Virus record (IMG/VR): IMGVR_UViG_3300045594_000116
Coordinates: 1-64,000 of that record
DNA from: a virus
Taxonomy: Duplodnaviria; Caudoviricetes
Reading direction: 5' to 3' (one strand)
DNA length: 64,000 nucleotides
Position numbers and translations under genes: made by a program
The notes under the pieces: model-generated
The model's input: the letters and a program-made list of their open reading frames with translations, nothing else
What the model was told of the DNA's origin: nothing
Databases searched by the model: none
In this document: positions 1 through 64,000 of the stretch, piece after piece
Layout: each line of letters starts with the position of its first letter
Numbering within the stretch: position 1 is the stretch's first letter

Positions 1-3000
1 TATTTCTTCATCGGTTAAATCCTTGAGTTGCTTTTCTACGACATTACCTATGCCGAATTTGTCAGAACTAGACCAGTGATCATCCTTAAATACCTGGCCG
101 GGTTTTGATTTCATTCTATTGTTTTCGTAATTCGTATAATCCGTGAAATTATCTGCACCCGAGATATTATCTTTATCTATATACTGTTTAATTGCCGTCC
201 AATTTGCATCAAGCATAGATGCTGATGCATCTCGTATTGGAGTGCCATCCGGTAATACTTCTGTTGATGCTAAATGCATATCTGTATATGTTCTATCATC
301 ATTTATTATGTTTCCATACGGAACACAAAAATACTGATCATCAGACCAATGCGACTTATTAATCCAGATACTGTAATTATATACAGGATTTTTGGAACTG
401 CAATAGAATTTAAACTTCGCGGCATCGGCTCCAAAGACATCTGCACGCTTCTTTAACTCATCCCATGCTAGATCAACCTCACGAACATTAGCTCTATTTC
501 TATAGCTGGAGTCATCATATATGCTGTACTCCGGGCTGAATGAAGCTTGTGGCGAATGTACTAAAGTAGTAGTATATGTGCTAAACGTAAAAGTATCACT
601 GCTTGATCCAACGTTTACATATTGTTTATCAGTATATATAGCCTTCTCCAAAGCATTAAAAAGCACATCGTCTTTTGCAACTTGAGCGATTCTTTCTTTA
701 TGGATCTCATACGTTGGAGAGTAACTTGCATTATCTCCAAATACCTTACGATATGATCTTACCTGAGTCCAATATTTTGAAATATCTGCATCTGTCAACT
801 CAGACATTATGACTGTTTTTGGATATTCAAATGTCTCAGATGCAGTAGTATGTGTATCATGGTACTTAGCATAATTGCTAGCAGTCGCCTGTGTTGCTGC
901 TACATAGTCAGTATAAGTAGCATAATTTACAGCATCTGGACCAAATACATCTGTATTCCCACGGATGGCAAGCCAGTTACTATCTTTATCGGCTTGTGCC
1001 ATGTCACTGTATTTAACAGTTTTACTTACCGTAGTTATCACGGTCTTCTTATTTGCATCTACTCCAATAGTTGGAGTTGATAACTTAGTAAGATTGGCTG
1101 GATTCAGAGCAGTCAAGTTAGCAACATCATTCGTTGCATATACCTCATCCATGTTTGTGCCAGAGATCATAACAGCATCGACGAACTTCGGTGCTCCATT
1201 TCCCCAGTAATTCTCTATCCAAAGAGATTCGACAGCATCATTGCCTGTAGCAGTACCATCGTTGTTCAAGATCTCATCAGATCTTCCAGATGACATAGCG
1301 GTGGCAGAACCAACTCCGACTGTATTTCTTACATCAATGCTTCCGTACTTAACGGTCATAAGCATAAGAAGAGTGCAGTAAGTTGCGTAGTCTAATACAT
1401 ACTGTCCTTTTGCTCTAGCTGCGCTTCTCATCTGGTCAAGCGTTACACCCGTAAGAGGAGTAGAGTTAGGTATAGACATATAGGAACTATCGACTGGATA
1501 TTTACCGATACGAATAGCAGTATAAGTTTTAGATCCACGAGTAAATGCAGGAGATAATGCTCCTGACGTTTTATTAGTAGAATCCATTGTTTTAAAATGC
1601 TCTGTTCCATCCGCATCTTGTGTACGTTCTACAAAGCATCTATTGAATTCGACCATGATATCACAATCTTTTGCTGCTATAGCATCATTGAATCCCTGAT
1701 AGTCTGAATCTTTATATGCCACAACTTCACGTTTCTTCTTAGTAGCATTATATTTAGTAGCACATAATCTCAAGTGATACTGTTGTGTATCTATGAAATC
1801 ATCTACGCCTTTCTCTGCATAGGTAGATCTACCGAACTTGTAAGAAGCAGTTTCAGCCTCCCTAGTAACAACCCCGACAGGACTTATGCTGATTCCGGCT
1901 ACAACAGACTGATAGTTTGCTACCATGACATCGAATACCAAATCATGCTTCAGATACTGTACCGCAGCCATAGAGAAGTCAAGATCATGTGTCATATTGA
2001 ATCTAGGAATGGTAAAGTCAAAGAATGTATCCCAAGACAACTCCCAATTACCAGTAATCTCAATATTGATGCCCTTACTTTCTCCCTTTTCATCAAACTG
2101 ATCATCAGGGTAATATCCATTATTATTCTTGGAAATGAGATCATCCAAGTATATAATACTTCTCTCCCCAGTCAGATGAGCTTCCTGATCAGAAACGGTA
2201 TTGAAAGTCTTCATCAACTTGTTCATTCCAGGTTTCTTGAATGCACCTTCATCGAAATCCTGTCCAATTACATAAAAAGAAAAATGAAGATACTTAGTCT
2301 TCAATGTCTTATATGGAAGAGCCTTAAAGTCGAATGCTATATTAGGACAATTCTTAATTAGAATAGGGTAGAAATGATTATAGTAATCCCATAAGCTCAT
2401 GTATCCTTCCGGCAATACACCCTCGAACTGAGTCTCTCCGAAATTTACAGAGCATGAGATCGTGCCGGTAAAAGCTCCTACGTCATGAATGATGAAATAC
2501 ATCATATCATTAGCTTGCTTAAACTTGATAGCATCAGTCTTGATAACGCACATCAGAATTTTGTCCATATAAATAGACATACTCTGATTTTCTAAGTCGA
2601 ATCCGATGCCGATAATCTTCTCCTGATCCATTGCTATTGGAGAAAGCATATTCTTGATGTAATGCTCATATGGAACACGATCAGATATTTCTTTATATGA
2701 GTACCGATATTGCTTACCATGATACAATGGCATCATGAATGATTTAGACATAATTGTTCCTTGGGAATTGGCCAAGCCAACAGCAATAGGAATACCTACT
2801 ACATCTTTCCCAAGGGTACCATTCTTAACACGGCATTCCAGATACACTTTAGTATAATAAGGAATACCTTTGTTAGAAGCTACAATACAGCCATCGTCAT
2901 CGTAATTAGAACTATCTTTATGATCGATAGTAAAATTAAGATTAGTTGAATCTCTATACTTAGCAGTTCTAGATACTGTATACAATGGAACCGTATCACC

Positions 3001-3717
3001 AAGTTCATGATCTGAACTCATACTGAGGTCAAATCCAATACTAGTGCCATTGATGGTTGGTGTATCATTAACTACATTGAACTTGAAGTCTATGGTAGAT
3101 ACAGACGATATACGTCTATAATAGTATCCATATATGGAGTATGCTTTCGGTGGTATATTCACTATACCAGCTTTACCAAAGTTAATATGACCTTTGATAG
3201 CAGCTTGAGCACTAGTGTAAATACATGGGAAATACCTATCATCATTCAGATTGAAATGCGATGGTGAAAAGCTATACAGAATATGGCCTTCATTATAGAT
3301 CGTAATAGTATTGCAAGTAGAATCAATCAATACCCCTACTGCATCTGTAATTGCAGGAATTCTGTAATGAATTTTATCAGGTACGCGATGCTCGTTATCA
3401 CGCTCAGCTTTATACTGATCTATGATATCAAAATCCTTGCCCTCTTCATAGTAAATAGAGCCTATGCAGCAATCAGCATTCAATACGCCAAAGCTTGGCT
3501 CTTTATGGACACCCACATACAGTGGGATGTTTCTTATTACCTGTATAGCGTTATAACTTGTAACGGTAAATTCAAAGTAGATTCTACCATCTCTAGGAAC
3601 AGCTTTGTTACAGATAAGAAGAGCAACTTCATTCAAAGAAAAGTTGAGTCCATCATTGCATAATGTCTCTTTCGGTAAGGCATCTATGTCATATGGACAC
3701 ATATATACTTTTTCCAA
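1..3717 (-). CDS. Large tail fibre/receptor-binding-like protein with N-terminal SPRY/B30.2-like domains; runs off the left window edge
   Basis: Absent from the ORF track, consistent with no stop inside the window. TTG at 3715-3717 after GAGGAGG. Hand translation gives MEKVYMCPYDID...GRIYFEFTV...VGVH...DAVGVLID...TITIYNEG (SPRY-like) and later DIMVEF...SPAF...IRIGKY...TLDQMRSAARAKG...LLMLMTVKYG (common phage tail-fibre domain). Same frame is open at positions 1-90. Confidence 0.75.
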   Translation of the reverse strand, partial: MEKVYMCPYDIDALPKETLCNDGLNFSLNEVALLICNKAVPRDGRIYFEFTVTSYNAIQVIRNIPLYVGVHKEPSFGVLNADCCIGSIYYEEGKDFDIIDQYKAERDNEHRVPDKIHYRIPAITDAVGVLIDSTCNTITIYNEGHILYSFSPSHFNLNDDRYFPCIYTSAQAAIKGHINFGKAGIVNIPPKAYSIYGYYYRRISSVSTIDFKFNVVNDTPTINGTSIGFDLSMSSDHELGDTVPLYTVSRTAKYRDSTNLNFTIDHKDSSNYDDDGCIVASNKGIPYYTKVYLECRVKNGTLGKDVVGIPIAVGLANSQGTIMSKSFMMPLYHGKQYRYSYKEISDRVPYEHYIKNMLSPIAMDQEKIIGIGFDLENQSMSIYMDKILMCVIKTDAIKFKQANDMMYFIIHDVGAFTGTISCSVNFGETQFEGVLPEGYMSLWDYYNHFYPILIKNCPNIAFDFKALPYKTLKTKYLHFSFYVIGQDFDEGAFKKPGMNKLMKTFNTVSDQEAHLTGERSIIYLDDLISKNNNGYYPDDQFDEKGESKGINIEITGNWELSWDTFFDFTIPRFNMTHDLDFSMAAVQYLKHDLVFDVMVANYQSVVAGISISPVGVVTREAETASYKFGRSTYAEKGVDDFIDTQQYHLRLCATKYNATKKKREVVAYKDSDYQGFNDAIAAKDCDIMVEFNRCFVERTQDADGTEHFKTMDSTNKTSGALSPAFTRGSKTYTAIRIGKYPVDSSYMSIPNSTPLTGVTLDQMRSAARAKGQYVLDYATYCTLLMLMTVKYGSIDVRNTVGVGSATAMSSGRSDEILNNDGTATGNDAVESLWIENYWGNGAPKFVDAVMISGTNMDEVYATNDVANLTALNPANLTKLSTPTIGVDANKKTVITTVSKTVKYSDMAQADKDSNWLAIRGNTDVFGPDAVNYATYTDYVAATQATASNYAKYHDTHTTASETFEYPKTVIMSELTDADISKYWTQVRSYRKVFGDNASYSPTYEIHKERIAQVAKDDVLFNALEKAIYTDKQYVNVGSSSDTFTFSTYTTTLVHSPQASFSPEYSIYDDSSYRNRANVREVDLAWDELKKRADVFGADAAKFKFYCSSKNPVYNYSIWINKSHWSDDQYFCVPYGNIINDDRTYTDMHLASTEVLPDGTPIRDASASMLDANWTAIKQYIDKDNISGADNFTDYTNYENNRMKSKPGQVFKDDHWSSSDKFGIGNVVEKQLKDLTDEEI

Positions 3718-3752
3718 TTGTTACGACCTCCTCTCGATTATTCAAATGTCGG

Positions 3753-4073
3753 CTACCCTTTCGATCTCAGTAGGTAATTTATATAGTCTGCTAATACCCA
3801 AACTCCAGACTTTAGATTACCATACGGTAATAGATTTATCTTAACTCCAACAGGAAACTCATACGATACCTGCGCAGGATTAGAAACTATCTGTTGCATA
3901 AGCCAATTTAATTCTCCCTCATTAGGAAAATTAGCAGGGGCATTATCGAAATCTATCGTTACCATCTTAGATTCATCTATTCTATTCCCGAATGAATCTG
4001 TAAGTATTATCCTTCCAGATTTAAATCCTGATCTGGAGACATATGTGTTTTCAACTATTTGCAATCTACTCAC
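3753..4073 (-). CDS. Hypothetical protein (106 aa)
   Basis: ORF overlapping the stop of the upstream rSAM gene by 4 bp; AAGGAG upstream. Confidence 0.7.
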   Translation of the reverse strand: MSRLQIVENTYVSRSGFKSGRIILTDSFGNRIDESKMVTIDFDNAPANFPNEGELNWLMQQIVSNPAQVSYEFPVGVKINLLPYGNLKSGVWVLADYINYLLRSKG

Positions 4074-5245
4074 TCCTTATAAGGAAGATTCGTAGGAATA
4101 TCAAAGTTATACTCTTTCCATTCTTTAACGTAGGTATAAGCTCTTTTGGCCTTCTCTTCTTGAGAAGGCTGCTTTCCTTTGCTAAAGTTCTTGAATAAGA
4201 GACGTTCTAAGTCTCTCATCTCACATGCCTGCATAAGTTTATCAGCCATATTCTTCCTACGATACAATGTAACAGCAGGGCATTCAAAGCAATGATAATT
4301 GGCACAATATTTGTTACAAGTAGCGGGCTGCTTGTATATATCGATGAACTCTTTGATCTTATCTTTATAGAATCCATTATAGATATCTCCTACATAGAAT
4401 TCACAATCGTTATAAATTCCATCATGTGAGAAGTATCCACATGGAGCTATCTTTCCATCATTCTCTATATAAAGCATTCTACCAAGATGCCTACAAGATA
4501 TAGACCTAAGTCTATCTTTATCCTTCAATGTACTAGTAAAATACATAGTTTCAAAGTTAGCAAGATTTACATCTGGATGTGCTTTTAAAAGATTGCATAT
4601 CTTAGCCATCTGAATCATGTATCTATTCTGAAAGTGAGGATCATTATAATAATCACAATCAGAAAGATAATAGTATTCAATCTTTTTACACCCACAAAGA
4701 ATTGCGAATTTAACAGATGAAAATAAATCATCCACTGTATCTTCAGTAAGAGCTATACGGACTAATACATCTTTACCATACTTGCTAGTCCCGAGAGAAT
4801 GGATAATTTCATTAAAGTAATTATCTGTATACTTTGGATTCTTAGGTATTCTGGACCTAGAAGCACTATGGATTCCATCCCAAGATATCTTACATCCATA
4901 TGGATCTAATATACCATCATCCATAAGATCTATCAGTCCTGTAATGTTTGTACCATTGCTAATAGTGGTAAAGTACACCTTTGTATCAACAAACCTCTCC
5001 AGTTTTTTAATCTCTTTATATGCTTTCCTTATATCATCGCAGAAGAGAGAACTCTCTCCACCAGTAACCTTGATTTCAAATCCATCAGCAGATATAGGCA
5101 ATTTAGACAAAAAAGAAACGAGTCCACGGAAATCCGTGAACCCGTTATGCTTAGTCTTAACATCATGCTTCTGGAAACAATATTTACAATCAAGATTACA
5201 ATACTCGTTTATTTTGAAAGTAAGTGCTGTAAACTCTTTAAACAT
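4070..5245 (-). CDS. Radical SAM/SPASM-like protein 4
   Basis: CNLDCKYC motif, TGGE, SNGT, SWDG, C-terminal C...GKIAPC...CNKYCANYHCFEC...C. Start moved to MFKEF (AGGAGG upstream). Confidence 0.92.
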   Translation of the reverse strand: MFKEFTALTFKINEYCNLDCKYCFQKHDVKTKHNGFTDFRGLVSFLSKLPISADGFEIKVTGGESSLFCDDIRKAYKEIKKLERFVDTKVYFTTISNGTNITGLIDLMDDGILDPYGCKISWDGIHSASRSRIPKNPKYTDNYFNEIIHSLGTSKYGKDVLVRIALTEDTVDDLFSSVKFAILCGCKKIEYYYLSDCDYYNDPHFQNRYMIQMAKICNLLKAHPDVNLANFETMYFTSTLKDKDRLRSISCRHLGRMLYIENDGKIAPCGYFSHDGIYNDCEFYVGDIYNGFYKDKIKEFIDIYKQPATCNKYCANYHCFECPAVTLYRRKNMADKLMQACEMRDLERLLFKNFSKGKQPSQEEKAKRAYTYVKEWKEYNFDIPTNLPYKE

Positions 5246-5253
5246 GATTCCTC

Positions 5254-5457
5254 CTATTTGATTATGTCTATCCATTGTAGCACTATTACAGCTATCATAA
5301 GATAGAGCGATCCTCTCTTAATTTGTGATCCATAGACTGGACTTAGGCAAAGTAAAATCCCTATGATCAGCGATTGCCAGAACGTAACCCAATCGAGACC
5401 AAGTGTTATTACTGTTTTGCACATGTAATAAAACGTTACTGCTAATATCAAGAACAT
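5254..5457 (-). CDS. Small membrane protein (67 aa)
   Basis: Three hydrophobic stretches; AAGGAG RBS. Confidence 0.65.
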   Translation of the reverse strand: MFLILAVTFYYMCKTVITLGLDWVTFWQSLIIGILLCLSPVYGSQIKRGSLYLMIAVIVLQWIDIIK

Positions 5458-5485
5458 CTCTGTTCAACTCCTTTAGTAGGTTGTC

Positions 5486-5788
5486 TCACATGATAATTTT
5501 ACCATAGCGGCTAACGGCAATGGTAATTCCTAAGCATACCGACATGAAGAAAAGTATTACCATCAATACAAACAATGCTATCTTTTTCTTCTTTGTGAAT
5601 ACCGGCTGCATAGGTACATATGTAACTGGAGGTTCATCATCCTCGACATCCTCCATCATAGGTTGGTAAAGCCCTTTAACGTCATCAGGATGAACATGTA
5701 CAATCTCTCCAACCTGAGCTTCTCTCAAGATTCTGAAGCAATACCCTGTGATAAATCCTACTACTAATCCTATAACTCCATACATCAT
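5486..5788 (-). CDS. Small membrane protein (100 aa)
   Basis: N- and C-terminal hydrophobic segments; GGAGG RBS. Confidence 0.7.
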   Translation of the reverse strand: MMYGVIGLVVGFITGYCFRILREAQVGEIVHVHPDDVKGLYQPMMEDVEDDEPPVTYVPMQPVFTKKKKIALFVLMVILFFMSVCLGITIAVSRYGKIIM

Positions 5789-6180
5789 AATTCTTTTGCC
5801 TCCATTGTTATATTCTTCATTCCCTGCTGATTGTCAATATAGTTTCTGATATACGTCAGAACCATTTGATCCTCTATCTCTCCAGCGCAATCCACTATGA
5901 TAGATGCTTTAGTATCAGTAATGCCTTTGATACCCTTTACCTGAATCCAGTATGCCGTTCCATTCACAATAATGATTGCATGCTTCCCGATCATAAATTT
6001 ACGTATGATCGCTTTGGAACTAGGTTTGTGGTAATCACCATCCGTTATCAGCACATCATCCACTAGATCAACCCTGCTAGGAAGTAACAGAGTGAATACA
6101 CTGGTGAGTGTATTATGCATTGTAGCCTCTTGCATTGGTATGATCTGATTTACCTCATTCTTAAAAAATTTCATTTTCAT
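5785..6180 (-). CDS. Hypothetical protein (131 aa)
   Basis: AAAGGAG RBS; early-like promoter just upstream. Confidence 0.7.
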   Translation of the reverse strand: MKMKFFKNEVNQIIPMQEATMHNTLTSVFTLLLPSRVDLVDDVLITDGDYHKPSSKAIIRKFMIGKHAIIIVNGTAYWIQVKGIKGITDTKASIIVDCAGEIEDQMVLTYIRNYIDNQQGMKNITMEAKEL

Positions 6181-6214
6181 TGCTCCTTTTCTTTGTAAAT
6201 ATTACTATCACCTC

Positions 6215-6223
6215 TATAATATA
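6215..6223 (-). promoter_or_regulatory. Early-like phage promoter TATATTATA-N4-TGA
   Basis: Same motif at 30564, 33526, 33876, 50191, 51067 (minus) and 60716, 61531, 63569 (plus). Confidence 0.65.
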
Positions 6224-6236
6224 TAATTCAAAATAG

Positions 6237-6260
6237 CAGGATAGCCATTTGGCTATCCTG
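6237..6260. terminator. Intrinsic terminator-like hairpin
   Basis: caggatagcc-attt-ggctatcctg, followed by a T run on the minus strand. Confidence 0.7.
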
Positions 6261-6267
6261 AATATTC

Positions 6268-7431
6268 TTACTCAATCTTACAAAAGTCCTGAAGAACTTT
6301 ATTATCATCTGAAAGAAACTTATCTACAGAATCTCTATATCTATCAACGATAGTAGCGATATTCTCAGAGTATACAGTTTTAGATTCAGCTGCTATATCT
6401 GACATTGCACAAGTATAATCATCTACAGGAACGTTCTTAATAGAAAACATATCAAGACGTCTCATACATGGAGATACATTCTTGAGTTTCAGATACTTTC
6501 TCAGGATACACAGGAAATCTGCATAGTTTCTCTTATCATAATAAGAGAGACCTCTAGCAAACTTATCGATGTCCTTGTATGCTTCCGAAATATAGTTCAT
6601 AGCATTCATTACGCCATGCATGAAATCAGTATATCTTCCACTCAGAAGATACAGATCATTCTTTTTGTCTTGCAACAGCAATACCGCAAAACTATATTTC
6701 TGATACTGATACTCATTGCCATCATTTTCGTCTTCTATCATCTTGGCATAATAGAGAAGCAGATCTACATCGGTTGTCAATGCTACGAGATTCTGCAATG
6801 AATCAGTGCACGCCTCGATGAAGCCATTATAAGCAGTATCCTTATCCGGATAGAACTTCAGGCAATCAGCCAATGCCTGCTTATTGAAAGCTATAGCTTC
6901 ATCTATCATATCTTTGGTAATCTCTTTACCAGCAAATCCATATGTGTGCATATAGATCTTCATGTGCATAGCTTTCAAGATTATATATCCAGAGAATGAT
7001 TTAACCTCTTCCTCTGTACACATTCCAAAGAAATCTAAGTATTTGTTAGTCCATTCATCGAATGTGGTATCTGTATACGACAAATTGATTATATCAGATA
7101 AGCAAATCAATCTGGTCTCATGATCATATTTATCGTTATTGAAGATCTCAATGAGTTCTTCCTTAGATTTATAGTATTCATAAATCATCTTATATTCAGT
7201 AATATATTCTGGGCATAATCTATTGACCGTTTCTTCAAGCATACCAAGATACTTGTTTGCAAAATCTAAATCTTTCTCTCTACTTCTATAGAGAAAATTC
7301 TCATATCCTATGATAGATTTAGATGCTACAGCCTTAGATACATAAGTATCTTCTAAAAGCTTTACAGCTTCCTTATACTTATCATCATCTTTTACTTTAG
7401 CGTATATACGCTCTGGCATGTAGTTAAACAC
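6268..7431 (-). CDS. Hypothetical alpha-helical protein (387 aa) in the rSAM operon
   Basis: Overlaps rSAM 3 by 8 bp; Tyr/Asp/Glu-rich helical pattern; no recognisable motif. Confidence 0.8.
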   Translation of the reverse strand: MFNYMPERIYAKVKDDDKYKEAVKLLEDTYVSKAVASKSIIGYENFLYRSREKDLDFANKYLGMLEETVNRLCPEYITEYKMIYEYYKSKEELIEIFNNDKYDHETRLICLSDIINLSYTDTTFDEWTNKYLDFFGMCTEEEVKSFSGYIILKAMHMKIYMHTYGFAGKEITKDMIDEAIAFNKQALADCLKFYPDKDTAYNGFIEACTDSLQNLVALTTDVDLLLYYAKMIEDENDGNEYQYQKYSFAVLLLQDKKNDLYLLSGRYTDFMHGVMNAMNYISEAYKDIDKFARGLSYYDKRNYADFLCILRKYLKLKNVSPCMRRLDMFSIKNVPVDDYTCAMSDIAAESKTVYSENIATIVDRYRDSVDKFLSDDNKVLQDFCKIE

Positions 7432-8509
7432 TCTTATTCACCCTCTTCATATATGATTCATATTCGACTTTACGCATTCCGCATAACTGAGCAAATTTAT
7501 ATTCATCCGTATTTCCTTTTCTGAATTTAGGAATACGGTTACATTCCACACAATGTGTATACTTACATTCTTTATGGGATAAGCATGAAGCAGTCTCTTT
7601 GCATTCTTTGCAGCTCATCTCATCTACTGCTTTTTTAATAGTGGAGATAGGATCATTGATCGAAATATCCTCATTACCATCGTATGCATATTTCCCTTTA
7701 AGGGAGAACAAACCGCATGGGAAGATATGACCATCTGGTGAGATATCGATAGACTTCATGGTCTTGTTGCTGCACCATGACTTATCTCTTATAGCGCTTT
7801 TCTTAGCATAATGAGATTCGATATGATCTAGATTGAATACAGAGAGATCTCCTCTAATTTTATAGAGATAATCAATGAATACTTCAAACTTATCTTGAAT
7901 CTCTGAGTCCCTATAATCATCATTATCCATAATGAAATAGTATTCCCAATTCTTTACACCGGCATGTGCCAGATATTCCAACGACTCAATATACACATCT
8001 CGCTCTAAGAACTCTCTAGTTATAGCAGTTCTTACATTTATATTTCTGGCTATTGGACTGGCACTGATCTTATCGATGATTTTCATATAGTCAGATTCGA
8101 TAAGAGGAGGACAATAGCAATTTTTATTACGAGTCCATCTAGATGCTAATCCATCCCAGCTAAGAGATGTTTCATTTACATCTAAGATTCCATCCTCGAT
8201 AAATTCTATAATGGAATCGATATTGGTTCCATTTGTATATAGGCCAAAATGAAGATGTGTTTCTTTAGTTCTTTCGATCTTCTTTAACCATTTGCATGCC
8301 TCAGCTATCAGTTTTGGCCTCAATGAGAGCTCCCCAGATGCGAGATTAACGATTAAGTCGTCTGCAAGGTCCAATTGCCCAAGCATGTGCAGTAAAGAGT
8401 CCCATTTACAAAAAGTTGCATCAGAGTGTCTCTGTTCATCTGTAAGAAAACAGTATGAGCATGACAAGTTACACAGATAAGACAAATGTAAGTTCAGTCG
8501 TTTAAGCAT
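7424..8509 (-). CDS. Radical SAM/SPASM-like protein 3
   Basis: CNLSCSYC, SGE, YTNGT, SWDG, DISPDGHIFPC, C-terminal Cys cluster ending HCVEC...C. Confidence 0.92.
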   Translation of the reverse strand: MLKRLNLHLSYLCNLSCSYCFLTDEQRHSDATFCKWDSLLHMLGQLDLADDLIVNLASGELSLRPKLIAEACKWLKKIERTKETHLHFGLYTNGTNIDSIIEFIEDGILDVNETSLSWDGLASRWTRNKNCYCPPLIESDYMKIIDKISASPIARNINVRTAITREFLERDVYIESLEYLAHAGVKNWEYYFIMDNDDYRDSEIQDKFEVFIDYLYKIRGDLSVFNLDHIESHYAKKSAIRDKSWCSNKTMKSIDISPDGHIFPCGLFSLKGKYAYDGNEDISINDPISTIKKAVDEMSCKECKETASCLSHKECKYTHCVECNRIPKFRKGNTDEYKFAQLCGMRKVEYESYMKRVNKSV

Positions 8510-8514
8510 TGTAT

Positions 8515-9537
8515 TCAGATCTCCCTATAATAAGATGCTAGATACTTTTTATATCTGAGTATCGTATTCGTTAATTTTTCAGTTTGCTCAGTTGATAATC
8601 CATCAATAAATTGCTTTACTGAATTATTATAAATCTCTACAGTTCTACAGGTAGATTCAAGATGATGATATTTCCAATCATCACCGAATACTTTATATCG
8701 CTCGTATCGACATCCACCATCACACATATACCAATACTTACATTGTTTACATGTAGGATCTACTGTATCAGCCTGCAGTTCATCAAGAGTAAAGTCTTTG
8801 TCTTTCTCTTGAGATAATGCAGTGCAGCAAGTCTCTCTACCCTGAGGATCTATCACCATATACTTGCCGACATCACAGCTGACAAATTTGGATTGGGAGA
8901 GGTAAGCAATTATCATATTCAAATGATTGCTATAGACTTTCTCAAGTTCAAATGTCTGTGGTAATACTTTGGCCAGAGTGCTATAATAGTCTTCGGTATA
9001 ATCAGTTCTATGAGCCAATACAAATTGCCCAGAGACACCATGCTTTTGAATATCTCTAAACCAATTATGCAAGTCTACCATTTGTTTGACGTTATCATTG
9101 CTTATTACAGTTTTGATATCGAACTTCAGTTTACCAATGCTATTGTATATATTAGCCAAAACTTTATCTGCGATTGATTTACCTTGAGTATTGATTCTAT
9201 TCTTGTTTAATCCATCCCATGACACTTGAACTTCATTCATTGGATAGTGTTTGTTAAACTCTAAGAATTCTTCCCAATTGACAGATGTAGAGGTAACGAT
9301 CTGAAATTTGATCTTGCCATAGTATTTCTTCATAACCTGTTCGATTAAATCCAGACGTACCAATGGCTCTCCTCCGAAAAAGAGAACTCTTGTAGGCTTA
9401 TGCTGCTCTATTTTATCATAGATAAGATCTAGTGTCATGGAGCTTGGCTTGTCTCTGTTTTTTATATAACAATACTGGCAACGATTTGGACAAAGCTCTG
9501 TAAGCATAAGATACATCTCGCTATACATACTATGCAC
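8515..9537 (-). CDS. Radical SAM/SPASM protein 2
   Basis: CPNRCQYC, FFGGEP, VSWDG, SCDVG...IDPQG...CC, CKQCKYWYMCDGGC...C. Confidence 0.93.
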   Translation of the reverse strand: MHSMYSEMYLMLTELCPNRCQYCYIKNRDKPSSMTLDLIYDKIEQHKPTRVLFFGGEPLVRLDLIEQVMKKYYGKIKFQIVTSTSVNWEEFLEFNKHYPMNEVQVSWDGLNKNRINTQGKSIADKVLANIYNSIGKLKFDIKTVISNDNVKQMVDLHNWFRDIQKHGVSGQFVLAHRTDYTEDYYSTLAKVLPQTFELEKVYSNHLNMIIAYLSQSKFVSCDVGKYMVIDPQGRETCCTALSQEKDKDFTLDELQADTVDPTCKQCKYWYMCDGGCRYERYKVFGDDWKYHHLESTCRTVEIYNNSVKQFIDGLSTEQTEKLTNTILRYKKYLASYYREI

Positions 9538-9588
9538 CTCCTTACAAAAAATAAGAGAGCCCGAATGAATCCGGACCCTCTGTAAAAG

Positions 9589-10452
9589 TTATACTAGTTC
9601 ACCCTTTTTTCTAAGAGCAGTTCTTAAAGACTGTATAGTTCTATATTTAGAATCTAAACGGTCAATAGATGGAATATAGTCTCTATTCTGCATAATTTTA
9701 AATATTTCTACGTCAGTATAGCCTTGCATGATGGCATACTTTATATCTTCTTTTTGCTCTTTGCTATAGGCATGCTTCTTACTACTTCTATCGAAATTAT
9801 ATTGAGAAGTAATTTCTTTCCATGTATATCCTCCACGTATATCTCGTAAAAGAGTATGATTAGCATTATCTATTTTCATCCCATTTTCTTTAAGAATTTG
9901 GGTATTGGATTTTCCAGCTTCAAACTCTTTGCAAAGAAAACGAACAAATTTCTCGTTAACTATTGGGCGGCCATGCTCCACCAAATGATTAACATTTGCT
10001 AAAAACTCCATAGCATGATGATTATTGCATACAGAACTAATCCATTCTAGATTCCATATAGCATTATTAGCATGATTGCCATCTATATGATTTACTTGCA
10101 TTTTTCTAAAATTAGCCGGAGGATTGCCAAATTGAAATGCCACTAATCTATGAATTAAGAAAGGATACTGAGTTCCATCTTCTCTAGTAAGAGTTACTGA
10201 ATAGTACCCTTGATTCATAAGAGCGGGCCTGACCATTCTTCTTGTTTTAAGATTTAGTACCAATCCACTTGAGCTTATCCAGTAATTATATTTTCTTACA
10301 GTTGGATAGGTTATCATAGTACCAGCATAAAATGCTTCTCCTCGCACCGTAGAATACTCGACAGATTGAGGAGTCTGCACAAGAAGCTCTTTTCTTTCCT
10401 CGTTCATTTCAGCAATAGTCGGAACTAATCTCATAACTTGTTTTTTCTGCAT
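9589..10452 (-). CDS. Free-standing HNH homing endonuclease (NUMOD4/HNH_3-like)
   Basis: YWISSSG...GYYSV...IHRLVA...VNHIDGNHANNAIWNLEW; start at MQKK after GAAAGGTG. Confidence 0.9.
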   Translation of the reverse strand: MQKKQVMRLVPTIAEMNEERKELLVQTPQSVEYSTVRGEAFYAGTMITYPTVRKYNYWISSSGLVLNLKTRRMVRPALMNQGYYSVTLTREDGTQYPFLIHRLVAFQFGNPPANFRKMQVNHIDGNHANNAIWNLEWISSVCNNHHAMEFLANVNHLVEHGRPIVNEKFVRFLCKEFEAGKSNTQILKENGMKIDNANHTLLRDIRGGYTWKEITSQYNFDRSSKKHAYSKEQKEDIKYAIMQGYTDVEIFKIMQNRDYIPSIDRLDSKYRTIQSLRTALRKKGELV

Positions 10453-10600
10453 AATAAACACCTTTCTTTAATAAAAAATATATATAGTTTTTTTATATAG
10501 TGTTATATTATTAATTATTTTTTATTAAAAAAGATGAGTAAGCACTAAAATGCTCTAATCGCATTAGTTCAGATGCGTTAAACGCCTCAAATAAGGGATC

Positions 10601-11569
10601 TCAGCTGAAACCGCCGCAATTTTGATTGTGGCAAGTCCCTCCATAACATGATTGGCAGGACAACTGGCAAGGTTGCTGGCAAGTCACCTGACAGGTCAGG
10701 GCACAACCTCCATCGTTCCATGGCCCATAGGAATCTATAGCGTGACTGATCTGACGCAGATTAGTAGTGATGGCTATAAACGTGCTAGCCATGATCTTCT
10801 GCCCTGCGGCAACCGAAGCAATAGAGCCTGCACCTGTACCATTTGAATACTCTACAGCCTGTACTCTATTGGTATTGGTGCATTCATAGACATATCCTGG
10901 GTCTGTTGTTGATTCCATATCTGACCATCCATAAAGCTTTACACGATTTGAACACTCAAGGGTAGGATTCGAGCAAACGTTATAAGTACCCGTTGTATCT
11001 GTATTGGTGATTGGACCTTCCTTGAAGATCTGTTTCTTTGTAACGGTATAATACGTTGGATTACCATCTGCATCCAAAACTGGAACAGGGTTCTTAAATC
11101 CTGCGATCATCTTTGGTGTACCATCAGCATTGAATACACCAATACCAGTAACTGGATCTACTTCCTGCATATCCGGAACTGTCTTCTGCTCCTGCTTCTG
11201 AATAAGAGTTTTCGAAACTGGGAACTGACATGGACGGGACTCCATCTTTGTATATGTATTACCAACAGTGGATGTCATCTCATTTGTATATTTGATAATT
11301 GTATTGATCCATGATGCATAAACCGGAGCATCTGTAACGATAGCCCCTTTAGTGTTACGCATCTCCGACTCCTTACCAGCATCTGCAATACCAGAAAGCT
11401 GTTTCAAACCCATGGTAGCCGGATTTGCTTTGATCTTATTCCAAGAATCTCTTTCATTCATAACAGTGAGCAATACGTCCAAAAGATATGAAGTAGAGGA
11501 TGCATAGATTTCATCCCCTGCTTTCACATCTGCTGGTTCCGTATAGTGAACTACACCTCTATCAGCCAT
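10601..11569 (-). CDS. Virion-like protein with C-terminal Cys-rich SCIFF/ranthipeptide-like core (putative rSAM substrate)
   Basis: Ends GGCALTCQVTCQQPCQLSCQSCYGGTCHNQNCGGFS (8 Cys); three G/A-x-x-I/V-x-AS helix motifs; overlaps rSAM 1 by 8 bp. Confidence 0.8.
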   Translation of the reverse strand: MADRGVVHYTEPADVKAGDEIYASSTSYLLDVLLTVMNERDSWNKIKANPATMGLKQLSGIADAGKESEMRNTKGAIVTDAPVYASWINTIIKYTNEMTSTVGNTYTKMESRPCQFPVSKTLIQKQEQKTVPDMQEVDPVTGIGVFNADGTPKMIAGFKNPVPVLDADGNPTYYTVTKKQIFKEGPITNTDTTGTYNVCSNPTLECSNRVKLYGWSDMESTTDPGYVYECTNTNRVQAVEYSNGTGAGSIASVAAGQKIMASTFIAITTNLRQISHAIDSYGPWNDGGCALTCQVTCQQPCQLSCQSCYGGTCHNQNCGGFS

Positions 11570-12944
11570 TTACTTTTTCCTCCTTAACCAACTTCCCAGC
11601 ATCCTGAATTGAAATACCGGAAGCACTAAGATAATACGTAAGCACCGTGGTAATTATATTATCTAAATAGATTCTAAATGTCGGAAGGATAAATTGATCC
11701 ATTCCGTCTATCATCTCTTTAAGATGGGTAATACGAGTTACAGCCGTAAGACGATCAGAGAGATTAGTATTGTGATAAATCGTATCTGCATAATCTTTGA
11801 GCTTCAGATTCTCTTTAAGAATAACAAGCTGTCTGTTACGAATATTCGTAGCATGAAGAAGCTTATGCTGATACTTTCTCGTTGCCTCTACAAGAACTAT
11901 TCTCGTATTGCAATAATCATCCGATGGGATATGCTCATCGCCTGTCATACGCCAATTCTCTGAGATGCATCCGCCTTTGCAGATAGCTTTACCAATACAA
12001 TCTTTACATTGCTCTTTAAGATATGGGGTGTGTACATCTTTACATGCAAACTTACTCATATCAATACCAGTGTACAGATTACCAATCTTTGTCATCTTCT
12101 TACGATCTTCCGTAGACGTAGGGCACTGATGGCATGGATAAACATCTGCGTTAGTATCAAAGCAGCACCACTTATCAGAGTAGATCGGGCACATGAGAGG
12201 ATCATCAACCTCTGGCGACATCACATTTACAAGAATATCATTCGTATTCTTGATAGAGATATTGCGCTTGCATGTCTCATCATTCATATATGAGAAATAC
12301 AGCTCAAACATATCAAGATAACACTGCTTAAGTTCAGCAAGATGCTCCTTAGACCATGCTACATCTACTACAGCCATTGGACAGAGATTATTGATACCCA
12401 TTTCGATAAGCTCTTTAACTCCTTCAGCTGCATACTTTGCATCTTCCGGCATAATAGTAAGACGAGCCTCAATGAATAATGCCAACCCAGCATCGATAAG
12501 ACGATGAATATTCTTTACAACCGTATCATATGTACCACACCTATTACGGTCATGGACTTTCTTGATACCGTCTATACTGACCATAAGCATAACTTCATAA
12601 TCATCAAAGTATTTGATCATCTCATCGGTAAGAAGTGTAAGATTGGTAGTAATGCCCATCTTCGTTTTATACTTCTTTTCAGCACAATGATCCAATACTG
12701 CTTTGATAGCCGGCCAATTAAGAAGTGGTTCACCACCAAAGATATTGATGGTGAACGTTCCTACCCCTGAACTGACTTTATTATATGCAGCATCTACAAT
12801 ATCAATCGCAGTCTGCGGTTTCATAATAGCCGGATGCTTATCATGCTCAAAGCAGTAGCGACACGCAATATTACACCCATCAGTAACATTGAGTGTTATA
12901 GAATCACAATTATAAACATCGGCAAACTTTTTCAATTCTGACAT
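11562..12944 (-). CDS. Radical SAM/SPASM maturase-like protein 1
   Basis: CNIACRYC, IFGGEPL, TTN, SIDG, C...DVYPC...IGNL...CKDCIGKAICKGGC...C, plus a ~100 aa helical C-terminal extension. Confidence 0.95.
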   Translation of the reverse strand: MSELKKFADVYNCDSITLNVTDGCNIACRYCFEHDKHPAIMKPQTAIDIVDAAYNKVSSGVGTFTINIFGGEPLLNWPAIKAVLDHCAEKKYKTKMGITTNLTLLTDEMIKYFDDYEVMLMVSIDGIKKVHDRNRCGTYDTVVKNIHRLIDAGLALFIEARLTIMPEDAKYAAEGVKELIEMGINNLCPMAVVDVAWSKEHLAELKQCYLDMFELYFSYMNDETCKRNISIKNTNDILVNVMSPEVDDPLMCPIYSDKWCCFDTNADVYPCHQCPTSTEDRKKMTKIGNLYTGIDMSKFACKDVHTPYLKEQCKDCIGKAICKGGCISENWRMTGDEHIPSDDYCNTRIVLVEATRKYQHKLLHATNIRNRQLVILKENLKLKDYADTIYHNTNLSDRLTAVTRITHLKEMIDGMDQFILPTFRIYLDNIITTVLTYYLSASGISIQDAGKLVKEEKVNG

Positions 12945-12958
12945 TCTGTTTATCCCCT

Positions 12959-13243
12959 TTACTTAAACGTAACCGTTCTTGCATGCCAAGCATTATTATG
13001 AAAGGTCTCAAGAAGGTTAGTTTCCATATTCATATGCATATTCTTACCATTTATAGGAGAGGAAGGTCTATTGGCCGTAGCACCAATAGTAATGATATTA
13101 TCTCCTAAGCCATTCTGAACGATATTCATTTTACGAACAAGTTCATTAAACTCATCCTTAGTACACTTACCATAGATAAGTGAGATAAGACTAGGGGATA
13201 GGTCATTCTTTTTTGTACCTGTCTCCTCAAGATTGATAGCCAT
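12959..13243 (-). CDS. Small structural-type protein (94 aa), paralog of next gene
   Basis: INLE..DLSPSL..P.SPING..W pattern; GGAGGG RBS. Confidence 0.75.
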   Translation of the reverse strand: MAINLEETGTKKNDLSPSLISLIYGKCTKDEFNELVRKMNIVQNGLGDNIITIGATANRPSSPINGKNMHMNMETNLLETFHNNAWHARTVTFK

Positions 13244-13258
13244 AATTTATTCCCTCCT

Positions 13259-13537
13259 TTAGGCGTATACGCCATGAGAAGGTTTCCATCCGCCGGCATA
13301 TGAATAGAGCTGATCATTGCTTACATTGAATGCAAGTTCACGGTTATTAACCGGATTGGCTATATTCCCAAGATTGTCAGTAATACTCACACGATTCTCA
13401 CCAAGCTGACTAAAGAGCTTGGTTATGGTATTATCGGCCGTAGAGAAAGTAGAAGTATCTACGCTATCTCTAATTTTATCCTGTAAGCTTGGTGCTAATT
13501 CCTCAAACGTGATTTTATCTTCAAGATTAAAAGACAT
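13259..13537 (-). CDS. Small structural-type protein (92 aa), paralog of previous gene
   Basis: FNLE..ELAPSL..NPVNN..W; start MSFNLED after AAGGAGG. Confidence 0.75.
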   Translation of the reverse strand: MSFNLEDKITFEELAPSLQDKIRDSVDTSTFSTADNTITKLFSQLGENRVSITDNLGNIANPVNNRELAFNVSNDQLYSYAGGWKPSHGVYA

Positions 13538-13557
13538 TGTTATTACCTCCTTTGATT

Positions 13558-13569
13558 TACCTATATGTC
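13558..13569 (-). promoter_or_regulatory. Late-like promoter GACA-N6-TA driving the rSAM/Cys-tail operon
   Basis: GACA TATAGG TA; the NACA-N6-TA motif recurs upstream of at least 15 genes in the window. Confidence 0.65.
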
Positions 13570-13658
13570 CCAATAATAGAGTTTGAGGCTCCTGCTGGTA
13601 TCAGGTTCTCCCCATATCTATCTATTATATAAAAGTTTATTTAAGCATAAAAAATAAC

Positions 13659-13683
13659 AGGATAGGCCTATTGCCTATCCTGC
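13659..13683. terminator. Terminator-like hairpin
   Basis: caggataggc-ctatt-gcctatcctg with a T run on the minus strand. Confidence 0.65.
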
Positions 13684-13694
13684 TATTATTGTAA

Positions 13695-14294
13695 TTAATT
13701 ATCTTCTTTTGCAGATTCACGATAGAACTGTGCATTCGTGATATGAATGTTTCCCATGATATTATCCTGAAGAAGCATAATGTATAACTTCCACGGAGTA
13801 ATCTGAGAAAGGCTGCTAGAAGCACCTACAAGAGTCTTATCACCGAATGCGGCTTTAACCAAAGTAGAACCTACTTCAGAACAATCCATCTGCTTATCCA
13901 CATCAGCTCTAAGAATCTTTGCAAGGAAATTAGCAAAGCGGCGACTGCAAGTATCAGCAATACCACCGAGGAATACAGACTTAAAACTATACGACATCTT
14001 AAGTTCTGCAATCTCAACTGCTTTCTTTTCTACTACAGCATACTGCTCATCCGTCAATTCGATAGTAAGACGACACTGCTTAGGTGTATGGTCATACTTC
14101 GTGATATCAGAAAGAACAACTCCCTCGCCGAGAGCCTCAAGGATAGTAGAGCCATATCCTGTGAGATAGTCAAAGGATACAGCTACATGGGATGCAAATT
14201 CATCACCATGCTCAAATGCCTGTATAAGCCAATGCAAATCAGAGTCAAATTGCTTCTCTTCTTTACTTACAAAGATGATAGTTAACTCTTTCAT
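13695..14294 (-). CDS. Permuted papain-like (NlpC/P60, YiiX/YebB-type) amidase/peptidase
   Basis: SHVAV...ILEA...GV (His first), later Y...DCSE (Cys): permuted catalytic order. Confidence 0.8.
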   Translation of the reverse strand: MKELTIIFVSKEEKQFDSDLHWLIQAFEHGDEFASHVAVSFDYLTGYGSTILEALGEGVVLSDITKYDHTPKQCRLTIELTDEQYAVVEKKAVEIAELKMSYSFKSVFLGGIADTCSRRFANFLAKILRADVDKQMDCSEVGSTLVKAAFGDKTLVGASSSLSQITPWKLYIMLLQDNIMGNIHITNAQFYRESAKEDN

Positions 14295-14297
14295 AGC

Positions 14298-16649
14298 TTA
14301 TACCTCCTTGGAAATAGCTACTGATCCAGTATTGAAACCGACCGTAACGTAGCCAGATCCATCAGCGGCTTTAACAACTGATTGTCTATATGATGGGCTT
14401 GGAGCTGCAACTGCCGTTCTATCCCCATTGATAGCCACACCGGTAAGCGTACTTCCGCCATAAAGGTTACCATAGTAACGAGTAGTGGAAATACGATAGT
14501 CTTTATCTCTATGGATGATGATAGTAGCTAAGACTTCATCATCTTTACTTTCGAGCTGCAGAGTGTTATCAGTCTCAGGAATGAGATCCTCGGCATTGAT
14601 AGAGCGAGAGCCTTTTGCAAGAGCAGAGACAAGGGTATTATAGCCAGTAGCTGTCGTTTTGTTAACGATCTTATACTCAGCCTCTACCCCATCTTTAGTT
14701 ACGAATACGCCTTCGATCATGACTTTAGATGAATGAGCTGATTTACTATAAGCCGTATACGGAATAGCTTTCAATCCTTCAATATGGTCAAAATTCTCAA
14801 CTACGAATACAGGACGGAATCCGATATTAGTAGCTGAATAATCAGTAGCTGGAATAGCGCGCTGAAGCGATGTAGTTGACTTATCTTCTTCAGTATAGAA
14901 CGCTTCGCTAAATCCTTTAACGATAACAGCAGTATCCTTCGGATTCCAAGTCTTAGAGTAACAAGCAGCTTTTTCTGTATGCCAAACCTGCTGAGTAGTA
15001 AGAGTGCTATCAGCTGGCAGTGAATTGATGAAATCTTCATACTGAGAAGCATTAGATTTCGTATTCACATGAGCATCTACAGAGGAAGATGGAAGCGTAA
15101 TGTAACCATCAATATCTCCAATCTTAGTGCTAACTCCAAGACCAGTGATATTCGGATATCTGTTTCCAATAATAGTATTGTAACAGATACCAGTCTGGAT
15201 AACACGATCAGCCATTAAGATCTTTTTACCTTCTTTTGTATAACCGACAAAGTTGAAAGCAAACCGGCCATCAGGAGTAGGATTTTCTCTGTCCTTGAGA
15301 TACCCTTTTGTGGCCTTTCCAAGATTCATGAAAGTCCCGTAAGCATTAGCAGTAGCTGTATACTCACATTCGATGCATTTTCCAGGTCCAAGATCTGATA
15401 CTTTGTTTACCACTGTATAAGCAGGGGCTGCATTATCAGGAGTATTGATTGGTCTGATGATCAGAACTGGACGGTATCCATAATCAGCAGATGTAGTTGC
15501 AGCAGCAACGTTTATCGTAGCGGCAGAATCAGATCCGCTACCACGTACGATATACCCTCCAGGAGGATTGGAGAAGTCATCATTGTAACACGAAATAGTT
15601 CTCGTGAAAGAACCGATATTCGTATCCCAGAAGTCTTCAATAGTCTCAGTTCCACGAGGAATAGACGTACCCAGTATAAGCTGATCATACTCTCCCGGTT
15701 CTCCTTCTTTCTGCGCAGAATCAATCATACGCATAAAGAAGTCTCCGACAATTTCCGAATTCGTAATGGCTGTAGGTTCGGTCCAAAGAACTCTATCAAG
15801 GCCAGCATTATACAACGTAGTATAATTGATATTGGTCTGGATAGGTTTATCTGCAATGAACTTGCCATATCCTTCTTTTGTTCTACCAGCATAAACAAAG
15901 TTGAACATCTGAATCGTAGAAGAGTTTCCATCGGTTCCGACATAGTCAACTGTAATGCTAGTAACCGAATACGTTTTCGTAGTATCAGTTCCATCAATAC
16001 CGATCAGAAGAGCGATGCCAATTCCTTCGGTAATTTTCATAGCTGCATAATCTGTAGCTGTAAGCTTTGCAATATCGGTATAATCAGCCATCTTAGTTTT
16101 CAAAACATCAGTGGTCTGAGTAAGATCTACTGTTACCCACGTTTTGGACGTAGGATCGTAAGTCTGCCAATCCGTATTGTTTGTAGAAATAGCAACCTTG
16201 CAGAACAAGTTGCTTGCTGCTACGGTAATAGAGTTAATACCATCAACGTATTCCTGCACACTGATAAGATCTTTCGTAACTACAAGCTGGTCATTAGGAA
16301 TTGCCGTGATAATGGTAGTTCCTGCAGTAGTCATAGAGATGAAATTCTTATAGTTAGCAACATTGATGCTATCTTTTGTCTCAGTCTTTGTACCGTTTGA
16401 CATGATCGTCGTATCAACTTTAAGCTCTCTAGTAGTGAGCATCGTGATTGCTGAACCACAACTAATCATCTTAGGATCTTTCGCACCAGATGCTTTGAAA
16501 TAAGATCCATCAACAACAAGAGGGTCTTTGATTTTACGACCATTGTTAGGCTTAAGCCCAAGATTACTGAAGGTACCAACGGCACCAGCAGTATAAGTGT
16601 ACTTACAGCCTAACTTCTGACCAACGGTAAGAGAATTCAAATCTATCAA
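14298..16649 (-). CDS. Tail-associated/adhesin-like protein (783 aa) with two copies of a CxYT..GTF.NLG..FNFV..ADxxIQ..GF/YRPV domain
   Basis: Internal duplication visible in the translation; Thr-rich. Confidence 0.75.
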   Translation of the reverse strand: MIDLNSLTVGQKLGCKYTYTAGAVGTFSNLGLKPNNGRKIKDPLVVDGSYFKASGAKDPKMISCGSAITMLTTRELKVDTTIMSNGTKTETKDSINVANYKNFISMTTAGTTIITAIPNDQLVVTKDLISVQEYVDGINSITVAASNLFCKVAISTNNTDWQTYDPTSKTWVTVDLTQTTDVLKTKMADYTDIAKLTATDYAAMKITEGIGIALLIGIDGTDTTKTYSVTSITVDYVGTDGNSSTIQMFNFVYAGRTKEGYGKFIADKPIQTNINYTTLYNAGLDRVLWTEPTAITNSEIVGDFFMRMIDSAQKEGEPGEYDQLILGTSIPRGTETIEDFWDTNIGSFTRTISCYNDDFSNPPGGYIVRGSGSDSAATINVAAATTSADYGYRPVLIIRPINTPDNAAPAYTVVNKVSDLGPGKCIECEYTATANAYGTFMNLGKATKGYLKDRENPTPDGRFAFNFVGYTKEGKKILMADRVIQTGICYNTIIGNRYPNITGLGVSTKIGDIDGYITLPSSSVDAHVNTKSNASQYEDFINSLPADSTLTTQQVWHTEKAACYSKTWNPKDTAVIVKGFSEAFYTEEDKSTTSLQRAIPATDYSATNIGFRPVFVVENFDHIEGLKAIPYTAYSKSAHSSKVMIEGVFVTKDGVEAEYKIVNKTTATGYNTLVSALAKGSRSINAEDLIPETDNTLQLESKDDEVLATIIIHRDKDYRISTTRYYGNLYGGSTLTGVAINGDRTAVAAPSPSYRQSVVKAADGSGYVTVGFNTGSVAISKEV

Positions 16650-16663
16650 TTATTTTCCCTCCC

Positions 16664-16831
16664 TTACTTTGTTGCGTTTTCTTTATACATAATAACCTTA
16701 AAATCTCCAAGGGTCTTAAGGTCTGAAACGACTGGATTCTGAAGCTGCGTAGATTTCATTGCAGTGACAAATTCCTCTTCGGTCATTTCGGATACTTTCT
16801 TGGTAGAAAGCTGTTGGAAAGTTCCAGCCAT
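16664..16831 (-). CDS. Small protein (55 aa) MAGTFQQLSTKKVSEMTEEEF...
   Basis: Hand-translated; AAAGGGTG RBS; fills the gap between operon genes. Confidence 0.65.
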   Translation of the reverse strand: MAGTFQQLSTKKVSEMTEEEFVTAMKSTQLQNPVVSDLKTLGDFKVIMYKENATK

Positions 16832-16847
16832 TTTAATTCACCCTTTC

Positions 16848-17456
16848 TTAATGGAACAAATCCGTGCACTTAGCATCGTCATTATAAACGAGCACAAGGC
16901 GCGCATTCATAGCTCCAGTGGTATAAGAGAAACCAGCCGGGGTAGTGGCAAAGTCAGCATACCCAGGAGTCGGGTTGTAATTCTCCTGAATGAACTCATA
17001 ACGATCTCCGTCAGTTCCATTACAGAAGTTAGTGTAGCGATCAGCTACAAGAACAGCGCCATTCAGCGTACTGGTCATAGCGATGCACTCATTCATATTC
17101 GGAACACGCATCAGATAGTCTTTTGTATCGATGGTAACTTTCTTTCCATAGATAAGATTATCAGCATTCATTGCTGCATAGAACGTTGCAGCCGCAATAC
17201 CGGCTTTAGCGAAAAGCTTTTTATTCGGTGCAAGAACACCTTTAGCAATCTTGATAAGATACACATATCCATCAAGAACCGGAGTATCTGCCTGAACGTT
17301 CAATTCTGCTACTTTCGTAGTATCAACAGTACCGATTTCCGAATAGGAACCAGCACCAGTTGCAGACGTAGTAGTATAACGAGCGGCAATATAATCACCG
17401 ATATTCATATCGGCTACTTTAGTCTGAAGTTTACCGCCAGTAATAGGTGTGGCCAT
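16848..17456 (-). CDS. Single-domain paralog of the repeat in the 783-aa protein
   Basis: DMNIGDYIAARYT..G.GSYSEIG..DGYVYLIK; AAGGAGG RBS. Confidence 0.8.
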   Translation of the reverse strand: MATPITGGKLQTKVADMNIGDYIAARYTTTSATGAGSYSEIGTVDTTKVAELNVQADTPVLDGYVYLIKIAKGVLAPNKKLFAKAGIAAATFYAAMNADNLIYGKKVTIDTKDYLMRVPNMNECIAMTSTLNGAVLVADRYTNFCNGTDGDRYEFIQENYNPTPGYADFATTPAGFSYTTGAMNARLVLVYNDDAKCTDLFH

Positions 17457-17471
17457 TTATTATTCCTCCTT

Positions 17472-17870
17472 TTATTTTCCTCTGTTAGTAGGCATAGCGC
17501 CTCTATCAGAGTTCAACAGCGAATTGATTCCATGCTCACCAAGATTCTTACCAACTACCATGATATAGAAATCTCTGATAGCGCTAAGATCAAAGTGAAT
17601 ATTACTATAGATAGCGTTGAGTGTCCATGCTACCAAATAGACAAAAATGAAGAATCCAGTGCATTTGAACAATGCATCGATTGGAACCTTGATATACTTA
17701 CCAATAGCCGTTACTGTTTTAACGAACTTGGCATATTTGGAGTCCTGCTCAATCTCAGCATCTGCCTGATCTTCAACTGTTACATGCTCTACCGTAGTCG
17801 GTTGAGTATTCGTAGTGGTTGTTTCAGGCTCTGCATTTGTATTTGTAGAACCATTTTCATTATCAGCCAT
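17472..17870 (-). CDS. Membrane protein, holin-like
   Basis: Hydrophilic N-terminus then a TM segment (FFIFVYLVAWTL); start MADNENG after GAGGTG; late-like promoter at 17889-17900. Confidence 0.55.
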   Translation of the reverse strand: MADNENGSTNTNAEPETTTTNTQPTTVEHVTVEDQADAEIEQDSKYAKFVKTVTAIGKYIKVPIDALFKCTGFFIFVYLVAWTLNAIYSNIHFDLSAIRDFYIMVVGKNLGEHGINSLLNSDRGAMPTNRGK

Positions 17871-17971
17871 TATAATCACCTCTCTAATTACTTCTATGTT
17901 TAAGACCTTATCCCAGCCCAAATTGAGCTCTCGACATACTTATAATCATCAAAGAAAGGAGGGGTAGAGAA

Positions 17972-18955
17972 GTGAAAGCGGACAAGAGAAAACTTGCTGT
18001 TAGATACTTAATGATACTAGCTCTCTTTCCGATTGCCGTTATGGTATCGGAAGTCTACTACACATATCAACAGGTTCAAAGCATCAATAATAAGCAATCC
18101 TACGTTGTATCTAGAATTGAATCCCGAAAATGGGATATGATAGAAAATACAATTGAGGAAAACGAGCAAAAAGCTAAACTGCAGGTTGACGCCGTTAAGG
18201 ACAAAATCAGTACAGAGATACTTATTGCTTATGGATCAGATATGGATAAGTTAAAAATCGATTTATCGGATAAAAATGACAGTCCGGTATTTACAATCTT
18301 TAACAAAAATATATCGAATAAATATCTGAATGTGAATTCAGATAACAATCGTTTGTTTATCGCTGACAAGACCGGCATAATTGCCGATAAAGGAATTACA
18401 TCTAGTGAGAAAAAATCAAGAGACTGGGACACAGAGATCAATTCCAAACTCAATCAGAATCTAGCTTCTAAAGCAGTATCCATGATTTTGATGAAAGATA
18501 AACACATAATCTACTGGACACCAGATGGAACAGATCCAGAAACTGCAGCTGATAAAGAATCATACCCTAGTATGAAATATATCGAAGCAGCATATAATCA
18601 ATATGGTATAGACGCTTTAAAGAACTATGATGTGCTAGTGCCATCATATATCACTGAAAGCGGTGACATATTCGGAATTCCTGACGTAGATAATCATGGA
18701 TATAGATTATCAAATCAGAAAATCATTGTAGTACAAGAATTTAATATATATGATGCCATACAGGCTCATATGGATGATATCAACAGATACAATGACAGCA
18801 TTAGCAATTTCAAGGAAAGATCAAAGGAAAGCGTCAACGGCATAGTACAATCGTTCATGTTAATTTTGGTACTTACGTTTTTCTCGACAATCGCAATGCT
18901 ATACGGGGCAAATCTCATAATTAAATGGGGTGGTGATGATGACTCCAATGACTGA
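17972..18955 (+). CDS. Two-TM membrane protein with ~270 aa extracytoplasmic domain
   Basis: TM near aa 12-30 and aa 295-315; AAGGAGG RBS; GACA-N6-TA at 17933-17944. Confidence 0.8.
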   Translation: MKADKRKLAVRYLMILALFPIAVMVSEVYYTYQQVQSINNKQSYVVSRIESRKWDMIENTIEENEQKAKLQVDAVKDKISTEILIAYGSDMDKLKIDLSDKNDSPVFTIFNKNISNKYLNVNSDNNRLFIADKTGIIADKGITSSEKKSRDWDTEINSKLNQNLASKAVSMILMKDKHIIYWTPDGTDPETAADKESYPSMKYIEAAYNQYGIDALKNYDVLVPSYITESGDIFGIPDVDNHGYRLSNQKIIVVQEFNIYDAIQAHMDDINRYNDSISNFKERSKESVNGIVQSFMLILVLTFFSTIAMLYGANLIIKWGGDDDSND

Positions 18956-19349
18956 CATCATGACATCGGAGGATATCATTATTCTCAGCATAGTCATAGT
19001 TCTGTCATTCATAGGTAGCATAGGGCAGGATTATCTTGCAATGTTCACAAGAGAACGGAAGATGAGTTTAATACGTATTCTTCTTTCTACTGCTACTTCT
19101 TCTATCATAGTATTTGCGATTAGTTCTAAAGTTATGGATTGGCTCGGCATTCGTGGTTTGATCGCAGCTTCTTTCCTCGGTGGTCTGGTAGGTTTTGAAT
19201 TACTACAAAGATGCTCATCGCTGAATGGACTCATAAGCATCTTAGAACGTATTCTCGACATACTCAATGCCGCTAGAGGTGATCCTCCACCACGCCGTCA
19301 TTCGATTTATAGAGAGAATGATCCAAATAATTCAAATGATGGTAATTAA
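18930..19349 (+). CDS. Holin-like three-TM protein
   Basis: Three hydrophobic helices, charged C-terminus; start may be a few codons downstream. Confidence 0.6.
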   Translation: MVMMTPMTDIMTSEDIIILSIVIVLSFIGSIGQDYLAMFTRERKMSLIRILLSTATSSIIVFAISSKVMDWLGIRGLIAASFLGGLVGFELLQRCSSLNGLISILERILDILNAARGDPPPRRHSIYRENDPNNSNDGN

Positions 19350-19423
19350 CTGAGAGAGGGTGCAATGGCACCCTCTCAAAGCTTTGTGAAACATAAGATT
19401 AATATATCAAAGGAGGTAAAAAA

Positions 19424-21097
19424 ATGGCTTATTTATACGATTTATGGATTCCAGATCCGTCTGCAGATAAGATTAGTCGTCTTGTCAAAGAAGAAGCTGG
19501 AACTGTCATTGCAAGTGAACACAAACCAATGGCGGTTGCTGTCCATACGAATCAGCTTGATGTATATGTAGCTAATGCTGGTGCTAATACCATTAAATAT
19601 AAAAATGGTGTAGCGCTTCCTAAAACTGAAAATGCATCGGGAACTATTTCTCGCTATCGCGATGGAGCCCATATGGACGATATCGCTGTAGGTCGTACCC
19701 CAATGGGTATTGCGGTAGGTCCTGATGGAGCTGTGTGGGTTGCCAACTATGGCTCCTGTACAGTATCTAAAGTAGTCAATAACAAAGTTACTGCTACTAT
19801 CCCAGTTGGCCTTGGACCTAGAGGTGTCTGCGTAACTCCGAAAGGAATCGTTTACGTATCTAACTATCTTGGAAATACGGTCACTAAGATTGTAAATGAC
19901 GTTGTTACGGCTACGATCAAAGTTGCATGGAATCCGTACGGCATTTGCGCAGATAGATTTGAAAATGTCTATGTGTGCTGCTCTGGTTCGAACCTTGTAA
20001 CGAAAATCAAAGACAATACCCGTCTTAAAGATATCAATGTCGGTCATGTGCCGTATGGTATCTGCCTTGATATGAATGGTAATGTCTGGGTTGCTAACTA
20101 TTATGCAGGTACTGTCACTAAGCTTGTCGATGACAAGGCTGATGGTGATGCTATTATGGTTGGTAAGGGTGCATTTGCCATTGATGTAGATAGAGATAAT
20201 GAGATCTTCGTTACCAACTATCTCGAAGGTACTGTATCGAAAATAGCTGGTGGGGCTGAAGTTACTAAGATTGAAGTTACTCCGAATCCTTGTGCATTCG
20301 GTGACTTCTCTGGTATGCAGGCTTACTATCTGTTTGAATATGGAACTGGTGGCTCTGGAGCAACGAAGAAGATTGGTTACGATGATCTTGATCCTGCTAT
20401 GCAGCGTATGCTTGATAACCTGAAACCGATCACTCTTCCTATCGAGGATACCCAGGTAAATCATACCAATGATGCAAATTATCCTACGGTTAATGACGCA
20501 TTAAATCATCTCTTAAATCCTGCTCCAGTTATCGAAAGCTTTACGATCGATAAATCTGTATTCGAAATGGGTACGGTTGTCAATGATCTTACTTTCTCCT
20601 GGAAAGTAAACAAGACTATGGATAAACAGAGCATTGATTCGTACGGAGATATTCCGTCTACCGATATGAAGAAGGCTCTGTCCGGCCTTGGACTTAAAGC
20701 AAACTCTAAGTTCACTCTTACTGTATCTGATACAGATGGCAGAACTGCTACTGCAGATGCCAGCATCAGGTTCCAGCTGAGTAACTATATCGGCACGCTT
20801 AAGTCGGCAACTCCAACGAATGCAGAATTGCTTCTTCTCAGACACATTCTTTCTGATGATGCTGCTATGCAGAATCAGTATGTGAATGCTACGGGTGGCA
20901 AGTATATCTACATCGCTGTTCCTGCTACCTATGGTCTTGATGTATCTCGCATTATGGTCGGAGACCATGTATGCACTGACTGGACTGTATCGCCTGTACA
21001 GATCACGAACGCTAATGGGTATGCCGCAACGTATACGCTGTTCCGGTCTAACAGAATTCAGACTGCCAGTGATATCAAGATCGATGTAATTGTATAA
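19424..21097 (+). CDS. YVTN/NHL beta-propeller protein with C-terminal Ig-like domains (putative tail/receptor-binding)
   Basis: About seven repeats of VGxxPxGI/V..G.VWVANY..TVSK; AACA-N6-TA at 19390-19401. Confidence 0.85.
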   Translation: MAYLYDLWIPDPSADKISRLVKEEAGTVIASEHKPMAVAVHTNQLDVYVANAGANTIKYKNGVALPKTENASGTISRYRDGAHMDDIAVGRTPMGIAVGPDGAVWVANYGSCTVSKVVNNKVTATIPVGLGPRGVCVTPKGIVYVSNYLGNTVTKIVNDVVTATIKVAWNPYGICADRFENVYVCCSGSNLVTKIKDNTRLKDINVGHVPYGICLDMNGNVWVANYYAGTVTKLVDDKADGDAIMVGKGAFAIDVDRDNEIFVTNYLEGTVSKIAGGAEVTKIEVTPNPCAFGDFSGMQAYYLFEYGTGGSGATKKIGYDDLDPAMQRMLDNLKPITLPIEDTQVNHTNDANYPTVNDALNHLLNPAPVIESFTIDKSVFEMGTVVNDLTFSWKVNKTMDKQSIDSYGDIPSTDMKKALSGLGLKANSKFTLTVSDTDGRTATADASIRFQLSNYIGTLKSATPTNAELLLLRHILSDDAAMQNQYVNATGGKYIYIAVPATYGLDVSRIMVGDHVCTDWTVSPVQITNANGYAATYTLFRSNRIQTASDIKIDVIV

Positions 21098-21114
21098 GAA
21101 AGGAGGAAAATCTA

Positions 21115-21846
21115 ATGTCAGTTCCTATGAACCAGGGTACTCTTGTTAGTGCTCCTATTAGACCTTATACTGCAGATGACAATTATGCTGTTGCACTTGC
21201 CAATGAAGTTAAGGGTGGTCTGCATATCGTTGCTACGACTGCAGAAAGAAATGCTATCTCAAAAGATCGTCGTGAAATCGGTATGCATTGTCAGGTTATT
21301 GATCCTCTTACGAAGCTTCGTGCTGAGTATGTTCTCATCAATGATCCTGATGCCGATGCTACAGCCGACACTGATTGGGCTAAATGCGTTGTTATGGCAA
21401 AGGAAGTTCTCCTCTCTGATGGAACTACCAATGCTGAAGATGCTATCAAAGCCGTAAGTGATCATGGCAAGATCAAAAAGATGATTTATGTAGTGGGTAT
21501 GTCAGACATTGCTGTCGGCGCATGCCCTCTTGAACTCACCTGCGGCTTTGACATGGCGATGACTGCTATCCTCATGACTATTCCGAAAGGAACAGTTCTG
21601 TCGAAATCTCTTAGCGCCAATGTCGAGGTTTACCATAGCGGATTGTGGAATGTTGTAAACAACGTTACTATCCCTATTGGTGGGCCTGATGCTGTATCTA
21701 TCACTCTGTCTACTCCGTATCTTGTAGCTCCAGAGGATAGAGTTCGTCTGAATTTTATTGATGCAGATGATACTGCTAAATGCGTTGTTGCTACTCTCGG
21801 TTTCACTGAAATCACTGCAACTACAACTTCTACAGGATCTAAGTAA
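21115..21846 (+). CDS. Tail-fibre-associated protein (243 aa)
   Basis: GGLHIVATTAERNAI..R.IGM motif common in phage fibres; AGGAGG RBS. Confidence 0.7.
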   Translation: MSVPMNQGTLVSAPIRPYTADDNYAVALANEVKGGLHIVATTAERNAISKDRREIGMHCQVIDPLTKLRAEYVLINDPDADATADTDWAKCVVMAKEVLLSDGTTNAEDAIKAVSDHGKIKKMIYVVGMSDIAVGACPLELTCGFDMAMTAILMTIPKGTVLSKSLSANVEVYHSGLWNVVNNVTIPIGGPDAVSITLSTPYLVAPEDRVRLNFIDADDTAKCVVATLGFTEITATTTSTGSK

Positions 21847-21907
21847 TCAACAAAAGAATAAATAGCAATGGTGCTAAATTTGAATTGAAAAAAGGAAGGT
21901 GTAATCA

Positions 21908-22414
21908 ATGCCAACTCCGATTTTTGCTGTCTATGATTCAACCGACACTACGGCGGAAAGCAATCATTCATTCGGCCAGGTCAAGGCATCGACGACCTCT
22001 GCAGTCTATGAGGTACATGCTTGGAACAATAAAGGTCAGTCTTCGGCTGTCTCCGATATTATCGAAGCTACTGTAACGACTACCGACTCCACTGGTAACT
22101 TCACTGGCGATGTCGTCACGAACAAATGGATTGAAGTCAACGTTAACAACGAGCTCGAGTCTGGTTCTACGACGGATCTGCATTTCGATAAGATCGGTGG
22201 TCTTACGAAAGCTGCTATCCGTGGCATGAGCTACGACAAGAAAACCGATGCTAATGGTGGCGGCACGATCTCTGGTGCTGCTAATGATGGTAACGCTGCT
22301 ACGGCTGCTACGAAAGCGAACTTTGCAATCTGCAAGTTCCGCGTAAATCTGCCGATGAATGCAACGTCCGGTCAGCAGACTGGCAAGATCCGTTTCGAGG
22401 GTTACTACGTCTAA
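21908..22414 (+). CDS. Structural-type protein (168 aa)
   Basis: Thr/Ala/Gly-rich beta pattern (FGQVKA..VHAWNN); followed by a hairpin terminator. Confidence 0.75.
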   Translation: MPTPIFAVYDSTDTTAESNHSFGQVKASTTSAVYEVHAWNNKGQSSAVSDIIEATVTTTDSTGNFTGDVVTNKWIEVNVNNELESGSTTDLHFDKIGGLTKAAIRGMSYDKKTDANGGGTISGAANDGNAATAATKANFAICKFRVNLPMNATSGQQTGKIRFEGYYV

Positions 22415-22441
22415 ACGTATAATCATTGAATCTTAATATAG

Positions 22442-22465
22442 CGGGCTACCCAAATGGGTAGCTCG
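22442..22465 (+). terminator. Terminator-like hairpin
   Basis: cgggctaccc-aaat-gggtagctcg then a T-rich tract. Confidence 0.6.
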
Positions 22466-22522
22466 ATATATTTTGCTACATCTGACATTTTTGTAATATA
22501 TAAATTTAGGAGGAGATATTAG

Positions 22523-23161
22523 ATGTACGATACAAATACAGTTACCGACAAGACCATCAATAACCAGGTGATGGCTTGGTTTGCTAAATACTTCGATGGC
22601 AAGGTATTCGAAGAGTTTCATGAAGATGGAACTCAGAATGGGTTCTTTGATATCGACAAACTCAATTTAAAAGAATTTGGTTTGTTCGGTGGGAATAACC
22701 GTCTCTGGTTTGATACCCGTGATGGTGTTATCCATACAATGAATAGCAAAGGGAATCGGTTCGGATTGAGATTCCATCTTGAAGATGAAGATCAGAATCT
22801 TATCAAGATTACCGACCGTGAAGCTAAATACAATGACATCATTCAGTACAAGAAGTTCCATGCTGATATTGATTTCAGTTCTGCTACAATCGGGAAAGAG
22901 ATTCCAGCGTCGGCTGATATATTCTATTTCGGTTACAAACTTCCTATCACTGTTGACAAAGGTATTATCAATGCTAAAGTTCTTATGATTGTAAATCCGT
23001 TCAGCACTGAGGCTCCTGTTACATTACAAGTAAGCCTGACGTCTACATTTGACTTTGATGGATATTTCGTTATGTACGCTAACGATGATATGGTTCCAGT
23101 TACTGAAGTTCAGATTAGAGCCAATGAAGCTGCTACAGTAATTGAGAAAGTGTTGGTGTAA
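22523..23161 (+). CDS. Hypothetical late protein (212 aa)
   Basis: AGGAGGAG RBS; GACA-N6-TA at 22484-22495. Confidence 0.8.
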   Translation: MYDTNTVTDKTINNQVMAWFAKYFDGKVFEEFHEDGTQNGFFDIDKLNLKEFGLFGGNNRLWFDTRDGVIHTMNSKGNRFGLRFHLEDEDQNLIKITDREAKYNDIIQYKKFHADIDFSSATIGKEIPASADIFYFGYKLPITVDKGIINAKVLMIVNPFSTEAPVTLQVSLTSTFDFDGYFVMYANDDMVPVTEVQIRANEAATVIEKVLV

Positions 23162-23328
23162 TGATGGAATTGAAAGATCTTGATAAACGTGCTAGATACG
23201 TACTTGAAAATTGTTCAGCTCCTATCATCGGATTTGATGGTAAGCCTATGAAGCTTGAAGAACTCAGTATTACCGAAGCAAAACCTGAAAAGATTATGCA
23301 TATCGATATGAAGACTAATACTATCTAA
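23161..23328 (+). CDS. Small protein (55 aa) MMELKDLDKRARY...
   Basis: Hand-translated; TAATG overlap with the upstream stop. Confidence 0.5.
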   Translation: MMELKDLDKRARYVLENCSAPIIGFDGKPMKLEELSITEAKPEKIMHIDMKTNTI

Positions 23329-23409
23329 GGCTTATAAGGAGCAGGCTATGGGCCTGCTCCATGCCTTTTGTCAAACATTTAATTAAATATCAAGAAATGA
23401 GGTGTAAAG

Positions 23410-25341
23410 ATGAGTAGATTATATCTGCTTTCCTCCGAAGTAAATTCAGTAGAGACATATTACACCGCTGATTCTAGCGGTGCTATTACATCTATTGGTA
23501 CTACGAAGGATTTCACAAAAGGTTTCGATGATGCTATTTTAGCACTCATCCCTAACTCTGTGTATGCTGGACTTACTAATGGTAAAGTCTGGATGGATTC
23601 TGCAACCGATAAAACTGCTGCTACTATTGCGAGTGTCAATAAAGGTCTTATCATCTCTGGTGATGAAGATGATGTTTGCACTGCTGGTTATTCTGGGATT
23701 AATTCGATCACAACGAATGCATCTGCGAATACTATGTATGCTTTGTCATTCAACCAGAGAAGTAGCTGGATAACGCGTGGTAATGAACAGTATATCGACA
23801 AGACCAATCTCCTGCCTAAAGATGCTACTGCAAGAAAAGCTATCGCAACGATAGATTCTTCTTACGATAAACTCTTTGACCAGGACAATACGACGTCTGT
23901 TTCCTTTACAACGGCAACTACGGTAATCCCTATTGTATTTGCAAAGAATACTAAACTTCGTAAGGTATTTGGCAGACTTATCACTGGTAGTATTCAGCCA
24001 GTGAAATTTGATGTTGCTGTTTACAGCGACACGGCTAAAGGATATGTAAGCATTGGTGACTTTACCGTTGCTACTATCGATACTGATTTTGCGTATGACT
24101 TTGATGGAAAATATACCGAGCATACGAAGTTCCAGATCACTATTACATATACGGCTGATGATAAGAGCACGCCTGCAATTTTGTCAGAATTGAACTTTTA
24201 CGCGGAAGCCACTAGAGTTGCATGGCTACCCCTCAATTTGAACGAAATCGGCACAAAGGGCATGTCTCAAGCAACGCTTCAGGCCTTAACCAGCGCTCAG
24301 TTTGCTGATGTCTTCACAAAAGGTTCTGCTAACTATGCTGTTTATATTCCATCTGGAAGTTCTTTTACGTCGATCACTTTCAACTTGCCAGCTAACAGTG
24401 CACCGGTAGTAAAGAACTTTGAAGCTTCTCCGTCTTATGTTCATAGTGAAAATATATCGATCAAGTTCGATGTCTATGATCTAGAGAATCAGAAGATGTT
24501 CTACAAAGTTACTCTCAATGATACTCCAATTGTAAAAGACTTTACTTCTACGAATGGATTTGTATCTGGAATAGAGTTCAAGAATTCTGATCTTAAGATT
24601 GGTAACAATACGGTTACTATCGAGACTCAGGATGAGGCTGGCGCTACCCAGAAGTATACTTATACTATCATCAAAAAAGATGAGCTCCCTAACTCTATTT
24701 CTACCTTGCTTGATAATAAGTATACGATGAATATCTCTGATGGAGATATGGATCTGGTTACTCTTAAGGCTACATTGAATGGTGAAGTTATTGATACTAT
24801 CACTGAAGGTATCAAGGCTCCATTCACCCATGTAGTAACTTGGGATAAGCATAAAGTAAAGATCAACGAGAAGAACGTTCTTACTGTAGTCCTCACGGAT
24901 AACGTTGGTGGTAGCACTACTATCACTGAGGAATTTGTTGGAGATTACTATGGGTTGATGTTCATGGATACGGCTGGTAAGTTCCTTACCAATGATATTG
25001 GAGAGCTTATCAAGTATCTTGACTTCGGAACTGTAACAGCTGGACGGGACTCTGTTCCATTCCAGGTTATTGCATACAACCATACAATTGCTGCTCTGCA
25101 GAATGTATCTATTCATGGTCCTAATGACTTGAATGGGTATGATGATCAGTCTGGCCACCATACTGGTGATATCTTCATCAAGATGTGTGCCGATGATCAG
25201 TTCCTTAAGAACGTCGGTGCTAACCTTAGTATTGGAACTATGGTTCCACAGCAGAAGGTTTCCTTCTATCTTAAGGTATATACAACTAATCCTTCGTCTA
25301 TCGGAGATTTCAAGTCAGAGTTCGATGGCTTAGTAGATTGA
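23410..25341 (+). CDS. Tail-associated protein with discoidin-like and Ig-like domains (643 aa)
   Basis: KLFD..TT...ELNFY segment, NSAPVV..G.NTVTI..D Ig-type repeats; AACA-N6-TA at 23374-23385. Confidence 0.75.
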   Translation: MSRLYLLSSEVNSVETYYTADSSGAITSIGTTKDFTKGFDDAILALIPNSVYAGLTNGKVWMDSATDKTAATIASVNKGLIISGDEDDVCTAGYSGINSITTNASANTMYALSFNQRSSWITRGNEQYIDKTNLLPKDATARKAIATIDSSYDKLFDQDNTTSVSFTTATTVIPIVFAKNTKLRKVFGRLITGSIQPVKFDVAVYSDTAKGYVSIGDFTVATIDTDFAYDFDGKYTEHTKFQITITYTADDKSTPAILSELNFYAEATRVAWLPLNLNEIGTKGMSQATLQALTSAQFADVFTKGSANYAVYIPSGSSFTSITFNLPANSAPVVKNFEASPSYVHSENISIKFDVYDLENQKMFYKVTLNDTPIVKDFTSTNGFVSGIEFKNSDLKIGNNTVTIETQDEAGATQKYTYTIIKKDELPNSISTLLDNKYTMNISDGDMDLVTLKATLNGEVIDTITEGIKAPFTHVVTWDKHKVKINEKNVLTVVLTDNVGGSTTITEEFVGDYYGLMFMDTAGKFLTNDIGELIKYLDFGTVTAGRDSVPFQVIAYNHTIAALQNVSIHGPNDLNGYDDQSGHHTGDIFIKMCADDQFLKNVGANLSIGTMVPQQKVSFYLKVYTTNPSSIGDFKSEFDGLVD

Positions 25342-25435
25342 GTAAGAGGGGAGAAATCCCCTCTTTTTAAATGCTGCAATACAATGTGGCATAGTTGCTC
25401 AATACAATGAGTAATGATAAAGGAGATGATTCACG

Positions 25436-26974
25436 TTGAGTACAGTAGCAAATAAGTTTTTTAGTAAGGTGAACGTATGTCCACCTGCGGTAAAACATAT
25501 CTACATTTACCCAATAAAGGATACTATGATCTCCGAAGTAAACCCACTGTTAAACTATGGTATGTTTCAGAATATTCTTCTGAATAATACTATTAAGGGA
25601 GACAATGCGGGATTATTCGGATTTAGTGGTATCAACCTTAGCGAATATAAGATCAGTGCTGATCTTATCGCTAGTGTCAAATTCCATATGGCGATCAACC
25701 AGCCAACTGCATCTAAGCTGAGTCTTAAGGCTCAGAAGATCACAGATAATGACTGGATCGAGTATGGTGCAACATGGGCAGGCCAGCCGAATTACAATGA
25801 TACTACATATGCAAGAACAAATGTAGCAGCCAATGCTTCGGCCATCAACATGGATCTTACCAAGCAATTCAAAGCTGAATACAATACGTATTTCAACAAT
25901 GAATTTGGACTGCGTATTACATCTGAGAGTATGATCAAAGATGAAATGACGGTTCTTTCGCGTGAAGCGCAGTATGGTAGACCATGCATCGACATTGAGT
26001 ATTATGATTACTCAGAAACTCCAACCTTCATAAGCGTTCCGTTCGATATCGATCCTGAAATCAAAGATACTAAAGACATTACTTTTGATCTTGAAGTACA
26101 GGGTACGAACACTCGTCAGGAAGTTGGCTTTGACTTCAACGTTCCTATCTATAATCTGAAATCTGACATTGACTTTACGTTCAGTTCCGTTCAGCGTCAA
26201 GAGCCTCAGGAGATTGGATTTGACTTCACTGTTCCGAAATTCAAGATTGACCCTGATACAGATATTACGTTCAGCTTTGAATCTGCTGAGCATGTAGGTT
26301 CTGATATTGGATTTGATCTTACTGTAGTTCCGGATGTTATGAAGCCAGTAGACATTGGTTTTACTTTTGCATCTTCTAATCCGATCAGTGCAGAAGTTGG
26401 ATTCGATCTCTCAGTTAATCCAGATCCAACGAGCATTGACATTGGATTTGATCTTACTTCAATCGCTAAGCTTACGCTTGGAGAGATTGGATTTGATGTA
26501 ACTGTTAGTGCACTTGCTGTAACTCCTGTTGAGATTGGCTTTACTGTCGATATCAGTGGTGGTTGCGGTATTGATATTGGATTCGATTTTGAAGTTCCTA
26601 AGTTCATGCTTGATCCAACGAATATTGCTTTTGATTTCACTGTATCTCATACAGTTAAAAGTATCATTGGCTTTGACGTTGATGCTCTGGCTAGAGATAC
26701 TCAGGATGTCGACTTCGACCTCGAGGTAATTCCTTTTACTTCTGCAGAAATTGGATTCGACTTTGTACCCGTCCAGCATTCTGTAGTAGAGGTAGGATTT
26801 GATCTTGCTGCCGCTCAGCGTTCGACGGTATTCATTGGAATTGATTTCGTTAATCTGAGAGAAACAGATACTGAAGTTAAATTCGATGTATGGCCAGAGA
26901 TTCGCATCAGAAGAGAAATTGGCTTTAGTTTCAAAGCCATCCATGTAAGCGCCACCTATGGATTCATTATGTAA
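25436..26974 (+). CDS. DNRLRE/CBM96-like N-terminal domain plus ~21 tandem (E/D)IGFD(F/L)xV repeats; putative fibre
   Basis: DT.I.E..P..NYG and WIEYGATWAGQP motifs; repeats every 14-17 aa. Confidence 0.8.
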   Translation: MSTVANKFFSKVNVCPPAVKHIYIYPIKDTMISEVNPLLNYGMFQNILLNNTIKGDNAGLFGFSGINLSEYKISADLIASVKFHMAINQPTASKLSLKAQKITDNDWIEYGATWAGQPNYNDTTYARTNVAANASAINMDLTKQFKAEYNTYFNNEFGLRITSESMIKDEMTVLSREAQYGRPCIDIEYYDYSETPTFISVPFDIDPEIKDTKDITFDLEVQGTNTRQEVGFDFNVPIYNLKSDIDFTFSSVQRQEPQEIGFDFTVPKFKIDPDTDITFSFESAEHVGSDIGFDLTVVPDVMKPVDIGFTFASSNPISAEVGFDLSVNPDPTSIDIGFDLTSIAKLTLGEIGFDVTVSALAVTPVEIGFTVDISGGCGIDIGFDFEVPKFMLDPTNIAFDFTVSHTVKSIIGFDVDALARDTQDVDFDLEVIPFTSAEIGFDFVPVQHSVVEVGFDLAAAQRSTVFIGIDFVNLRETDTEVKFDVWPEIRIRREIGFSFKAIHVSATYGFIM

Positions 26975-26993
26975 AAAATAGGAGGGTTCTAAA

Positions 26994-27620
26994 ATGAAAC
27001 TTACCGCATGGTACAACCAATTGACCGATACCCAAAAATCCGTATTCAAGACTCTCATTCTTATTTTAGTGGTAGGCCTGCTTTCTGCAGGTCTTACCTA
27101 CTATTATACAAATGCTCACTGGGAAACTAAGTACAGCACTTTGCAGAATGAGTATGATGTCTACAGAGTAAATCACCCAGATACAGGAGATAAGTTGGGA
27201 AATGAACAGGCAGTCATTAACAAGGCCCTTACAGAAAAAGAGGCCAAAGTCCCAGTCAAGGAAACAATTGGCTTGGAAGAACAGACTGTTATCGGTTATC
27301 AACCAAAATCAACTCCAACTGATTCAGATGTCGAAATAAACTCTGAACCTACTACGATCTCTGTTTCTTATAATGGGAAACAAGAGACCATCCCTACTAC
27401 GTCTACGACTGAGCAAGGGGTTACCACGGATGGTAAAGTAGTAGTAAACCAGAAGCAGGCTGCTACTATCGACATTGATTCTATCGTTAATCGTGAAATT
27501 GCGAATAAAGTTTTAGAGGACGAGCACAAGCAGGCCGTTCTTGAAAGACAAAAGAAGCAGCAGACATTCTGGGGAGTGGTTGGCGGTTTAGCCGTTGGCT
27601 ATCTTGCCGGACAACACTAA
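26994..27620 (+). CDS. Membrane-anchored protein with N- and C-terminal hydrophobic segments (spanin-like candidate)
   Basis: TM at aa 20-38; C-terminal FWGVVGGLAVGYLAG. Confidence 0.6.
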   Translation: MKLTAWYNQLTDTQKSVFKTLILILVVGLLSAGLTYYYTNAHWETKYSTLQNEYDVYRVNHPDTGDKLGNEQAVINKALTEKEAKVPVKETIGLEEQTVIGYQPKSTPTDSDVEINSEPTTISVSYNGKQETIPTTSTTEQGVTTDGKVVVNQKQAATIDIDSIVNREIANKVLEDEHKQAVLERQKKQQTFWGVVGGLAVGYLAGQH

Positions 27621-27637
27621 TTCAAAAAAAAAAATAA

Positions 27638-27662
27638 AGAGGTAGGCGCAATGCCTACCTCT
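27638..27662. terminator. Bidirectional terminator between convergent genes
   Basis: agaggtaggc-GCAAT-gcctacctct flanked by A and T runs. Confidence 0.75.
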
Positions 27663-27675
27663 CTATTTGTGTGAT

Positions 27676-28389
27676 TTATTTATGCTTCTTTGAATGCTCT
27701 CGCAAAACATACAAAAGTATCTTATTGTAGCTATTGAGCTGCCTTACGGATTTATCATGCTGTTCAGCAAGCTCTTGAATTTTTGCTTTTCTGATTTCTT
27801 TATCGCTGATAGACTTTAGGAATTCGAGTTTGCTATCAAAGTATTCGCATACATTGAAAACCACATACTTACTCAGACTAGACCAAGTTTGGTATACTCT
27901 AAATGGATCATCTAAATCAGTAAAAGAACGTATCTGTAGTGAGATAGCATCTACATCCGAATCAGTGATAAACAGATCAAACCCCATATCATTTTTCCGT
28001 ATTAGCTGTCTATAGTTATAGCTGCATCTATACTGATACTCTAGCTGGTCGCCTACTAAACGGAAGAAAGCACCAGTAAGAATTTGCATCGGTAAGATTA
28101 TATCATGATGGTCTCTTACATTATAATCTACAGTAGCAGCTTTCGATAGATCTGTATTAGGATAATACAGCCTGAAAGTTAAAAGGTAATCCTCAGATAA
28201 AACCTCATTACCTTCTACACAATTGCTTCTGAATGGGTAAACAAATCCATCTCTCTTTTTGAATTTGTTCCATTGCAGATTTACAAGATTCTGCATGAAC
28301 CATTGTGCACCAGTATTTTCATAACTATCATCACGATCTGGTTGTAGCAAGGATATCATTTTTCTTTCGGTGAGTTTATTTCTTGCCAT
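27676..28389 (-). CDS. Hypothetical protein (237 aa)
   Basis: AAGGAGG RBS. Confidence 0.8.
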   Translation of the reverse strand: MARNKLTERKMISLLQPDRDDSYENTGAQWFMQNLVNLQWNKFKKRDGFVYPFRSNCVEGNEVLSEDYLLTFRLYYPNTDLSKAATVDYNVRDHHDIILPMQILTGAFFRLVGDQLEYQYRCSYNYRQLIRKNDMGFDLFITDSDVDAISLQIRSFTDLDDPFRVYQTWSSLSKYVVFNVCEYFDSKLEFLKSISDKEIRKAKIQELAEQHDKSVRQLNSYNKILLYVLREHSKKHK

Positions 28390-28401
28390 GAAAAATCCTC
28401 C

Positions 28402-29769
28402 TTAAGAATGCTTAGGGTCTTTATACTGTTCAGGTTGTTCGACCCTCTGTGCAAGCATCTTTCTCTTAGTGATCTCATACTCATTCTTATGACGTAAGTC
28501 AATGTAAAGAACAAGATGAGAAATCTGTGCAGTTAATACGGTCTTGGATTTAAGAGTAAACGTATTCCAATCTACCGTACAATCCTGCATCTTATTATCA
28601 TTATATAACTTCAGCTCTAAGAAAGCTTCAGGAGCCATATACGATTTGATAGAATCTTTGATCATCTGTACAAAGCGACCATCATCAATTCCACTGAGAA
28701 CTTCTTCAAGCTCTATAGTAGAAGGTTGCTTCAGTTTGTAGATCTCATCATCCTCCATCCATTCCCAATCTACGTACTGCATCCATCCCTTATCATTCTG
28801 AGCAGGAATATTGCATAACGTAAATTCATATATATTGAATCCTCCACCATATGTAGCAGATGCTATCTTCTCATGGATATCAGCAGAGAAGTATGCATAA
28901 TACTTTGGAGCTGGGAATCTGACTTCAGTATCAAAAGAAACGATATAGTTGTTATCCAACTGACCATCTCTTTCTCCATCGTCGACTTGGACCTCTCCAA
29001 CCCTAGTATGGATCACTTGGTTAGGCACCTTGAGATAGAACTCAAAATGACCTTTTTGGGCTCTGTATTTGTACATAAATGGGCTGATTGAGTGAGCATT
29101 TATGTAACCTACGAACTCTTCTACATTAGTGATCTTATCTCCAATAACTTCGAAACCAACATCCCTTGCAAGTCTTAACATAACTTGCATAGGAATAAGA
29201 TAGTCGATGTCAATATATTCTGACTTAGTAGCTTTAGAGAAAAATCTCATTTCGCAATGATCAGCAAGATCTAATGCTAATGGCTTACCAGATACCTTAA
29301 TCTTAAAAGTAAACTTAACCAGCATCAGTTTCATAACTAAAGACAGATAAAGCTTCTTAGTAAGATCTTTAAAAAATGCAGAAGCAAATGCGCTTCTGCT
29401 AGTAAACATTCTGGTTCCATATAGATTCAAGTTAGAATCTAATCCATCTCTGTCAAAGCTTCTATCCAGCTCAGGGATGATAGCCAATGCCGGTTTTTGG
29501 ATTCGTACCATTTCATGGATATCATGATCTCTGAAATCCTGAATGATATTGTTTCCACTTACGTTAATAGATTTGAAAAATCCATTAGCAAATCCATTCA
29601 TAAGCCATGCAGTAGCATATTCTACGCACATAGAAAAGCCAATAGAATTCTGTGCTACGCATAAATCCATATGCAATTTCTTGTCAATTGTTTTCAAAGT
29701 CTGAATAGGAATGATGCCTTGCTTTATTTCAAGCTCTTTATTCCTATACATTTCTTCGCGTGTTCCCAT
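28402..29769 (-). CDS. Late protein (455 aa), probable virion structural protein
   Basis: GAGGTG RBS; AACA-N6-TA at 29784-29795; function inferred from context only. Confidence 0.7.
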   Translation of the reverse strand: MGTREEMYRNKELEIKQGIIPIQTLKTIDKKLHMDLCVAQNSIGFSMCVEYATAWLMNGFANGFFKSINVSGNNIIQDFRDHDIHEMVRIQKPALAIIPELDRSFDRDGLDSNLNLYGTRMFTSRSAFASAFFKDLTKKLYLSLVMKLMLVKFTFKIKVSGKPLALDLADHCEMRFFSKATKSEYIDIDYLIPMQVMLRLARDVGFEVIGDKITNVEEFVGYINAHSISPFMYKYRAQKGHFEFYLKVPNQVIHTRVGEVQVDDGERDGQLDNNYIVSFDTEVRFPAPKYYAYFSADIHEKIASATYGGGFNIYEFTLCNIPAQNDKGWMQYVDWEWMEDDEIYKLKQPSTIELEEVLSGIDDGRFVQMIKDSIKSYMAPEAFLELKLYNDNKMQDCTVDWNTFTLKSKTVLTAQISHLVLYIDLRHKNEYEITKRKMLAQRVEQPEQYKDPKHS

Positions 29770-29835
29770 TATATCACCTCATTTATTTAGGTGTTTCTAG
29801 CAAAAAGAAAAGCCCTCCGAAGAGAGCTCATACTA

Positions 29836-30078
29836 TTAACCTGCATACGTCCTAATGGTATAATACTGAATACCATTAGGCAGGATATTTACATTATCCT
29901 GAACCTCTGGAGACTGGAAGTATACATGTGCTACTCTATCTACATGCATCATTCTAGCAGTCGTAGGATCTTCCTGAATCGCTACAACCAATAATTTCTC
30001 AAGATCCCAAGTAGATTCATTAGGCACTGCCATTGTATCGCCTACTGCTGGTATCTTGCTAATGTCTGTTACTCTCAT
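29836..30078 (-). CDS. Hypothetical protein (80 aa)
   Basis: AAGGAGG RBS. Confidence 0.7.
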   Translation of the reverse strand: MRVTDISKIPAVGDTMAVPNESTWDLEKLLVVAIQEDPTTARMMHVDRVAHVYFQSPEVQDNVNILPNGIQYYTIRTYAG

Positions 30079-30522
30079 TTATTTATTATCCTCCTTCGGG
30101 ACTAGGTATATTCCAGAAGTCAATGGCAAAGTATCAAACTTTCCTTTAACTGCTTTATAAACTGATATAGCGATCTGTAATTTCTCAAGATCTCTAATAC
30201 CATCTGGATATTTTATTAGCATCTTTCCATGGTTCATTGGAAAGTTTGGGTAGGTAAATGCTGGTATATTGCTTGTGTGCAGAAGGGTATTAGCCATCCC
30301 AGCATATATAGTATCATAGACACTTATCCCTAAAGAAATCTTAGTGGCCTTAACGAATATCACCATATCTCTATCATATGCTATTCCTTCATCTGCCATT
30401 TCAGTGCACATCAAGCACCTGTTAATATGCTTTTTGGATACAGACGGAAACTGCATAGCGCTAGAGTTTCCATCTTTGTCTGTATGTGTACAACCTCTGT
30501 AGATATCACTAAAGTATTTCAT
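30079..30522 (-). CDS. Hypothetical protein (147 aa)
   Basis: AGGAGG RBS; early-like promoter at 30564-30572. Confidence 0.75.
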   Translation of the reverse strand: MKYFSDIYRGCTHTDKDGNSSAMQFPSVSKKHINRCLMCTEMADEGIAYDRDMVIFVKATKISLGISVYDTIYAGMANTLLHTSNIPAFTYPNFPMNHGKMLIKYPDGIRDLEKLQIAISVYKAVKGKFDTLPLTSGIYLVPKEDNK

Positions 30523-30593
30523 TTTGTTCCTCCTATATAAAATAGATATTTCACTTCCATATCTATAATATATACTTATACTGAATTATCTTA

Positions 30594-30800
30594 TCATAGT
30601 TTGTATATCTCTAGAATCGTATGATTATCGTCATTAAATAAATGGAACTGATTACAAGCAAAATTTATTCTAGTGGAACCAATAAAGTTCTTTATCGTTT
30701 CTACATCTGAGTTCTTTACAATGAATGCAGCTTTTGTAATAGATACATCAAAGAGGAATGATTTAAGTTTATCCATGGTTCTTTTACTTGGTGACTGCAT
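30594..30800 (-). CDS. Hypothetical protein (68 aa)
   Basis: GGGAGG RBS. Confidence 0.65.
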   Translation of the reverse strand: MQSPSKRTMDKLKSFLFDVSITKAAFIVKNSDVETIKNFIGSTRINFACNQFHLFNDDNHTILEIYKL

Positions 30801-30867
30801 ATCTAAATATCCTCCCTTTTATAAAAAATAATCCCGTAGCCATTGTAGCTACGGGACCATCTTAATC

Positions 30868-31047
30868 TTACTTACTTAGTCGTAATGATTTTCGACACTC
30901 TTCTCTTATCTCTTCATCGGTCATTCCAAAGAATTTACCATAAGCGCCGAGTTTGCCATAAGGCGATAAAGCCACTTGCATCTTATGAACTTCATCAAGT
31001 GTCTCATCAAGTGTAATGGCTTCTTCTTTAGGTTTGTTGTTATCCAT
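30868..31047 (-). CDS. Hypothetical protein (59 aa)
   Basis: Start MDNNKP after GGGGTG, just past the RNAP exon 3 stop. Confidence 0.6.
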   Translation of the reverse strand: MDNNKPKEEAITLDETLDEVHKMQVALSPYGKLGAYGKFFGMTDEEIREECRKSLRLSK

Positions 31048-31051
31048 ATTA

Positions 31052-33433
31052 TCACCCCGCATATTTAGCTTTAACAGCTTTGATACGATCAATCTGCTGA
31101 GCAGAATACTTATCTCTGCTAAGGCCTACGAGACCATTGATATTGATGAGCACATCCTTAAAGATGTTGAAATCATTATTGAATCTACCATCATTATTGC
31201 TAATGATCATACAGTTACGAGGGCACAGAGATTTGAACACTGCATCCTCAAATGCTTTGTTTGTAATAAGCAATGCATTAAGACAATCGCCGTCGAACAC
31301 TATATTCAGATAGGTCGCTACTCTATCCAGTTCTCTTATGAACTTCCCTATCATTACAATAGGATATTAGACTATATCAATTCCACTCATATATTACTGA
31401 ATGGACCCCTCACACTTCGGGATAGCTTTATCCCTAACCATGTAATTTCACCATGGATAGTCGTTGAACTTCGCCATATGACTTGCATATAGCAGTAGCT
31501 GCTGATCTCTCATTCTTTTGTCCCTTAGCACCTTCTTATCGAAGGCTTTTATTTCAGCATAGGATATCTAAAGATTTGTTTCCGACTTTCGTCAGCATTC
31601 ATATAAGGTTTCCCTTATACAGTAGCATCTTTAGCTTTAGAGATTCCCAGCAATTCAAGAGGGTTACACGCACATGTTACCATATACGCGGACTTACATT
31701 TAATCTGCGGCGAGTGTACTTAAAACTGTCAAAGGCATACTCATTGTATAAGAATCTACGTTAACTCCTACACAACGCATAGCCAATACGGAACCATAGT
31801 TGATAGTTGGCTCTTTCTTCAGATAGATCGTTAGTCTACCCAGTTCTCTTACGAACTTCCTCAGGTGTTACCTGAGAGGAGAGATCATATCTCAAACCTA
31901 GTTTCCTAGGCCCACCCCCACTTTGAATTCACTTGAATTCTACCAGAGAAATTACTGCTCTGATGATCGTTGAACTTACCAGCTACTGTTACATAGTTGA
32001 TTTTAGTTGCTGATTGCACATTGTTCATACCACTTAGCACCATACAATTGTATGGCTTTTATTTCAGCATATGGCATCTATAGAGTTTCTTTCTAACTTT
32101 CGTCGGCTATCACGCCTAGACTTTTTATCATCTTACGTTGTAGCATCTATAGCTTTAGCACTTCCCAGCAAATTTCAAGGGTGTATGCAGCACTCTGTTA
32201 CCAGAATACTGAACTCGGACCTTTCGGTCAATTTCTATTTATCAACATTGGTAAACCATCATCATGATCAATCAGGTTCTGAATGATCGCCAATACCCGA
32301 TTATCTACAACCAATTGACTTCTGAACCATTGCATATATGCATCGGCATAAGCAATATTATATGTGCTACTAAGAACACGAATAATTGTCTGCTGCAGCA
32401 ATTCTACCAAAGAGAAATACGACAGCTTAACCTGATCTGAACGCAATGTCGGATCAGGAACGATAATAAGTCTGGAAGTGAATGCACATCTACCGCCAAT
32501 GAGTAGACGAATACTTCCTTTCTTATTTGCAAGAATCAATTCAATCTCACGATACAATTTGTTGTATCTCTCTTGGATATCCCAAAGTAGAGAGTTACAA
32601 TACTTTGGTGTCTGAGCCATAGAGGTTGAATCGTCATTGAGTCGTCCAGCAAGCTTTGCCATCATATTGAAAAGAGAATTAGTTTTCTCAAATATGAATC
32701 TCTTGCCATCTGTTTTGAATGCTCTAAGAAGAGTCGTATACACCGGGATATTATGGATGAAGATCAATTCTCTATTAGCAATGATATCATCATAATATTC
32801 TTGTTTCTTCTTCTTATTCTTGTTATGAAAATACTCAAGAATCTCATCGAACTTCTCTTCGAACTCGATCATTCCGATTCCTTGGTAAGTTGGGTCTACC
32901 TTTCTCTTGCGACGAGAATACTTACGCTTAGTCTTAGACTTCTGAAGTCTTTTGTCATATTGGTTTGCTGGCATGCCATCTTTATTAAGATCTACGTTCG
33001 GCTCGATGATCTCTTCTAAAGTTGCCTCGCCAAAATATGTTGCCACTGTCTTATACAGATTTGGATGGATAATAGCATGATGCTTCAGCGGAATCCAGCC
33101 AAAGATTTGAAAGTCATCACCAACGAATGTACACTCCGTATGGCAATGCTCACAATAGATATACCTGTTGTCTCTGCCTTTGAGAAATCCGCATTTACAG
33201 CTATACTTCTCTTCATATGCTTTCGGATCTTGCAAGGTGTGGCTAAAGCGAGTCGAACAAATACTATCAACGTCTTTGATAACTTTGTTGATTGCTTGTG
33301 GTTCTTTGATAAAGAACCCTTTGCCTGTCGCCATATCATGCTCCATCTCTTTATCGAGATTGATACGGGTCAAGCGTGCTTCGTAATCGTATTTAGAATT
33401 TCTTGGATATTCTAAATTTAGATTCAGTTCCAT
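31052..33433 (-). CDS. rpoC: Phage multisubunit RNA polymerase beta' N-terminal polypeptide, spliced: exons 33433-32231, 31810-31703, 31297-31052 (518 aa)
   Basis: Zn finger CKCG..CEHC, GWIPL, KKGSIR..GGRCAFTSR.IIVPD; joining exons restores INRN|PTI and TLAAD|FDGD. Confidence 0.92.
31298..31702 (-). mobile_element. Group I intron 2 (405 nt, no ORF), splits the AD|FDGD catalytic motif
   Basis: Upstream exon ends in U (GAU), intron ends in G; GUUCAACGACUA and GAUAUAGUC P7 elements (31458-31462 and 31370-31374). Confidence 0.9.
31811..32230 (-). mobile_element. Group I intron 1 (420 nt, no ORF), splits NRN|PT
   Basis: Upstream exon ends in U (AAU), intron ends in G; P7 GAUCA/UGAUC (31964-31968 and 31883-31887); similar to intron 2. 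Confidence 0.9.
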
Positions 33434-33624
33434 TCACGTTCCTCCTCAGTATTCCTACCACTTTATTATGGGTTAATTAAGAAGTTGACATCTATATCAA
33501 ATTCTATATCTCCTTTCTTCATATCTATAATATATAGCTAAAAAATAAATAAGAGATACATAAGAGTAAAAAAGAAAGCGTTACTTCGGATACTTTCTTT
33601 TCTATAATCTTTTAGCGCACTGGC

Positions 33625-33789
33625 TTAAAGACTACACTTTTTATCGAGAGCTATCATAGACTGCTCAAGCAATTCAAGGAAACCTTGTTCGGCGTCCTTC
33701 TTACTGCTAAAGGTCTTAGATGACTCTTTGCGTTGTTCTGCTGTATACTCTACAGCATCGGAAATACTTCCGATTTGACTGAATCTCAT
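33625..33789 (-). CDS. Hypothetical protein (54 aa)
   Basis: Start MRFSQ after GAAAGGAG. Confidence 0.55.
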   Translation of the reverse strand: MRFSQIGSISDAVEYTAEQRKESSKTFSSKKDAEQGFLELLEQSMIALDKKCSL

Positions 33790-33918
33790 TTTAGTCATCT
33801 CCTTTCTTAGAAAGGACAAGACCCTCTGCCATTGTGCGGCAGAGGGATATCTTGTGCATTTTCTTTATTCAAGGATATTATATATAACTAAAATATTAGA
33901 CTCCATCAAAAAATAAAA

Positions 33919-33943
33919 CCCACTACTCGCAATGAGTAGTGGG
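33919..33943. terminator. Terminator hairpin
   Basis: cccactactc-GCAAT-gagtagtggg with a T run on the minus strand. Confidence 0.7.
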
Positions 33944-33949
33944 ATAATC

Positions 33950-34162
33950 TTACAGCTCGTCTACTTCAGCTTCTACCTTAGTATCAGTCGGCATGTTGAG
34001 TTTCAAGTCAACTTTGCGCGGCCCATAAGATACATAGTTCGTATCAGGCAATTTGTTTCCATCTACAAATACAGCCGTAATACGTACTCCTTCTTTGTCC
34101 ATCTCTTCCGGGACTACATAAATCCCACCAGCATCCAAATTCTTTACAAGCGCTACTCTCAT
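33950..34162 (-). CDS. Small late protein (70 aa) resembling one repeat of the 1364-aa protein
   Basis: AAGGAGG RBS; TACA-N6-TA at 34186-34197; VFVDGNKL motif. Confidence 0.7.
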   Translation of the reverse strand: MRVALVKNLDAGGIYVVPEEMDKEGVRITAVFVDGNKLPDTNYVSYGPRKVDLKLNMPTDTKVEAEVDEL

Positions 34163-34263
34163 ATCTAATCTACCTCCTTACATATTACTTAAATGTACTA
34201 AATACCATTAAAAACAGACTATTAAAGAAATCTAGATTATAAATTAGAGATGGAGGTAATAAA

Positions 34264-35490
34264 ATGGCTGTAAAGCGTGTAAGCAAAGTCATTACCAATC
34301 CAGAAGATATAAAGTATCTTGTTGGTTTAACGCAGCATGATGTAGAAAAGTTATCCTTTATCATGGATAACTTCGGTGTTTTCAAAGGAAAGAAAAGATT
34401 CAATCCGTATGATGTAGTAACAATCCCAGCAGGTTCTTATGGTCCTGAAGGCAAGAAGAATAAAAATTCTTTCACCACTACAGTCGGAAGATATGTGTTC
34501 AACAAGATGTTTATTGAACAGGACTTATTCGATTTGTTTAAGTACATCAATGAGCCAGTAACAGATGACTTAGTAAGTGATATCAGTGATAGAATTTCTT
34601 TTGCTCTATTAGAAAATCAGGTAGAGCTGCCAGTTCTTAAACGTTTCCTTATGCGTTGTCAGAAATGCCAACCATATTCCAATGTACTTGCTCCATCCTT
34701 TACTCTCAAAATGCTCACCATGAGTAAAGAACTCGATAAGTTTAAGAAGCAATTATTGACCAAGCATGCTAAAGCTATTGAAGCTGGTGATGAAAAGGTA
34801 ACTGCTGATATCGAGAAGGCTCTATTGGATAAAGCTAAAGAGATTCTTAAAGATGATCCATCTATGGATATCTATGGATCTGGAGCTAAAGGCTCATTCA
34901 AAAACAACTTCAAGAATCTGTTCGTCATGCGTGGAGCTGTAAAAGATCCAGAAGTCGGTAAGGGATATGACATCATTACATCTAACTATATCGATGGAAT
35001 TAGCAAAGATGACTATGTAAAAGCAGCTAAGAGCTTAGCAGCTGGACCTTATAGCCGTGCGGTTGCTACACGAGTTGGTGGTTATTGGGAGAAGTTATTT
35101 TTGCGTGCATTCCAGCATATGAAGTTAGGTCCTGCTGGTAGTGACTGTGGAACTAAGAAGACAATTGAGATTACACTCACACCTAAGAATATAGATATGT
35201 GGATGTATAACTACATCGTAGAAGGAAGCAAGCTTGTAGAGCTGACTTATGAGATGCGTAGCAAATATATCGGAAAGACTGTAAGGATGCGGTATAGCTC
35301 TAGATGCGAGAGTGAACAGATTTGCAACAAGTGTGCTGGAAATATGTTCTATAGGCTTGGTCTTACAAATGTAGGTACTGCTACTCCTCAGATTGCTTCT
35401 AGACTTAAGGTTATCTCTCTTAAGGCATTCCATGATTCTCAGGTTAGACTTTATGACATTGATGTAGCTGATGCATTCAGTGATGATTAA
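34264..35490 (+). CDS. rpoC: Phage RNA polymerase beta' C-terminal/middle polypeptide
   Basis: SGAKGS, SNYIDG, bridge-helix-like YSRAVATRVGGYWEK, DCGT, RYSSRC....ICNKCAG; AACA-N6-TA at 34213-34224. Confidence 0.88.
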   Translation: MAVKRVSKVITNPEDIKYLVGLTQHDVEKLSFIMDNFGVFKGKKRFNPYDVVTIPAGSYGPEGKKNKNSFTTTVGRYVFNKMFIEQDLFDLFKYINEPVTDDLVSDISDRISFALLENQVELPVLKRFLMRCQKCQPYSNVLAPSFTLKMLTMSKELDKFKKQLLTKHAKAIEAGDEKVTADIEKALLDKAKEILKDDPSMDIYGSGAKGSFKNNFKNLFVMRGAVKDPEVGKGYDIITSNYIDGISKDDYVKAAKSLAAGPYSRAVATRVGGYWEKLFLRAFQHMKLGPAGSDCGTKKTIEITLTPKNIDMWMYNYIVEGSKLVELTYEMRSKYIGKTVRMRYSSRCESEQICNKCAGNMFYRLGLTNVGTATPQIASRLKVISLKAFHDSQVRLYDIDVADAFSDD

Positions 35491-35503
35491 AAGACAAAAT
35501 ATT

Positions 35504-35526
35504 CCCCATAGCATTACGCTATGGGG
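35504..35526. terminator. Bidirectional terminator
   Basis: ccccatagc-attac-gctatgggg between convergent genes. Confidence 0.75.
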
Positions 35527-35539
35527 ATATTATTTTGAT

Positions 35540-36373
35540 TTAGAAGTAAACCGAGTAATCGATATGAATTCCTTTACGAAGGTCAATAAGAGTTTCGTTA
35601 GGGAAGTTGAGTCTCGTCATTGGACGAATATCCTGATAGACTGGATATCCAGAGATGGTCTTTTTCCATCCAAGACATAACGAGATAGAGTTGATTCGTG
35701 CATCATTGATACCAGTTGTAGCAATGAAGTAATCACGAATGTCTGAGGTCGTAATAGACATCTGCATGTTTACTACTGTATATGCTGGGAGCAATGATGT
35801 ACTCTTATAAATGGTTCCATCAATAGGAGTGCCATCTTCAAGATACTGGTTTAACACAGGTGCTGCATCAAACGTCTTGAAGTAGTATGCAAAGAAAGTA
35901 TTTCCAATGGTCTTTCTTCCCATATATGTAGAGTTACGCTCTGAATCGCTCAGATCTTTAGTCTGAGGTCTATATTGAAAAGGAACTATATGATCTTCAT
36001 CGATCCAGTGTTTATAGTCCTCCTCAACAACAGCAGAGTTCTCACGCCCACAACCATCTACACCTACGCAGAACAAGCATGTTTTATAAGTATCTCCAGG
36101 AACCGTCGTATTGATAGTATTATCAAGAGATAATGCATTGTTATATGATGGGGTTACTTCTGTTCCAGGAAGGTCAAACATCGATCTAGCTAAAAAGCCG
36201 GCTCCGGCTAATGTGATTTTATTGTGTATTCCTTCAAAGATAACCTCTCCAAGGTCATTAGTTATATTGACAATTCCGCCTTTTGGTAGGGCATCTTTAT
36301 CAAGACTAATTATTGAGCTTTTTTCATTGAGGCTAAGATTATCTTTCAAAGGAAGCAACTTATAACTGTTCAT
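35540..36373 (-). CDS. Baseplate/tail-type protein (277 aa)
   Basis: HNKITLAGAGFLA...FCVG.DG pattern typical of tail-fibre attachment/baseplate proteins; AACA-N6-TA at 36399-36410. Confidence 0.65.
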   Translation of the reverse strand: MNSYKLLPLKDNLSLNEKSSIISLDKDALPKGGIVNITNDLGEVIFEGIHNKITLAGAGFLARSMFDLPGTEVTPSYNNALSLDNTINTTVPGDTYKTCLFCVGVDGCGRENSAVVEEDYKHWIDEDHIVPFQYRPQTKDLSDSERNSTYMGRKTIGNTFFAYYFKTFDAAPVLNQYLEDGTPIDGTIYKSTSLLPAYTVVNMQMSITTSDIRDYFIATTGINDARINSISLCLGWKKTISGYPVYQDIRPMTRLNFPNETLIDLRKGIHIDYSVYF

Positions 36374-36424
36374 TAGTTACTCTCCTCTCTGTTCAAATTA
36401 TTACTATGTTTTCACAATGCCTTA

Positions 36425-39400
36425 TTACGTAAAGGTATACCTAAATGAAGCATTGTCATTGAATCCTACTTTATCATCCTTATGAAGAGTAACCAATGAC
36501 TTTGTAACTTCCCTAGATTTCATATAGTCGAGTTTGCTTAAAGAAACAATTGTATCTTTAGTATCGTTAAACCTGATTGTAGATGTATCTGGATCGTTAC
36601 CTATCGTAAAGTCTACGTTCATCTCATGAAGAATAACCTTATATGACTTAAAGAAATTAATCATAGTGAACAGATACTGGAGGAGATATTCGGCTGACAC
36701 GCCAGGGAACTGATTGTAGATATACTTGAACTCTTTAGAATCCAGATACTGCTCAAGGATATATACGATATCTGAAATAATCGTAACTATCTGGTTCTCT
36801 CTAGATTCTTTATCGTCAATCGATGTAATTGAAATGATAGAAGTATACAGTACATTGTCTTCTTCTTTCAAGAATTCAGTATAGGTAGGGGCTATTGTAC
36901 CATCTGCAAGTTTAAAGAACTCGAGATTATACTTCCATACCATTAGACTATCATACATCTTTTTCCATATGGAATAGATATCATAGTTTGGAGCTTCTCT
37001 CATTCCATGAACAATCGTCTTCCAAACGCTCTTGTTAGTCTTATAGATCTTGACAAACTCTTTCATATCTGGAATCTGTGTTTCTTCTTCCATAAACCCA
37101 AATACATCATAATCTGTCCAGAGCCTTCTATTATCCAAAATATACTGCTTTAGAGCCCCTAAGTCAGATCTAAAGTTAAATCCTTTTACCCACATTGCCT
37201 GAGTAGGAGAATCCATAATTTTATCGGTTATCCCGCTAAAGTTATGAGCCAGAGCCGTCATATACACGAACAGATCAGCTAACTTAAATTTCTTATTAGG
37301 AGAGATGGTGGGGATTTCAAACGTCAACAAGTTCTCTTTGAATACGTCGTCATAGAGCATATTATAGAAATAAGGAATCTGAAAAGCCATCTCAGTAAGA
37401 TCAACCACATAATCTATTGTCATATATTTGGTTCTTGCATAGTTAAATGGTCTCTTAAGTATCTGAGCTTTCAAAGCCTCATGAACATTATCGACATTGT
37501 CATCTCCATCCCAGAATTTATCAGATAGAGTAACGCTATCATATGTACGTACTCCCTTCTGATTCTTTAAGTATTCTAATGGATGCTTACTATCCAAAGG
37601 AATTCTTACGAACTTAAGATCAGCATCTTTACTGAAATCTTCAGTAGATTCAGTATTGATGTATGGTGCATAGTTCTTGTAGATAAAGGTAAACGTCATA
37701 GATGAATATTGCTTTACATCTGTAGGCTTGATAAAAAGCATGGTATTGTTCAGATATTCAAACTTACTTTCATCTATAAGCTGTTTGTTCGAATCGGCGA
37801 ATAACGGCCAATCATTCTCAATGTAATCATCGAAAGGAACCGGAACCTCTATATCAAGATCTGGATTTGGGAGGTTGAAGTTCAATGGAACCGTAAGTTC
37901 TTTTACCGTGAGCAATTTAGTCTGATCGATGAGATACTTATTATTGAATACGAATAATGCAACCAGTACATCACCTTTCTTAACTGTCATTCCTTCAACA
38001 GTTACATTGTACTGATTGATAGTAATTCTATCATATGGTACTAATCTAGATTTATGGAAGAGAAGGAATCCCTGTCCTGTTTCCAGATATGGATAGAATG
38101 GGAAATTCAGATAGAATACTGATTGCCCATCGGATTCAGCAGTCATATACTGCTCTTTTATCTTTACGCTATTCTCAGATTCTGCATTATACATAAACGT
38201 CAGATTTACTCTCTGTCCTTTAAAAGGAAGAATATCTTTGTTCGTTATTGTTACCTTAGACTTATCAGAAGAAAGATAATAGTCTTTTCCTTCTTCCATG
38301 ATGTATCCATTTGAATCTATAAACAGCTGATTTCCTTTAAGGAAATAATTCTCAGTCGGATAAGATATATCGTACGTATCTTGATACTTAGATTGAGCTA
38401 CGCGATAGTCATGTCCAACTACGATATTTTCTTCTGTAGGTCCATAAATATAATGAATCTTCATTACTTCTCCAGGATGTAATCCGATAGCTATATCTCT
38501 GAACTGCAGCTTATTTGTATAAACGTCATAGTATTCATCTGATAAGAACCATCCTCTAAGCTCTACATATACTCTATATCCAAACTTAAGATACTGAGCT
38601 ATTGGAAACTGCAGATCAAATTCGCATTGAAAATAATCTGTAGCCACTATAGTTTGAACCGAATGCATAATATTTACAGGTGTGTAAATAGAGTGCTTAG
38701 AATACAAGAAGTTGAATGTAACAGCTCTTCCAGCAAGCATCTTTATATCAGAGAGGTCAATTGTCCCATCAAGATTTATCGTATATCTTCTAGGGTCAAT
38801 CATGGTATTACCAATAGTAATAAAGAACTGATTACCATTGATAGTATAATTCTTAAATGGTTCAGGTATTGCAAATTTAGTTTGACCACGTACATAGGCG
38901 ACAGAATTTACTTTCTTAAAGTAAGTAACAAACTTGTTGCCATATATGTAAATCAACGTTATCGGTCGACCTTTAAGAACATAGTTGTCAATGACATCAA
39001 TAGTCTTATCATTGATTGTATAGAAGTTAGGATTGAGCGGATGCCCATCCAATACCACTATCACTTGATTTCCATCGATAAAATAGCTTGAATATGGAGC
39101 ATGGAATTCAAGAGAGTTGCTGGTAGCAACTATATCTTCATATACCATATTCACTCCATTATCTTTATCTGGAATGAAGTCTGTAGTCATTGTAGTTTTA
39201 TCATAATAGAATTCATATTCTATTTCAGAATGACCAGCATTAGAGTTATTTAAGAACCTAATCTTGTCATAGTTGTAGATCTCATAGTCTATATTCTCTA
39301 CCAATTTATGTCCATCTAAGAAAATGAATAAGACATTGCCTTTCTGTAAAAACCATGAGAAAGGAAATGGAACCGTATCATTCGTAATAGTGGCTTTAGT

Positions 39401-40519
39401 CTCCTGATGAAGAACGGTAGTATTATCTACAGATGTGATTGTCGTAGCAAGGTTGTATAGATAGTTACCCCATGCATCAGCCTTACGGTCTTTAAGAAGA
39501 TAGTATTTGAATACCTGAATATCTCCACAGCCAAACAGATCTATGAAGTTAAGCATTCCTTGCATGCATGATTTGTTACGTATAAGGTTATTTACCTGCT
39601 TAACCATTCTAGTCTGATACATTAATGGAATAGAATGATAATATGGAATACCATATTGCTGGAAAATAAACTCGATACATCTAGCATCAAGAATATCTCT
39701 TTTCAGAATATCATCCTGAACTTCTGATATCATATCTACCATTGTCATTAGCATTATCATGATTCCCATGAAGTTATCATAATAATCTGATTCCGTAGCA
39801 AAGGCCTCACTGTACATAGAATGAATCATGAACGCCCTATTCAAGGCATACTTAGAGTCGAACTTTTCATCGATTTCAACGATTCCGGTACTAGGCCTAT
39901 ATAATACCTGGTAGTCGAACGCTTTGCGTGCTTTATACGCTGTAATACCACATGTGCAGTATTGTAGATAAGAAGCATTCGGATAGTCAGCTTTAATTTG
40001 ATCAAGGATTCCATAGGAATCGAGCATCCGACATGCCTTATAACCTATATCATGGATATAGGTTCCATCAAATTCATTGCCATCTGGGATAAGATATTCA
40101 TAGTTCTTTATAGGAATACCATAATCTCCGATGTTAGGTAAACCCATAAGTTTTCTATAGTAGTTATTATTTTCGATATAGTTGTCGAGAAACTTTTTCT
40201 GCCCAATAGCAGTAAGTTTATCTCTATACTTATCAGGAATTTTGGAGTTATGCAAAGCATAATCTCTCAGATCTTCTTTCGGTACACCGGCATTTGATAA
40301 ATCAGTTTCGTCGTATTCATAGAGAGGGAATGAACCTCTACCTTCATACGAGATTATATATAGATCTCCTTCCTTAATGCTCTTAGTTGTTTCTGCTTGA
40401 TCTGCATCTCTACTAAGTTTAACGACAGAATTGTACGCCAAATACTTTGTAAAGTACAGCAAAGAATCGATAAAAGGATTCTCTGTATATATTTTCTGTA
40501 TCGATATACTAGATAGCAC
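36425..40519 (-). CDS. Large virion/baseplate protein (1364 aa) with seven ~85-aa internal repeats
   Basis: Repeats F..PF..Y...GN..F/V...DG; TACA-N6-TA at 40546-40557. Confidence 0.75.
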   Translation of the reverse strand: MLSSISIQKIYTENPFIDSLLYFTKYLAYNSVVKLSRDADQAETTKSIKEGDLYIISYEGRGSFPLYEYDETDLSNAGVPKEDLRDYALHNSKIPDKYRDKLTAIGQKKFLDNYIENNNYYRKLMGLPNIGDYGIPIKNYEYLIPDGNEFDGTYIHDIGYKACRMLDSYGILDQIKADYPNASYLQYCTCGITAYKARKAFDYQVLYRPSTGIVEIDEKFDSKYALNRAFMIHSMYSEAFATESDYYDNFMGIMIMLMTMVDMISEVQDDILKRDILDARCIEFIFQQYGIPYYHSIPLMYQTRMVKQVNNLIRNKSCMQGMLNFIDLFGCGDIQVFKYYLLKDRKADAWGNYLYNLATTITSVDNTTVLHQETKATITNDTVPFPFSWFLQKGNVLFIFLDGHKLVENIDYEIYNYDKIRFLNNSNAGHSEIEYEFYYDKTTMTTDFIPDKDNGVNMVYEDIVATSNSLEFHAPYSSYFIDGNQVIVVLDGHPLNPNFYTINDKTIDVIDNYVLKGRPITLIYIYGNKFVTYFKKVNSVAYVRGQTKFAIPEPFKNYTINGNQFFITIGNTMIDPRRYTINLDGTIDLSDIKMLAGRAVTFNFLYSKHSIYTPVNIMHSVQTIVATDYFQCEFDLQFPIAQYLKFGYRVYVELRGWFLSDEYYDVYTNKLQFRDIAIGLHPGEVMKIHYIYGPTEENIVVGHDYRVAQSKYQDTYDISYPTENYFLKGNQLFIDSNGYIMEEGKDYYLSSDKSKVTITNKDILPFKGQRVNLTFMYNAESENSVKIKEQYMTAESDGQSVFYLNFPFYPYLETGQGFLLFHKSRLVPYDRITINQYNVTVEGMTVKKGDVLVALFVFNNKYLIDQTKLLTVKELTVPLNFNLPNPDLDIEVPVPFDDYIENDWPLFADSNKQLIDESKFEYLNNTMLFIKPTDVKQYSSMTFTFIYKNYAPYINTESTEDFSKDADLKFVRIPLDSKHPLEYLKNQKGVRTYDSVTLSDKFWDGDDNVDNVHEALKAQILKRPFNYARTKYMTIDYVVDLTEMAFQIPYFYNMLYDDVFKENLLTFEIPTISPNKKFKLADLFVYMTALAHNFSGITDKIMDSPTQAMWVKGFNFRSDLGALKQYILDNRRLWTDYDVFGFMEEETQIPDMKEFVKIYKTNKSVWKTIVHGMREAPNYDIYSIWKKMYDSLMVWKYNLEFFKLADGTIAPTYTEFLKEEDNVLYTSIISITSIDDKESRENQIVTIISDIVYILEQYLDSKEFKYIYNQFPGVSAEYLLQYLFTMINFFKSYKVILHEMNVDFTIGNDPDTSTIRFNDTKDTIVSLSKLDYMKSREVTKSLVTLHKDDKVGFNDNASFRYTFT

Positions 40520-40612
40520 CTTTAATCCCCCTTTTCTTCGATTATTAATAATATGTAACCAGGGTTACTTTAGGCGACATATCAGTAATTAACCATATTG
40601 GAGGTAATTACA

Positions 40613-41332
40613 ATGAATGAAGTTCCTCAGATGAATCCGACAGACTATCCTGACCTGTTTGTCTACAATGATTCTAATCCGACTATGTCCTCTCCTAACG
40701 CTGGTTATGATATCAGTATGGCCCAGACTAGAGAAACTCTTGAAGATATAGAGTTCTATAAAAATTTCATAAAGAATGCCATTTCTCAGTTTAGACACTC
40801 TAAGCTGTATCGGCATTATAAAGCTCATCTCATGTCAGAGATTGGTATCAATTGCTGTCAGTATCACTCTAATATCAAATCAGGTGAGGAGGAAGAGATG
40901 GCAACGATTGAGATGCATCATCATATTCTTACGATATTTGATATCGCCTTTATCATTACAGAGCATGTGATCAACAGTGGTGGTTGTATTACTACATTCG
41001 ATCTTATCAAGATGCTGGGTATCGAACACACAGAGCATAGAGTAGCAACTGTCATGCTTTGCAAAACATGTCATCAGTTGCAGCACCATGACCCAAGTTT
41101 CTTCCTTCCAACTAATATGGTATTTGGAAATTGGGTTGAATTCCTTCAGAGATATCAGCGTGGTGTAAGTAGAGATATCTATTACAAGATTCTCCATACT
41201 TTGAAGAAAGAACTCACTATGTATGATCCGAGTGAAAAACGTGCACTTCAACTATTAAGTATAGCAAATACGTTAGAAGATTGGAGTGCTAAGAATGCAT
41301 ACTTTTTTGGAGAGAGTGGCATCAATATGTAA
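40613..41332 (+). CDS. HNH-like nuclease-fold protein, paralog of 51093-51824
   Basis: CCQY..IEMHHH..TIFDI..H...VMLCKTCHQLQH; GACA-N6-TA at 40576-40587. Confidence 0.7.
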   Translation: MNEVPQMNPTDYPDLFVYNDSNPTMSSPNAGYDISMAQTRETLEDIEFYKNFIKNAISQFRHSKLYRHYKAHLMSEIGINCCQYHSNIKSGEEEEMATIEMHHHILTIFDIAFIITEHVINSGGCITTFDLIKMLGIEHTEHRVATVMLCKTCHQLQHHDPSFFLPTNMVFGNWVEFLQRYQRGVSRDIYYKILHTLKKELTMYDPSEKRALQLLSIANTLEDWSAKNAYFFGESGINM

Positions 41333-41909
41333 TGCCACAAAACAATTCATGATTGATAAGTTTTTTACAGCGGTGATTAATAAGTACGTCTCGTTGATTG
41401 TGCTTTTTACTATTGGGATTTATCTTGACATTACCCGTATTGCATTATACAGTGCATTCATTTTCATCGCACTGATGATCAAGCAGTTTATCGATGCTAA
41501 GACAGTTGCTTACAGAGTAGAATATTTTGATAAAGAGTCCCCAACACTGTTGAAGAGCCTCATTGCTGATGCGATAAATCAATACTATATTTATCACTTT
41601 AGCAATATGACCGGAGCTATTCCTTATATCAATTCTAAGCAAGAGATAGAGATCAATCATGGAGTGATGGATATTCTTCTTACTAGACTTGAAGGATCGG
41701 CTATGCTTGATAAGTTCAACTTATACTATGGAAAGAATTTCATGGAAGTGCTTGTTGTTCAGGTTAACTTGATAGTGACTGAGTTTGTTGTTAATCTTAA
41801 TGGTATGGAGCCGGCTAGAAAGAAAAAGGCTAGAGTTGGAAATATGATGAATGAAGATAAGAACTTGGGAAGTTTCTTAGCTGATATGGGTTTTGAAAAG
41901 TTGAGATAA
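41286..41909 (+). CDS. Membrane protein (start probably 41316 or 41349)
   Basis: Two hydrophobic segments then a soluble domain. Confidence 0.65.
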   Translation: MLRMHTFLERVASICNATKQFMIDKFFTAVINKYVSLIVLFTIGIYLDITRIALYSAFIFIALMIKQFIDAKTVAYRVEYFDKESPTLLKSLIADAINQYYIYHFSNMTGAIPYINSKQEIEINHGVMDILLTRLEGSAMLDKFNLYYGKNFMEVLVVQVNLIVTEFVVNLNGMEPARKKKARVGNMMNEDKNLGSFLADMGFEKLR

Positions 41910-41921
41910 AAAAAAAATAAA

Positions 41922-41944
41922 AGGGATGGCGTAATGCCATCCCT
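41922..41944. terminator. Bidirectional terminator
   Basis: agggatggc-GTAAT-gccatccct between convergent genes. Confidence 0.75.
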
Positions 41945-41955
41945 GATATTTTGTC

Positions 41956-42744
41956 TCAAATCACCATATTGATGAATGTTGAATACAGTTGCTGCAATAG
42001 ACAATAATTGTATGATGTATCAATGAACTTTTTATACCTTTCGATATCCTCTGGCAACTGCTGAAGATAAGCTCTTCCGCCCTGCAAACGATAGAATGTT
42101 CTAAACAGAGATCTGTTGTTAAACTCCCTAAAGTTATTCGGATCGATTTGCCAGTTAAGATATAAACTAGATATATTTTGAATAATGTCAAGAGCATCTT
42201 TAGCTGAAACCATACTGCATGAGAATATTGTAGCCAGTATATCTGACATATATCCTTCATGTAATTTAAGTGTTTCATCGCCAATCCCTTTGACATCTAA
42301 AAGTTCATCATCAGAGCTTACCGCATAGTAAGCTTCTATTTTGTCAAGCAGTTTGCAGAACACATTATACGTATTCCTACAAGTAAAGTGTAAACAACCA
42401 AAGTCAGTATCTTTTGGAACTTTATTAAGAACGAATATCGCATCCTTTCTAACAGATACGATATCATTCTGTGTTATTCCATTAGCATCATAGAACAATT
42501 GTCGAGCTTCAGCAAATCCAGACAGCAAAGACTTGCTAAGTTCTGGATCTTGCTTCTGCATAAGTCCAACGGTTACCTGTCTCTCCATCCTAGGAGCTAC
42601 GTACAAATAATCATATTGCTCTTTTGAAATCAGATGCTTGTAATACAAGATAGATATGTTAGCTTTAGACATATCATACTCTCGTATATACCCCTTGATA
42701 TAAGGCAAGGGAGTGGTATATCTATCTGGATTAGACTGACCCAT
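41956..42744 (-). CDS. Small DNA polymerase palm-like protein (family B-like motifs)
   Basis: IREYDMSKAN (motif A-like), SVRKDAIFV (motif C-like), DVKGI. Confidence 0.55.
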   Translation of the reverse strand: MGQSNPDRYTTPLPYIKGYIREYDMSKANISILYYKHLISKEQYDYLYVAPRMERQVTVGLMQKQDPELSKSLLSGFAEARQLFYDANGITQNDIVSVRKDAIFVLNKVPKDTDFGCLHFTCRNTYNVFCKLLDKIEAYYAVSSDDELLDVKGIGDETLKLHEGYMSDILATIFSCSMVSAKDALDIIQNISSLYLNWQIDPNNFREFNNRSLFRTFYRLQGGRAYLQQLPEDIERYKKFIDTSYNYCLLQQLYSTFINMVI

Positions 42745-43246
42745 TGTTCATGTCCTCCACCATATCGAGACTTGATTTCAAAGCCTCAATATTAGCTGTT
42801 CTCTGCGTATACCATTCTTTATCTTGCATGAATGCTTGCAGTCCTGCAGGACTCATACAAGTATCTGTGCACTTACCGATGTCTTCAACGTCATATGCAA
42901 TAATCGCCTTGAGTCCATACCTAGAACGGATGAACTTGATAAGGCAATCTACAATAGAATCTATAACGTCGTATCTGAAATCCGTAAAAACTACCGCATT
43001 GCTAGAATAGTAATCTCCCATGATAATTTCCATGAAAGTTATGAACGCATTTTGATCATTCAAAATCCAACCAGTATAAAACTGCTCGAAAAGATTGCTA
43101 TCAAATGACGCTCTGTCCTTAATCTCTTTTGGTGGATATAGTAAATCTACTCTATCCCCAATCATTGCAGGACAGAGTAGATTAAACATATGCCATCCAC
43201 GATCCTTGACATATGGGATCATTGATATATCTGTAAAGACTATCAT
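42731..43246 (-). CDS. Hypothetical protein (171 aa), distant paralog of next gene
   Basis: IVFTD..LLYPP..Y..W/YL..F...YG pattern; overlaps both neighbours. Confidence 0.75.
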   Translation of the reverse strand: MIVFTDISMIPYVKDRGWHMFNLLCPAMIGDRVDLLYPPKEIKDRASFDSNLFEQFYTGWILNDQNAFITFMEIIMGDYYSSNAVVFTDFRYDVIDSIVDCLIKFIRSRYGLKAIIAYDVEDIGKCTDTCMSPAGLQAFMQDKEWYTQRTANIEALKSSLDMVEDMNNGSV

Positions 43247-43953
43247 TTTATATCAGCTGCCTTCACATCATCCATCAGAAACATCGGGTTTTGCTTTCCG
43301 GCATTCGCCTGAGCTTGTCCCATTGTCTCTGTTTGTAGACGATTCTTTGAATTCGCAATATAAGTCATACAGAACTTAACGCATTCATCCATCCCACCAG
43401 GGAAGTTATAACACATAGCCTTCATCATCTTATCGATAACTACAGGAGCTGGTGGAACCCATGCCGGCATCATCATACAATACTGGCTGAATGGGATGTA
43501 ATCAAATGAGTATAACAGATTAGCGATACAAGCCATATGCTGAGGATCGCCAATCATAGTTGCTGGAACTGCCATGGAGCCAATATTGATACCGAATTGC
43601 TCTGCAAAATACTGAGCAAAGATCTGAATGAAGTTAAATGCCATAGATTCATCTATAGGCAGGTAAATCATTACATTGATTCCAGCCATCAGTGCCAATA
43701 ATACCACGCCGATAGATTCCATTGGATCTTTTGTATTCAGATACTGCCGATAGATAGCTTCTGCAGTAACTTTATCTCCGTCGATCTCCGAAGTAATAGC
43801 TGCCGTTGGAGGCAGCAGATTACTCAATGGAACAATGTCGGAGAACTGTCTATATGGTGTTGGGTCATCAACCAATGCGATGACCTTGTAGTGATTAGCC
43901 ATGGCCCACTGAACATCTTCCATAGAATCACTGAAAATGATGTTTCCCCACAT
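43243..43953 (-). CDS. Hypothetical protein (236 aa)
   Basis: IIFSD..LLPP..IYRQYL..F...FG; AAGGAG RBS. Confidence 0.8.
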   Translation of the reverse strand: MWGNIIFSDSMEDVQWAMANHYKVIALVDDPTPYRQFSDIVPLSNLLPPTAAITSEIDGDKVTAEAIYRQYLNTKDPMESIGVVLLALMAGINVMIYLPIDESMAFNFIQIFAQYFAEQFGINIGSMAVPATMIGDPQHMACIANLLYSFDYIPFSQYCMMMPAWVPPAPVVIDKMMKAMCYNFPGGMDECVKFCMTYIANSKNRLQTETMGQAQANAGKQNPMFLMDDVKAADIK

Positions 43954-43969
43954 TGTGGTTCACTCTCCT

Positions 43970-45580
43970 TTAATAAAGGTCTTTGGCTGTAACCGCATGA
44001 ACCTCAAAGTCATCCTCTTTAGTTGGCGGTGCAGCTTCTTCCTCTTCTTCAGTAGTTTCGTTTTCAACCTCTTCAGGATTATGATTATAACCCATACCGG
44101 TCTCAACGAAATCGTCGACTACCTGTTTAACTACCTTCTCATTGATATTCGGATATTCGATGAGAGTAGCCGTGATCAGATAATCCAACATACGATTCTT
44201 CTGATCATCGTTTGCTTTCTTTTCGGCTTCTTCATCTGTAAGACCTTCAGTATCCTTAGTAAGGAACTCATAAGCCTTATCATTGATGAATTCGCGAATC
44301 ATTACACGAGCAGCCGCTCCGACCTTACCTTCAGCGATAAGTTCGTCTGTTTCAGCAGCAACCTCTCTTTGCTCTTTAAGAGTATCCTCAGCGAAGCTCT
44401 TTACAACGTCGTTCATCTCTTCTTTGGTGAACACACGCTCATGCTCAGTGTTATACTCTTCCTTATGGCATCCACACTGCTCGCATTCACATGCTTCATT
44501 CTTTGGAGCTGCGGATTCCCCTTCGACAATAAGAAGTTCTTCTTTCTTCTTTGGGACTTCAGCCGTAACTGTTTTTGCCGGCTTATGTTCGAACTGCTGT
44601 TTTTCATTTCGATTGTTCTTGTTACGCTTATTCTTGCGCTGACGATATACGATAGAGATTCCATCTCCATAGCTCGGACGAATCTTGATGACATCATCAC
44701 CCATAATATCGTTCTCCGGAGCTTCAGGACTCCACCCATACGTAGTACCATCGGCTCTTGTAATACCTACTTTTCCTGCCATTTTTATATTCCTTCTTTC
44801 TGAATTATACTTGTCTGACAGCGACATAGCTCCATTGTCTTTGCCCAATGATCTTGCGCTATATCTCTTATGACAACACTCACATACTAAGGTGTTATAA
44901 CCGTCATCATAATCTATCAGACCACCACAAACTGTTCCATTAGGTAGCACATTAGTGCATACCAATTTATTTCCATCTACCTCATAGAGATATGGAAAGT
45001 CTAATAATACTGGTCCAAAATTTTCTCTTAATCCCCAATTCTTGAAGAAGTCTGTTCCGATATCCTCAAGCACATACTTTCCAAGTATCTTTCGATTAAG
45101 AAGATCGAAGATATCTCCAGCCACATTAGAAAATTCATGTCTTGAGAGAATTGGCTCAACCCTCTCGAACATTCCAACGGTTCCGCATGGAGTTACATCG
45201 AATACCTTTGGGAAAAATGGTTTCAAGAACTGCTGATTAAAATACTCAGCAGGAGAGTCCCTGATCCCAACATCGTCTATAGCTATCTTAAACAGAAAGG
45301 ACTGATCAAAGTCACAACGATATATGACTCGATTAGTCCCTGCTGTCATTCTTATGAATCCTTTCGGATTCAAGATATTATCCATCATCTTAAACTTTTT
45401 CTTCTTACTTGTACCACCAAGTCTAGGAGATGTAGCTATATACCTAAGATCATCAATATCTTTCTGAGAAAGATATGCTGCGATTGGCGGATGGATTAAA
45501 CCATCCCAATCGAAGTTTTCAATCTTTTTATGCTTACCATAGATGGCAGCCAGAGAGGCTGCTCTCATTTGAATAGCCAT
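43970..45580 (-). CDS. Protein kinase-fold protein with Zn ribbon and acidic C-terminal half
   Basis: AGTNRVIY (Gly loop), FKIA, E, DIG....N (catalytic loop), LLDF; then C..CGG..CECC. Confidence 0.7.
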   Translation of the reverse strand: MAIQMRAASLAAIYGKHKKIENFDWDGLIHPPIAAYLSQKDIDDLRYIATSPRLGGTSKKKKFKMMDNILNPKGFIRMTAGTNRVIYRCDFDQSFLFKIAIDDVGIRDSPAEYFNQQFLKPFFPKVFDVTPCGTVGMFERVEPILSRHEFSNVAGDIFDLLNRKILGKYVLEDIGTDFFKNWGLRENFGPVLLDFPYLYEVDGNKLVCTNVLPNGTVCGGLIDYDDGYNTLVCECCHKRYSARSLGKDNGAMSLSDKYNSERRNIKMAGKVGITRADGTTYGWSPEAPENDIMGDDVIKIRPSYGDGISIVYRQRKNKRNKNNRNEKQQFEHKPAKTVTAEVPKKKEELLIVEGESAAPKNEACECEQCGCHKEEYNTEHERVFTKEEMNDVVKSFAEDTLKEQREVAAETDELIAEGKVGAAARVMIREFINDKAYEFLTKDTEGLTDEEAEKKANDDQKNRMLDYLITATLIEYPNINEKVVKQVVDDFVETGMGYNHNPEEVENETTEEEEEAAPPTKEDDFEVHAVTAKDLY

Positions 45581-45592
45581 GTGTCTGCCTCC

Positions 45593-48500
45593 TTAAGCGA
45601 TAGTTCCTCTTGGCGTACTATGGAAGATGGCATCGATGAACTTCTGCCTCTTGTCATTATACTCCTTAGAGTCAGTGAACTTATACTCTTCTCCACGCAT
45701 AGCAGCATCTTGCATTGCGCTCTTAGTCACAAGATCCATATATCCTTTCGGATCATAGAGATTCTTCATACTTCTTATCTGCTCTTCGATACGCTCATCG
45801 GCGCAACGTGCATGTAAGAATGACCAAGCATCCAAGAACTCTGCAGTAGTCATATCATCTCTCATATAGCCCTGATCGAATTCTCTCCAGTTTTTCATGG
45901 TTTCAGATCTAACCTGATACATGATTTGTTCTTTGGTAGGCTGCATAGCGATAGCTCTATTGAGGAAGTCGCTAACCAATCCACTCATATGAGCTTTGTA
46001 GGCTCTCCACTTCTCGATACGCTGCTTCTTAGTGGTAGTCCTAGGTCCATACCACCACTCATCAAACACCTTGTCGAAATCTTGTGGTTTACCATCCCAA
46101 CAGCCGCGTTTCAGCTTCTTCCAAATCATATACTGATTATGTGCATCGATCTGAATCGGTGGGAGTTCATCAAGCTTATTCTTGATAGCCTGATGTCCCT
46201 GATCATCACCATAAGAGATAACCTGAATGTTTCTTAAAGCCTGAAGACGACGCATGATATTCATTACGCTATTCTCATCGCCTTCCATCCCTGCGGATTT
46301 CTTGGCTTCGCTATTAATGATATCAGCCTGACGCTGGTAAGATCTGATAATCTGTTTTTCCTTACCTGCGACACTGCTTTCTTCTGCCTTCTTTTCAAGC
46401 TCATTTGCCATGCGCTTTAATTCATCCATCTTATACTCATGGATAGGTTCATCGATAGTGACATTGTCATTTATAGACATGAATACGTTCTTTGTTGGAG
46501 CTGCTGGATCTTGATTACGATAACGAGTAAGCTGATCAACAGCTTCTCTTCTTACTTCCAGATACTCCTGCAAAGGTTTATTCTTTCTAAACCAAAGAAG
46601 ATTATCGGCCATAGTCTGATTATATCTAGCTAATGCATCAGCCAGTTTATACTCGACATCGTCTTCTTTCTTCATCTGATTCAGTACGCTTGCTTCTTTA
46701 TAGTTAAGAGCCGGCTCCTCTACAGCTTCTTCTGTCTCTCCCGGCGCTCTCCTAACAATAGTAATTCCAGTACCGTCAGTTTCTGGATTGTAGAAGCGAA
46801 TCTTGTTCTTACTTCTATATTTTCTACGAAGTTCTTCTACTTCTTTGAATTCTTTTTCTAATGGATTCTTTCCATCTCTGCTGACGGAAACCAATCCAGA
46901 ATACCCGGCTTCGAGTTCTTCTTCTGTCGGTCTCATCCATGCCTTACCCATTCCTGGATAATACATCTGTGGGAAGAACAAATTATCCACATCATCTGGA
47001 ATATGTCCTATTCCTACCGTTGGATCTATGTTCTGCTGATACCCCATCCCCATCATAAATGGAGACTGTTGAATAGGGGTAGCTCCCATAGCTTTCTCTC
47101 TGGCAATCTGCAACGGCGTCTTATACGCTGCTGATCCGTTACCAGCTAAGGTCTCTGCGGTTTGTTTGAATCCCGTCTGCTTAAGTGCATCTACAGATTC
47201 TTTCGACATGGGCTCTAAACCCATGCTTTTAGCCATCTTTGCTTTCTCTTCTGCAAAGCCTGGCTGTGATTCATGAATACCCTCTGGATGTGCATCAGTA
47301 TAGATCGTCATATTCTGAGGCGTGTAAGCTCCCGGAGTACAGCGTCTCTGCATCTCGGCTCTTACCTTTTCTCTATACTCTTTGATGCTAGCTCTTCCCT
47401 CCGGAGTTGTAGGATCTGCTGGACTTTGATCCAAACCTGCATCTACCGGAATTCCTCCTCTGAGTACATTACCAAAGCTGCTAAGCTTAAGCTCTGAACT
47501 TCCATCTGCTTCATGTTTAGTGCACATTCTGTCGATGTTTATAGCCTGCTGACTTACTGGTGGCTTATCTCCACCAATCTTCTTTACCTTCAGACCCATC
47601 GCAGCTAACTGACTCTTTACCGAGTTTGCTTGTGCCTGCTGCTGAGGACTAAACATGCTGGGAGTTGGTATAGCCATCCCAGGTGGCATTGTTGGGCTCG
47701 CCATAAAACCCATATTCATTGGCATTGCAAATCCAGAATTACCACCAGTGAATCCATTAGAGAAACTCATAGGAGTTTGCATCTGTTGCTGCTGAACTAC
47801 TGGTCTTGGTGCATTCGGATGCTGGGTCTGATCTGCCATTCTGAGAGATACTTCCAACGGAGGAATAACTCCCTTGGCATTCTCATCATAAACAAATGAT
47901 TCTTTCTTCTCCTCTTCTTCAGTCATGATAAGAGAAGACGGATCAACGGACAACTCACTCGGAGTTGCCCCACTATTAGTGTCTACCATGCCATCCATAA
48001 AGCTATTCTGCTTTACCGGCTCTGATGGCTGCTGTTTTTCGTTTGCATGTACGTTAGTAAATCCTGCTAACCCTACCTGCATCGGCTGATTGTTCGGCTG
48101 TCCAAACCATCTCATTGGATTGAACATTTGCAATTCCTGTTGTGCCATTATGTCTCCCATCTGGGCACGGTTGTACAGAAATACGTAGTAGCCATAGCAT
48201 ACTTGATAATCCTGTGCAAACTGATTGCCCATTTGAATTTGGCCTGGATTCATCATAGGTTGCTGCTGCTGCATCTGAGGATTAGTAATCTGCTCGATAT
48301 CCTCGATGCCTCCCTCGACTAATGAATCATATCCGATATCCATTCCTTCAACGATAGAGTCACTGAAAGACTTTTGTTCTTCTGGAACGGACACTGGTTG
48401 TTCTACTTTCTCTTCAGGCGTATTGAAATAGTTGATAGGCCTGGATTTTTTTATTTCGTCCTCCATACCTTTCATATACCTTCTCTGCCCGTCAAGACCT

Positions 48501-48991
48501 TTATACGGATCTTTCTTTCCTTTCTGTGCTTTAAGTTGTTCGGCTAGGCCCTCCATCGTTAACGGCTTCTGCTCAATTGGCGGAAGACCTATAGAGGCCC
48601 TATATTCAGGGTCGAACTTTCTCTTGGCATTTACTACATGCATCATATTGATGACACTCTGCAAGCTCTCATCACTTACCAGCTCATCATCAAATACTAA
48701 TGTATGATGGTCAAAGTCAAGATGCATATACGCATACGGATAGCGATAGCATGCTTCTTGGAGATCACCACCACAAGCCATTACGATCTCGTTGAACTTA
48801 TTAATCTCTTCCTTGGTAAGGTACCGGCTAAACACCTGATACCCGAAATGAACGTGATTATTTTCGAGATCAGAGAGCAACTTACGCTGCTCATCATCAC
48901 TCATATTCTCGAGCTCGAATTCTGCTTTTTCTTTATACCCTTCGTTATAATATCCACCGAAGTGGAGAATCTCGTTTACTAACTTTTCCAT
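45593..48991 (-). CDS. Large protein (~1130 aa) with Q/M/P/G-rich low-complexity central region
   Basis: Start MEKLV after GGAGG; QMQQQQPMMNPGQ- and MPMNMGFM-like tracts. Confidence 0.85.
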   Translation of the reverse strand: MEKLVNEILHFGGYYNEGYKEKAEFELENMSDDEQRKLLSDLENNHVHFGYQVFSRYLTKEEINKFNEIVMACGGDLQEACYRYPYAYMHLDFDHHTLVFDDELVSDESLQSVINMMHVVNAKRKFDPEYRASIGLPPIEQKPLTMEGLAEQLKAQKGKKDPYKGLDGQRRYMKGMEDEIKKSRPINYFNTPEEKVEQPVSVPEEQKSFSDSIVEGMDIGYDSLVEGGIEDIEQITNPQMQQQQPMMNPGQIQMGNQFAQDYQVCYGYYVFLYNRAQMGDIMAQQELQMFNPMRWFGQPNNQPMQVGLAGFTNVHANEKQQPSEPVKQNSFMDGMVDTNSGATPSELSVDPSSLIMTEEEEKKESFVYDENAKGVIPPLEVSLRMADQTQHPNAPRPVVQQQQMQTPMSFSNGFTGGNSGFAMPMNMGFMASPTMPPGMAIPTPSMFSPQQQAQANSVKSQLAAMGLKVKKIGGDKPPVSQQAINIDRMCTKHEADGSSELKLSSFGNVLRGGIPVDAGLDQSPADPTTPEGRASIKEYREKVRAEMQRRCTPGAYTPQNMTIYTDAHPEGIHESQPGFAEEKAKMAKSMGLEPMSKESVDALKQTGFKQTAETLAGNGSAAYKTPLQIAREKAMGATPIQQSPFMMGMGYQQNIDPTVGIGHIPDDVDNLFFPQMYYPGMGKAWMRPTEEELEAGYSGLVSVSRDGKNPLEKEFKEVEELRRKYRSKNKIRFYNPETDGTGITIVRRAPGETEEAVEEPALNYKEASVLNQMKKEDDVEYKLADALARYNQTMADNLLWFRKNKPLQEYLEVRREAVDQLTRYRNQDPAAPTKNVFMSINDNVTIDEPIHEYKMDELKRMANELEKKAEESSVAGKEKQIIRSYQRQADIINSEAKKSAGMEGDENSVMNIMRRLQALRNIQVISYGDDQGHQAIKNKLDELPPIQIDAHNQYMIWKKLKRGCWDGKPQDFDKVFDEWWYGPRTTTKKQRIEKWRAYKAHMSGLVSDFLNRAIAMQPTKEQIMYQVRSETMKNWREFDQGYMRDDMTTAEFLDAWSFLHARCADERIEEQIRSMKNLYDPKGYMDLVTKSAMQDAAMRGEEYKFTDSKEYNDKRQKFIDAIFHSTPRGTIA

Positions 48992-49022
48992 TTTATATAC
49001 CTCCATCTAGAAGGCGGTTTGT

Positions 49023-49466
49023 TCAATCTGACGATCGCCCCGATTCTATGATATCTCTAATAGAGTTGAACATGTTCTCGGAAACTTGATTGATGTCAGC
49101 TGAGCAATCCCGCTCGTTTTTGTAGTTACGGACGATATCTCCAATATTGCTTCTAAGCATTTGGAGTACGCCCTCTTTGCTGCGATCATCTGCACATCTA
49201 TAATATATAGATGCATATCTGATACACGTTTCGACGATAAGTCCGAGATCCAGTCCACCTCCATTCTCTGCCGTTATGGTGCACTTACTAAACGAATGGC
49301 GAAGCAATGAATATATCGCATCTCTCAGCATATTATATCCATCCTCGCCAAACTTCGGAACCTCGGGAGATAACTTCTTGAACGTTTCGTATGTCGGTGT
49401 AGCGATCACATCGCTATTGTACCGATTCCCTCTTACGACTGTTACAAATCCGTTATTTTCTCTCAT
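49023..49466 (-). CDS. Hypothetical protein (147 aa)
   Basis: AAGGAG RBS. Confidence 0.75.
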   Translation of the reverse strand: MRENNGFVTVVRGNRYNSDVIATPTYETFKKLSPEVPKFGEDGYNMLRDAIYSLLRHSFSKCTITAENGGGLDLGLIVETCIRYASIYYRCADDRSKEGVLQMLRSNIGDIVRNYKNERDCSADINQVSENMFNSIRDIIESGRSSD

Positions 49467-49481
49467 GCTATCGTCTCCTTA

Positions 49482-50168
49482 TCAACCAATGAGCTTGCGA
49501 TAATCCTGCATCATGCCTATATTAAGGACATTGCTAACTACCACCATTGGCTTCTTGTATTGTTCTTTGTTGAATCCTGGGCTTGTGGTTGCTCTTAGTA
49601 ACGTATCTCTGGTTAGATTATCGATGCAATCATTCCAATACGTTATCTCTCTGATTATATCCTCGCCTACCACAGTCCCATTGTCCTTCTCAAAGTCCTC
49701 CATCATGATCCTCATATCTCTTACATTATCAGGATTCATGTGACCTCTTTGATGAAAGATGTTGAGATGAGTTCTGGCATTGCAGATCAAACCTACAATA
49801 GCAGAAAAGATCTCCTGGTTGGCTACCAGTTGGCCAGATGAATTATGCATCATCCTAGTTGAGGGATCTGTATCCCTAATCCAACTGTATATCCATGCTG
49901 TGAGTCCAGATACACTGATCTTACTGTCTGAGAATAGATTCAAGAAGGCATCATATCCAGCCACTCTTATAAGTGCATCTACTCCCATATAGATTGCCAA
50001 GATCTCTCCATAGTTATTCGTTGAATCAGCTATGATCTTGACTTTCTTGTCTATTACATTACCTTCATATGTAAGGATGTAACCTGACCCTGTAACAACT
50101 GTTCCATCTGCCAGTTTGGTTAAACTAGCATCGCAATAGCAATTCACTGCGTTGAAAAAGCTCAACAC
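49482..50168 (-). CDS. rnhA: Ribonuclease HI
   Basis: YCDAS, TNNYGEILAI, SDS, N.E, HQRGH, N..D; early-like promoter at 50191-50199. Confidence 0.9.
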   Translation of the reverse strand: MLSFFNAVNCYCDASLTKLADGTVVTGSGYILTYEGNVIDKKVKIIADSTNNYGEILAIYMGVDALIRVAGYDAFLNLFSDSKISVSGLTAWIYSWIRDTDPSTRMMHNSSGQLVANQEIFSAIVGLICNARTHLNIFHQRGHMNPDNVRDMRIMMEDFEKDNGTVVGEDIIREITYWNDCIDNLTRDTLLRATTSPGFNKEQYKKPMVVVSNVLNIGMMQDYRKLIG

Positions 50169-50294
50169 ATAGATCGCCTCCTTTCACTGTTATAATATAT
50201 GACTATTTATCATATTATTGGCTTCATTGCTGTAGGAGGCCTAAAAGACACGGAAACCCCAGATGGCGCAATGCCATCCGGGATCATAGAAAAA

Positions 50295-50795
50295 TTACCG
50301 TGCAGGCTGGAGAATGCAACGAATACCCTGCTTCTGCAGAACATCGTATGCACGCTCGATCATAGCAACTGCTTCGCATTTCTTCGATTTAAGTTTCTTG
50401 TTATCAGTCTTAGATGCTTCTTTAGCATCCTCGATAGCCTCATCACAAGACTTCTCATCGATCAATACAGCAAATTTACCAGCTTCAAGTTTGAAGTTGT
50501 CGGTGCTATTTGCCTCAGCGATGTCAGTAATGGCTTCTTTGAAGTCATGAACTCCCATCTCCTGCATATAGTCACAGAGCTGGCCGAGTTCAACAAAGTA
50601 GCAATCAAGGCGCTTACAGTCGCGAACTATAACAGCCTCAGCCATATGCTTGAGCTCACCCTTCTTCAATGGTTCCATAGAAGACAAAATATTTGTCAAT
50701 TTCATCTTCCCAATCTCTGCATTGAGATTTTCATAGCAATGATTGTTATCATTCTTTGCCATCTCAAGCAGACACTCTATACCTGTTCTAATCAT
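50295..50795 (-). CDS. Hypothetical late protein (166 aa)
   Basis: AGGAGG RBS; AACA-N6-TA at 50841-50852. Confidence 0.75.
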   Translation of the reverse strand: MIRTGIECLLEMAKNDNNHCYENLNAEIGKMKLTNILSSMEPLKKGELKHMAEAVIVRDCKRLDCYFVELGQLCDYMQEMGVHDFKEAITDIAEANSTDNFKLEAGKFAVLIDEKSCDEAIEDAKEASKTDNKKLKSKKCEAVAMIERAYDVLQKQGIRCILQPAR

Positions 50796-50902
50796 GGTAT
50801 ATACCTCCTGTTTTTTTAATCAACCCCATATGGGTAGGTTTACCTTTATGTTCACCAAGGGGTTTAAAAGAAAAAAAGAACCCGAGGGTTCTTTTACTCT
50901 AA

Positions 50903-51025
50903 TTACCACAGAATGAAAACGTGGCGCTCAAACCAATTTCTGAGCTTCTCCACCATCCAGGGTCTTTCTTTCGGTAGCGTGATACGTCCAGTTGGTTTCT
51001 TGAATCTTTCTACTACAATTCTCAT
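50903..51025 (-). CDS. Small basic protein (40 aa) MRIVVERFKK...
   Basis: Hand-translated; AGGAGG RBS; early-like promoter at 51067-51075; hairpin downstream. Confidence 0.6.
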   Translation of the reverse strand: MRIVVERFKKPTGRITLPKERPWMVEKLRNWFERHVFILW

Positions 51026-51092
51026 TCTTATTCCTCCTAGAAAACTTATTTATTCACTATCATAGCTATAATATATAATTGAGCTAAGCTAG

Positions 51093-51824
51093 TTATACAT
51101 TTTCTGGTTTGGCATTATTTAGACGATCAAGATTGCTCTTAATGTATGCAAGAACATCATCCATATTGCTAGGCATTCCTGCAAGAGATGCATCGATCGT
51201 AAGAATATGAGGAGCAATAAGAGCTCTAACCGAATCAATATCGAATGTCTCTGAAAGCTTCTCGATCTTTTCTATAGTACAAAGAGTCTCAGGATCAATA
51301 AATGGTTTATACATTTCTAAGAACTTTTTGTACTGTCCAAATACTATTGTAGATGGAACGAACAGATACTGATTATGAACCAGATCATGTATCATCTCAC
51401 ATAATGGAACCAATCCAACCCATTTCTGATAATGAATATAAATAACTTCTTTAGCGACCATTTCGATAGAAAGGTCTTCTCTCATAGCAGCTCTCTTATT
51501 GTATACAGCTAATACAATATCATAGAGAGTGAATGGCTCATGATGTATCTCTATACGAATTTTGAATGATTCAGCATTCGTTACATTTGGAAGATATGCG
51601 CAGTGATCCATTCCTGCATTCTCCCTAAGGTAGTTGATACATCTTTGATACTCTATAGAACTACGTATTTCACGCTCTACATCTTTGATATACATCTTGA
51701 AATCTTTTGGATCATTTAGATCATAATCTTCCCTTGTATAATTAGGGATAGAATTGATGCTCATTTGGTTTTTAGCAGTTGTATCGTAATGACCTTTGTT
51801 AAGGTTGTTAGGATCTCTAGCCAT
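51093..51824 (-). CDS. HNH-like nuclease-fold protein, paralog of 40613-41332
   Basis: CAYL..IEIHH..TLYDI..H...VPLCEMIHDLVH; GACA-N6-TA at 51839-51850. Confidence 0.7.
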   Translation of the reverse strand: MARDPNNLNKGHYDTTAKNQMSINSIPNYTREDYDLNDPKDFKMYIKDVEREIRSSIEYQRCINYLRENAGMDHCAYLPNVTNAESFKIRIEIHHEPFTLYDIVLAVYNKRAAMREDLSIEMVAKEVIYIHYQKWVGLVPLCEMIHDLVHNQYLFVPSTIVFGQYKKFLEMYKPFIDPETLCTIEKIEKLSETFDIDSVRALIAPHILTIDASLAGMPSNMDDVLAYIKSNLDRLNNAKPENV

Positions 51825-51907
51825 TATAATCACCTCTTTAATCGTATGTCAAAAGGCACAATAAGACTCTAGGATCATAGACCCTAGAGTTTATTGAATA
51901 TGATTAT

Positions 51908-52450
51908 TTACTTTTCAGCCGTGATCTTTTCGACCTTCGGTACGCTCTTCTCGTAGACCTTGGCTTCAGTGATGACGTCAGCCTTTTTCGGAGCTACCTC
52001 CTTGGTTTCGTTGATGACCTCGAGCTTCTCTGGAGCCGTCTTTTTTGGAGCTGCTTCCTTAGCGCGATATTTCATAATAGTCCAGCCGTTCTCTTCAAGT
52101 TTCTTGAAATTAGCCAGGTGATTACGACCGTCGCGAAGAGAGATGCGGAACGAATAATGAACCTTACCCTTCTTATTGCGATTGATCTTCCATCCAAAAG
52201 AGCAGAAGCCGCTCGTCTTGAATCCTACTTCATAAGCCGAAATGCTGAAAGCAGGAACAGTAGGAAATTCCGGATTCTGAATAGACGGATAGTGGCGTTT
52301 AACCTCATCCATCATACTGTAAACAACGTCTTTTTCTACGTTAGATTCCCCGAGGATACCGCTTACGAAAGGAATCATCTTACGAAGCTCAATGATACCG
52401 TCTTCAAAAGTATCGAATTCTTTAATATAGTTACTCATGTTCATGGCCAT
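51908..52450 (-). CDS. Hypothetical protein (180 aa) with K/E/A-rich tail
   Basis: GGGAGAG RBS; terminator-like hairpin downstream. Confidence 0.8.
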   Translation of the reverse strand: MAMNMSNYIKEFDTFEDGIIELRKMIPFVSGILGESNVEKDVVYSMMDEVKRHYPSIQNPEFPTVPAFSISAYEVGFKTSGFCSFGWKINRNKKGKVHYSFRISLRDGRNHLANFKKLEENGWTIMKYRAKEAAPKKTAPEKLEVINETKEVAPKKADVITEAKVYEKSVPKVEKITAEK

Positions 52451-52511
52451 TAGTAATCTCTCCCTTATGTTTTAGATAGTCACATTTTAGTATTCTGATG
52501 TAATATCAGAA

Positions 52512-53873
52512 TTATTTATTTACATATTCCACTTCTTCTTTGACAGATATCACTTCATCGATTTCACTGTCAAGCTTCTGAAGATCTTTCTCCATATCTT
52601 TATATCTAGGACGTTCTTCATCCTCGATAAGAGACTTCATGGAATTCATAGAGAATAAGGCTGTAGTTTCAGTATGCTGGGCAAGAAGCTGCTCAAGTTC
52701 TCTAGTCATGACCTGTACTTCTGGCTGTGCTGCTTTATTATCCCGCTCTTTGATAAAGTGGATAAGATCTGCAAAGGTGAATGTCATAAGAACCTTAGTA
52801 GCTACGTTAAACGGAAGATATGCACGAGCATCCTGCTTAAGCATCCCCTGTTGAACAAGCTGTCCGTATACCATTGCTAATTCGTTACCAAGCTCTTCTC
52901 CAGTCTTAGAAACTTCTTTGTCGAAAAGCGTGATAAGATAATGCTTCTTAAGATCATAATCTCCAAATGGTAATGGAGAAATGAACTGAGATTTAGAATA
53001 ATCTACATATCTCTGACTCTCCTGAGAGATACCAGCAAAATGCCTGGTAATCTGTTGGGAAGTGGATCTCGAGAAGTCATGGAAGAAAATCGTACATGCT
53101 GTTACACGAAGGACATCGGTCATATCAAATCCGAATCCTTTTACAAAATCGAATATGGTATATGGATTATCTGAATGGATAATATCCACATACTTACCTT
53201 TTGTCTGAGGCTGCATATACACTCCTGTATCTACAGCTACCTCTTCGTCATAAGCATCCCCGTTTTCATCGAACTTATGCTCATACTGCCCTTTAATTCC
53301 AGATAATGGAGCAAATCCAAACTTATCTGCTACCATGATTCCATCATCAATAAAGTCCTCAAAGAATTCTCTTTCAGCAGCACCGTACAGAGAATTTATG
53401 ATCTTGATACAGAATGGGTTAGACAGATCTCTCACATGGCGAATGAAATACTTATAAGCTCTAATAGAGCCACCGATCAAAAGATAGTTTCTTCCGTCAT
53501 GAATACGATCTGAAATGTTCAGGAATTTGAATGCATCTGAGCACTGAGCAAAATCAGAAAGATATGTATTATCATATGAAATCATCATGACAATATTACT
53601 CTGAGCAATAGTAGATTCATGCCCTCTGCCTACTACCCTCTTGATATGCTCAAGGCGTTTTTCATAATTTTCATCAGCATGTTTACCAATACATACTCGT
53701 GCGGCTTCAGCACAAGTATATGAAGCATTAGAGAAAGAAATGAGCTGTGAGGCCATAAAACGGTTAGTGCCTACCTCTTTATCCTCCTCCTCGAGTAAAC
53801 GCGCTTCTTTGTCAAACTTGCCTTCTGGTTGGTGCCTGAATAAGCCTTTCAGCCACGTAAAAATCTTAACCAT
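52512..53873 (-). CDS. thyX: FAD-dependent thymidylate synthase, extended/duplicated form
   Basis: AARVC, GHES, SR...QITRH....SQESQRY, DARAYLP, ER...AQPE. Confidence 0.9.
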   Translation of the reverse strand: MVKIFTWLKGLFRHQPEGKFDKEARLLEEEDKEVGTNRFMASQLISFSNASYTCAEAARVCIGKHADENYEKRLEHIKRVVGRGHESTIAQSNIVMMISYDNTYLSDFAQCSDAFKFLNISDRIHDGRNYLLIGGSIRAYKYFIRHVRDLSNPFCIKIINSLYGAAEREFFEDFIDDGIMVADKFGFAPLSGIKGQYEHKFDENGDAYDEEVAVDTGVYMQPQTKGKYVDIIHSDNPYTIFDFVKGFGFDMTDVLRVTACTIFFHDFSRSTSQQITRHFAGISQESQRYVDYSKSQFISPLPFGDYDLKKHYLITLFDKEVSKTGEELGNELAMVYGQLVQQGMLKQDARAYLPFNVATKVLMTFTFADLIHFIKERDNKAAQPEVQVMTRELEQLLAQHTETTALFSMNSMKSLIEDEERPRYKDMEKDLQKLDSEIDEVISVKEEVEYVNK

Positions 53874-53891
53874 CTATCCTATCGTCTCCTT

Positions 53892-54446
53892 TTAGTTTCG
53901 TAGTTTACCAAGCTTAAGGCTAACTACCTTGCTTGGAAATAGGAATTCAACTTCTTGCGTAGTAATTTTAAAATTCCTTACAAGAAATTCATAATCCAAA
54001 TCCTTACACTGAAGATTAGAATCTTTATTGAGCATGAAGCTTAAATGCTTCAAGGCTCTTTTACCTTTCTTAGAAAGCTTTACACACCCATCTGCAAGAT
54101 CAAAATACTTAGGGTGGAGATCCATAGACTGAACCCAATTGGCAAAGAAACTTTTCTGCAATTTAGAAACAGTAATACCTTTATTATTATCATTCCAAAA
54201 TTTCAAATGCATGTAGGAGATGCTCAATCTTCTGTAGTACCAAAAGAGTTCTTCTCCTCTTTTAGTAAGCTCTCCATGGCTTATCAACCCAGTTCTCCAT
54301 AAACGTTCAAACTTCTGATCTACCATCTTTACTGGAAAGATAGTATGAAGAATTGTCATAGATTCTTGAGCGCCTCTGTGCGATATAAGGTTCAGCAAAC
54401 CAACCCAGTTGATGTCTTTTGCCTGTAATCGAAAGTTACTGCTCAT
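53892..54446 (-). CDS. Hypothetical protein (184 aa), possibly tandem winged-helix
   Basis: GLI...LTKRG and KLSKKG motifs; ATGA overlap. Confidence 0.7.
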   Translation of the reverse strand: MSSNFRLQAKDINWVGLLNLISHRGAQESMTILHTIFPVKMVDQKFERLWRTGLISHGELTKRGEELFWYYRRLSISYMHLKFWNDNNKGITVSKLQKSFFANWVQSMDLHPKYFDLADGCVKLSKKGKRALKHLSFMLNKDSNLQCKDLDYEFLVRNFKITTQEVEFLFPSKVVSLKLGKLRN

Positions 54447-54952
54447 CTTCTGTATTCTCCTCCACCTACATCTGCCCAGTGATGATCATGCGGATTCTCT
54501 CTGTAATAGTAGTTAGCACGTTCTCTTTTAGTTTCTGAATTCAGAAACTTAGTATTGCCATAACTATCGATATCAACTACTGTCAATCCAGCAGCGATAC
54601 AACGATCAACAAGTTCACCAGCAATATCAGAAACATTGTTATCTCTGAATACAATAACCTTATATGGTTCTGTATGGATAAGATCTCCGATAGCTCTAGA
54701 GATGAATCTCTTATCAGTATCAGGTTTGAATCTGATATTACGGAGATTAGCTAATGGAACTTTATATTCCTTAGCATAATTGAATACATGCCAGTCTAAT
54801 CTCTCTACAATTCCAAAGATAAACTGTCTGTTAGAATTATCTCTAACAGTCTCGAATATCTTATCCATTGCAAGCTGTAATCCTGACGACGTATTGAATG
54901 AAGGATCTGAAATGATAATGATAGGATGGACAAATCTTGTCTTATCTTCCAT
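54443..54952 (-). CDS. Hypothetical protein (169 aa)
   Basis: GGGAGG RBS; operon context. Confidence 0.75.
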   Translation of the reverse strand: MEDKTRFVHPIIIISDPSFNTSSGLQLAMDKIFETVRDNSNRQFIFGIVERLDWHVFNYAKEYKVPLANLRNIRFKPDTDKRFISRAIGDLIHTEPYKVIVFRDNNVSDIAGELVDRCIAAGLTVVDIDSYGNTKFLNSETKRERANYYYRENPHDHHWADVGGGEYRR

Positions 54953-54954
54953 TG

Positions 54955-55707
54955 TTATTTCCTCCCTTTTCTAAACTCTTCATAAGCATCAATAACTTCT
55001 TTAGCTACATCTGCTCTTTCTTTTACATCATACCCATTCTCGACTGCAGCTGTATTAAATGATACAGTGATATTCACTTGCTTTACTTCTTTAGCCGGAT
55101 AGCAGAGGTGTGCGAAATCAAAGGCGTCAAATTCCTCTTTTACGTACATCAGATACTTTAGATCAGATTCGTGAATATCATTCTGAGAATGCTTAGCAGT
55201 AACTTTGTCTTTAATGGCATTACTAGAGCTAATCATCTTGTATACCAGATCAGGCGTTGGAAGTTCAAATGCATAAGCAAGTTTGCTTATTTCATTAGGC
55301 AATTCAGAATGAATGATACCATTCGCATAGAACGGAGAATCTTCATCGTCAGATGCATTTTCTTTCATCCATCCAAGACGATAATAGAGATTGGAAAACC
55401 AATATCTATCCATGATGAGAATTCCACCATTGTCTAAATGCCTCTGCCCGATCTTTTTCATATAGTCGAACATATCAACCATATAAAGACTGCTGATAGC
55501 ATTACTGGTAAGATCTTCCTGAACACCATATCTACCAGAAAGATACTCAGTTACAAAATATGATGCCTTACTCTGATAACGTGGGAATGATACAAGTTTT
55601 ACATCATGCCCATATTTCTGCTCGATGTGATTTAATAAAACTTTACTGTTCGTTTCTTTAAAGGAGCAATCAAGCCCCTCAAATACGATAAGTTGTCCTT
55701 TACGCAT
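54955..55707 (-). CDS. tmk: Thymidylate (dTMP) kinase-like protein
   Basis: LIVFEGLDCSFKET, SFPRY, DRYWFS, PDL, DIHE; start MRKGQ after AGGAGG; TACA-N6-TA at 55731-55742. Confidence 0.85.
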   Translation of the reverse strand: MRKGQLIVFEGLDCSFKETNSKVLLNHIEQKYGHDVKLVSFPRYQSKASYFVTEYLSGRYGVQEDLTSNAISSLYMVDMFDYMKKIGQRHLDNGGILIMDRYWFSNLYYRLGWMKENASDDEDSPFYANGIIHSELPNEISKLAYAFELPTPDLVYKMISSSNAIKDKVTAKHSQNDIHESDLKYLMYVKEEFDAFDFAHLCYPAKEVKQVNITVSFNTAAVENGYDVKERADVAKEVIDAYEEFRKGRK

Positions 55708-56049
55708 ATTCTTATTACCTCCTATTGGTTTACTTAATTGTAACGCGTATAATAATTTTGCACAGATAACCCCTATCCAATTAAGGATAGGGGTTAAACT
55801 GTGTAAGATAGCATAATTCATTTAGGGTGGGATGTTTGCACCGTCTCGAACTCAATCGATTATAAGCGGTACTTCTAAAAAGTTATCTACGTTTGCTAAC
55901 GCTAGTCATCATGAATTTCAAATATTTGATCTGGTATGTGCATTATCGGGATCAATCGAAATCCGGAAAGTCAGGTGATTCACAAGAGATAACTAGAGCT
56001 ATGATAATAGCTCTATAAAAAATAAATCAGCGTGCGCTGATTGAAAGAC

Positions 56050-56364
56050 ATAAAGAAGCCGGCCGGCGCCAATATGGCCGGCCTCTTATATAATCCGAGT
56101 TTTAGATTCGAAGATCTCGGAACTTCATTTAGCCGCACACAGCAGCCTTTTGTCGGCAAGTACGCCGACTGATCGGCTACGATCACTCGTAGCCCGTACA
56201 TAATACCACCCGAATCATCACGAGTGGGATTTTGAATCATACAGCGCCGATTTCCCGCTATCAATGCCTAGTACCTTAGGGTGGCTTCATGGACGGATCA
56301 ATTTCCAAAGCACACAAACCGTATGATAACTATTGGCTATGCGGATGCGGATCTTTGTATGATT
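56050..56364 (-). ncRNA. Candidate ~310-nt structured non-coding RNA
   Basis: AACA-N6-TA promoter at 56364-56375; GC-rich relative to the genome; several stems; GCCGGCC/GGCCGGC hairpin plus U-rich end; no RBS-supported ORF. Confidence 0.55.
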
Positions 56365-56402
56365 ACATCTATGTTTGATACAAATTATTTTTTACAAAAG
56401 TT

Positions 56403-56431
56403 ATCCCTCTACCAGCCGAAGGTAGAGGGAT
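56403..56431. terminator. Terminator-like hairpin
   Basis: atccctctacc-agccgaa-ggtagagggat. Confidence 0.65.
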
Positions 56432-56546
56432 GTTGTGAAGGAATACTTGCAAAGACTGAACTTTCATATCATATTTCCGAAACAGTAATAGACAAGAATT
56501 GAGCCGATTCTTTTCTATTACATATATGTCAGTATCATATATATTT

Positions 56547-57356
56547 TTACAAATCCGACATCGTGGTTGTTTCGCATTCTCCGATAAAGATATCATTAGT
56601 TCCATCATCGTTAGGCTGACGTTCTATGGTTGATTTATCAGAGAACTGAATCTCATATCTATAATCGTCAATATCATACATGAATATCTCAGTTGCTGGA
56701 GCTACGAATGGTTTAGTACCATCGTCTTTCGGCAGAATAACTTTGCTCAATAACTCCAAGAAGTCTTCTATATCTTTTGGAGTATTCAGCATATTGTCAC
56801 GGAACCGTACAGCGATAATATCTTCTCTGTTTAAATCACCATGCTTCATGATAGCAGATACTGCATCAAGATCTGTACGAATTACAACAGAGTCATTCGT
56901 TTCTACTCGACTCTCTTTAATGAAGTCTTCCATATCTTTAGATATAGAACCATCGATATTCTCGAGATAGCATCCCTGATGCCATTGAATGAATGCAGAT
57001 GCAATCTTCATTCTAGGCCCAATTCCATATTTCTTGATATCTGTAGTGGTTACTTCTTTAACAGCTTTCTTGTAGATCAATCCTGTACAAGAATCATCCG
57101 GTTCTCTGCTTAATACTTCTCCATTTGGTATGATGGTATAGATATTACAAGCCGGTATCGAATTGTCGTTGTCCATATCTTCCAGTATATGAGATGTAAT
57201 AAGAACGTATGTCGGAATGATCTGATCTTCCAATGAATCTTTATGGCATTCTATTGCATACAACAGCTCTGCAAGATTCTTAGAGATAGTCCTTCCCGAT
57301 AAAGGGCACTTGTCGTTAGTCTGCCCAGATGTATATACGTATATATTGATTACCAT
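56547..57356 (-). CDS. Hypothetical protein (269 aa)
   Basis: Long ORF, GGGGGA RBS. Confidence 0.75.
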   Translation of the reverse strand: MVINIYVYTSGQTNDKCPLSGRTISKNLAELLYAIECHKDSLEDQIIPTYVLITSHILEDMDNDNSIPACNIYTIIPNGEVLSREPDDSCTGLIYKKAVKEVTTTDIKKYGIGPRMKIASAFIQWHQGCYLENIDGSISKDMEDFIKESRVETNDSVVIRTDLDAVSAIMKHGDLNREDIIAVRFRDNMLNTPKDIEDFLELLSKVILPKDDGTKPFVAPATEIFMYDIDDYRYEIQFSDKSTIERQPNDDGTNDIFIGECETTTMSDL

Positions 57357-57381
57357 TTTCTATTCCCCCGTTTAATTATAT

Positions 57382-57927
57382 TTATCCCCAAATCTTCTTG
57401 GTTACTTTGTCTACTAGTCTATACGTATCTGGATGAAAGATATGCGTATAGTATTGCTGGTTCTTTTCGAACCATGCTCTAGGAGATCCAAATGCAGCCC
57501 AGTCGCACAGCATCTCTGCGATATCAAGTTTAGGCATTGCTAAGTAAGTAATCTTAGCGTATGCTTCTGTCTTACCATCTACTTCATGAGTGCTATCGTC
57601 TATCAACGTCCAGTATTCTGGATGGTGGCTATTGGTATTCTGGTGATGTAACCATGCTCTTGCATAAAGAGCATCAGCCTCGTCTTTATCCTCACCTGGT
57701 TTAGGATCGAAATGCTTACGGTATCCAATGAACTCCTCTTCGCTGTACTTGCTCTTGTCATGAGCAATTACTCTGTGAAACAGATCATCGTTAAGATCTG
57801 GTGCACCGAGTTCTTTAAGAATCTGAGTACCGTACTTCTTGAATGCTTGAGATACCTTCTGGATATGTGAGTCTGTATAATCAAGCATCTTTTTATCTTT
57901 GGATTCGAATTTAATCTTTTCAGCCAT
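57382..57927 (-). CDS. HD-superfamily protein (DUF5662-like)
   Basis: H...HDKSK..EEF..AWLHH...N.HHPEYW..MP..EM.CDW; GACA-N6-TA at 57960-57971. Confidence 0.8.
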   Translation of the reverse strand: MAEKIKFESKDKKMLDYTDSHIQKVSQAFKKYGTQILKELGAPDLNDDLFHRVIAHDKSKYSEEEFIGYRKHFDPKPGEDKDEADALYARAWLHHQNTNSHHPEYWTLIDDSTHEVDGKTEAYAKITYLAMPKLDIAEMLCDWAAFGSPRAWFEKNQQYYTHIFHPDTYRLVDKVTKKIWG

Positions 57928-58231
57928 TGTGCTTATCCTCCTATAGAATTACTTTAGTTTACTTAGGTGTCATCTGTTAAGTAACAAATAGATTTCTATA
58001 TAGGATATGAAGAGAGCTAGCGTACCTAGTGAGAATCCTATAGGAGATATGGTATTTATGCGTGACACGTACCTCGATCGTCAATGTATTATGAATAGAC
58101 TTACTTTGACTACATATACAGGTATAAGTAAGATATGTATCTAGTTATTTGAAATATATTAGATAGGTAGATTATATATCAAATTAACAAAAAATATAAA
58201 ATTATTATGTAAAAAAATATATTATGATAAC

Positions 58232-58280
58232 TATATAATAGGGGGCTGCGAATAAGTAATAAAGCAGCCCCCTAATATAA
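58232..58280. repeat. Strong inverted repeat inside an AT-rich tract
   Basis: tagggggctgc ... gcagcccccta with flanking tata arms. Confidence 0.8.
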
Positions 58281-58460
58281 AGATATGATAAAATACTTAT
58301 TTTAGATAACAATATTTTTATATATCTTTTATTAACCTGAAATACAATTTAGTTATCCAACATACTTCCAATATCTAAATAGGTATGTTAGTTTTACTTG
58401 CATACGCAGTTAAGTAAATCCATTGATAAAACATTAACGAAATAGCAATTCATCATCTTA

Positions 58461-59320
58461 AAATACATGATAACTCCTAAGTGAGTTATCATGATTACTT
58501 GTGTCAAATATCCTAAATCTCTTATATCAAACTTTAAGTCTATAAAGAAAGTAGACTAGATACAAGAGAAAATAGTAATTCTAAATGTAAAAAATTAAAA
58601 CTTACACGACAGATAGATAGGGGGAGCATATACAACCAGCAGCAAACAACCCGCACTCTGTTTCTATTTCCAGGATAAAGAAGCGTAAATACATGATAAC
58701 TCAGTAGGAGTTATCATATCTCTTGTGTCAAATATCCTAAATCTCTTATATCAAACTTTAAGTCTATAAGAGTAAGTAATCTGGAATAGTAAGAGAAAAT
58801 ATAAAAAATTAAAAGTTACAGTACAAATAGATATTGGGGAGATGGATAGACACCAGGTAGCAACAACAGCCGCAGCCAATTATCCAACCTAGGAGAGGGT
58901 ATCGAGATATAGGAGAAGAAATGATAAGATATGATGATAACTCATAGTGAGTTATCATCTATCATATTTCTCTTATATCAAACTTTAAGTCTATAAAGAA
59001 AGTAGACTAGATACAAGAGAGAAATACCAATCCTAAATGTAAAAAATTAAAACTTACACGACAGATAGATAGGGGGAAGCATATAGAGCCAGCAGCAAAC
59101 AACCCGCACTCCGTTTTCAATCCAGGATAAAGAAGAACCAAATACACGATAACTCCTAAGTGAGTTATCGTATCTCTTTTGTCCTAAATCTCTTATATCA
59201 AACTTTAAGTCTATAAGAAGTAAGATATCCTGATATAAGAAAAAATGTAAAAAATTAAAACTTACACGACAGATAGATATGGGGGAGGCATATACAACCA
59301 GCAGCAAACAACCCGTGTCC
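58461..59320. repeat. Four imperfect tandem repeats (~180-245 bp) with conserved hairpins; candidate replication origin
   Basis: Units start near 58461, 58687, 58931 and 59140. Each has GATAACTC-N5/6-GAGTTATC, TCTCTTATATCAAACTTTAAGTCTATAA and AAAAAATTAAAA..TTACA..AGATA.GGGG. Confidence 0.9.
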
Positions 59321-59355
59321 AAATATTTTTTTTTGTAAAGAAGGATGATATCCAG

Positions 59356-59700
59356 ATGTCAGATAATAAGATATATGAACCAAATAAAGAATATCCATTA
59401 GATTTAACTGTATCTTGGGATGAATTAAGAGAATTATATTTTAAGGATGAATACCAGATAGATACAATTAGAGATGCTATGCTTCAGCATCTCTATAAAC
59501 CTATCATGTATCGTAATAGAAAGATCGGAGAGATCAAAAGCGTATCAGAGGAAGATGGACAATTCGCATTGAAGTCTATTATAGATATCCCATCATATGT
59601 ATTCATGAATATGAGTGGCAAGATCAACTTCAGACTTGTTAGGGATATCGATACAGATAAATTATCTATTACAGCTTATAGCAAAAAGGAGACATGGTAA
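59356..59700 (+). CDS. Hypothetical protein (114 aa), paralog of next gene
   Basis: YPLDL..ELY..IPS..INFRLVRD; AAGGA RBS. Confidence 0.75.
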   Translation: MSDNKIYEPNKEYPLDLTVSWDELRELYFKDEYQIDTIRDAMLQHLYKPIMYRNRKIGEIKSVSEEDGQFALKSIIDIPSYVFMNMSGKINFRLVRDIDTDKLSITAYSKKETW

Positions 59701-60050
59701 TGGAAGAAGAAAGAATCCCATCAGGCGTAGAGAATTATCCTATAGAGATTAAGTTGTATTACAAAAAGCTATATGGAATGGAAGACTTGAATCTAAAGGA
59801 CAAAGTAGACGTAATAGATAGCGTATACAATATGGACAAGATTATCAGATTTGAAGATGGTACTCAATTCGCAAAAGTAGAGAAGACATTCAAAGATGAT
59901 AACTATATCCTGGTGAAGACTAGATTCTATATACCATCCGGTTTCTATGGAGCAATAGACTACAAACTAGTTAGAGAGGAAGATGGACGATTAGCTATAC
60001 GTCTATCCAAAACCAAAGATCATAAAGAAGGGTTTCTATTTGCCTATTAA
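59694..60050 (+). CDS. Hypothetical protein (118 aa), paralog of previous gene
   Basis: YPIEI..KLY..IPS..IDYKLVRE; AAGGAG RBS. Confidence 0.75.
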   Translation: MVMEEERIPSGVENYPIEIKLYYKKLYGMEDLNLKDKVDVIDSVYNMDKIIRFEDGTQFAKVEKTFKDDNYILVKTRFYIPSGFYGAIDYKLVREEDGRLAIRLSKTKDHKEGFLFAY

Positions 60051-60111
60051 AAGCTAATGGCATTAGAACCTATTACTAATTTCTAACTGTATATAAAAAG
60101 GAGATAAGATA

Positions 60112-60687
60112 ATGATTACACTTACAAAAGAAAATGAACAGAATGACGTACTGAAACCTATGGAGAAATTCCTGAATATCATTCTGGAAGATCCAGCGAT
60201 GGAAACGAGCAAGTTCGCAAAGCGCGAATTCAATATGACTCTGTATATCAAGTCGATTGCTCCAGGTAAACCTGGTCAGCCATTGATTATTCTGAAGCCG
60301 ACGATTGTTACTGGTGAGAAAGAACAGATTGGAGTTCCGTTCAATCCTAACTTCATTCACAGTGTAATGCAGATCATCAGCATCTTCTATGCTGATGCAG
60401 AGAATTCTAAGACCATCAAGAAAGTATATCTTGATGATACGTACAGATTGCTTAAGAAGCATGTAAGTGATCTGACTAATATCATTGCTCAGAACGTACC
60501 AGCTGATGAGATCACCAAGGCTCTTGGCGTGACTTACGTGATGAACACTCTGTCAACTGGTAAAGTTGTAGATGAGGTTGTAAACTTCATTCTCAATACC
60601 AAAGAAGAAGAGCCAAAAGAAAAGTCCAAGATTATCCTTCCGGGTCCTAAAGTAGGACTGAGCTTCAGCGACGTTCATAAAGGATAA
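60112..60687 (+). CDS. Hypothetical protein (191 aa)
   Basis: AAGGAG RBS. Confidence 0.8.
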   Translation: MITLTKENEQNDVLKPMEKFLNIILEDPAMETSKFAKREFNMTLYIKSIAPGKPGQPLIILKPTIVTGEKEQIGVPFNPNFIHSVMQIISIFYADAENSKTIKKVYLDDTYRLLKKHVSDLTNIIAQNVPADEITKALGVTYVMNTLSTGKVVDEVVNFILNTKEEEPKEKSKIILPGPKVGLSFSDVHKG

Positions 60688-60768
60688 CATTTGTTAAAGT
60701 CATAAATTTCAAGTATATATAATATCAGTGAAAGAGAATAAAGTATATTTGAAAGGATATGATTTTAA

Positions 60769-60963
60769 ATGTTAAAAGGTAAAAAGTTCAGAAGCGGATC
60801 TATCGGAGAGAAATTGATGATAGGTATCTATGTTCCTTGGTATTTTATCCATGACGTAGCCTTCGAAGAAGTTCTTGAAGGATCGTGGGCAAACGTAGCA
60901 AAAATGGTAGGGGCTATGGTTGGCTTCTATCTGATCATGGTTGGCCTTGCAGTGATAGCTTAA
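60769..60963 (+). CDS. Small membrane protein (64 aa)
   Basis: Hydrophobic C-terminus; early-like promoter at 60716-60724; hairpin terminator after. Confidence 0.65.
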   Translation: MLKGKKFRSGSIGEKLMIGIYVPWYFIHDVAFEEVLEGSWANVAKMVGAMVGFYLIMVGLAVIA

Positions 60964-61029
60964 AGAATATCCCACTACCTTGCTGGTAGTGGGATAAATT
61001 TTGTAAAATTGAAAAGGAGATTGATTAAG

Positions 61030-61473
61030 ATGAAAAAAGACATTGAAAATGGATTTAAAATTGCTATACCTACAGATGATAAAGAGGAGGAAATCTTAGT
61101 AGATTACAAATATACTTCTATTGACGATAGTGGCAATGTCATTGCCAACCCGGTAATGCTGCTTGCGATCCTGCAACGCATGGATGAAAAAAAGATAATT
61201 GAGGTAGAGTTGAATTTATATTACAAAGAGCTTCAAGTCGGGTATGCCGATGACTATGAAAGTATGACCCATGCTTGGATTCCAAGCAATAGAGAGATTA
61301 TACAATCATACTACGCCTTGAAAGGTTTGAAAAGAGCTTTAAAAGAAGTTGTAATCCCTAAAAATATAAACCTCACTGTACGAACTAACGAAGATGGTAT
61401 GATATTCAATACCCAAGGAAAGAGTGAGTGCGATACATTGAACATATGCAGATTGATTGGAGATTTTTGCTGA
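61030..61473 (+). CDS. Hypothetical protein (147 aa)
   Basis: Start MKKDI after AAGGAG. Confidence 0.75.
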   Translation: MKKDIENGFKIAIPTDDKEEEILVDYKYTSIDDSGNVIANPVMLLAILQRMDEKKIIEVELNLYYKELQVGYADDYESMTHAWIPSNREIIQSYYALKGLKRALKEVVIPKNINLTVRTNEDGMIFNTQGKSECDTLNICRLIGDFC

Positions 61474-61542
61474 CATATACCCGCTACAATAGTAGCGGGT
61501 TTATTTTTTGACGGTACATTTTTTCAGTGATATATTATAATA

Positions 61543-62040
61543 ATGAAAGAAAAGGAGGTAAGTTTAATGAGTAAGTTTATAAATGCTATTGGTATGGATA
61601 TTGATACCGCAACTGCAAGTAAGATTAGTAGATCATTCTTTGGTTGTTTCAAGATGTTTGTAGTGAAAGAATCGAAGGTTGAATCTACTAATATCATGGT
61701 GTATGAAATCTCGTCGTATAATCATGATATCATCTTTAAGAAGAATAAAATCTCCGTACAGGTAGATTATACTTCTAAAGAATCATTCTGCAGATCATTA
61801 GAGAAAATTGCTGAGTTCTTATTCTCTATCTCAGAATGGAGATCTGAAATAGAAATGTTCGATGAATTATCTACTATATTGAAATGGCTCACTAGTATCT
61901 TTGAAATCAATTCCAAGAGACAACCTGTATTTCTGAAGGAAGCAAAATTCAGATTGGAAATGAAATTTATGGATCTTATGAAACCTTCAATTTCTAAAGA
62001 AATGATCAAATTATCGTGCAAAAAGCGTAAGGCAGTGTAA
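61543..62040 (+). CDS. Hypothetical protein (start probably MSKF at 61567)
   Basis: AAGGAGG RBS; early-like promoter at 61531-61539. Confidence 0.75.
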   Translation: MKEKEVSLMSKFINAIGMDIDTATASKISRSFFGCFKMFVVKESKVESTNIMVYEISSYNHDIIFKKNKISVQVDYTSKESFCRSLEKIAEFLFSISEWRSEIEMFDELSTILKWLTSIFEINSKRQPVFLKEAKFRLEMKFMDLMKPSISKEMIKLSCKKRKAV

Positions 62041-62157
62041 GTATACCCATAACGCTTCTAAACGCACAAACTAATAAAAAGACCTATCTTAATTATATCC
62101 TAATCAATACGATTAGGATAGGTCTTTTGTCTAACTAAACAAAAAGGAGATTAAAAA

Positions 62158-62739
62158 ATGTTTGAAAAAATTATTAGAGCTATGCTTAGAGATCCATTAG
62201 GGAGATTGATACTTAGCAGTAAGTCTGTACAGAAAGCTATAATTTGGGGTGTAAAATTCTATACAGATTTCATTGTAGAATTCCGTCTTCAAAGATCTAA
62301 ATGGTTAGGATCTGCAAGAGCATATGTTGCTGTAGATGTTTCATATGACAACTGCGACATAGCAGGTAAAAAAGTTCTCATTAGCAATACTGAGTTGCGT
62401 AGTAACAGATACTTGACTTGGGCAGATGCTAATGAGATAAATGATTCTAATAAGTTTCGCAACGTAAAATTTAGCCCGTTGCTTAATGAAGAGAAAGATA
62501 TAGCTACAACAGTAGTATTCTCAAAGGGTTATCCAAATGAATCCAAACTTATCAATGATAACCTAATATTAACCCCTATAGATCCAGAGAAGAAATTCAA
62601 TATCGATGTATTCGATGGCAATGACCCAGACTATGGGGATAGAATGGTTGATGCCATACTAGACTTGAAAGAACGTCTTGATGGACATTTCGGAGATGAT
62701 CTCCGTAAAGCTTTGGCAGTGTTAAAGCAGGTATCCTAA
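62158..62739 (+). CDS. Hypothetical protein (193 aa)
   Basis: AAGGAG RBS. Confidence 0.8.
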   Translation: MFEKIIRAMLRDPLGRLILSSKSVQKAIIWGVKFYTDFIVEFRLQRSKWLGSARAYVAVDVSYDNCDIAGKKVLISNTELRSNRYLTWADANEINDSNKFRNVKFSPLLNEEKDIATTVVFSKGYPNESKLINDNLILTPIDPEKKFNIDVFDGNDPDYGDRMVDAILDLKERLDGHFGDDLRKALAVLKQVS

Positions 62740-62755
62740 GAAAGGGAGTTAGAAT

Positions 62756-63070
62756 ATGATAGATCTTAATAAACCTACGATTTACAAAAACATCCATGAA
62801 GGAATGATAGAGTTCCTTACAAAACTGCAAGGAGTAAATGACAAATTGATCTTTGTCGATCAGAGTCTGTATCCAGATCTGAACATTCTTGTTCAGTTCG
62901 AAGAGCCTCCTAAGAAGGTTTGTGATACGATAGTAATCAAGAACGCTGTTATCGAAATGGATAATGGTGTAGAGAACCTTGTAGACGTTATAAAGAAAAT
63001 GTTTACGGAGAAGTTTAAGGTAGAGAATCTTGATGAGAAACTCAAGTTCAATTACTTCTTTGAATCATAA
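62756..63070 (+). CDS. Hypothetical protein (104 aa)
   Basis: AAGGGAG RBS. Confidence 0.75.
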   Translation: MIDLNKPTIYKNIHEGMIEFLTKLQGVNDKLIFVDQSLYPDLNILVQFEEPPKKVCDTIVIKNAVIEMDNGVENLVDVIKKMFTEKFKVENLDEKLKFNYFFES

Positions 63071-63122
63071 GACACAAAATATCCCTCTGCCCATTACGAG
63101 CAGAGGGGTATTTTTTTTTTGA

Positions 63123-63518
63123 TTACTGAGCGATTTCGCCCTCAGCAGCCTGAGAAGCTTCGGCTACCGGAGTAGCCGTCGTCTCTTCCGTTGCAGCAGC
63201 TTCCGCAACAGCCGGAGCAGCAGCCTCTACGGCAGCGGCCTCAGCCGGGGATGCTTCGAGCATCTTACCAAGAACCTTATCCAGAGCGTACATAGCGATC
63301 TGAACAAGACCCGGAAGGAAATACTTATCGCGGAAAGAGCACCAGCCCTTTTCATCAACAGCCTGTTTCTTTACTTCATCAACGAACGTGTCGACAACAG
63401 CTTTAAGATCCGTATCAACAAGATCCTTCAGGAACTTGACGACTTCGTTCTTAGCTTTCTCATCGAGAGCTGAAGTGATAGCATCAACAGCAGCCTTTTT
63501 GATTTCTTCAAAAGTCAT
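63123..63518 (-). CDS. Late protein with Ala/Glu-rich C-terminal tail
   Basis: Start MTFEE after AAGGAGGTG; AACA-N6-TA at 63537-63548. Confidence 0.8.
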   Translation of the reverse strand: MTFEEIKKAAVDAITSALDEKAKNEVVKFLKDLVDTDLKAVVDTFVDEVKKQAVDEKGWCSFRDKYFLPGLVQIAMYALDKVLGKMLEASPAEAAAVEAAAPAVAEAAATEETTATPVAEASQAAEGEIAQ

Positions 63519-63666
63519 GTTAAACACCTCCTTCAATAATATAATGTTAAGCCTCTAGATTTCAGTTATATATAATATAAGTGAATAAAGAATACGTAGC
63601 ACAGAAAAACCCCTCTACCATAGCAGTGGTAGAGGGATATCTGCTGTCACGATTCTAGAAAGAGAG

Positions 63667-63849
63667 GTGACAATTGTGAAAGTTAGTGAAGTTAAGAACT
63701 TCGACGACGCCATCGTACTCGCCCTTAAAGAGTCTGGCATTCGTACTGATACTACATTCAACTCAGATGCTGAATGTATATCAAGCATGAATAAGGTCGT
63801 TGGCCGTGCCCATAAAATATGGGTAATGGCAGCTCCACTTATACATTGA
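63667..63849 (+). CDS. Hypothetical protein (~60 aa)
   Basis: GAGAGGTG near the start; start codon uncertain. Confidence 0.5.
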   Translation: MTIVKVSEVKNFDDAIVLALKESGIRTDTTFNSDAECISSMNKVVGRAHKIWVMAAPLIH

Positions 63850-64000
63850 TTAGCATACGCTAATACAATGGAAAAAGAAAGTATCCGAAGTAACGCTTTC
63901 TTTTTTATCATTTTGTTCATCTGTAATTATTTACTTACATCTGATCAAGATTCTTCCACTTAATCCCAAGCATTTCTTTACACTTACGATCAAGTTCAAC

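Follow-up and report, generated by a model that had tools for sequence, protein, structure and literature searches.

What does a jumbo phage gain from a 322-residue protein that ends in a dense run of cysteine and glutamine and is encoded directly beside a radical SAM gene? The question arises from the stretch of 64,000 nucleotides analyzed here (the window), which belongs to a virus record consisting of one sequence of 229,508 bases, an AR9/phiKZ-type jumbo phage. This genome carries split RNA polymerase beta genes, and its nearest cultured relatives are the Bacillus phages AR9 and PBS1, at 37% identity. The runs containing the window are sludge, wastewater, and bioreactor metagenomes. We read the product, with a probability of roughly 0.55, as an uncleaved virion-associated protein whose tail receives enzyme-made thioether cross-links, probably between Cys and Gln. 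Enzymatic modification of the tail, of whatever kind, is very probable.

The putative substrate gene lies on the minus strand (10601-11569), encodes 322 aa, and has a strong Shine-Dalgarno sequence. Its start overlaps by 8 nt the stop of the upstream gene rSAM1 (11562..12944, minus), which encodes 460 aa with a radical SAM domain, a seven-Cys SPASM domain, and a C-terminal extension of ~110 aa. Contigs from three other studies span the substrate gene, with no indels among the matches listed. RNA runs gave scattered contigs only, none of them on this gene among the matches listed, and a promoter scan showed no excess over shuffles. Three further enzymes follow on the same strand, namely rSAM2 (8515..9537, 340 aa, seven-Cys SPASM), rSAM3 (7424..8509, 361 aa, SPASM-like Cys cluster, absent from some loci), and rSAM4 (4070..5275, about 390-401 aa, SPASM-like Cys cluster). 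A TPR-like helical solenoid of 387 aa (6268..7431, minus) is also kept in the cassette and is a candidate adaptor or chaperone. The HNH endonuclease inserted in the cassette (9589..10461, minus) is not part of the system, since many loci lack it and contigs of another sample run past it. It is a mobile insertion directly behind the substrate gene: run X16 contigs skip it (joint 9599 to 10601), and L003 and L006 each have it in duplicate. Upstream, two small genes of 94 and 104 aa (12959..13573, minus) are kept in AR9-type loci; for the 94-aa product, a PHROG virion structural protein is a weak match (E 5e-4). Two hairpins with the common arm CAGGATAG, at window positions 6237-6260 and 13653-13687, bracket most of the cassette.

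The pairing of the two genes carries the argument for modification. Only four radical SAM genes with this motif occur in the 229.5-kb genome, and they are co-oriented and all placed around the Cys-ladder gene. In all 33 loci that have upstream DNA, the first radical SAM gene before the substrate gene is of the rSAM1 type, which yields 21 non-redundant enzyme/substrate pairs, the window included. It adjoins the substrate gene, with one small gene between them in L007 and L008. The rSAM1 orthologs share 33-57% identity with the window enzyme, against 23-26% for unrelated phage radical SAM proteins, and the cysteines C24/28/31 (CxxxCxxC) and C252/271/313/316/322/326/345 (SPASM) are conserved in 16 of them. 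Most loci have two or three further radical SAM enzymes downstream, usually with the TPR-like protein; rSAM1 is the only one nearby in L001/L002, and the next one in L016 is at the contig end. Distances of enzyme and substrate are correlated (rho 0.58), which reflects shared ancestry and was not counted as co-evolution. The cassette is present in AR9-type and T4-like genomes, in one case beside the T4 gp13 neck gene, and therefore is not confined to one phage lineage. From this conserved pairing, the tail very probably is a radical SAM substrate, as had been proposed, and the 322-aa protein is best read as a dedicated, full-length substrate of the phage radical SAM/SPASM cassette.

Several loci depart from this layout. 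One cassette radical SAM gene contains an intein (L034:11621-13294). In the record of L017, a second cassette of the same phage lies next to a fibre-like gene (L040:5297-14382); the genes for its two ~200-aa proteins, one with Cys and poly-Ser runs at its end, precede about six divergent radical SAM genes. The tail pattern also caught a different system, in which a protein of 1111 aa has its CxxxC ladder internally and a radical SAM gene comes next (L026:1006-4341).

According to the predicted model and the homologs, the substrate (10601..11569, minus) consists of a four-helix core, a beta-rich insert, and the Cys/Gln tail. Model and family comparison assign helices 1-3 to an N-terminal core (residues 1-101; 11267..11569, minus), whereas helix 4, together with the third of three related body motifs, is predicted to complete the bundle (residues 255-278; 10736..10807, minus). 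The three motifs had been noticed in the original prediction and proved to be true internal repeats; a profile of motif 3 places motifs 1 (11495-11521, minus) and 2 (11309-11332, minus), both in the N-terminal core, at median rank 2 among all windows per protein. Each caps a helix in the model (helices 1, 3, and 4). The variable insert (about residues 105-250; 10820..11257, minus) has ~145 aa in the model, with predicted beta-hairpins, four subfamily-conserved cysteines (114, 199, 206, and 230), and the two [DN]ADGxP turns described earlier, found at residues 147 and 166 (11114-11131 and 11057-11074, minus). Domain and family searches returned no family match for this insert. Fold searches with the full model and with a 192-aa member retrieved only family members (BFVD A0A8S5UTL8, auto-named SCIFF, and Atlas viral clusters) and generic helical bundles, and a PDB sequence search with the core profile gave nothing significant. 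Weak fold matches to flagellin (E above 0.02) and a rudivirus protein (E above 0.07) were not counted as homologs. The trimer prediction scored under the mark and was counted neither for nor against.

There are 38 close homologs of the 322-aa protein, and the family comprises 130 clusters at 50% identity, mostly of 170-630 aa (median 262 aa, 10th percentile 173 aa) and viral where recorded. The shortest complete members (~170-200 aa) consist of the four-helix core and the tail, with a model pLDDT of 86. In longer members, helices 3 and 4 are separated by an insert of up to about 400 aa, or less commonly the N-terminus is extended; roughly one family member in three lacks an insert. As judged from sequence, core and tail stay together as a constant unit, and what is exchanged is the middle. 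The tail is therefore not grafted onto a carrier in this lineage: it occurs together with the helical core in members as short as ~190 aa, and only the middle insert changes. A tblastn search of 50,697 GenBank phages with four family queries, low-complexity filter on, gave no meaningful match, and GTDB genomes yielded three short MAG contigs only, which are probably binned phage DNA.

Individual members show further variation. P0021 and P0022 (L001:10001-11065), where only rSAM1 is nearby, continue past the tail with a hydrophobic stretch of ~20 aa. Two paralogous substrate genes occur per cassette in L010:9866-10768 and L014:6774-10150; one L014 paralog has a Gly-rich insert and the other none. 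The variants P0100, P0139, P0153, P0156, and P0160 carry the ladder in their middle; ~200 aa come after it, and these have a Cys-containing end of their own.

The tail itself was read correctly in the original prediction, both for the last 36 residues (10604-10711) and for the spacing Cx3Cx3Cx3Cx3Cx2Cx4Cx4C, which corresponds to cysteines 289, 293, 297, 301, 305, 308, 313, and 318. No other ORF of the 229.5-kb genome has a CxxxCxxxCxxxC ladder, and seven of the eight cysteines are invariant in 31 homologs, so the tail is not a product of chance. Hypervariability had been suggested as something to look for among homologs; the tail turned out to be the most conserved part of the family proteins. 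Four CxxxC steps (C289-C305; 10655..10705, minus) are present in 89 of 94 representatives with a complete motif and 5 to 36 steps in the other five, the longest ladder reaching about 150 residues. The distal motif C-x4-C-H-[ND]-Q-x-C-G (10604..10648, minus) has fixed spacing and is never expanded; its His occurs in 108/108 representatives, a set picked by that motif. From the variable length of one part and the fixed spacing of the other, the tail can be divided into an expandable ladder module and a cap module that stays fixed. Gln follows Cys 2, 3, 4, and 5 in 96, 97, 87, and 91% of cases and Cys 1 in 22%. Asp and Glu together make up 3.2%, 0.9%, and 0.2% of ladder positions +1, +2, and +3, and position +3 is Ser, Ala, Thr, or Gly.

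Such a tail might also be, wholly or in part, a metal or Fe-S domain, for example with a distal Cys3-His zinc site, the enzymes acting elsewhere or making something other than a thioether (on His or Trp, or an epimer). The fixed spacing of the distal Cys/His motif would suit this, as would the aromatic-Asp/Asn motif that precedes the ladder in 93 of 94 representatives, and four divergent enzymes exceed the needs of one ladder. A ladder of 4 to 36 steps is unlike a defined metal site, however, and fits repeated enzymatic modification; Gln is conserved beside each Cys, the best relatives of the enzymes form thioethers, and rSAM1 is present in every locus with upstream DNA. We consider a metal site or such other chemistry quite unlikely. 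Binding of heme c through the Cx4CH motif was set aside, as its first Cys is absent in about 10% of cases. A second ground is that, to our knowledge, a phage protein made in the cytoplasm has no access to cytochrome c maturation.

What the enzymes do to the tail is extrapolated, since all four fall far below every NCBIfam cut-off. PapB is the best NCBIfam match of rSAM1 (E 1e-55), followed by the QhpD family (6e-40), and SCIFF-type maturases are also found. The solved structure closest to rSAM1 is that of the SCIFF maturase CteB (5WGG, E 7e-22), of which no residue before 98 aligned. Since the SAM motif begins 12-25 residues into each of the four window enzymes, rSAM1-4 have no N-terminal RRE. 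At the level of genes, the arrangement is of the ranthipeptide type, with an adjacent CxxxCxxC and seven-Cys SPASM enzyme and a Cys-rich partner in 33/33 loci.

The likeness to SCIFF that had been proposed holds for the repeat and not for the family. CteA of the CteA/CteB system (TIGR03973, PF13165, TIGR03974) has a similar CQxxCQxxC-type repeat. However, it is a 45-aa peptide with six Cys, an RRE-bound leader, and one Cys-Thr bridge (PMC8326336), whereas the phage protein has 322 aa, eight tail Cys, a distal His motif, and no RRE. In HMM alignment, it gave no match to PF13165 or TIGR03973 at E 0.1-1, and the TIGR03974 score on the enzyme side is 106 bits, where the cut-off is 425. The Gly-Gly before the first Cys, part of the proposed pattern, is found in 2 of 94 representatives. 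The automatic UniProt name SCIFF on a 200-aa relative reflects the repeat likeness that was noticed in the original prediction.

If the long N-terminus were a giant leader, as was also suggested, the modified tail would be cut off as a free peptide, a toxin or a signal such as a SCIFF mimic. The repeat resembles the SCIFF core (PF13165 at E 0.025 in 2/31 homologs and E 9e-4 in 1/64), Cys is confined to the C-terminus, where the pLDDT of the model is low, and SCIFF products are listed as clostridial quorum-sensing peptides (PMC8326336). Nevertheless, the N-terminus is predicted to fold as a four-helix domain, there is no conserved Gly-Gly or other cleavage motif, and neither a peptidase nor a transporter is found among the annotated neighbours. 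A leader has no reason to take up sugar-binding inserts of 150-400 aa, and the ladder can reach about 150 residues. Release of a peptide therefore appears very unlikely, and a protein that stays whole is preferred.

Other known systems resemble the phage cassette in part. In the CXXX-repeat system (TIGR04114, with the target PF27846, TIGR04115, and TIGR04117), Cys also recurs every fourth residue beside a SPASM enzyme, although that system is predicted only. The PF27846 entry is recorded for 5 long-ladder homologs, and TIGR04117 matches weakly in 5/31; the 322-aa protein itself has no match, and the TIGR04115 score is 86.5 bits for rSAM1 and lower for the others, against a cut-off of 350. The five-Cys ladder is flanked by Gln and Val/Leu, whereas the CXXX-repeat definition calls for small flanking residues, and a Cys at every fourth position alone does not define a family. 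PapA/PapB (freyrasin) provides the best NCBIfam match of all four phage enzymes (67-189 bits, cut-off 340), but PapB joins Cys to Asp in a short peptide, and a PapA-type Cys-x-x-Asp/Glu acceptor is all but missing from the ladder, given 0.2% acidic residues at +3. QhpD stiffens the protein subunit QhpC with radical SAM thioethers (PMC13692751), as is proposed here; however, it forms Cys-Asp/Glu bridges, has an RRE, and acts on an enzyme subunit with a cleaved leader, while the phage ladder is almost without Asp/Glu.

CrpC of Methanococcus voltae cross-links CrpA, a 29-kDa protein, with thioethers, and recognition is partly domain to domain (PMC13692751). CrpA/CrpC (TIGR04463) resembles the phage system in its large protein, C-terminal Cys repeats, and adjacent radical SAM enzyme with a seven-Cys SPASM domain, and the SPASM ligand spacing of rSAM1, 19/3/6/4/19, is that of CrpC (PMC13692751). 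It differs in its archaeal chromosomal setting, its single enzyme with an RRE, and its 17-residue repeat, in contrast to the four enzymes without an N-terminal RRE, the four-residue Cys-Gln ladder, the helical core, and the exchangeable insert of the phage. A cultured model of a similar system is offered by Salmonella phage SPN3US (NC_027402; L027:5067-5874), in which two Cys/Gly/Ser-rich ORFs with CxxxC repeats (130 and 134 aa) sit between the virion gene gp167 and the radical SAM pair gp163/164. The first of these is unannotated in the records, and the second stretch is annotated in another frame (gp166). As homologs of the four-helix core they were rejected (hhalign probability 10%).

In the reaction that we propose, rSAM1 would recognize the folded helical core without an RRE, possibly helped by the TPR-like protein, and would install non-reducible thioether bridges in the Cys/Gln ladder. 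In the simplest register, each of Cys 1-4 would be joined to the Gln five residues downstream; such a register uses all four conserved Gln, which would explain why none is needed after Cys 1. Five-residue spacing is known from the in vitro Cys32-Thr37 bridge of CteA, although an in vivo study placed the bridge on Thr34 (PMC8326336). Alternatively, the register could be Gln-x-x-Cys, as in NxxcA. The fixed distal motif, Cys-His-[Asn/Asp]-Gln-x-Cys, may be the target of rSAM2-4. Gene pairing, thioether-forming nearest enzymes, the Gln pattern, and ladder expansion speak for thioethers. Against them, Asp/Glu, the proven PapB/QhpD acceptors, occupy at most 3% of ladder positions, and no proven Cys-Gln thioether was found in the literature examined.

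Where the modified protein may act is suggested by the inserts of its relatives. Among 64 long members, nine match a PHROG tail protein (best E 4e-15), and matches to tail fibre assembly (4), Gly_rich_2 (3), F5/8 type C or discoidin (3), and CBM5/12 (2) domains also occur. Where mapped, the tail-type and sugar-binding domains lie mostly between the two core halves, and N-terminally in P0097. The genes neighbouring the cassette in the window encode SPRY, beta-propeller, and CBM96 domains. These inserts and fibre-type neighbours favour a structural carrier, so that this part of the original fibre-like proposal finds support, while a core grafted onto an unrelated carrier does not. We picture a virion-associated fibre or appendage subunit with the exchangeable insert facing outward, although discoidin and CBM domains also occur outside virions. 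A cross-linked tip, as first suggested, is doubtful: helix 4 leads away from the insert and ends at the tail, which probably puts the tail at the other pole from the adhesin-like insert. The stapled tail could then provide a rigid base or joint, and its assembly would be compatible with the reducing cytoplasm of an anaerobe.

A modified protein might instead act in the infected cell or on its surface, as a scaffold, host-takeover, or exclusion factor. Gene pairing is silent as to location, an adhesin-like insert is missing from many members, and two close relatives have the hydrophobic C-terminal extension; some loci place the cassette with replication genes, near nrdD, Thy1, and ligase genes, and not with tail genes. 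Against this, tail-type and carbohydrate-binding domains entered the same loop repeatedly and independently, and fibre-type genes adjoin the cassette in the window. An intracellular or surface role is judged unlikely, and we favour a virion-associated protein. Tentatively, and with odds well below even, adhesin-loop four-helix subunits may build a jumbo-phage appendage, with the four-enzyme line locking their Cys/Gln tails, possibly between subunits through Cys-Gln thioethers.

No paper on this family or on radical SAM modification of phage proteins was found in the open literature; PMC11118758 concerns host RiPPs. Radical SAM thioethers on whole proteins are known from very few substrates, QhpC and CrpA (PMC13692751). 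The literature searches turned up no viral example. New here are the constant core with an exchangeable adhesin-type insert, the statistics of a two-module tail, and the rejection of the SCIFF and leader readings. Several of the cassette-bearing AR9-type and T4-like jumbo phages come from gut, rumen, or sludge samples. The retention of the cassette across jumbo phages suggests structural proteins that are covalently braced without disulfides, and this would explain several orphan radical SAM genes in such phages. The system also offers four RRE-less enzymes with one clear putative substrate, possibly with Gln as a thioether acceptor. If the appendage proposal is true, RiPP-type chemistry would serve as a construction chemistry of the virion.

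Follow-up and report, generated by a model that had tools for sequence, protein, structure and literature searches.

A probable structured RNA gene behind a late-type promoter in an uncultivated AR9-like jumbo phage

What occupies the 840-base gap that separates a 269-aa gene from a thymidylate-kinase-like gene (tmk) in the genome of an uncultivated AR9-like jumbo phage? The window analysed here, a stretch of 64,000 nucleotides, forms the start of a 229.5-kb IMG/VR virus record that is 91% complete. Inside the gap the G+C fraction is 0.48-0.50 across positions 56364-56046, compared with 0.33-0.38 in the flanks, and the region thus stands out as a G+C island. An earlier note, made from the sequence of the window, had read the island as an undescribed phage non-coding RNA (ncRNA); we refer to the RNA under study, which lies on the minus strand from 56364 to about 56046, as RNA-B. 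The tmk gene, whose true start as judged from relatives is the ATG at 55707, has the same orientation. No Pfam family was matched by the neighbouring proteins (269 aa, 169 aa and 184 aa), and tblastn searches with the DUF5662 and tmk proteins matched no close cultured phage. The features of the locus are listed in Table 1.

Table 1. Coordinates of RNA-B, its helices and signals, and neighbouring features (window positions unless stated otherwise).
Feature	Position	Strand	Description
269-aa gene, no known family	56547-57356	minus	upstream edge of the gap
Candidate RNA-A	56400-56519	minus	about 120 nt; late-type promoter GACATATATGTA, +1 at 56519
Terminator upstream of RNA-B	56431-56403	minus	terminator scan; ends RNA-A
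RNA-B upstream promoter element TGTAAAAAAT	56387..56396	minus	12 bases before the core
RNA-B late-type promoter core AACATAGATGTA	56375-56364	minus	AACA-N6-TA; fits the AR9 late consensus (PMC5312081)
5' rod domain	56235..56364	minus	P1, invariant internal loops, P2 (CCG/CGG), P3 (UCCG/CGGR), P4, apical hairpin
P1, AAUCAUACA / UGUAUGAUU	56364-56356 / 56243-56235	minus	9 bp; takes in base 1 of the RNA
H1, CCACUCG/CGGGUGG	56206..56227	minus	7 bp
H2	56175..56194	minus	8 bp; GNRA tetraloop GUGA
H3, GUCGGC/GCCGAC	56152..56169	minus	6 bp
H4	56131..56147	minus	6-7 bp
H5, CCGAG/CUCGG	56094..56121	minus	5-6 bp; 16-nt loop
Terminator T1	56053..56087	minus	12-bp G+C-rich stem, U-rich tail to about 56046; extended form of a site from the terminator scan
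Terminator T2	stem 56042-56025, U run to 56015	minus	8-bp stem and U run; terminator scan
Conserved non-coding element C	55768-56015	minus	between T2 and the tmk promoter; hairpin 56015-55994, terminator-like hairpin 55795-55768
ThyX-like protein	52512-53873	minus	453 aa; Thy1 domain at residues 254-399 only
Looser promoter sub-class form TGTAAATAAA	52491-52524	minus	
Four tandem repeats, about 220 bp each	58586-59290	plus	three with exact TGTAAAAAAT at equal spacing, the fourth with one changed base
Further promoter sub-class copy	genome 119696-119729	plus	TGTAAAAAAT with one changed base

Relatives were sought in ENA and Logan assemblies by a word-indexed protein search with two neighbouring genes and a cluster look-up, some of the more distant ones coming from a profile search. 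The contigs found share the gene order and the gap with the window, and RNA-B is carried by 17 related metagenome contigs, comprising 16 loci of the window's own lineage and one distant lineage (L002), whose neighbouring proteins are 65% and 53% identical. The window lineage contributes eight distinct RNA sequences, including the window's own, which fall into two haplotype groups with apparent recombinants. Other relatives differ at this position. In L004 the likeness ends after the promoter and some 30 bases at the 5' end, beyond which lies an unrelated AT-rich body, and this locus is not counted as a homologue because it shares nothing further. In L008 the slot before tmk holds a 142-aa ORF, without a Pfam family, and a different G+C-rich island, without an Rfam match, whereas L006 and L010/L011 have no gap at the position of RNA-B. 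The L008 island (430 nt, positions 1583-2015 of that contig, plus strand) folds with z = -2.1 and contains what may be a 31-aa ORF, equipped with a ribosome-binding site.

When the 5' rod was turned into a covariance model (R1), L002 scored 80.8 bits (E 2e-17), a match that is expected by construction because L002 is among the four sequences from which the model was built. With R1 the 229.5-kb genome gives no further copy, and L004, L006, L008 and L010 give no match; the family is therefore narrow and the slot variable. A DNA search of GenBank phages with the RNA-B region, an exact-pattern scan of viral contigs, and a related-locus look-up with either neighbouring protein all returned nothing. 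Two exact-pattern matches elsewhere proved to be chance, one (L007, metagenome contigs) lying inside a bacterial gene and the other (L031, genome contigs) in a Gemmatimonadales MAG of 66% G+C. We conclude that RNA-B comes from a small clade of uncultivated AR9-like jumbo phages.

The start of the RNA is indicated by its promoter. According to Lavysh et al. (2017, PMC5312081) the AR9 late consensus is AACA-(6N)-T-A/G, with the start at the last base, and the early consensus is AAATATATATTAT-(6N)-G. The sequence AACATAGATGTAA precedes the G+C island, which places the predicted +1 at A 56364, the same base that the earlier note had proposed as the 5' end. Its view that the RNA is driven by a late promoter agrees both with this published consensus and with the way the genome itself uses the motif: a ribosome-binding site and start codon follow within 60 nt at 25% of the 107 AACA-N6-TA sites in this genome, the corresponding range for ten control motifs of altered spacing or bases being 4-7%. 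The extended form RACAT-N5-TAA has 35 copies, at least 24 of them followed by a Shine-Dalgarno sequence and a start (21 counted by script and three missed through the script's offset), and the RNA-B promoter is among the few sites of this class that have no ORF behind them.

The genome also has about 40 copies of the AR9-type early motif TATATATTAT-ANNNNT-G(+1) and two RNA polymerase beta-like genes, and the transcription system is therefore taken to be AR9-like. From the promoter motif, RNA-B would be made late and by the corresponding phage polymerase. Compared with the AR9 late promoters, that of RNA-B adds an upstream TGTAAAAAAT element, which is kept in L002 and L004 with one or two changed bases. 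Across the whole genome the late class RACAT-N5-TAA typically lies some 5-25 nt before a ribosome-binding site, and the early and late motifs would permit a temporal gene map of an uncultivated phage to be drawn from sequence alone.

At the other end, a scan of the minus strand over 55600-56800 found six terminator-like sites compared with 0.7 expected, and a terminator-like end had already been noticed where T1 and T2 now stand in tandem. T1 is the likely 3' end, giving an RNA of about 315-320 nt, and T2 an alternative one, giving about 345-350 nt. Each is a G+C-rich stem-loop followed by a U-rich tail, as in intrinsic terminators, and the stem pairs covary: G-C becomes A-U in both stems of L002, a G-U/G-C swap is seen in T1 of haplotype 2b, and A-U becomes G-U in T2 of four variants. 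T2 of L002 has no U run. The true 3' end may lie past both terminators, because the conserved element C lies downstream without a recognisable promoter of its own; this element could extend RNA-B at its 3' end or be a unit in its own right.

What kind of molecule lies between these signals? All of the local helices proposed in the earlier note are present at their stated positions on the minus strand. Comparison of relatives shows that the fold begins with a 5' rod of 130-150 nt and continues as a row of five or six short hairpins, of which one keeps a GNRA loop. Within the rod, P4 is a 3-bp G/C helix that leads into a long apical hairpin, whose stems differ in sequence between lineages while the loop keeps UGAUC. 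Folding the window lineage and L002 separately by minimum free energy (MFE) yields one and the same 5' rod architecture. The minus strand folds at -115 kcal/mol (z = -3.9; none of 100 shuffles as good) and the plus strand nearly as well (z = -3.6), values so close that energy alone leaves the strand undecided. A long-range pairing, CCGCA/UGCGG, which would cross P1, had also been suggested. The complementary segments do exist, and the variable pair is kept in six of the eight close variants, in one haplotype through a change on both sides. The pairing is broken, however, in two apparent recombinants (L019 and L022) and has no equivalent in L002, so that relatives do not establish it.

Several smaller motifs were considered and set aside. 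A GAAA-receptor-like CCUAAG in the rod is lost in six of the eight close variants; no motif is common to the hairpin loops, as a sponge with a motif repeated in its loops would require; and there is no conserved UGUU by which the RNA might act as a decoy for the template-strand promoter element. The five GATC sites in RNA-B place it within the top 3% of windows, which is unexceptional.

The case for selection on this fold comes from an alignment, A5, of nine rows (eight close variants and L002). Standard pairs make up 92.1% of its 875 pair cells, as against 26-42% when the partners are slid by 1-3 columns. Changes on both sides occur in eleven pairs, compared with 3.3 ± 1.4 in shuffles (0 of 500 reach this number) and 2-8 when slid, although the shuffle statistics overstate independence because the rows amount to two lineages and two linked haplotypes with recombinants. 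Misalignment of L002 by MAFFT and 1-base shifts in H4 and H5 account for part of the unpaired cells and for some of the both-sided changes inside the rod; several such changes there and in P4 hinge on how L002 is aligned, the P4 change being register-dependent. RNAalifold recovers P1-P4, H1-H3, T1 and T2 from A5 unguided. In hand-checked pair tables G-C/G-U and U-A/U-G switches are numerous, and pairing breaks only three times, in each case at the end of a helix.

Individual helices illustrate the pattern. The seventh pair of P1 is A-U in the window lineage and G-C in L002. H1 of L002 has two pairs changed on both sides and two on one side, all of which still pair, and in haplotype 2 the H1 loop is replaced while the stem is kept. 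The closing pair of H2 goes from G-C to A-U in five variants; in L002 a different stem sequence still pairs and the GNRA loop is kept as GUAA. Changes in H3 among the close variants, C-G to U-G and G-C to G-U, maintain pairing as RNA on the minus strand only. In H4, G-U becomes G-C in haplotype 2 once the 1-base MAFFT shift is corrected, and L002 has three hairpins of other sequence where the window has H3 and H4. H5 is kept in all close variants, with UCGGA/UCCGA at the equivalent position in L002. The base of the rod is conserved in another manner: apart from the both-sided P1 pair, the window lineage and L002 agree at every base along about 23 positions of its 5' strand and 20 of its 3' strand; its internal loops are thus unchanged between lineages whose neighbouring proteins are 53-65% identical.

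In total 84 pair cells are G-U, and standard pairs reach 92% when read on the minus strand compared with 85% on the plus, in keeping with the earlier remark that G-U pairs favour the minus strand. This strand is favoured because the G-U cells, the promoter and the terminators all fit it. Pairs are kept through compensatory or wobble changes, as in structured ncRNAs and as the earlier note had proposed to check in homologues, across two lineages and their haplotypes; for so few sequences the structural evidence is good. As judged by this comparison, the helices are demonstrably under selection as RNA on the minus strand, and the element is single-copy, conserved and non-coding.

RNA-B matches no described class among those compared. 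None of the 4227 models of Rfam 15, which include RNase P, tmRNA, SRP, 6S, pRNA, T-box, riboswitches, group I and II introns, GOLLD, ROOL, raiA and HEARO, matches anywhere in the window at gathering score; between 55800 and 56600 there are only chance-level matches (E 0.66-8.7), all far below it, and L002, L004, L006, L008 and L010 give none at E <= 0.1. ARAGORN finds no tRNA and no tmRNA in the window, so that the impression that the ends fit neither tRNA, tmRNA nor RNase P holds, and the comparison with Rfam envisaged at the outset matched no family. T-box leaders have a conserved T-box sequence whose UGGN sits in an antiterminator overlapping the terminator, ahead of a gene related to aminoacyl-tRNAs. 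A T-box candidate, GGGUGGUA on the 3' strand of H1, is placed 120 nt ahead of T1, is replaced by AGGGGUA in L002 and has no Rfam match. The covariation, the lack of a conserved reading frame and the lack of a described family together support the original reading of an undescribed phage ncRNA.

What, then, might RNA-B do? That it is a functional structured ncRNA gene seems to us probable, and the best explanation overall, which we regard as reasonably likely, is an accessory structured RNA that stands alone, is made late and is about 315 nt long (about 350 nt if T1 is read through). The phage non-virion RNA polymerase would start at A 56364 from the AR9-type late promoter, and the transcript would end at the tandem intrinsic terminators T1/T2; these terminators, together with a 5' end buried in P1, suit a stable and strongly made RNA. 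RNA-B would then be a trans-acting scaffold or decoy that binds protein, putatively at the invariant base of the rod. A specific macromolecular contact there is suggested because the internal loops are invariant while stems, loops and the number of hairpins vary freely. An antisense search of the phage genome gave matches of 11-14 nt at chance level and none that reached 15 nt, which argues against regulation by base pairing. The presence, absence and replacement of the RNA among relatives point to an accessory function rather than to packaging or replication, and this function would appear to be gained, lost and swapped between relatives and not to be core. Taken together, the invariant loops, the lack of antisense targets and the variable presence favour a trans-acting protein-binding scaffold or decoy, although protein binding as the mechanism is put forward tentatively.

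The most interesting special case of this trans-acting reading is a decoy for anti-defence or host takeover, in which RNA-B would mimic an RNA ligand of the host or of a defence system and titrate its target late in infection. The slot between the 269-aa gene and tmk is variable in the manner of phage accessory and counter-defence loci: the window lineage and L002 have RNA-B there, L004 an unrelated AT-rich RNA behind the same promoter, L008 an ORF and an island, and L006, L010 and L011 nothing. RNA-B resembles no tRNA, CRISPR repeat, retron RNA or type III antitoxin RNA, however, and no repeats were seen in it, and we consider such a decoy unlikely.

The main rival is a leader that acts in cis, by attenuation or processive antitermination, on a nucleotide-metabolism operon of tmk and the ThyX-like gene. 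RNA-B and tmk are co-oriented, the tandem terminators are followed by a further conserved element and then by tmk, and the conserved nucleotides cluster at helix junctions, as they would in an aptamer. This reading is weakened because the tmk operon has its own late-type promoter, TACA-N6-TA with +1 at 55731, which is conserved in all lineages. In addition, about 150 nt and five hairpins intervene between P1 and T1, no alternative or antiterminator pairing between the two was found, neither riboswitch nor T-box models matched, and the same operon is found in relatives that lack RNA-B. A cis-acting role for the RNA is accordingly quite improbable.

Could the element instead function as DNA, its palindromes serving replication, packaging or recombination beside the origin-like non-coding region at 58.0-59.3 kb and its RNA-like structure being incidental? 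G+C-rich palindromes such as GGCCGGCC do lie about 1.6 kb from this AT-rich, repeat-bearing strand-switch region, and the plus strand folds almost as well as the minus; but many of the substitutions pair only through G-U on the minus strand, and the promoter at the start and the terminators at the end are all on that strand, which leaves a DNA-level role very improbable.

A small-protein gene can practically be dismissed: the earlier note had held that an 83-aa ORF (56013-56264), if translated and conserved, would speak against an RNA, and the frame, open in the window and in L005 (70 aa there, in an ATG form), has a TTG start without a ribosome-binding site, is reduced in L003 to a 37-aa C-terminal remnant though the neighbouring proteins are 96-99% identical, stops after 13 codons from the inner ATG in five of eight close variants and after 18 in L002, is replaced by unrelated short frames in L002 and absent from L004, and is crossed by H1-loop indels that are not multiples of three.

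We return to the stand-alone structured RNA, which we see as a new family within a known broad kind, the orphan structured phage RNAs. GOLLD, ROOL and the stable RNAs C and D of T4 are highly structured phage RNAs of this sort, whose function is not known. RNA-B is likewise recognised by its conserved folding. It is smaller than GOLLD and ROOL, matches them in neither sequence nor structure and has a much narrower distribution, and in contrast to GOLLD, ROOL and the T4 RNAs it lies away from tRNA genes, of which the window has none. The packaging RNA of Bacillus phages, phi29 pRNA, is made from an early promoter. RNA-B is like it in being phage-encoded, stable and multi-helical, with its own promoter, and in being seen as protein-bound rather than as an antisense regulator; it differs in lacking a match to the Rfam family Phage_pRNA, in being about twice as long, in having a late promoter, and, unlike an essential packaging part, in not being conserved across the phage group. 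With 6S RNA and Y RNA it shares a 5' end buried in a closing helix and an irregular rod whose most conserved bases lie in internal loops, but Rfam yields no match, both a central open-promoter-like bubble and a tRNA-like module are lacking, and the 3' half of RNA-B is an array of separate hairpins. In AR9 itself, the phage that resembles the present one in its early motif and its two RNA polymerase beta-like genes, the late (non-virion RNA polymerase) units share the AACA-(6N)-T-A(+1) core, and in the available part of Lavysh et al. (2017, PMC5312081) their promoters front protein genes or antisense starts, with no stand-alone structured RNA of this kind described.

Because RNA-B comes and goes among close relatives and yet has an invariant core, a specific macromolecular partner is worth seeking. 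It would be a clean case of an RNA made, as its predicted transcription implies, wholly by viral machinery; the immediate impact is limited because the family is narrowly distributed and no host has been cultured. Bacteria and phages have few structured ncRNAs above 300 nt, and the majority of those known have proved to be ribozymes, ribonucleoprotein cores or large assemblies. A bolder proposal is that RNA-B founds a new class of large structured phage RNAs and forms, with RNA-A, element C and the four promoter-bearing repeats, a late-expressed 'RNA island' at 55.7-59.3 kb. We give this little credence; if true, the island would be a swappable RNA cargo of AR9-like jumbo phages, with counter-defence, host takeover, ribozymes or ribonucleoprotein cores as its possible business.

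Some further observations concern the surroundings of RNA-B. The candidate RNA-A is more widely conserved than RNA-B: the window lineage, L002 and L004 share the stems and CGGCUCA loop of its hairpin and differ there only in the internal bulge of the stem, and the RNA-A terminator shows a compensatory change from A-U to G-C in L004. Element C contains a AAUCACCUGAC box that does not differ between the window lineage and L002, and a core of about 36 nt around 55838-55873 that L002 matches almost base for base. The N-terminal extension of the ThyX-like protein, some 250 aa long, has no Pfam match. RNA-A, RNA-B and three of the four tandem repeats stand behind promoters of one sub-class, TGTAAAAAAT-N12-RACA-N6-TA, so that the repeats may be transcribed into small RNAs with a G-run start. 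Finally, the terminator hairpin CCCTCTACC-loop-GGTAGAGGG, seen for instance at 56403-56431, recurs in 22 intergenic segments of the 229.5-kb genome, and forms a standardised, possibly mobile, terminator module.
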